Shown here: piece by piece, positions 1 through 6,874 of the stretch | How positions within the stretch are numbered: the first letter of the stretch is position 1 | Layout: the number at the start of each line of letters is the position of its first letter | Virus record (IMG/VR): IMGVR_UViG_2778261214_000002 | Source of the DNA: a virus | Lineage: Duplodnaviria; Heunggongvirae; Uroviricota; Caudoviricetes | Length of the DNA stretch: 6,874 nucleotides | Direction: 5' to 3' (one strand) | The notes under the pieces: generated by a model | Told to the model about the DNA's origin: nothing | Database searches by the model: none | The model's input: the letters and a program-made list of their open reading frames with translations, nothing else | Made by a program: the position numbers and the translations under genes

Positions 1-651
1 ATGGCGATCGCCGCTGCTGCGCGTGATGGCGAACGATGGCAACGGCTGGCCCTGTGCGTTCACGCCACCACCGGGCATGATGAATAACAGATTACCGCTT
101 TTTACCGTAGTGATTGCGCCCAGCATTTCCGCCATGCGCGTAAGGAAGGACATGTCACTTTCTTCGGTCTGGTCGGCGTGGTCGATTTCGATATCCATCA
201 GCATTTCGCTGATTTGCGGTTTCAGACCGTACCGATGAGCGATGGCGGATACCACACGCTCAACGGTCACATCATGCCAGGACACCTCACGTTTAACGTT
301 AAATTCATCCCGGAAATCTGCGCTTCTGGCTGAAACAGTCAGCCTGTCCGGCGGTCCTTCGTGTGCGATTTCATCAACAATGTAAGACCCTTTTTCTGTC
401 AGCGGTTCGCCTTTCCAGCCAATGAGAACCGTCAGGCGCGCGCCCCGTGGCGGTAGCTGCAACTGACCATCCGCATCATCCAGCGTGATGGTGAGCTGGT
501 CTGCCTCAAATCCCCGGTTGTCGGTCAGCGACAGGCTCATCAGGCGCTCTGCCACGCCGGACAGCGTTTTACCCTCCGCGAGAATATCAAAATCCGGCAT
601 TTTTACGGGGTCTGTGCCCTGGCTGAGCAATTGCATGGTGGTGTCGGTCAT
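1..651 (-). CDS. P2 gpD-like tail protein (late control gene D family), N-terminal 217 codons; 3' end runs off the window
   Basis: Hand translation of the reverse strand from ATG (complement of 649-651) to position 1 is open with no stop: MTDTTMQLLSQGTDPVKMPDFDILAEGKTLSGVAERLMSLSLTDNRGFEADQLTITLDDADGQLQLPPRGARLTVLIGWKG...SADFRDEF...SWHDVTVERVVSAI...ESDMSFLTRMAEML...ITRSSGDRH. Motifs (TDNRGFEADQL, IGWKG, SADFR, SWHD, FLTR, ITRSxGDRH) match my recollection of P2 gpD. SD-like GGGAGGG lies 5-11 nt upstream of the ATG on the - strand (complement of 657-663). Absent from the supplied ORF track because it has no in-window stop. Start could alternatively be the internal ATG at 600. Confidence 0.8.
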   Translation of the reverse strand, partial: MTDTTMQLLSQGTDPVKMPDFDILAEGKTLSGVAERLMSLSLTDNRGFEADQLTITLDDADGQLQLPPRGARLTVLIGWKGEPLTEKGSYIVDEIAHEGPPDRLTVSARSADFRDEFNVKREVSWHDVTVERVVSAIAHRYGLKPQISEMLMDIEIDHADQTEESDMSFLTRMAEMLGAITTVKSGNLLFIMPGGGVNAQGQPLPSFAITRSSGDRH

Positions 652-808
652 CTGCTCCCTCCCTGTGCGGCATGGTCGCATGTGCGTGCGGAGGGGGTTA
701 CTGCTTTTTGTTGTCGCCGGGTCGGGAGAACGGCGCAGGGGTGAGATTACGCGCGTGGTGGGTGATGATTGTTGCCGAATCATTTAACGGATACAAGGGG
801 CTGAAGCT
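652..808. promoter_or_regulatory. Divergent intergenic region between the gpD-like gene (-) and the sheath gene (+); presumed to hold both promoters
   Basis: 157 bp non-coding gap between two divergently oriented start codons. No good sigma70 -35/-10 pair is visible by eye, which fits activator-dependent phage late promoters. Direct repeat TGTGCG at 664-669 and 681-686. Promoter positions not resolved. Confidence 0.35.
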
Positions 809-1993
809 ATGAGTGAAACTCGTTTTCATGGTGCCCGTGTTACGGAAAATACCGACCTGGTAACAGCGATTAACGATGTTGATTCCAGCGTTATCGGTAT
901 CGTGGCAACGGCGGATGATGCGGACGCGGAGCTGTTCCCGCTGAACAAGCCCACACTGCTGACCCGCGTCAATGACGTGCTGGGAAAATGCGGAACAACG
1001 GGGACGCTTTATCGTGCGCTTAAGGCCATCGCAGACCAGGTGAGCACAAAGGTGATCGTCGTTCGCGTGGCTGAACACAAAGAAGAAGACGGAAAGACGC
1101 AGGATCAACTGGTTATCGGTGGTTCTGAGGATGACGGCAGCTATACGGGGATGTATGCGCTGCTTGTTGCAGAGCAGGATGAAAGCATCGGATACCGTCC
1201 GCGTATTCTGGCCGCGCCGGAGCTGGACACGGAGGCGGTAACAAAATCCCTGTGCGTGATTGCGGGTAAACTGCGCGCGTTTGTGTATGCCACATGTCAT
1301 GGTTGTAACACGATGGCTGAGGAGATTACCTACCGCCAGAAATTCAACGAACGTGAGGTGATGCTCTTATGGCCTGACTTCATCGCCTACAACCCGAAAA
1401 GTGGCAAAAACGAAACGTTCCCCGCGCCTGCTTATGCGTGCGGCCTTCGTGCGTACATTGACCATGAGCAGGGCTGGCACAAATCGCTGTCCAACGTTCC
1501 GGTTAAAAATGTGCTGGGAATGTCCAGGCATGTGTTCTGGTCGTTGCAGGCCGAAGACAGTGATGCCAACAGCCTCAATAACAAAGAAATCACGACCATT
1601 ATTCGTCGCAACGGGTTCCGCTTCTGGGGCAACCGCACACCGGAAACGAACGCCTACATCTTTGAGGTGTATACCCGAACCGCACAGGTGCTGGCTGATT
1701 CAATTGCGGAAGCGCAGTTTGAAACCATCGACAGTCCACTGACGCCTGCGAACGTGAAGGATGTTATCAGTGCCATCAGGGCAAAACTGGATTCACTGGT
1801 TACTGCCGGGAAACTGATTGGCGCGGAGTGCTGGTATGACGTGGTGGATAACGGCACCACGGATTTACGTCAGGGGCGTGTGCGTATTCGCTACAAATAT
1901 ACGCCCGTTCCCCCGCTGGAAGACATGGAGCTTTACCAGACGTTTACTGATGAATTCTTTGGTCCCGCATTTGCGGTGCTGGGAGGTGCCTGA
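809..1993 (+). CDS. Contractile tail sheath protein (P2 gpFI-like)
   Basis: 394-aa ORF. N-terminus and internal motifs (FPLNKP, LRAF, YRQ, WPDF, GWHKSLSNV, IRRNGFRFWGNRT, NYTRTAQV, YTPVPPLE) match recalled P2 FI sheath. SD-like AAGGGG 8-9 nt upstream of ATG 809. Stop TGA 1991-1993 overlaps the next start (TGATG). Confidence 0.95.
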   Translation: MSETRFHGARVTENTDLVTAINDVDSSVIGIVATADDADAELFPLNKPTLLTRVNDVLGKCGTTGTLYRALKAIADQVSTKVIVVRVAEHKEEDGKTQDQLVIGGSEDDGSYTGMYALLVAEQDESIGYRPRILAAPELDTEAVTKSLCVIAGKLRAFVYATCHGCNTMAEEITYRQKFNEREVMLLWPDFIAYNPKSGKNETFPAPAYACGLRAYIDHEQGWHKSLSNVPVKNVLGMSRHVFWSLQAEDSDANSLNNKEITTIIRRNGFRFWGNRTPETNAYIFEVYTRTAQVLADSIAEAQFETIDSPLTPANVKDVISAIRAKLDSLVTAGKLIGAECWYDVVDNGTTDLRQGRVRIRYKYTPVPPLEDMELYQTFTDEFFGPAFAVLGGA

Positions 1994-2505
1994 TGGCTGT
2001 ACCAAAACATCTTCGCTTTTTTACGTTGTTTGTGGATGGTGAAAACGAAGTGGGTAAAGTGACATCCGTCACGCCGCCCAAACTGACGCGCAAAACCGAC
2101 AGTTATCGTGGTGGTGGCATGATGGGGGCGGTAAGTATTGATCTCGGTCTGGACGACTCCGCGCTTGATGCGAGCTTTGTCATGGGTGGAGCTGTTCGTG
2201 CACTGTTCCTTAAGTATGGCGGCACGATTGACGGCACGCTGCTGCGTTTTGCGGGTGAATATTACACCGATGCAGAAAGCGATCTGTATGAAATCGAGAT
2301 GCGCGGGCGTGTGACGGAAATTGATATGGGGGAGGCCAAACAGGGCGAAGCCACATCACACACATACGCTGTCAAAAACACCTACTACAAGCTGAGTGTT
2401 AACGATCGCCCGCTGTGGGAAATCGACCTGTTGAACCACATCTACCGGAAGGACGGCAAGGACATTGTGCCTGACCGCATTCGCTCCGCGCTTGGGCTTG
2501 GCTGA
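1993..2505 (+). CDS. Tail tube protein (P2 gpFII-like)
   Basis: 170-aa ORF directly after and 1 nt overlapping the sheath gene (translational coupling). GGGAGG SD at 1981-1986. Sheath-then-tube order and size are typical of P2-like myoviruses. Confidence 0.93.
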   Translation: MAVPKHLRFFTLFVDGENEVGKVTSVTPPKLTRKTDSYRGGGMMGAVSIDLGLDDSALDASFVMGGAVRALFLKYGGTIDGTLLRFAGEYYTDAESDLYEIEMRGRVTEIDMGEAKQGEATSHTYAVKNTYYKLSVNDRPLWEIDLLNHIYRKDGKDIVPDRIRSALGLG

Positions 2506-2560
2506 TAAGTAATATGCAGGCGGCGCAGTGCGTCGCCTCTGACTGAAAAGGAGACAACTG

Positions 2561-2935
2561 ATGAAAGACATCGATACTGAAACCCGGAATAACACCGTAG
2601 CGGATGATGTGACGGCAGGTGAGGATATGGCTGTCGAACGTGGTGTAAAACTTTCCCGGCCAATTGAGCGTGGTGCCGAAAAAATCACATATGTGGAAAT
2701 CACCGGGGCTATTGAGCAGGCGGGATCCCTGCGTGGTCTGTCGCTGTCTGATGTGCTGAATCTGAAAGCGGATACCATGTTCACGCTGTTGCCTCGCGTG
2801 ACTTCGCCACGACTGGATGAAGTGATGATTAAAAAAATGTCGTCACGCGATTTTATTCAGTTGTGCGCTGTGGCTGTAAATTTTATGAGCGAGCCAGACT
2901 CTGGCGCGAAGAGCGTGCAGGAGACGGCAGCGTAA
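2561..2935 (+). CDS. Tail assembly chaperone (P2 gpE-like)
   Basis: 124-aa ORF with strong SD AAAAGGAGA (2546-2554) before ATG 2561. Position between tube and tape measure genes, acidic small protein, and an overlapping -1 frame extension are the hallmarks of the gpE/gpE+E' pair (analogous to lambda G/GT). Confidence 0.85.
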   Translation: MKDIDTETRNNTVADDVTAGEDMAVERGVKLSRPIERGAEKITYVEITGAIEQAGSLRGLSLSDVLNLKADTMFTLLPRVTSPRLDEVMIKKMSSRDFIQLCAVAVNFMSEPDSGAKSVQETAA

Positions 2936-3099
2936 TCACCCTGGTGTGCTTTGAGCACATCGAAGATCTGGTGGCGGATATTGCCGCCATTTTTAACTGG
3001 TCGCCCGCCGAAATCTTCATGATGACGCCCGGCGAAGTGGTTAGCTGGCGTGAGCGGGCGGCACTTCGCAGCGGGAATGCAGATAATGAAGACTCTTGA
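2561..3099 (+). CDS. gpE+E' fusion produced by predicted programmed -1 ribosomal frameshift (shift somewhere in 2833-2935, E' frame continues to TGA 3097-3099)
   Basis: The -1 frame relative to E is open from 2833 (after TAA 2830-2832) to 3099 and has no SD-preceded start of its own (first start-like codon is GTG 2863 with no SD). Candidate slip sites: A AAT TTT at 2878-2884 (X XXY YYZ in E frame) and the A7 run 2831-2837. Fusion would be about 179 aa. Confidence 0.55.
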
Positions 3100-3340
3100 C
3101 ATCCGGGTCGCTTTCAGCGCCGTTGACAGGCTGACCCGGCCTGCCGAAAACGCCCGCCGCCTGATGGGGCAGTTTGGTGACTCCATCCAGCGAACGCAGG
3201 GGGCGATCAAAAATCTCGAGCGTCAGGCGCGTTCATTTGAGCGCGCCCGGGACGCTGTCAGTAAAGCGGATGCGGGTATCGTGAAAGCACGACGCCAGCT
3301 TAACGCCCTTAATCCGTTAGCGCGTAACGCGAGCGCGTGA
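3086..3340 (+). CDS. Tail tape measure protein, N-terminal fragment (frame-shifted relative to the main body)
   Basis: Frame-2 ORF MKTLDIRVAFSAVDRLTRPAENARRLMGQFGDSIQRTQGAIKNLERQ... (85 aa from ATG 3086; alternative starts ATG 3077, GTG 3050), stop TGA 3338-3340. Coiled-coil-like N-terminus typical of tape measure proteins. Overlaps the E' stop. Confidence 0.6.
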   Translation: MKTLDIRVAFSAVDRLTRPAENARRLMGQFGDSIQRTQGAIKNLERQARSFERARDAVSKADAGIVKARRQLNALNPLARNASA

Positions 3341-3440
3341 GCGGTATTCGCGCGCGCAGGAAACAGCGGGAAAACTGAAAACAGGTGGTGCGCTGGCAAT
3401 TGGTGCGGCAGCGGCGGGCGGCTATGCTGCCGGGCGTTTT

Positions 3441-5657
3441 TTGCAGCCTGCGATCGGGTTCGGGAAAGAGATGTCCCGCGTTCAGGCACTGACGCGAATC
3501 GACAAAAACAGCCCGCAGTTTAAGGCGCTGCGTGAGCAGGCGTTAAAACTGGGCTCTGAAACGCAGTTCACCGCAGGCGATGCCGCCAGTGGGCAGGCAT
3601 TTCTTGCAATGGCTGGCTTCACACCGCAGGCCATTCAGGCTGCGCTCCCTGGCGTACTGAGCATGGCAACGGCTGGCGGTATGGACCTCGGTGAGACGGC
3701 GGATATTGGCTCAAATATCCTGACGCAGTTCGGTCTTTCTGCTGACCAGATGGACCGGGTCGGCGACACACTCACCGCAGCGTTTACCCGTACCAACACT
3801 GACCTTCGCGCACTGGGTGAAACCATGAAATATGCAGGTCCGGTGGCGGGTAAGCTGGGAATATCGCTGGAGCAGGCCGCAGCGATGGCGGGCGTGCTGG
3901 CGAATATGGGTATCAGAGGGAGTGATGCCGGGACGGCAATGCGTGCCAGCCTGGCTCGTCTGGCATCACCGCCAAAGGCGGCAGCAGAGGCGCTGAAAGA
4001 GCTTGGCGTGTCTGTCTCGGATGCCGGGGGCAAAATGCGTCCGATGGAGGATGTGCTGGCTGACCTTTATAAAGCTACCCGCAAATACGGGGAAGTTGAC
4101 CGGGTATCGTTCTTTAAGGACATTGCCGGAGAAGAGGCTTTCACATCATTTATGGCCCTCGTTGATGCGGCAGGTGACGGCTCCTTACCCAAACTGAGAA
4201 AAGAACTTGAAGGTGCGCGCGGTGAGGCTGAACGCACGGCAAAGGTTATGGCCAACAACCTTGACGGCGATCTGAAATCACTCAGCAGTGCATGGGAAGG
4301 GTTGCGCATCCGCATTGCAGATCTGATTGACGGTCCGCTGCGTTCTGTCACGCAGTGGCTCACGCGTGTGGTATCAAAGGTGACGGCGCTGGCGCAGGCC
4401 CATCCCGCACTGACGCGCCAGCTACTGATTGCAGGCGGTGCACTGCTGGCAATGACTGCAACGGTTGGCTCGTTGTCGCTGGCTATTGGTGTGCTTGCTG
4501 GCCCGCTGGCAAAACTGCGTCTTGGTTTTTCCCTCCTGACCGGATCAATGAATGCTGTCAGGGTTCTGCCAGCACTATGGGGAATGGTGACGGGTTCCGT
4601 TTCTTTACTGGGAGGCGCTATCGGGGCGTTGTTCAGTCCGGTTGGTCTTATCGTGGCTGCGCTTGCCGGAGCTGCCGTTCTTATCTGGAAATACTGGGAT
4701 CCCATCAGGGCATTTTTTGCCGGGGTGTTCAGCGGGATTATGGAAAGGCTGACCCCGTTGCGCGAAACCTTTGAACGGTTTGGTCCTGTTTTTGACGCAA
4801 TCGGGAGTGGGATCAGCCAGGTGTTTAACTGGTTTAAATCGCTGCTGTCACCGATGGAGTCCAGCAAGGAAACTCTGGATAAATGTACCAGTGCTGGCGA
4901 GATATTCGGTAACGTTCTTGGCGGTGCGTTACAACTTGTTCTGACACCTGCAAAAATGTTGCTGGATACGCTGGCGTGGATACTTGAAAAGCTTGGTGTG
5001 CTTCCGGATGAAGCGGAAAGGGCGCGCAAGAAAATCGAAGACGCACAGCGTGCGGCCATTCTTCAGGACAAGGTTGCCTTGCTTCAGGGGGACCTGGCGA
5101 AAATCAATCCGCCGAAGCCTGTGGAAAATGGCAATGGCACCGGAGGTGATAACCCCAAAGACAATAAACCGCTCACAGACAGCAATACCGGTACGCTGCG
5201 CAGACTCAGCAAAATTGCTGATAACACAGGTAAGCTGGTTGAGGAGACGAAAAAACGCATTGGCCCCGGCGATATTGTCTTTAAAAACCTGCCCCGAGCA
5301 CTTGCTGTTCGTGGGGAGTGGCAGGAGCGGAAGATTGCGCAGGTCAGTAAGCCTGCCCCCGCAATTAATATCACACCCGTGGTCCCGGCTCCGCTGCCTC
5401 CGGCGCTGGTCCCTGTTGTTGCGGCCAGCTCCCGCCCGGTGGCGGAGGCTATACGATCTCCAGTGGCATCAGTTCCTGTAACTTCCCGTAACCGGGAGCC
5501 TGTTGCCTCCGGATTTGGTGGTGAAATTCATGTTCATCTGCATAACGTTGTTACGCAGAATCCCCGCGAACTGGCGAAACTGGTCGGTGAAATGGTCAGG
5601 GCAGAAATGGAACGGCGCGCCCGTGCCGGGCGTGGCAGTTTTTACGATAAAGATTGA
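3441..5657 (+). CDS. Tail tape measure protein, main body (P2 gpT-like); frame is open from 3321
   Basis: Frame-0 reading is open from 3321 (after TAG 3318-3320) to TGA 5655-5657. First in-frame start-like codons are TTG 3441 and ATG 3471. Ala/Gly-rich alpha-helical protein with a central hydrophobic stretch (LLIAGGALLAMTATVGSLSLAIGVLAGPLA...) and a Pro/Val-rich C-terminus, located between gpE and gpU: characteristic tape measure. Confidence 0.9.
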   Translation: MQPAIGFGKEMSRVQALTRIDKNSPQFKALREQALKLGSETQFTAGDAASGQAFLAMAGFTPQAIQAALPGVLSMATAGGMDLGETADIGSNILTQFGLSADQMDRVGDTLTAAFTRTNTDLRALGETMKYAGPVAGKLGISLEQAAAMAGVLANMGIRGSDAGTAMRASLARLASPPKAAAEALKELGVSVSDAGGKMRPMEDVLADLYKATRKYGEVDRVSFFKDIAGEEAFTSFMALVDAAGDGSLPKLRKELEGARGEAERTAKVMANNLDGDLKSLSSAWEGLRIRIADLIDGPLRSVTQWLTRVVSKVTALAQAHPALTRQLLIAGGALLAMTATVGSLSLAIGVLAGPLAKLRLGFSLLTGSMNAVRVLPALWGMVTGSVSLLGGAIGALFSPVGLIVAALAGAAVLIWKYWDPIRAFFAGVFSGIMERLTPLRETFERFGPVFDAIGSGISQVFNWFKSLLSPMESSKETLDKCTSAGEIFGNVLGGALQLVLTPAKMLLDTLAWILEKLGVLPDEAERARKKIEDAQRAAILQDKVALLQGDLAKINPPKPVENGNGTGGDNPKDNKPLTDSNTGTLRRLSKIADNTGKLVEETKKRIGPGDIVFKNLPRALAVRGEWQERKIAQVSKPAPAINITPVVPAPLPPALVPVVAASSRPVAEAIRSPVASVPVTSRNREPVASGFGGEIHVHLHNVVTQNPRELAKLVGEMVRAEMERRARAGRGSFYDKD

Positions 5658-5663
5658 GGAGTC

Positions 5664-6158
5664 ATGGCCATGATGATGATCTACGGCATGTTTGTTTTTG
5701 AGCTGCGCACGCTGCCGCATCAGCAGTTACAGCAAAACAAAAGCTGGCGGCATGTGAAAAATGAACGCGTTAACCGTTCAGCAAGCTGGCAGTATATCGG
5801 TGCAGGTGATGATCGCATCGTTCTTTCTGGTGTGCTTTATCCTGAAATTACAGGTGGCGAAGTGTCGCTGTCGCTGCTGACCACGCAGGCGTATACAGGA
5901 CGACCCTGGCCTTTGATTGATGGCGTCGGGCAGATTTACGGCATGTATGTGCTGACTGAAACGAATACGACCCGTTCCGAGTTTGATCGCTACGGTAAGG
6001 CGAAAAAGATAGAATTTTCACTGACTCTTGAACGCTGTGATGAGGATTTGCGGGAGCGCCTGCAATCCTCATCGTTCAGTGATATGCTGTCCGGCTTCAA
6101 AGATAAGGTCACATCATCCCTTAACAGCGCGGCCAGCTCCGTTAAAGGGCTGTTTTGA
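5664..6158 (+). CDS. Tail protein (P2 gpU-like)
   Basis: 164-aa ORF. N-terminus MMMIYGMFVFELRTLP... resembles recalled P2 gpU (MMMVLGLFVF...). GAGGAG SD at 5656-5661 overlaps the tape measure stop; true start may be ATG 5670 (8-nt spacer) rather than 5664. Confidence 0.88.
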   Translation: MAMMMIYGMFVFELRTLPHQQLQQNKSWRHVKNERVNRSASWQYIGAGDDRIVLSGVLYPEITGGEVSLSLLTTQAYTGRPWPLIDGVGQIYGMYVLTETNTTRSEFDRYGKAKKIEFSLTLERCDEDLRERLQSSSFSDMLSGFKDKVTSSLNSAASSVKGLF

Positions 6159-6165
6159 TTAACGC

Positions 6166-6202
6166 AAAACCGCTAATGGTCAGATTAGCGGTTTTTTATT
6201 TT
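6166..6202. terminator. Intrinsic (rho-independent) terminator between convergent gpU and invertase genes
   Basis: Perfect 12-bp inverted repeat AAAACCGCTAAT (6166-6177) / ATTAGCGGTTTT (6184-6195) with 6-nt loop, followed by TTATTTT on the + strand. On the - strand the stem is followed by a weaker U tract. Sits 8 nt after the gpU stop and directly abuts the invertase stop (6196-6198). Confidence 0.75.
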
Positions 6203-6786
6203 CCCTGAGTCTGCCCGGTTGTTTCTTCAGCCTGTATATCGCCTACAGGGTGATAACGATAAATCGTCGATATACCGATGTCGTAAATGATCGCCAGTTG
6301 TTTCCTGTCATGGCCGTTTTTAATCAGCCTTTCTATTTGCTCATGTTGTTCTTTTGTCAACTTCGGGCGACGTCCGCCAATGCGTCCCTGTGCTCGTGCT
6401 GCTGCCAGCCCGGCCAGTGTACGCTCTACAATTAATTCACGTTCCATTTCTGCTAAAGCTCCCATGACGTGAAAAAAGAAACGCCCCATGGGTGTTGATG
6501 TGTCAATGCTGTCCGTCAGGCTACGGAAATTAACACCTTTTTCCCGCAATTCCTCAATAAGCGTGATCAGGTGTTTCATACTCCTGCCCAGCCTGTCCAG
6601 CTTCCAGACAACCAGCGTATCTCCTTCTGATAGCGTTCTGAGCAGTTTTTTCAATCCCGGTCTGGCTGATTTCGTTCCGCTGATTTTATCTTCAAAAATC
6701 AGTTCACATCCTGCGCACTCCAGCGCGTTACGCTGCAATTCCGTGTTCTGGTCATTTGTTGATACGCGAACATAACCAATAAGCAT
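6196..6786 (-). CDS. Site-specific DNA invertase, serine recombinase (Hin/Gin/Cin/Pin family)
   Basis: Reverse-strand ORF MLIGYVRVSTNDQNT...LVVWKLDRLGRSMKHL...GVNFRSLTDSIDTSTPMGRFFFHVMGALAEMERELIVERT...GRIGGRRPKLT... is near-identical in motif content to recalled Gin/Pin/Cin/Hin invertases (catalytic Ser in YVRVSTNDQ, C-terminal HTH). Start chosen at ATG 6786 (SD AGGGGG 6 nt upstream on the - strand); the ORF track extends to ATG 6792. Confidence 0.95.
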   Translation of the reverse strand: MLIGYVRVSTNDQNTELQRNALECAGCELIFEDKISGTKSARPGLKKLLRTLSEGDTLVVWKLDRLGRSMKHLITLIEELREKGVNFRSLTDSIDTSTPMGRFFFHVMGALAEMERELIVERTLAGLAAARAQGRIGGRRPKLTKEQHEQIERLIKNGHDRKQLAIIYDIGISTIYRYHPVGDIQAEETTGQTQGK

Positions 6787-6841
6787 GAGCATCCCCCTGA
6801 ATAAAAACCGGAGATGATGCCAGTTACCCGTTATCTCTGCA

Positions 6842-6867
6842 TTTTCACAAACGTTGGTTTGGGAGAA
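6842..6867. other. Candidate invertase crossover site (hix/gix/cix/pix-like 26-bp imperfect dyad with 2-bp core)
   Basis: TTTTCACAAACG-TT-GGTTTGGGAGAA. The reverse complement of the right half (TTCTCCCAAACC) matches the left half at 9 of 12 positions. Half-sites fit the recalled family pattern TTnTCnnAAACC with a 2-bp central core. Lies about 55 bp upstream of the invertase start, at the window edge. Confidence 0.55.
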
Positions 6868-6874
6868 GCCAGAT

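Follow-up and report, generated by a model that had tools for sequence, protein, structure and literature searches.

We analyzed a stretch of DNA of 6,874 bp (hereafter the window), which, by sequence comparison, is a complete draft-assembly contig (LPXZ01000173.1, assembly GCA_001571835.1) of a P2-like prophage of the P88 type (Xuanwuvirus), whose other parts are on separate contigs. Relative to phage P2, the block of tail genes from FI to U is inverted with respect to gpD. We consider it very likely that this layout results from one ancestral inversion of FI-U that was then vertically inherited, with a putative two-way Ogr promoter at the junction.

Tail genes of the window and the phage they belong to

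The orthologues of the contractile tail module of P2-like phages (Peduoviridae), i.e., FI, FII, E/E', T, U, and D, are all present in the window, each with a Pfam match, and the encoded proteins are 35-54% identical to those of P2 (BLASTP, E-values from 1e-13 to 1e-118). The gene of gpD (late control D, or baseplate hub protein) lies on the minus strand (651 to 1) and is truncated by the contig end, which leaves its 217 N-terminal codons. The first-pass annotation had allowed for this gpD-like ORF to belong to another family, but it is a true gpD, with 53.5% identity to P2 gpD (BLASTP, E 3e-72) and 99.5% to gp51 of P88. The Pfam profile Phage_GPD gives 26 bits on this fragment and 64 bits, above the threshold, on the full-length D of P88. 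A divergent spacer of 157 bp (652-808) separates gpD from the tail sheath gene FI on the plus strand (809-1993; Pfam Phage_sheath_1, Gp18_domIII_N, and Phage_sheath_1C), whose product is 45% identical to P2 FI and 98% to gp49 of P88. It is followed on the same strand by the tail tube gene FII (1993-2505; Phage_tube, E 2e-45; 42% identity to P2 FII), the tail assembly chaperone gene E (2561-2935; 35% identity to P2 E and a weak match to Phage_TAC_7), the E' reading frame (2833-3099; -1 relative to E and accessed via frameshifting; Phage_P2_GpE, E 2e-12), the tape measure gene T (3086-5657; PhageMin_Tail, E 9e-59), and the tail protein gene U (5664-6158; Phage_P2_GpU, E 6e-39; 46% identity to P2 U), the final gene of the inverted block. 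A two-way intrinsic terminator (6166-6195), made of a 12-bp stem and a T run, lies between U and a convergent serine DNA invertase of the Hin/Gin/Cin/Pin type on the minus strand (6792 to 6196). Hence, Pfam and BLASTP bear out the genes and strands initially annotated, with gpD divergent from the sheath gene and FI-U ending at a terminator that abuts a convergent invertase.

P88, P884B11, Shae_phiSM, and related phages align with 99% of the window at a nucleotide identity of 94-97%. The values are 94.3% for P88 and 96.9% for P884B11, whose gene layouts are identical to that of the window. The ICTV convention for a phage genus is about 70% nucleotide identity over the full genome. In Xuanwuvirus (P88, P884B11, Citrobacter phage Shae_phiSM/PhiSM, 520873, 503458, and 500465-2), ogr and D are on one strand and FI-U on the other, as in the window, and FI-U is likewise followed by a convergent invertase and then by an invertible fibre segment. 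The invertase of P88 is 86% identical to that of the window, and the two sequences diverge beyond position 6785. Among 5,426 complete genomes of E. coli, 1,349 carry prophages that are 95-98% identical to the window and cover at least 80% of it. P88 is inducible and plaque-forming (PMC5285337), and PhiSM is an active phage (PMC6456863).

The contig carries tail genes only, its T gene has a frameshifting gap, and E. coli has remnant copies of such elements devoid of head or baseplate genes (L097, L098, and L101). One might thus have thought, as did the first-pass annotation, of an R-type tailocin, i.e., a tail cluster without a head that the host has domesticated. We find this very improbable, because the nearest relatives of the window (94-98% identity) are complete prophages or phages with head, packaging, and replication genes, and because a broken tape measure would disable a tailocin too. 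For example, the prophage of FAM21845 has portal, terminase, capsid, lysis, and replication genes.

As the window is a draft contig of 6.9 kb, the divergent gpD/FI junction might also be a misjoin of short-read assembly, and a contig of a sister assembly ends at 3310, which indicates that the region is hard to assemble. Yet, finished phage genomes and over 1,000 complete E. coli chromosomes have the identical junction, with its 157-bp spacer, which makes a misjoin of the gene order practically inconceivable. Such an artefact may concern only the gap in T. Relative to P88 and Shae_phiSM, 236 bp are missing at 3319/3320 (blastn), which shifts the frame and leaves an N-terminal fragment of 84 codons (3086-3340) and a remainder that is open from 3441. 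When the missing segment is re-inserted, reading is restored into the downstream frame, up to the stop at 5657. The gap is specific to the window, i.e., it is found in none of the Xuanwuvirus relatives, and may be an assembly artefact.

The inverted layout and its origin

In the P2 record, the genes V W J I H G are followed by pF-FI-FII-E-E'-T-U-D-ogr on a single strand, in agreement with the order FI-FII-E-E'-T-U-D given in the first-pass annotation. Each tail gene of the window has its orthologue in the F operon of P2 (35-54% identity), and the E/E' frameshift arrangement is common to both. In the window, however, gpD (-) precedes FI in divergent orientation, and FI, FII, E/E', T, and U (+) precede the terminator and the invertase (-). 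In other words, FI-U is flipped relative to both D-ogr and the V-W-J-I-H-G operon. It also has its own terminator, whereas in P2 it continues into D and ogr. The colinear FI-FII-E-E'-T-U-D order with overlapping U and D is thus absent from the window: the overlap, which is of 4 nt (ATGA/GTGA) in most canonical loci and provides translational coupling, is lost, and gpD needs a promoter of its own.

We surveyed 80 genome loci, chosen as the top matches to aligned sheaths of the inverted lineage and thus not an unbiased sample. The inverted layout, ogr- D- / FI+ ... U+ / (inv-) I- J- V-, was found in all 55 enterobacterial loci whose FI is at least 55% identical to that of the window. The canonical order FI-FII-E-T-U-D-ogr was found in all 23 classifiable loci whose FI is at most 51% identical to it. 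A second gpD after gpU, which the first-pass annotation had named as the sign of a different history, occurs neither in the window nor in the 55 related loci. The same inverted layout is annotated in P88, FAM21845, EC02, and 8 further E. coli loci, as well as in SEN5, Kp4845-1, and Kp4872-3; the canonical order is kept in P2, Gegevirus, Tigrvirus, and Citexvirus. The gene ogr, which encodes a zinc-finger activator (PF04606 in the E. coli prophages), comes directly after gpD in E. coli prophages and also in P88, whose record lacks an annotation for it. As in the window, Senquatrovirus (SEN4/SEN5), Reipivirus (Kp4845-1), and Reginaelenavirus (Kp4872-3) have an inverted FI-U, placed between the fibre genes and D-ogr, but their sheaths are only 55-71% identical to that of the window, they have neither the invertase nor an invertible fibre segment, and their hosts (Salmonella and Klebsiella) differ from that of the window. 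Judging from these genomes, the inverted layout is a fixed and already sequenced trait that marks an entire branch of P2-like phages, which includes Xuanwuvirus, Reipivirus, Reginaelenavirus, Senquatrovirus, and many unnamed prophages, rather than a peculiarity of the window. The unusual element implied by the first-pass annotation turns out to have the standard layout of a large lineage, known from phage genomes in RefSeq.

Inverted and canonical loci are cleanly split in the neighbour-joining trees built from 86 FI sequences and from 78 D sequences, and the inverted layout forms a single branch in both. Together with the 55 concordant loci, these trees sustain the initial proposal of a distinct sub-lineage or a past inversion. 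Within the inverted group, the identities of gpD and FI to P88 are tightly correlated (Spearman 0.91, n=49). The co-variation of gpD and sheath divergence and the split of both trees by layout point to one old inversion of FI-U. A single inversion of the segment from pF through FI-FII-E/E'-T-U would have occurred in the common ancestor of this Enterobacterales branch of P2-like phages. In this event, gpD and ogr would have retained their original orientation, and the layout would have been inherited vertically, with no flipping today. The polarity of the change, with the canonical order as ancestral, is drawn from the broader taxonomic spread of that order rather than from a rooted tree.

P2-like phages have mosaic genomes, most of all near the fibre genes, and the E protein of the window is only 73% identical to that of P88, when its neighbours are at 97-99%, which reveals a local allele exchange inside the block. 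Hence, one could imagine that the entire FI-U came from an unrelated contractile-tail phage and landed in reverse beside a resident gpD. This mosaic junction is very unlikely given the tight co-variation of gpD and FI and the identical split in their two trees. Moreover, FI, FII, T, U, and D are similarly distant from P2 (33-49% identity), and the spacing between the Ogr-type box described below and FI matches that of P2 pF. All structural proteins of P88 share 26-65% identity with those of P2, and D (49%) is close to FI (46%) in this respect. The window shares its E allele and E/E' slippery site with Shae_phiSM rather than with P88. The window has an A7 run at 2834-2840 and, about 43 nt downstream, a degenerate heptamer TTTTATG in place of the P2-type slippery heptamer T_TTT_TTG, which is lost according to the frame analysis and the alignment to the P2 site. 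Frameshifting in this allele may now take place at the A7 run, 43 nt upstream, instead of at the heptamer.

The Ogr-type box between gpD and FI

The gpD-FI spacer, a putative two-way late promoter region, is identical in length and sequence between the window, P88, and FAM21845. It includes the same Ogr-type activator box, TGTCGCCGGGTCGGGAGA (TGT-N12-AGA), which is at 712-729 in the window (centre 720.5). In sequence and position, this box resembles Ogr/Delta sites (TGT-N12-ACA type, about 55 nt before the start of late transcription and about 82 nt from the ATG of FI), although it ends in AGA and not ACA. It lies 88.5 nt from the ATG of FI, compared with 82.5 nt for P2 pF and 95.5 nt for pO, and 69.5 nt from the ATG of gpD, compared with 78.5 nt for P2 pP. 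The boxes of P2 pF and pO read TGT-N12-CCA. The D-FI spacers of Senquatrovirus, Reipivirus, and Reginaelenavirus also have this single box, with a perfect TGT-N12-ACA in SEN5 and Kp4872-3. A single TGT-N12-A(C/G)A box, with variable N12, is found 78.5-88.5 nt from the FI ATG in the window and in 48 of the 55 inverted-layout loci; the remaining 7 have no box by this pattern. A box-anchored comparison of 48 unique related spacers revealed -10-like hexamers conserved 46 nt either side of the box centre. In the window, the leftward hexamer, which reads GACCAT on the minus strand, is weak. The conserved box at a pF-like distance from FI supports the initial suggestion that FI-U is a transcription unit of its own with a promoter within 652-808. 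In five loci (L024, L035, L038, L048, and L065), the called start of gpD is more than 100 nt away from the box, which stays with FI; these loci may have another gpD promoter or a miscalled gpD start.

The spacer resembles the pP/pO region of P2 in having one dyad-type box between divergent late genes, a length in the range of about 155-175 bp, and -10-like elements about 46 nt either side of the box centre. In the P2 record, one activator site is annotated for both pP and pO, at 55.5 nt from each start site. The O-P spacer of P88 (154 bp, between divergent genes) has the same type of box, CTTTTGTTGT-N11-AGAAC, and is a close structural twin of the D-FI spacer of this phage. The starts of pP and pO were mapped experimentally (annotated in NC_001895), whereas those of the D-FI spacer are predicted, near 776 rightward (FI-U) and near 665 leftward (gpD-ogr). 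With only about 14 nt, the predicted leader of gpD would be shorter than that of P in P2 (23 nt).

We infer from these motifs that the box at 712-729 drives divergent late promoters. The inversion would have carried pF along, setting its dyad-symmetric Ogr box back-to-back with gpD, and this single box would activate two divergent late promoters, as does the one box shared by pP and pO in P2. Freed from translational coupling to U, gpD would use its own Shine-Dalgarno sequence, GGGAGGGAG. We give about even chances to the idea that the inversion itself made a second control region of the pP/pO kind, in which one Ogr box would serve FI-U rightward and gpD-ogr leftward. If true, neither the translational coupling of U and D nor the seven-gene F operon known from P2 would be indispensable, and an Ogr site would work both ways wherever a -10 element lies 46 nt either side of it.

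The terminator, the invertase, and the fibre segment

At 6166-6195, each of the two strands folds into a hairpin (-15.6 and -15.2 kcal/mol, with z of -3.5 and -3.9). Transcription of FI-U would end at this two-way terminator, where it would meet the fibre operon and the invertase. The latter has a Resolvase catalytic domain (PF00239, E 5e-52) and a C-terminal HTH_7 (PF02796, E 3e-12). Serine invertases with these domains also adjoin the invertible segment in the Gin/Cin/Pin/Hin systems (G segment of Mu, C of P1, P of e14), and P2-like prophages of EPEC E2348/69 have an invertible tail-fibre system of this type (PMC4272514). A 26-bp crossover site, TTCTCCCAAACCAACGTTTGTGAAAA, occurs in a single copy in the window (6842-6867, minus strand), 7 nt from the contig end, and would be the near boundary of the invertible tail-fibre segment. 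Its half sites are of the AAACC..GGTTT type, which we take to be that of the hix/gix consensus. In a close relative, E. coli EC02, the homologous site is paired with an inverted one at a distance of 1.8 kb that falls within a fibre gene (sites at 13085-13102 and 14915-14932 of locus L092). These sites agree with the first-pass suspicion of a fibre segment past the invertase.

As the invertase abuts the FI-U block and a crossover site lies just past it, FI-U could itself be an invertible segment of which the contig caught one orientation. Such an active switch is extremely unlikely. All 55 related loci, every phage genome examined, and about 1,350 E. coli genomes have the block in the same orientation, and the invertase is present in only 8 of the 55 inverted-layout loci, the other 47 being without it. 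Furthermore, no inverted repeat or crossover-like site was found in 652-808 or flanking FI-U, and the fibre gene that holds the partner of the crossover site is on the opposite side of the invertase from FI-U. The invertase has no part in the inversion of FI-U, which we ascribe to the ancestral event. It would flip only the tail-fibre segment beyond the contig end. The difference from the Gin/Cin/Pin/Hin systems is that the window contig includes only the near crossover site; the likeness is that the partner, as seen in the relative, is within the fibre gene, so that inversion would swap the C-termini of the fibre.

Gene layout of the window and its P88-like relatives

We established the layout of the window from six-frame open reading frames, their translations, and Pfam matches. 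The N-terminal 217 codons of the late control gene gpD (651..1, minus strand) run off the left end. The genes of the sheath FI (809-1993), the tube FII (1993-2505), the chaperone E (2561-2935), its frameshift product E' (Phage_P2_GpE, in the -1 frame relative to E, to 3099), the tape measure T (3086-5657), and the tail protein U (5664-6158) are on the plus strand. A hairpin at 6166-6195 folds on both strands (z around -3.5 and -3.9); this two-way terminator closes the FI-U block and touches the stop codon of a minus-strand invertase with Resolvase and HTH_7 domains (6792..6196). The gpD fragment shares 53.5% of its residues with P2 gpD (E 3e-72), which establishes the family of the minus-strand frame, and the remaining proteins of the window share 35-46% with their P2 counterparts. 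In the P2 record, V W J I H G are followed by pF-FI-FII-E-E'-T-U-D-ogr on a single strand, as the first-pass annotation had it (fibres, then FI to U and D, on one strand). That annotation had placed gpD divergent from FI-U and a convergent invertase beyond the terminator, and the reading frames, Pfam matches, and hairpin folding agree. Its observation is real and was correctly interpreted, yet it is ordinary: this is a widespread and known lineage trait of P88-like phages.

The window is identical to the full contig LPXZ01000173.1 of assembly GCA_001571835.1. An exact-protein lookup with the sheath led to this contig; one with the invertase gave no match, the gene caller having chosen a later start codon. 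P88, Xuanwuvirus P884B11, Citrobacter phage Shae_phiSM, and related phages match 99% of the window at 94-97% identity, and prophages 95-98% identical to it occur in 1,349 of 5,426 complete Escherichia coli genomes, around a quarter. The layout of P88 is exactly that of the window. Read in the same orientation, P88 has D on the minus strand, FI FII E E' T U on the plus strand, the invertase on the minus strand, and an invertible fibre segment, followed by H I J W V S R, the lysis genes, and X L M N O on the minus strand, then P Q on the plus strand. A homologue of ogr/delta lies directly after D in P88 (NC_026014, around 1357..1091, minus strand); it is unannotated in the RefSeq record and was detected by tblastn with the ogr-like frame of phage Kp4872-3 (E 3e-22). 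In the E. coli prophage copies, the NCBI pipeline annotates ogr after D. A tail module seen on its own could also come from a tailocin. This reading is not favoured, because the relatives of the window are complete prophages in which genes for head, packaging, lysis, and replication are present, P88 is inducible (PMC5285337), and PhiSM is active (PMC6456863).

Several minor observations concern these relatives. In Shae_phiSM (OR565851), the product names at 2294-4745 look shifted or wrong: 'ogr/Delta-like zinc finger family protein' is given for the gpD gene and 'late control gene D protein' for the sheath gene. Just past ogr, at the prophage end, P88 (747-887) and the E. coli copies (L091, 18916-19056; L096, 3010-3150) have a hok/gef-family toxin gene. 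Several integrated P88-like copies adjoin serS, others ytfP or flk. Three E. coli chromosomes (L097, L098, L101) carry remnants that keep hok-ogr-D and FI-U and have lost baseplate, head, or fibre genes by IS insertions and deletions; in L098, the invertase has given way to a glycosyltransferase-like gene. As copies decay, the tail block seems to outlast the other parts. Finally, a 226-kb contig labelled Vagococcus sp. WN89Y (L012, NZ_JBQPOM010000071.1) contains a P88-like prophage whose sheath matches that of the window at 97-98% identity; this supposed Firmicutes assembly is probably contaminated with enterobacterial DNA or mislabelled.

Distribution and origin of the inverted tail block

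The same arrangement is found in named phages of other genera. In SEN5 (Salmonella, Senquatrovirus), Kp4845-1 (Klebsiella, Reipivirus), and Kp4872-3 (Reginaelenavirus), V W J I (H G) are on one strand, U T E FII FI on the opposite strand, and D-ogr back on the first. P2, Gegevirus, Tigrvirus, and Citexvirus have the canonical order. For a broader survey, one genome per bacterial species was scanned with a sheath alignment, and the genes of the 80 loci kept were placed by tblastn with P88 and P2 proteins. The layout was inverted in each of the 55 loci whose sheath shares at least 55% identity with that of the window, and the order was canonical in each of the 23 classifiable loci whose sheath shares at most 51%. 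This bears out the earlier proposal of a distinct sub-lineage of P2-like tail modules. The hosts of inverted loci include Salmonella, Citrobacter, Edwardsiella, Enterobacter, Kosakonia, Erwinia, Pantoea, Symbiopectobacterium, Klebsiella, Raoultella, Brenneria, Serratia, Pectobacterium, Providencia, Xenorhabdus, and Hafnia. A second gpD copy downstream of U, raised in the first-pass annotation as counter-evidence, was present in none of the inverted loci. We considered xenorhabdicin xnp1 as a described example of the inversion and rejected it: a 2026 paper places its sheath gene beside the variable fibre region, which suggests the canonical order. Hence, the inverted loci of Xenorhabdus are probably prophages other than xnp1.

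The layout could have arisen by one inversion, by mosaic exchange, or through a block that still switches. The identities of gpD and FI to P88 co-vary over the loci (Spearman 0.91 within the inverted group), and in neighbour-joining trees both FI (86 sequences) and D (78 sequences) split cleanly into inverted and canonical loci. The structural proteins of P88 are all at comparable distance from P2. These sequence comparisons argue for a single inversion of FI-U, neither a mosaic nor a switch, and the suggestion of a past inversion stands on the covariation and the tree splits. No inverted repeats or crossover-like sites were found flanking FI-U, which led us to reject both an active switch and an inversion made by the invertase. 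The invertase is also unrelated to the inversion because just 8 of the 55 inverted loci have one, and its place is always the end of the fibre operon, in these loci and in the canonical loci with an invertase. We infer that the canonical order is ancestral because it has the wider spread, extending to Pseudomonas, Burkholderia, and Acinetobacter, the trees themselves being unrooted.

Annotated RefSeq records of P88 and other phages already show the inverted arrangement. As it also occurs in around a quarter of complete E. coli genomes, its discovery value is small. In the literature searched (full text and targeted reading), we found no explicit statement of the FI-U inversion, which leaves some use for a brief comparative note; the P88 paper mentions 'similar functional modules' and describes P88 as phylogenetically distinct. 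The inversion is a clean shared marker of one branch of Peduoviridae, comprising four named genera and many enterobacterial prophages, and sets it apart from P2, 186, Fels-2, phiCTX, and the Burkholderia-type phages. Annotators and synteny-based callers of prophages and tailocins should not assume the P2 order, as the mislabelling in Shae_phiSM exemplifies.

A predicted two-way late promoter between gpD and FI

The 157-bp spacer between gpD and FI (652-808) has one Ogr-type activator box, TGTCGCCGGGTCGGGAGA (712-729). Its centre is 88.5 nt from the FI ATG (82.5 nt at pF in P2) and 69.5 nt from the gpD ATG (78.5 nt in P2 from the pP box to the P ATG). In P2, a single annotated activator site serves both pP and pO, 55.5 nt from either start site. 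A strict search for TGT-N12-ACA gave no match in the spacer, its sole match in the window (362-379, inside gpD) being at chance level; the 3' half-site was relaxed only after the annotated pF and pO boxes of P2 proved to be TGT-N12-CCA. In the inverted group, 48 of 55 loci have one TGT-N12-A(C/G)A box at a distance of 78.5-88.5 nt, most often 82.5 nt, from the ATG of FI, with conserved half-sites and a variable N12.

A box-anchored alignment of 48 unique spacers revealed a conserved GATTAT/GAATAT on the FI side and a conserved CATGATTTCACGCGCGCG (TGAAATCAT on the gpD strand) on the gpD side, both -10-like hexamers being centred 46 nt from the box centre. The 154-bp spacer between the divergent genes O and P of P88 has a box of the same type, CTTTTGTTGT-N11-AGAAC; the P side of this spacer shows a comparable CGCGCGCG-plus-hexamer element. 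Judging from these motifs, the Ogr box probably works in both directions: pF would have travelled with the inverted FI-U block, and its box would now also serve a leftward gpD-ogr promoter. The left -10 of the window is poor, the box is missing under the pattern used in 7 of the 55 inverted loci, and in a few loci with insertions it keeps to FI, away from gpD. A sigma-70 consensus scan of the spacer found nothing, as expected since late promoters are activator-dependent, and an Rfam scan matched no RNA family. The putative two-way promoter is the one mildly new element here. In canonical phages, U and D are coupled by a 4-nt overlap, whereas the gpD of the window is uncoupled and has its own Shine-Dalgarno sequence. 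The lineage is a natural experiment showing that gpD need not share a transcript or translational coupling with U.

Frameshift site, tape measure gap, and right-hand boundary

The slippery T_TTT_TTG of P2 aligns with TTTTTTG in P88, also present in L097, L098, and another compared locus (L011). The window has TTTTATG at around 2881-2887, as do Shae_phiSM, FAM21845, E. coli EC02, L096, and L099-L103; this is the allele of most E. coli copies examined. In TTTTATG alleles, the -1 frame is open 43 nt farther upstream, to an A7 run (2834-2840 in the window), and the shift site of E+E' may have moved there. A -1-frame TGA intervenes in the TTTTTTG alleles of P88, L011, L097, and L098; L012 is an exception, its -1 frame being open to an A8 run.

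Compared with P88 and Shae_phiSM, a stretch of 236 bp is missing from T at 3319/3320. The shifted frame leaves an 84-codon N-terminal fragment ending at 3340, and the remainder is open from 3441. This may be a real deletion, resulting in a defective tail, or an assembly misjoin. The latter may apply because the best 10 of 1,345 matching complete E. coli records match in two pieces across the junction, i.e., they carry the extra 236 bp, and because a contig of a sister assembly (LPTW01000072.1) agrees with the window without a difference as far as 3310, where it stops.

At the right-hand end, a 26-bp crossover site of the invertase, TTCTCCCAAACCAACGTTTGTGAAAA, lies at 6842-6867, and the contig ends 7 nt past it. 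A short-read assembler would be expected to stop at this site if both orientations of the adjoining segment were present in the culture; hence, the contig end probably reflects an invertible fibre segment whose orientation was mixed in the culture that was sequenced. The crossover site had no match in P88 and FAM21845, because the sequence beyond the invertase differs. The fibre segment tentatively placed past the invertase by the first-pass annotation is found in the relatives: P88 has its invertible fibre segment there, and the homologous site of EC02 has an inverted partner 1.8 kb off, inside a fibre reading frame (L092, 14915-14932).

What the first reader, a model, noticed from the sequence alone, without database searches (positions are those of the whole stretch)
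2830..3099. gpE / E' programmed -1 frameshift with non-P2 slip-site candidates
The -1 frame relative to gpE is open from 2833 to 3099 (about 88 codons) and has no translation start of its own, the classic signature of the chaperone frameshift conserved in tailed phages. I recall the P2 slip site as a T6G heptamer; that motif is absent here. Two alternatives are present in the E frame: A AAT TTT at 2878-2884 (canonical X XXY YYZ, allows tRNA-Asn/tRNA-Phe tandem slippage) and an A7 run at 2831-2837 (Lys codons AAA AAA, right where the -1 frame opens). Which one is used would change the E/E' junction.
Basis: partly seen in the sequence, partly recalled or inferred. Interest (0 to 1): 0.5.

Follow-up and report, generated by a model that had tools for sequence, protein, structure and literature searches.

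The report
Phage tail chaperone frameshift, variant slip site
This is the well-known programmed -1 frameshift that P2-like phages use to make a longer form of a tail-assembly chaperone; in this E. coli prophage lineage the usual TTTTTTG slip site has been replaced by AAATTTT one codon upstream, so it is an ordinary feature with a small twist.

Summary
The window carries a P2-like (P88/phiSM-type, Xuanwuvirus) tail module: sheath, tube, gpE (2561-2935), tape measure, gpU. The -1 frame is open from 2833 to 3099 and encodes the Pfam "Phage P2 GpE" (E') domain.

Comparison of about 470 related loci settles the slip-site question.
- P2's annotated site (GGT TTT TTG, V-G-F-L) aligns codon for codon with window GTA AAT TTT ATG (V-N-F-M). 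The Phe codon 2882-2884 is the conserved shift point.
- The only in-phase X XXY YYZ heptamer in the overlap is A AAT TTT (2878-2884).
- The predicted product is 179 aa with junction ...AVAVNF|YERARLW.
- Amino-acid conservation switches from the 0 frame to the -1 frame exactly at this codon.

The A7 run is rejected. It is out of phase (T AAA AAA). A -1 stop lies between it and the Phe codon in five of eight lineages and in three window-type loci. A shift there would also remove invariant gpE residues.

The plaque-forming phage phiSM carries the identical slip region. T6G loss is derived and has a parallel in a Klebsiella lineage (C CCT TTC).

No stimulatory RNA structure was detected. No fusion protein has been shown. 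This copy's tape-measure gene carries a 236-bp frameshifting deletion.

The parts
1993..2505 (+). Tail tube gene (P2 FII homologue), the upstream neighbour of the chaperone gene
   Evidence: PF04985 Phage_tube, E=2e-45.
2550..2553 (+). Shine-Dalgarno GGAG for gpE, 7 nt before the ATG at 2561
   Evidence: Read directly from the sequence.
2561..2935 (+). gpE-like tail assembly chaperone, 0-frame product of 124 aa
   Evidence: phrog_103 E=3e-36. PF10109 Phage_TAC_7 is below threshold (18 bits against 25). Aligns with P2 gpE. RefSeq relatives are annotated 'tail protein'.
2878..2884 (+). Proposed slip site A_AAT_TTT (Asn107-Phe108). It ends on the Phe codon that is homologous to the Phe codon of P2's T_TTT_TTG
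   Evidence: Only in-phase X XXY YYZ heptamer. Positional homology with the annotated P2 site. Invariant as GTA AAT TTT ATG in 85 related loci and in 113 of 113 IMG/VR pattern matches. A_AAU_UUU is frameshift-prone in E. coli reporters (PMC4066793 Table S3).
2884..3099 (+). E' coding part in the -1 frame (71 codons plus TGA), read after the shift. Predicted fusion is 108 + 71 = 179 aa with junction ...AVAVNF|YERARLWREER...
   Evidence: Over the 15 codons after the Phe codon, mean -1 frame identity between lineages is 0.63 against 0.43 for the 0 frame. Upstream this is reversed: 0.34 against 0.53.
2971..3078 (+). Pfam PF06528 'Phage P2 GpE' domain (fusion residues 138-173)
   Evidence: 45 bits, E=7e-12.
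2831..2837 (+). A7 run (Lys-Lys codons). This is the rejected alternative slip site
   Evidence: Out of phase (T_AAA_AAA). P88-type relatives and window-type loci L044, L047 and L049 have a -1 frame TGA between it and 2878. Salmonella and Klebsiella relatives have no A run.
2833..2883 (+). Open but probably untranslated part of the -1 frame upstream of the slip site
   Evidence: Poorly conserved in the -1 frame, and interrupted by stops in five of eight lineages.
3086..3340 (+). Start of the tape-measure gene, overlapping the end of E' as in P2. In this copy it is truncated by a 236-bp deletion at 3319|3320; the rest continues out of frame at 3441-5657
   Evidence: blastn against L001 and L003. 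PF10145 on 3441-5657.

Best explanation
A minority of ribosomes translating gpE shift back one base on A_AAU_UUU (2878-2884), with tRNA-Asn in the P site and tRNA-Phe in the A site. They re-pair to AAA and UUU, read UAU (Tyr) next, and continue in the -1 frame to the TGA at 3097-3099.

The result is a 179-aa gpE+E' fusion (...AVAVNF-YERARLW...) alongside the 124-aa gpE. By analogy with P2 E/E+E' and lambda G/GT, both products chaperone the tape measure and tail tube during tail assembly.

The heptamer is a derived replacement for the ancestral P2-type T_TTT_TTG. The sister clade has both sites overlapping (A AAT TTT TTG). In this lineage TTG became ATG, leaving only the upstream heptamer.

Shown here: the anatomy, the homology, the position of the frame switch and the exclusion of A7. 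Inferred: that the shift happens, its efficiency, and tandem rather than single-tRNA slippage.
For: - Synteny and families: tube, gpE, E' (PF06528), tape measure.
- The P2 record annotates the -1 shift at GGT TTT TTG. The predicted fusion aligns with P2 gpE+E' over 153 residues (E=8e-29), with VNF|Y opposite VGF|L.
- At this one position, 177 classifiable loci show only these variants: GGT TTT TTG, AAT TTT TTG, CCT TTT TTG, CCT TTC TTG and AAT TTT ATG. A further 80 P2-clade loci all have T6G.
- Conservation switches frame at the Phe codon.
- In one lineage (L117-L120) a -1 TAA sits immediately before the T run, pinning the shift to this codon.
- Both lineages that lost T6G keep a canonical heptamer ending on the Phe codon: A AAT TTT here and C CCT TTC in Klebsiella phages.
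- Reporter frequencies in E. coli, given as no stimulator / IS911 stimulators / IS3 pseudoknot: A_AAU_UUU 0.070 / 0.355 / 11.4% against U_UUU_UUG 0.118 / 0.247 / 0.765%.
- The plaque-forming, lysogenising phage phiSM (PMC6456863) has the identical slip region.
- The allele is in 599 of 5426 complete E. coli genomes.
Against: - No fusion protein, ribosome profiling or mutational data exist for this lineage.
- Without a stimulator, A_AAU_UUU gave only 0.07% in reporters, close to background.
- I found no stimulator. Folding 60 nt downstream gave z=-0.46; relatives gave +1.19, -1.36 and -0.01. There was no Rfam match and no Shine-Dalgarno-like motif 6-17 nt upstream.
- Invariance of the heptamer within the clade has little statistical weight, because the clade is only about 2% divergent.
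- This particular prophage copy has a broken tape-measure gene, so the signal may no longer be under selection here.
Confidence: 0.72

Rival explanations
1. Same shift point and same product, but by single-tRNA slippage. tRNA-Phe on UUU (2882-2884) slides to 2881-2883 (U_UUU) while in the P site with the A site empty, and the preceding A_AAU plays no essential role. The conserved element across the family would then be U_UUY at the Phe codon rather than any particular heptamer.
For: U_UUY at the Phe codon is the only element shared by all T-type lineages: GGT TTT, AAT TTT, CCT TTT and CCT TTC. U_UUC and U_UUU are the second and third best tetramers in E. coli (PMC4066793).
Against: Both lineages that lost T6G have a full canonical heptamer upstream, whereas T6G-bearing lineages often do not (C GGT TTT, G CCT TTT, T AAT TTT). 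That suggests the second slippery codon matters. Tetramers alone were barely above background without a pseudoknot (Table S2).
Confidence: 0.18
2. E' is made as a separate small protein by independent or coupled initiation at GTG 2944, as RefSeq annotates it, or at GTG 2863. No frameshift is involved.
For: PGAP and phage records annotate a 51-aa 'GpE family phage tail protein' starting at the GTG equivalent to 2944. That GTG lies 9 nt after the gpE stop, so termination-reinitiation is conceivable. phrog_1756 members start about 7 codons before the slip site.
Against: - There is no Shine-Dalgarno sequence at a usable distance from either GTG.
- The -1 frame is conserved at protein level from the Phe codon onward, in the 20 codons before 2944.
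- The start codons are not conserved. Klebsiella relatives read ...ITVAF... with no GTG/ATG/TTG at either position, and L117-L120 have a stop just before the T run.
- P2 and PsP3 records document or annotate the fusion.
Confidence: 0.06
3. The shift occurs at the A7 run (2831-2837), by ribosomal A_AAA slippage or by RNA polymerase stuttering, giving ...MIKK|NVVTRFYSVVRCGCKFYERARLW.
For: The -1 frame opens exactly at 2833. A runs are slippery. Database proteins with this junction exist (P0001, P0003, P0004).
Against: - The run is out of phase (T_AAA_AAA). The A_AAA tetramer gives 0.125-0.256% in reporters.
- P88-type relatives, found in 820 E. coli genomes, have a -1 TGA between the A run and the Phe codon.
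- Three window-type loci acquire the same stop through a synonymous CGC to CGT change.
- Salmonella, Klebsiella and P2 homologues have no A run.
- The product would replace the invariant gpE residues D97, F98, I99, L101, V106 and F108.
- The database fusions are A8 insertion alleles in Logan assemblies, not frameshift products.
Confidence: 0.02
4. The T to A change that destroyed T6G inactivated the frameshift. E' is a decaying remnant in a lineage of defective prophages.
For: The canonical P2 motif is gone. This copy's tape-measure gene is broken. A_AAU_UUU is weak without a stimulator.
Against: The -1 ORF is intact and identical or nearly identical in 85 loci, in 113 IMG/VR matches and in about 600 E. 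coli genomes. The functional phage phiSM carries it. The best-matching relatives examined (L001, L003) have an intact tape-measure gene.
Confidence: 0.03

Closest known systems
Bacteriophage P2 gpE / gpE+E' (-1 frameshift at T_TTT_TTG in the FETUD tail operon; Christie et al. 2002, cited in PMC3091744; GenBank NC_001895 annotation)
   Same: - Same gene position (FII, E, E', T).
- Homologous proteins in both frames (33% identity, E=8e-29).
- E' ends overlapping the start of the tape-measure gene.
- The shift occurs at the homologous Phe codon.
- No downstream hairpin detected in either phage.
   Different: - The slip heptamer is A_AAU_UUU, ending on the Phe codon, rather than U_UUU_UUG, which starts one base before it.
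- tRNA-Phe would therefore be in the A site rather than the P site.
- The junction residue is Tyr instead of Leu.
- gpE is 124 aa against 91, and the post-shift overlap is 17 codons against 8.
Phage P88 and P88-type E. coli prophages (Xuanwuvirus/Gemsvirus), the sister allele
   Same: About 88% nucleotide identity over the region, the same architecture, and the same A AAT TTT heptamer.
   Different: P88-type reads A AAT TTT TTG, so the P2-type T6G is still present and overlaps the upstream heptamer. It also has a -1 TGA eleven codons upstream of the Phe codon. Neither allele is annotated as a frameshift in RefSeq.
Klebsiella pneumoniae P2-like phages Kp4845-1 and relatives (59 IMG/VR loci)
   Same: An independent loss of T6G (TTC TTG), with a canonical heptamer, C_CCU_UUC, ending on the same Phe codon.
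   Different: A different heptamer, one of the more efficient U-type motifs in E. coli reporters (23% with the IS3 pseudoknot). The -1 frame is open much further upstream. These records are unannotated.
Phage lambda gpG/gpGT (G_GGA_AAG) and Mannheimia phage 587AP1 gpE (annotated AGGGAAAG slippery sequence)
   Same: The same strategy: a tail assembly chaperone plus a -1 frameshift extension, encoded between the tube and tape-measure genes. The lambda product ratio is about 30:1 (PMC5009743).
   Different: A Lys-tRNA based A_AAG slip site. Lambda G/T are not detectably homologous to E/E'.

Membership tests
P2-type gpE/gpE+E' tail assembly chaperone with programmed -1 frameshift | The gene pair lies between the tail tube (FII) and tape-measure (T) genes | tested here: met
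   Tube 1993-2505 (PF04985), gpE 2561-2935, E' to 3099, tape measure from 3086 (PF10145).
P2-type gpE/gpE+E' tail assembly chaperone with programmed -1 frameshift | The 0-frame product is homologous to gpE | tested here: met
   phrog_103 E=3e-36. BLASTP to P2 E+E' E=8e-29, covering the E part. Pfam PF10109 is only 18 bits against a 25-bit cutoff, and there is no NCBIfam hit.
P2-type gpE/gpE+E' tail assembly chaperone with programmed -1 frameshift | The -1 frame encodes the E' (PF06528) domain and overlaps the 3' end of E | tested here: met
   PF06528 45 bits against 23. The open -1 frame overlaps gpE over 2833-2935.
P2-type gpE/gpE+E' tail assembly chaperone with programmed -1 frameshift | An in-phase slippery sequence lies within the overlap, at the conserved position | tested here: met
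   A_AAT_TTT at 2878-2884, ending on the Phe codon homologous to P2's.
P2-type gpE/gpE+E' tail assembly chaperone with programmed -1 frameshift | The slip sequence is specifically TTTTTTG | tested here: not met
   TTTTTTG is absent from 2561-3099; the site reads TTT ATG. T6G is present in P2 (80 of 80 loci), PsP3, and Yersinia, Klebsiella, Enterobacter, Salmonella, Pseudomonas, Burkholderia and Ralstonia relatives.
P2-type gpE/gpE+E' tail assembly chaperone with programmed -1 frameshift | Protein-level conservation of the -1 frame begins at the slip site | tested here: met
   Mean pairwise identity across 8 lineages: upstream 0.53 (0 frame) against 0.34 (-1 frame); downstream 0.43 against 0.63.
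P2-type gpE/gpE+E' tail assembly chaperone with programmed -1 frameshift | A fusion protein is actually produced and is required for tail assembly | not testable with these tools
   Only indirect evidence: the plaque-forming phage phiSM has the identical sequence.
Stimulated -1 PRF signals (dnaX / IS911 / IS3 type) | A downstream hairpin or pseudoknot 5-9 nt after the heptamer, or an upstream Shine-Dalgarno-like element | tested here: not met
   Fold z-scores of -0.46 and -0.98 for the window. The GCCAG-ACT-CTGGC hairpin at 2893-2905 is not in the predicted minimum-energy fold and is not conserved in P88-type. No Rfam hit. No GGAG/GAGG/AGGA 6-17 nt upstream.

The most novel reading that the evidence does not exclude
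The slip site of the gpE family has moved one codon upstream through a dual-heptamer intermediate (A AAT TTT TTG or C CCT TTT TTG), at least twice independently: once in the E. coli/Citrobacter phiSM-type and once in the Klebsiella Kp4845-type. This implies that the truly conserved recoding element is tRNA-Phe slipping on U_UUY, and that the textbook 'TTTTTTG' is only one of several interchangeable contexts. The derived A_AAU_UUU and C_CCU_UUC sites allow cognate A-site re-pairing, so they could give a different E : E+E' ratio from P2.
Probability: 0.35. Interest if true: 0.4.

Novelty: new member of a known kind. Interest (0 to 1): 0.28.

Why it matters
There are three practical and scientific consequences.

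- Annotation. In about 1,400 complete E. coli genomes, and in the deposited phiSM/P88-type phage records, E' is annotated as a free-standing 51-aa gene and no ribosomal slippage is recorded. Searches for the P2 motif TTTTTTG miss the roughly 600 genomes with the window-type allele. The correct product is a 179-aa fusion with junction NF|Y.
- Evolution. The locus is a small, clean example of a recoding signal being replaced without moving the protein junction, by way of an intermediate that carries two overlapping heptamers.
- Experiment. phiSM plates on E. coli K-12, so it offers an easy test of whether A_AAU_UUU works without a detectable stimulator.

It does not change what is known about tail assembly chaperones.

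Tried and rejected
- **A7 run as slip site.** Rejected. It is out of phase, there are -1 stops downstream of it in relatives, the run is absent in other lineages, and a shift there would remove invariant gpE residues.
- **Database 'fusion' proteins as evidence for the junction.** They turned out to be indel alleles. P0001-type is an A8 insertion. P0005 and P0006 are T-run length variants or deletions. They are not evidence of recoding.
- **Downstream stimulatory structure.** The hairpin I noticed by eye (GCCAG-ACT-CTGGC, 2893-2905, 8 nt after the heptamer) is not in the minimum-energy fold and is not conserved. The region does not fold better than shuffles in the window, P88, Klebsiella or P2. 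There was no Rfam match.
- **Genome-contig scan.** The gpE alignment returned only 4 loci because the peptide patterns were too specific.
- **Viral-contig scans.** These return the 80 nearest relatives, so diversity had to be assembled from several queries plus 12 hand-picked phage records.
- **Within-clade invariance of the heptamer.** It holds in 113 of 113 matches, but I do not count it as evidence of selection because the clade is too shallow.
- **Christie et al. 2002 (P2 frameshift paper).** It is not held in the library. P2 facts come from the GenBank record and from PMC3091744.
- **Sharma et al. 2014 candidate clusters.** This gene is not among them.
- **Literature search.** 'AAATTTT' with 'frameshift' and 'tail' found nothing relevant.

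Full report
**What is in the window**

The 6.9-kb window is the tail module of a P2-like prophage.
- Sheath: 809-1993.
- Tube: 1993-2505 (PF04985).
- A 124-aa gpE-like gene: 2561-2935.
- Tape-measure gene: starts at ATG 3086.
- gpU: 5664-6158.
- A serine DNA invertase: 6196-6792, minus strand.

Its closest relatives are E. coli prophages at up to 99.5% identity. Next come the phages Xuanwuvirus P88_4B11, Citrobacter phage Shae_phiSM, and Escherichia phages 503458 and 520873, at 96.5-97.6% identity. A second group, including phage P88, lies at about 88%.

**Checking the observation**

- The -1 frame relative to gpE has a TAA at 2830-2832. It is then open for 88 codons to the TGA at 3097-3099.
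- AAATTTT occurs once in the window, at 2878-2884, in phase as A_AAT_TTT. It is the only canonical X XXY YYZ heptamer in the gpE frame.
- TTTTTTG is absent from gpE/E'.
- The A7 run is at 2831-2837. With gpE codons ATT AAA AAA ATG, the in-phase 7-mer is T_AAA_AAA, so it is not a proper heptamer.
- The -1 ORF is a real coding region. It carries PF06528 'Phage P2 GpE' (45 bits, cutoff 23) and matches phrog_1756 at E=8e-38.
- The statement that it has no start of its own needs softening. GTG codons exist at 2863 and 2944, and RefSeq uses the latter to call a separate 51-aa 'GpE family phage tail protein'. No slippage is annotated in any relative I opened. Neither GTG has a usable Shine-Dalgarno sequence.

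**Where the shift happens**

The P2 record annotates the -1 shift at GGT TTT TTG, in the context V-V-G-F-L. PMC3091744 confirms TTTTTTG, a 91-aa E and a 142-aa E+E', and reports no downstream hairpin.

The predicted window fusion is gpE residues 1-108 followed by the -1 frame from 2884. It aligns with P2 gpE+E' over 153 residues (33% identity, E=8e-29), with ...VNF|Y opposite ...VGF|L. So the Phe codon at 2882-2884 is the homologue of the Phe codon inside P2's slip site.

I assembled related loci from IMG/VR, GTDB genomes and GenBank phages and read this position in each:

| Lineage | Sequence at the site | Loci examined |
|---|---|---|
| P2 clade | GGT TTT TTG | L010 plus 80 of 80 IMG/VR loci |
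| P88-type | GTA AAT TTT TTG | 6 |
| Salmonella group | GTC CCT TTT TTG | 12 |
| Two groups including Edwardsiella | GTG CCT TTT TTG | 10 |
| E. coli group with a -1 TAA directly before the T run | GTT AAT TTT TTG | 4 |
| Klebsiella group | GTC CCT TTC TTG | 59 |
| Window type | GTA AAT TTT ATG | 85 |

A degenerate pattern scan found a further 113 of 113 matches with the window-type sequence.

Twelve hand-picked Peduoviridae were also read. PsP3, Yersinia, three Klebsiella phages, Enterobacter, SEN5, Pseudomonas, two Burkholderia phages and Ralstonia all have in-phase T6G. A Mannheimia phage is annotated with AGGGAAAG.

T6G is therefore ancestral. The window type lost it through TTG becoming ATG, and the Klebsiella type lost it through TTT becoming TTC. 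In both cases a canonical heptamer ending on the Phe codon remains: A_AAT_TTT and C_CCT_TTC. The T6G-bearing lineages nearest in sequence at this site (P88-type and a Salmonella group) carry both heptamers overlapping, which is a plausible intermediate state.

**Frame-switch test**

I compared eight lineage representatives, giving 28 pairs.
- In the 15 codons before the Phe codon, mean identity is 0.53 in the 0 frame and 0.34 in the -1 frame.
- In the 15 codons after it, mean identity is 0.43 in the 0 frame and 0.63 in the -1 frame.
- After the shift point the -1 frame keeps a recognisable pattern: a variable first few residues, then LW or AW, ER, and an invariant GDG.

Five of the eight lineages have a -1 stop within 11 codons upstream of the Phe codon. 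In one of these it is at codon -1. Translation of the -1 frame must therefore begin at or immediately after this codon.

**The A7 run**

- P88-type prophages carry a -1 TGA (ccg TGA ctt) between the A run and the Phe codon. Their 60-mer is present in 820 of 5426 complete E. coli genomes.
- Three window-type loci gain the same stop through a CGC to CGT change that is synonymous in gpE.
- Salmonella, Klebsiella and P2 homologues lack the run.
- A shift there would replace the invariant residues D97, F98, I99, L101, V106 and F108.
- The database proteins with the IKKNVV junction come from A8 insertion alleles in two Logan assemblies.

The A7 candidate is rejected. The long open -1 stretch from 2833 to 2883 is incidental.

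**Is A_AAU_UUU a credible signal?**

Sharma et al. 2014 (PMC4066793, Table S3) measured -1 frameshifting for all 64 heptamers in E. coli:

| Motif | No stimulator | IS911 stimulators | IS3 pseudoknot |
|---|---|---|---|
| A_AAU_UUU | 0.070% | 0.355% | 11.4% |
| U_UUU_UUG (P2's site) | 0.118% | 0.247% | 0.765% |
| C_CCU_UUC | 0.193% | 1.39% | 23.2% |

The paper singles out R_RRU_UUY as frameshift-prone. It also states the rule that the best bacterial motifs allow cognate A-site re-pairing. That is true of UUU re-pairing to UUU, but not of UUG re-pairing to UUU.

The motif is thus at least as competent as the proven P2 site once any stimulator is present. I could find no stimulator, however.
- Folds of the 60 nt downstream are no better than shuffles (z=-0.46; relatives +1.19, -1.36, -0.01).
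- There is no Rfam match.
- There is no Shine-Dalgarno-like motif upstream.
- The same absence of a hairpin is reported for P2.

**Functional context**

phiSM is a spontaneously released, plaque-forming, lysogenising phage of C. rodentium that is related to P88 (PMC6456863). Its GenBank record has exactly the window's sequence across the slip region. The window-type 60-mer (2861-2920) occurs in 599 of 5426 complete E. coli genomes, and 533 of the 600 matching records carry it at 99% identity or better. This argues that the allele supports tail assembly. It is indirect evidence.

**Mechanism and product**

The most likely mechanism is tandem -1 slippage of tRNA-Asn and tRNA-Phe on A_AAU_UUU. 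The less likely alternative is slippage of tRNA-Phe alone on U_UUU. Either gives the same 179-aa protein, ...DFIQLCAVAVNF-YERARLWREERAGDGSVITLVCFEH...NEDS.

By analogy with P2 and lambda, the short and long forms bind the tape measure. The E' extension is thought to recruit tube subunits (PMC5009743). That functional step is inferred, not tested.

**Comparison with known systems, and novelty**

This is a member of the P2 gpE/gpE+E' recoding family on every testable criterion except the identity of the heptamer. Slip-site diversity among tail-chaperone frameshifts is already known, for example lambda G_GGA_AAG and the Mannheimia annotation. I therefore rate it a new member of a known kind.

Two modest points are new. 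The site sits one codon upstream of the family's usual T6G, and it is un-annotated in RefSeq. I found no paper describing this allele, but the library is incomplete.

**State of this copy**

Relative to L001 and phiSM, the window lacks 236 bp between 3319 and 3320. That length is not a multiple of three, so the tape-measure gene is split into 3086-3340 and 3441-5657. This prophage copy is probably tail-defective, although its gpE/E' region is intact.

Noticed in passing
window 3319|3320 (tape-measure gene 3086-3340 and 3441-5657): A clean 236-bp deletion relative to E. coli A0 34/86 (L001 4921-5156) and phage phiSM. It frameshifts the tape-measure gene, so this prophage copy is probably unable to build tails. 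There is no obvious microhomology at the junction.
   Followed up: partly
window 2944-3099; L001 4545-4700; L002 2035-2190 and the other phage records: RefSeq/PGAP and the deposited phage genomes annotate E' as a separate 51-aa 'GpE family phage tail protein' starting at a GTG. No ribosomal slippage is annotated in any P88/phiSM-type record examined. About 1,400 complete E. coli genomes carry this module.
   Followed up: partly
L273 and L274 (Logan assemblies ERR13669365, ERR13868096), equivalent to window 2831-2837: The A run is A8 instead of A7, which fuses gpE residues 1-92 directly to the -1 frame (protein cluster P0001, 15 members). I did not determine whether these are homopolymer sequencing errors or real mutations.
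   Followed up: partly
L121-L180 (IMG/VR) and Klebsiella phages Kp4845-1 etc. (OK490394 and relatives): A Klebsiella pneumoniae P2-like lineage has also lost T6G (GTC CCT TTC TTG) and retains C_CCT_TTC. In most of these loci the -1 frame is open for about 65 codons upstream of the site.
   Followed up: partly
L012 (NZ_JBQPOM010000071.1, labelled Vagococcus sp. WN89Y): A contig labelled as a Gram-positive Vagococcus carries a P88-type enterobacterial prophage tail module, which suggests contamination or mislabelling. In this allele the A run is an in-phase A_AAA_AAA (ACG ATA AAA AAA ATG) and there is no -1 stop before the T6G, so two or three slippery sites are open.
   Followed up: no
window 2969-2989 (+), inside E': A terminator-like hairpin, TGGTGGCGG-ATA-TTGCCGCCA, followed by TTTTT. 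It overlies the conserved ADIAAIF motif of E'. The number of such sites in the region is no higher than in shuffles (4 against 3.1), so it may simply follow from the codons.
   Followed up: no
L003 1410-2594 (phiSM record OR565851) and PMC6456863: The phiSM GenBank record labels the sheath gene 'late control gene D protein'. The paper describes phiSM virions as having long non-contractile tails (Siphoviridae), although the genome encodes a P2-type sheath and tube module. The two do not fit together.
   Followed up: no
window 1-400 and 6196-6792; L001 840-1943: Gene order differs from P2. A gpD/VgrG-like gene and ogr lie upstream of the sheath gene on the opposite strand, and a serine invertase follows gpU directly, next to a partial tail-fibre gene. 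This suggests an invertible host-range segment.
   Followed up: no

Follow-up and report, generated by a model that had tools for sequence, protein, structure and literature searches.

Tail operon carried by the contig

The window, that is, the whole stretch of DNA analysed here, is the complete 6874-nt contig LPXZ01000173.1 from the fragmented E. coli short-read draft assembly GCA_001571835.1. As judged from its sequence, it covers part of the tail operon in an E. coli prophage of the P88-like group (Xuanwuvirus, Peduoviridae; P2-type). Megablast of the positions 2900–5700 yielded 97–99% nucleotide identity to the phages P88, 503458 and P884B11. The gene order, with D on the minus strand followed by sheath, tube, E/E', tape measure, U and an invertase on the minus strand, is the same as in these P88-like type phages over the 6.9 kb that the contig spans.

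At the left end, the gene for gpD (minus strand) is truncated by the contig start, and its match to PF05954 was weak and below the curated cut-off. The tail sheath (809–1993, plus strand) and tail tube (1993–2505, plus strand) genes are intact, with lengths as in their relatives. Directly upstream of the tape measure gene lies the gene for a gpE-type tail assembly chaperone (2561–2935, plus strand), for which PF10109 likewise gave a weak match below the curated cut-off. Its E' extension (2833–3099, plus strand; PF06528) is read in the −1 frame and overlaps the end of gpE as well as the start of the tape measure gene. Directly downstream of the tape measure gene, the gene for the tail protein gpU (5664–6158, plus strand; PF06995) is intact, and it is followed by a serine DNA invertase gene on the minus strand (6196–6792). 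With E/E' upstream and gpU downstream, the gene in between occupies the tape measure position.

Differences from the closest relatives are located mostly in the region 1–1600, comprising gpD and the sheath, which points to a mosaic ancestry. The exact sequence of the 394-aa sheath (809–1993) is rare and was found on four contigs only, all of them at most 6874 nt long; the exact tube, gpE and gpU sequences each occur on hundreds to more than 1000 contigs, and the 196-aa invertase sequence is widespread as well (605 blocks). Within the gpE gene, the heptamer A_AAT_TTT at 2878–2884 is kept in both divergent alleles across the 16 loci compared below (GTAAATTTTATG vs GTAAATTTTTTG) and is a candidate slippery site for a P2-type programmed −1 frameshift yielding E/E+E'. 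We take the E/E' frameshift, located upstream of the break in the tape measure gene, to be the known programmed frameshift of this operon. In public records, E' is given as a separate 51-aa ORF starting from GTG 2944.

Just past the invertase start, CACAAACGTTGGTTTGGGAGAA at 6846–6869 resembles the crossover sites of the Gin/Pin type. In the closest relative, L011 (CP056936.1), this element is present at 8313–8334 and, inverted and with three mismatches, about 1.6 kb away at 9920–9941, so that the two sites bracket tail-fibre/assembly genes. The window contig ends 5 nt beyond its crossover-like site, and it was probably the invertible segment that interrupted the assembly. In a related prophage (L017), a SopE-type guanine-exchange effector gene (8758–9480; PF05364/PF07487) is located in the invertible tail-fibre region beside the invertase, as in Salmonella SopE-phi.

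The tape measure gene and its missing segment

The tape measure gene is split between two reading frames. The frame of ATG 3086 encodes 84 residues and stops at TGA 3338–3340, and the +1 frame, after TAG 3318–3320, is open from 3321 up to the stop codon at 5655–5657; the frame break reported in the initial annotation was thereby reproduced. Instead of an uninterrupted ORF of orthologue length, the locus contains the 84-aa piece and a 778-codon open frame. The N-terminal remnant (3086–3340, plus strand) comprises 78 homologous codons, identical to residues 1–76 and 78 of the 935-aa orthologues and carrying P in place of Q at residue 77 (Q77P), followed by six out-of-frame codons (ARNASA) and the TGA. 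The remainder of the tape measure (3321–5657, plus strand) matches residues 158–935 of the intact protein right from codon 3321 and shows no further disruption. Its product (3321–5654) scored 293.3 bits against TIGR01760 (cut-off 28.8) and 199.4 bits against PF10145 (cut-off 33.2), placing it above the curated cut-offs of the TP901 family. Together, both pieces align to a single 935-aa orthologue, in agreement with the earlier suggestion that the two ORFs once formed one gene.

The earliest canonical start codons of the +1 frame, TTG 3441 and ATG 3471, correspond to Leu and Met residues inside the intact protein, and no promoter-like site was found in 2900–3700. On these grounds we rejected a separate expression of the downstream ORF, which had already been described as lacking a convincing start of its own. 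NCBI, whose annotation of the contig contains no protein between 3099 and 5670, appears to treat the locus as a pseudogene; this fits exact protein look-ups of the fragment products (84, 87, 96, 728 and 738 aa), which gave no record. A terminator-like hairpin with a T-run (GGCGGCTATGCTGCC GGGCGTTTTT) is located at 3417–3440 within the tape measure coding sequence. This hairpin is probably fortuitous; two terminator-like sites were found, with 0.9 expected by chance.

To size the lesion, we used 16 intact orthologues, derived from six phages and from ten E. coli loci retrieved via the invertase. All 16 contain an ungapped tape measure gene of 2808 nt encoding 935 aa, among them those of the phages 503458, P88, Shae_phiSM, PhiR44_2, Chuche and 500465-2. 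That about 236 nt are missing from the window was first indicated by 13 phage records, which align to the window region 2900–5700 (a 2801-nt query) in two pieces spanning 3036–3037 nt. The multiple alignment with the six phage genes contains one gap, present in the window only, at columns 235–470. Ungapped placement of the window against the 16 intact genes gave the same picture, with columns 235–470 absent. Likewise, blastn against L011 yielded gap-free pieces for 1–3319 and 3320–6868, and the 236 nt of L011 between them are absent from the window. The deletion junction is located at 3319/3320, within the segment 3315–3332 (plus strand), where the 236 nt of gene columns 235–470 are gone, and 2572 nt of tape measure sequence are retained. 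This loss removes residues 79–157 and shifts the frame: as 236 equals 3 × 78 + 2, translation from ATG 3086 goes out of frame at the junction and reaches a stop codon after six more codons. Deletion, position and frame effects can be read directly from these alignments, as can the absence of the deletion in the relatives. Elsewhere, the 6.9-kb window aligns collinearly and without gaps, with 98.7–99.7% identity to complete prophages.

Aligning the gene to intact tape measures, as proposed at the outset, thus located the lesion but did not bear out its presumed size of 1 nt. A single indel inside 3321–3340 had been expected; the actual lesion is a 236-nt deletion at 3319/3320 accompanied by three adjacent substitutions. 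Similarly, the fused product of about 850 aa, taken earlier as the size of a P2-type tape measure, turned out to be a coincidence of arithmetic, as repair of the frame alone would yield an 857-aa protein without 78 residues, compared to 935 aa for the native protein. P88, which has the 935-aa gene, is an inducible and infectious coliphage (PMC5285337), identifying 935 aa as the functional form.

The occurrence of the junction was assessed with a 201-nt probe against complete E. coli genomes, 1374 of which carry the region. No genome among the 1374 reached 99% identity to the probe, for which a carrier of the junction would give 100% in one piece; the best 25 of the 1374 are all two-piece matches spanning 436–437 nt with 98.0% identity. 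Searches for the exact junction in GTDB species genomes, IMG/VR and JGI metagenomes gave no match either. Based on these searches, the deletion is private to the source of the window. It also appears to be recent, since the 778 codons are still open and the other genes of the window are full-length and gap-free with respect to their relatives.

Origin of the lesion

Three substitutions are located beside the junction, 3315 A>C (Q77P), 3323 T>C and 3332 G>A, all within 13 nt of it and all private to the window. Compared with the 16 intact genes, the window has five private bases in 2572 nt, three of which are these, and no other difference from the closest relatives, L011 and L012, was found in 1580–3718, a stretch of about 2.1 kb. 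If private substitutions were evenly spread, three of five would fall within 26 nt by chance with a probability of roughly 1e-5 (simple arithmetic), and this clustering ties the three substitutions to the deletion event, or to whatever made the join. At the deletion endpoints we detected no flanking direct repeat or microhomology, no inverted repeat and no significant hairpin, and the local DNA fold at the junction is no better than that of shuffled sequences (z = −0.38). Self-similarity rises with each of the substitutions: 3315 A>C lengthens a CGTTA...TAACG inverted repeat, and the changes at 3323 and 3332 create GCGCGT and GAGCG copies of a motif just downstream.

The initial annotation had left the choice between a real inactivating mutation and a sequencing or assembly indel. 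The 236-nt gap removes a 1-nt error from this choice, leaving either a genuine deletion or an assembly fault of larger size. We consider it likely that a recent, private and complex deletion knocked out the tape measure gene of this P88-like prophage, and we infer a biological origin of the deletion and a loss of function.

Further evidence on this point is provided by the sister assemblies, one of which is GCA_001571505.1. The identical 6874-nt contig is reported for two samples, which may not correspond to two independent isolates. A sister contig found in four samples (L008) is identical to window positions 1–3310 and ends 4–5 nt short of the first junction-specific base, and a SKESA contig (L009) corresponds to 23–3099, bounded exactly by the sites 22 and 3100, which are variable among the relatives. 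These breaks suggest either two near-identical P88-like prophage copies or a mixed population, and, in either case, the broken tape measure gene may exist alongside an intact one. The break of L008 at 3310 points to a forked assembly graph at this position, as would be expected if reads with the junction compete with another path. Since the 16 intact relatives are identical at 3305–3322 except for site 3315, a fork at about 3311–3315 needs a junction-like variant in the sister reads. A k of 61 counted from the polymorphic site 3250 was considered as the cause of the break at 3310 and discarded, as the left contig end lent it no support, position 61 being invariant.

An assembly artefact, in which the gene or genes are intact and the assembler misjoined nodes across two near-identical prophages to create a false 236-nt deletion together with wrong bases, appears unlikely to us. 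Such a misjoin would be compatible with the 6.9-kb window being one entire contig of a fragmented draft made from short reads, and with contigs from at least four sister samples that end at 3310, right beside the suspect join. The limits of the SKESA contig at the polymorphic positions 22 and 3100 signal forks from a second copy and make chimeric contigs possible, the junction is unmatched among the 1374 E. coli genomes and the three large collections, and it is precisely at the join that the three odd substitutions occur. However, a misjoin with three specific substitutions and no sequence common to both ends is hard to produce, the same contig was obtained in two samples, and the fork in the sister assemblies itself needs a variant such as the junction in the reads. 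Graph assemblers output only k-mers that are present in the reads. A literature search for papers on the assembly accessions found none.

For a real deletion, a single complex internal event would have removed codons 79–157 of 935 at 3319/3320 and left three base changes nearby. It is a speculative and rather improbable proposal that the deletion and the three substitutions arose together in one member of a pair of near-identical prophages residing in the same strain, for example by template switching or error-prone break repair, or, in a related version, that a former in-frame 857-aa 'short-tail' form was turned off when a GT was lost.

We regard it as very unlikely that the lesion arose in two separate steps, the first being an in-frame loss of codons 79–156 (234 nt) leading to an 857-aa and possibly functional protein, and the second the loss of GT from CGTGTAAC (2 nt, 3325/3326). 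Window positions 3320–3325 (GCGCGT) do equal the gene columns 469–474 exactly, which renders the gap codon-aligned (columns 235–468), and adding the GT loss at columns 475–476 and two substitutions amounts to four events in total, the same as for the 236-nt alignment. This route nevertheless requires two rare independent events 6 nt apart, and the 234-nt in-frame deletion was seen neither in the 16 loci nor among the E. coli matches listed; from sequence alone, it is indistinguishable from a single complex event.

Finally, we give practically no credence to a sequencing error of 1 nt, to a programmed +1 frameshift or to a natural arrangement as two genes, as the only feature in their favour, two ORFs overlapping in a GCG-rich stretch, faces a 236-nt difference from the orthologues and one 935-aa ORF in 16/16 loci. 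The sequencing error is excluded by the gap of 236 nt, far from a single-base indel. Intact orthologues sharing the two-ORF structure, which would have argued against a broken gene, were looked for; the layout occurs in none of the 16 orthologous loci and in none of the best 25 of the 1374 E. coli genomes. Read directly, the overlap 3321–3340 (CGC GTA ACG CGA GCG CGT GA) contains no X_XXY_YYZ heptamer and no CUU_UGA-type +1 site, and no Shine-Dalgarno-like stimulator lies upstream of it. A programmed frameshift at 3321–3340 was accordingly dismissed for want of a conserved two-ORF arrangement and of a shift motif, confirming what had been stated initially.

Consequences and comparison with known systems

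With a recent complex deletion as the preferred reading, no full-length tape measure would be made from the damaged copy, because the upstream frame stops after 84 codons and no separate start exists for the downstream part, and the prophage would not build a tail alone. For this prophage copy, tails would be impossible unless another prophage supplies a tape measure. The locus holds a dead prophage gene of an ordinary kind or, with lower probability, reflects a fault of the draft assembly. It is correctly labelled as a pseudogene of the tape measure that results from the loss of 236 nt, and neither as a 1-nt frameshift error nor as two genes; beyond annotation, the case is of little importance. 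For frame breaks in draft contigs, a comparison with intact orthologues should establish the size of the lesion before it is put down to a point indel, and contig breakpoints in sister assemblies can flag multi-copy prophages.

The closest counterparts are the tape measures of P88 (YP_009113088.1) and of the other Xuanwuvirus phages 503458, 520873 and P884B11, with 97–99% identity over the retained 2572 nt. Like the gene in the window, they are located between gpE/E' and gpU and contain the TIGR01760/PF10145 domain. The phage genes are single 935-aa ORFs, whereas the window gene lacks 236 nt, encoding residues 79–157, and is out of frame.

The gpT protein of P2, encoded in the FETUD operon, occupies the same slot in the same order of FI sheath, FII tube, E/E+E', T and U, and the flanking genes in the window match P2_GpE and P2_GpU. 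With about 815 aa, P2 gpT is shorter. It is not a direct ortholog of the window gene. P88-type genomes also differ from P2 in that D is located upstream on the other strand, and that an invertase and invertible fibre genes follow U.

Engineered in-frame deletions in lambda gpH reportedly shorten the tail, with about 1.5 Angstrom per residue (Katsura and Hendrix). The likeness to the window lies in an internal deletion within the helical part of the tape measure. The lambda gpH deletions are in frame, whereas the window deletion is out of frame, so that no shortened full-length protein is expected from it. Had the window deletion been in frame, the loss of 78 residues would correspond to a tail shorter by about 12 nm.

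Disabled tail genes also occur in deposited 'phage' records of the P88-like group, as seen from the phage 503458 record (L001, 508–2266), in which an insertion of IS100 (IS21-family) interrupts the sheath gene. As in the decay pseudogenes of enterobacterial prophages, a single lesion disables an essential structural gene of the window while the module is otherwise intact; compared to these, the three substitutions clustered at the junction are the only unusual detail.

Follow-up and report, generated by a model that had tools for sequence, protein, structure and literature searches.

The contig end of a P88-like Escherichia coli prophage as the very probable control end of a Pin/Gin/Cin-type tail fibre inversion switch

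Tail module and invertase gene

The window, by which the whole analysed stretch of 6,874 bp is meant, is identical in sequence to one entire draft contig, LPXZ01000173.1 of GCA_001571835.1, which stops 7 nt beyond a crossover site, and what an earlier note on this DNA called the window edge is the end of this draft contig. The ORF list and the Pfam scans exposed a P2-family tail module, which is followed by a convergent serine DNA invertase gene with its leader and crossover site, as shown in Table 1. In BLAST comparisons with phage records, P88, P88_4B11 and Citrobacter phage Shae_phiSM exhibited 94–97% identity over positions 1–6785, and the gene order D / FI FII E E' T U / invertase is common to the window and these three phages; these likenesses place the module among the P88-like phages (Xuanwuvirus, Peduoviridae). 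The junction between U and the invertase gene was detected in about 620 of 5,426 complete E. coli genomes, and the paper on P88 nowhere mentions inversion (PMC5285337).

Table 1. Coordinates of the features of the window, with one open reading frame of the related locus L005
Feature	Position	Strand	Basis or remark
gpD, N-terminal part	1–651	-	assigned from gene positions in related loci
Sheath FI	809–1993		ORF list/Pfam
Tube FII	1993–2505		ORF list/Pfam
E	2561–2935		ORF list/Pfam
Tape measure T	from 3086 (gene 3086–5657)		ORF list/Pfam
gpU	5664–6158		convergent with the invertase gene; ORF list/Pfam
Hairpin terminator	6166–6195		12-bp stem, 6-nt loop, then T run; abuts the invertase stop codon
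Serine DNA invertase gene, 196 aa, Pin/Gin/Cin/Hin family	6196–6786	-	Pfam, alignments, structures
Stretch homologous to the recombinational (Fis-binding) enhancer	6697–6768	.	putative, by homology
Invertase leader, 55 nt	6787–6841	-	GGGGG ribosome-binding site at 6793–6797
Crossover site, 26 bp, pix/cix type, invertase-proximal	6842–6867		consensus match
Site, outer half	6842–6853
Site, central TT	6854–6855		putative exchange point
Site, inner half	6856–6867
First 20 bases of the invertible segment, start of silent tip cassette B	6855–6874	+	reads ...GLGE/AR...
65-aa ORF after tip B	L005 9406–9603	-	same in L004 and L006, exact in both orientation states

The FI-FII-E-T-U block (652–6195) is inverted with respect to the canonical P2 order, the orientation of gpD being kept, and the ends of this block exhibited no secondary cix-like crossover sites, even at a loose threshold. 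The canonical order, with the invertase gene, FI...U and D on one strand, was observed in the other P2-like prophage of the EPEC genome (L015, NC_011601 2979534–2986464). Related prophages harbor variable cargo between gpD and ogr, in a slot immediately to the left of the window (L001 655–1569; L008 17640–20591; L006 17692–20591; L005 17665–19101), such as a TIR-domain protein; a SIR2 and DUF87 pair; a 930-aa protein beside a HetE-N gene; and a 478-aa protein, and this slot looks like a defence-gene hotspot.

The longest ORF of the invertase gene occupies 6196–6792 on the minus strand, with its stop codon at 6196–6198. Translation almost certainly begins at the ATG at 6786 and not at that at 6792, because GGGGG stands 6 nt upstream of the former, it aligns with residue 1 of Gin, and it is used by RefSeq and by the gene calls of the contig itself, while the alternative in-frame ATG at 6792 is without usable ribosome-binding spacing. 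The encoded protein comprises a Resolvase domain (5e-52) and an HTH_7 domain (3e-12) in Pfam, and exhibits identities of 82.5% with e14 PinE, 76% with Mu Gin and 75% with P1 Cin, as well as 96.9% over 194 aa with the invertase of the EPEC E2348/69 prophage in BLAST. The Gin structures 4m6f and 3uj3 matched it at an E-value of 1e-91 and gamma-delta resolvase at 2e-31, the characterised invertases being closer to the window protein than the resolvases are. The catalytic Ser9 is conserved and aligns with Gin Ser9, the residue that is mutated to Ala in structure 3uj3. Among the classical systems, e14 Pin/pix, and not Gin or Cin, is the nearest relative.

The residues specific to Fis-dependent invertases are known from Hin as Gln151, Arg154 and Leu155 together with basic residues at 47, 48 and 51 (McLean et al., PMC3798978). 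The corresponding residues for contact with Fis and the enhancer, read from the Gin alignments, are all present in the window protein as Q150, R153 and L154, and as K46, K47 and R50. For this correspondence the Hin numbering is taken to be offset by +1 from that of the window protein.

The leader of the invertase gene resembles those of e14 pinE and Mu gin in alignments, and a sigma-70 promoter scan of 6100–6874 returned no consensus promoter. The hairpin at 6166–6195 is the terminator common to the convergent gpU and invertase genes and not a recombination site, as it consists of a stem-loop with a T run and is placed between these two genes. A further terminator-like hairpin at 6806–6825 on the minus strand, with 6 pairs and scan counts barely above those of shuffled sequences, was rejected and is given no role.

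Crossover site and enhancer stretch

The crossover site reads TTTTCACAAACG TT GGTTTGGGAGAA, with 9 of its 12 half-site positions being symmetric, and it matches 17 of the 18 specified positions of the family consensus TTNTCNNAAACCNNGGTTTNNGANAA. It was the sole consensus match in the window, even when the threshold was lowered to 12 of 18, and 200 shuffles yielded a mean of 0.015 matches at 14 or more positions. The distance between the site and the ATG at 6786 is exactly 55 nt. The site shares 25 of 26 positions with the proximal pix site of e14 (TTCTCCCAAACCAACGTTTATGAAAA versus ...GTGAAAA), and its central TT is the same as in P1 cixL and cixR, whereas Mu gix carries TC.

The earlier note had described a Gin/Pin/Cin-like serine invertase, a 26-bp hix/gix-like dyad about 55 bp upstream of its start, the absence of a second site from the window, and the repeat at 6166–6195 as a hairpin with a 6-nt loop rather than a crossover site, and each of these descriptions was borne out: the first by the domains, the catalytic serine and the identities with Cin, Gin and PinE, the second by the consensus match and the exact spacing, the third by the consensus scan of all 6,874 bp, and the last by the stem and the T run. 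The note had also let the invertible DNA start around or beyond 6867, and this point has to be corrected, as strand exchange in this family takes place at the central dinucleotide, here 6854–6855, which lies inside the window. Exchange at this position would mean that the last 19–20 bases of the window are already within the invertible segment, where they would form the start of the silent tip cassette B (Table 1). The comparison of relatives bounds the exchange point to a 15-nt stretch common to both sites (6854–6868), with which the central TT is compatible.

On the plus strand, a frame beginning with ATGs at 6814 and 6817 runs through the site (6814–6874) into the silent cassette, and in relatives this frame is annotated as proteins of 127 aa or 183 aa. 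Translation of a free fibre tip from these ATGs seems unlikely, because GGAG stands merely 0–3 nt from them.

The Cin enhancer is annotated at nt 19–90 of cin in the P1 record, and its counterpart in the window is 81% identical to the stretch of P1 and 78% identical to that of Mu, over DNA which is also coding. Because of this double role, synonymous codons were compared between the window and Mu, P1 and a second EPEC invertase; their identity was 0.52–0.63 in the enhancer codons and 0.29–0.40 in the rest of the gene. This raised synonymous conservation lends modest support to a putative cis element embedded in the coding sequence. Two G-N13-C motifs, at 6751–6765 and 6702–6716, are kept in the window, P1 and Mu, and the centre of the first lies about 96 bp from the centre of the crossover site; the enhancer of Hin is located about 100 bp from its site (PMC3798978). 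By analogy with these systems, Fis would be expected to bind at 6697–6768, and the recombination would be predicted to depend on it.

Partner site, fibre cassettes and orientation states in related prophages

In the collection, 605 blocks contain exactly this invertase protein, and 11 loci that encode it were read. All 11 exhibit the proximal site at the same position and exactly one inverted partner, with central TT/AA, at a distance of 1.6–2.8 kb and inside the tail fibre gene H; the DNA between the sites harbors two fibre-tip cassettes and two assembly genes that face opposite ways. The best proxy for the continuation of the contig is L005, which is 99.7% identical to positions 3320–6874 and whose inverted partner site, TTCTCGCATACC TT GGTTTGGGAGAA, lies 1,597 nt rightward within H. 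The last 7 bases of the window, GCCAGAT, match L005 (GCCAGATATGTC...) and not the flipped loci L004 and L006 (GGCTCTGCATT...).

The H products of L005 and L004 have 354 aa in common and diverge just after the peptide LGLGE, which is encoded by the crossover site itself. Tip A comprises 165 aa with a Collar domain and is followed by a 201-aa Caudo_TAP assembly protein, while tip B, divergent and gp53-like, comprises 109 aa, with matches to phrog_2557 (1e-15) and, just below the cutoff, to Pfam Gp53-like_C (4e-4). The ORF that follows tip B, of 65 aa, covers only the first 66 of the 145 positions of phrog_5400, weakly matches a tail fibre assembly family and looks like a truncated assembly gene; because of this truncation, the orientation with tip B may give a poor fibre or none. 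In L010, a sopE gene (8758–9480; SopE_N, SopE_GEF) was observed between the assembly gene and the invertase gene, in the slot of the silent cassette, a placement that recalls SopE-phi of Salmonella.

Inversion of this segment is recorded in the relatives themselves. The 1,609-bp segment of L005 occurs as its exact reverse complement in L004 and L006, with 0 mismatches, and the flanks of L004 and L005 differ at only 1 of 3,000 and 0 of 3,000 bases, demonstrating recent inversion between near-identical prophages; a second flipped pair, L008 and L012, exhibited 6 mismatches in 1,847. In complete E. coli genomes, the junction of the invertase gene with tip B was detected in 68 and the junction of H with tip B in 36. 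Coexisting inversion variants were observed by sequencing and PCR in the P2-like prophage of EPEC E2348/69 at NC_011601 1891695–1893703 (Goldberg et al. 2014, PMC4272514), and the locus of this prophage (L016) has the gene order of the window and is 96.5–96.8% identical to positions 283–6786. For e14, inversion has likewise been shown experimentally, the defective prophage flipping at about 50:50. What the earlier note had expected to the right of the window was thus encountered in near-identical DNA, namely a second, inverted site within the next 1–4 kb, as in L005; tail fibre and assembly ORFs in opposite orientations between the sites; both orientations, among complete genomes as well as between L005 and the flipped loci; and inversion of a variable tail fibre segment in the manner of Mu, P1 and e14, with an EPEC relative that flips in experiment.

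The best explanation of the whole, held with high confidence, is that the contig end represents the control end of a Pin/Gin/Cin-type inversion switch of a P88-like E. coli prophage, which swaps the tips of the fibre H. Invertase dimers would bind the site at 6842–6867 and its inverted partner about 1.6 kb to the right in H, and host Fis, bound to the enhancer predicted by homology in the 5' end of the invertase gene, would bring two dimers into a tetramer; the tetramer would cut both sites at the central TT and, after subunit rotation, rejoin them with the segment flipped. Each flip would join the constant N-terminal part of H, of 354 aa, in frame to one tip, either A or B, and such an in-frame swap is expected because the coding sequence for LGLGE, a conserved peptide of the fibre, lies in the site itself. 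Going by the end of the contig, its state is the one in which tip B is silent beside the invertase gene and tip A is fused to H, and tip A is expected to be expressed, since tip B occupies the silent position. In the source genome itself, the partner site and the cassettes may be presumed from the relatives, the contig containing 20 bases of the segment, and a change of host range would be a predicted consequence of the flip.

For this copy, a switchable specificity of the particle that the tail module would build is uncertain, since the tape measure gene carries a frameshift in the assembly: at 3319/3320 a net 236 nt is missing when the gene is compared with all 12 related loci and with EPEC L016. 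An in-frame block of 234 nt (78 codons) makes up most of this loss, a GTGT run is 2 nt shorter, and the reading frame meets a stop at 3340. Should this break be real, no tails would come from this copy, and inversion would go on to no effect, as it does in e14. An intact switch in a defective prophage copy, which assembles no tails and whose flipping leaves receptor specificity unchanged, is somewhat unlikely but deserves weight, as the defective e14 keeps flipping with both states about equally frequent. The frameshift is, on the other hand, possibly an assembly artefact, since the contig L018 of a sister assembly is identical to positions 1–3310 and ends there, which puts the junction at a branch of the assembly graph; the tape-measure junction at 3319/3320 is also absent from the best-matching complete E. 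coli genomes. Scanning the contig collection (genome_contigs) for this exact junction gave 0 hits, and the truncated tape measure ORF had no exact protein counterpart on record.

It is very improbable that the site is a relic, the segment having been deleted or replaced in this genome so that a single site is left in cis and nothing inverts. The contig does end 7 nt past the site with the partner outside, cargo has been replaced in relatives, as with sopE in place of the silent cassette in L010, and a remnant prophage of C. rodentium carries a deletion at its invertase junction (PMC6456863); the 20 segment bases of the window, however, match tip B of L005 exactly, none of the 11 loci that encode this same invertase protein has lost the partner, and coexisting orientations would likewise break a contig exactly here. 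The last 21 nt of the contig (6854–6874) are in fact the stretch common to the junctions of tip B with the invertase gene and with H, and the contig end fits an assembly split for which either coexisting orientations or another, related prophage would be responsible, a break that the switch would explain; the contig end as proof of a k = 21 graph split by coexisting orientations was rejected, as the break at 3310 does not fit. Hardly any probability is given to the dyad serving mainly as an operator for autorepression of the invertase gene instead of as a recombination site. Its position 55 nt upstream of the start codon is where a promoter is expected, and no other promoter-like site was found, but flipped segments that are bounded exactly by the site and its partner show that the site recombines, and a regulatory role of the dyad would be additional to the inversion switch and not an alternative to it.

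Known counterparts and mosaic structure

Mu, P1 and e14 are textbook examples of tail fibre switching by invertases of this kind. The switch of the window is correctly recognised but already known, with reports from P2-like prophages of E. coli, and its closest characterised counterpart is the EPEC E2348/69 prophage (NC_011601, 1.89 Mb), which is alike in phage type, gene order, invertase and DNA; it differs in having three 215-bp repeats with four variants, in effect a small shufflon, where the window type has two short sites and two states, and in its invertase 5' end, leader and proximal site, which belong to another mosaic block from about 6710 onward. The e14 Pin system with its P-segment (pinE, stfE/tfaE and stfP/tfaP of E. 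coli K-12) shares, besides the invertase and site identities given above, the location of the site upstream of the invertase gene, a similar leader, a segment of about 1.6–1.8 kb with two tips and two assembly genes in opposite orientation, and a tip A that opens with the same sequence as the stfE tip. In contrast, e14 is a lambdoid remnant and the window a P2-family (P88-like) tail module, and the constant fibre part, tip B and the truncated assembly gene of tip B also differ.

The Gin/G segment of Mu and the Cin/C segment of P1 resemble the system of the window in their invertases (75–76% identity), in 26-bp sites of the same consensus, in an enhancer in the 5' end of the invertase gene, and in the swapping of fibre C-termini (S, S') together with assembly proteins (U, U'). 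They differ in their larger segments (3 kb and 4.2 kb) and in being phages unrelated to P2, and in P1 the site stands at the 3' end of cin, whereas that of the window is upstream of the invertase gene. The Hin/H segment of Salmonella is of the same enzyme family and site design; its central dinucleotide is AA/TT, and some 100 bp separate the enhancer from the proximal site. In Salmonella, however, hin itself is part of the inverted DNA and what moves is a flagellin promoter, while the invertase gene of the window lies outside the segment and coding ends are swapped.

Given these precedents, the inversion switch carries little import beyond correct annotation, by which the contig comes out as that end of a P88-like prophage, with a switchable fibre tip, where tail module and invertase gene lie. 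The annotated fibre genes in such prophages would represent one of two states, and lysogens of this common E. coli prophage type could release particles with either receptor-binding tip.

The sole point that is possibly new, and mildly so, is a mosaic pattern. The identical invertase protein adjoins at least five different cassette sets. The window and EPEC L016 are near-identical up to about 6709, with a drop at 6710–6725, within the enhancer stretch, beyond which the first ~25 invertase codons, the leader and the site diverge sharply from L016; and the invertase gene of P88_4B11 is 100% identical to Mu gin in codons 7–30 and 77% elsewhere. From these three observations it is tentatively suggested, at somewhat less than even chances, that the conserved enhancer stretch acts as a recurrent joint for homologous recombination among P2-like, Mu-like and e14-like elements, in which case a single unit made up of the enhancer start, the leader, the crossover site and the fibre cassettes would be exchanged and the remainder of the invertase gene would stay with the tail module.
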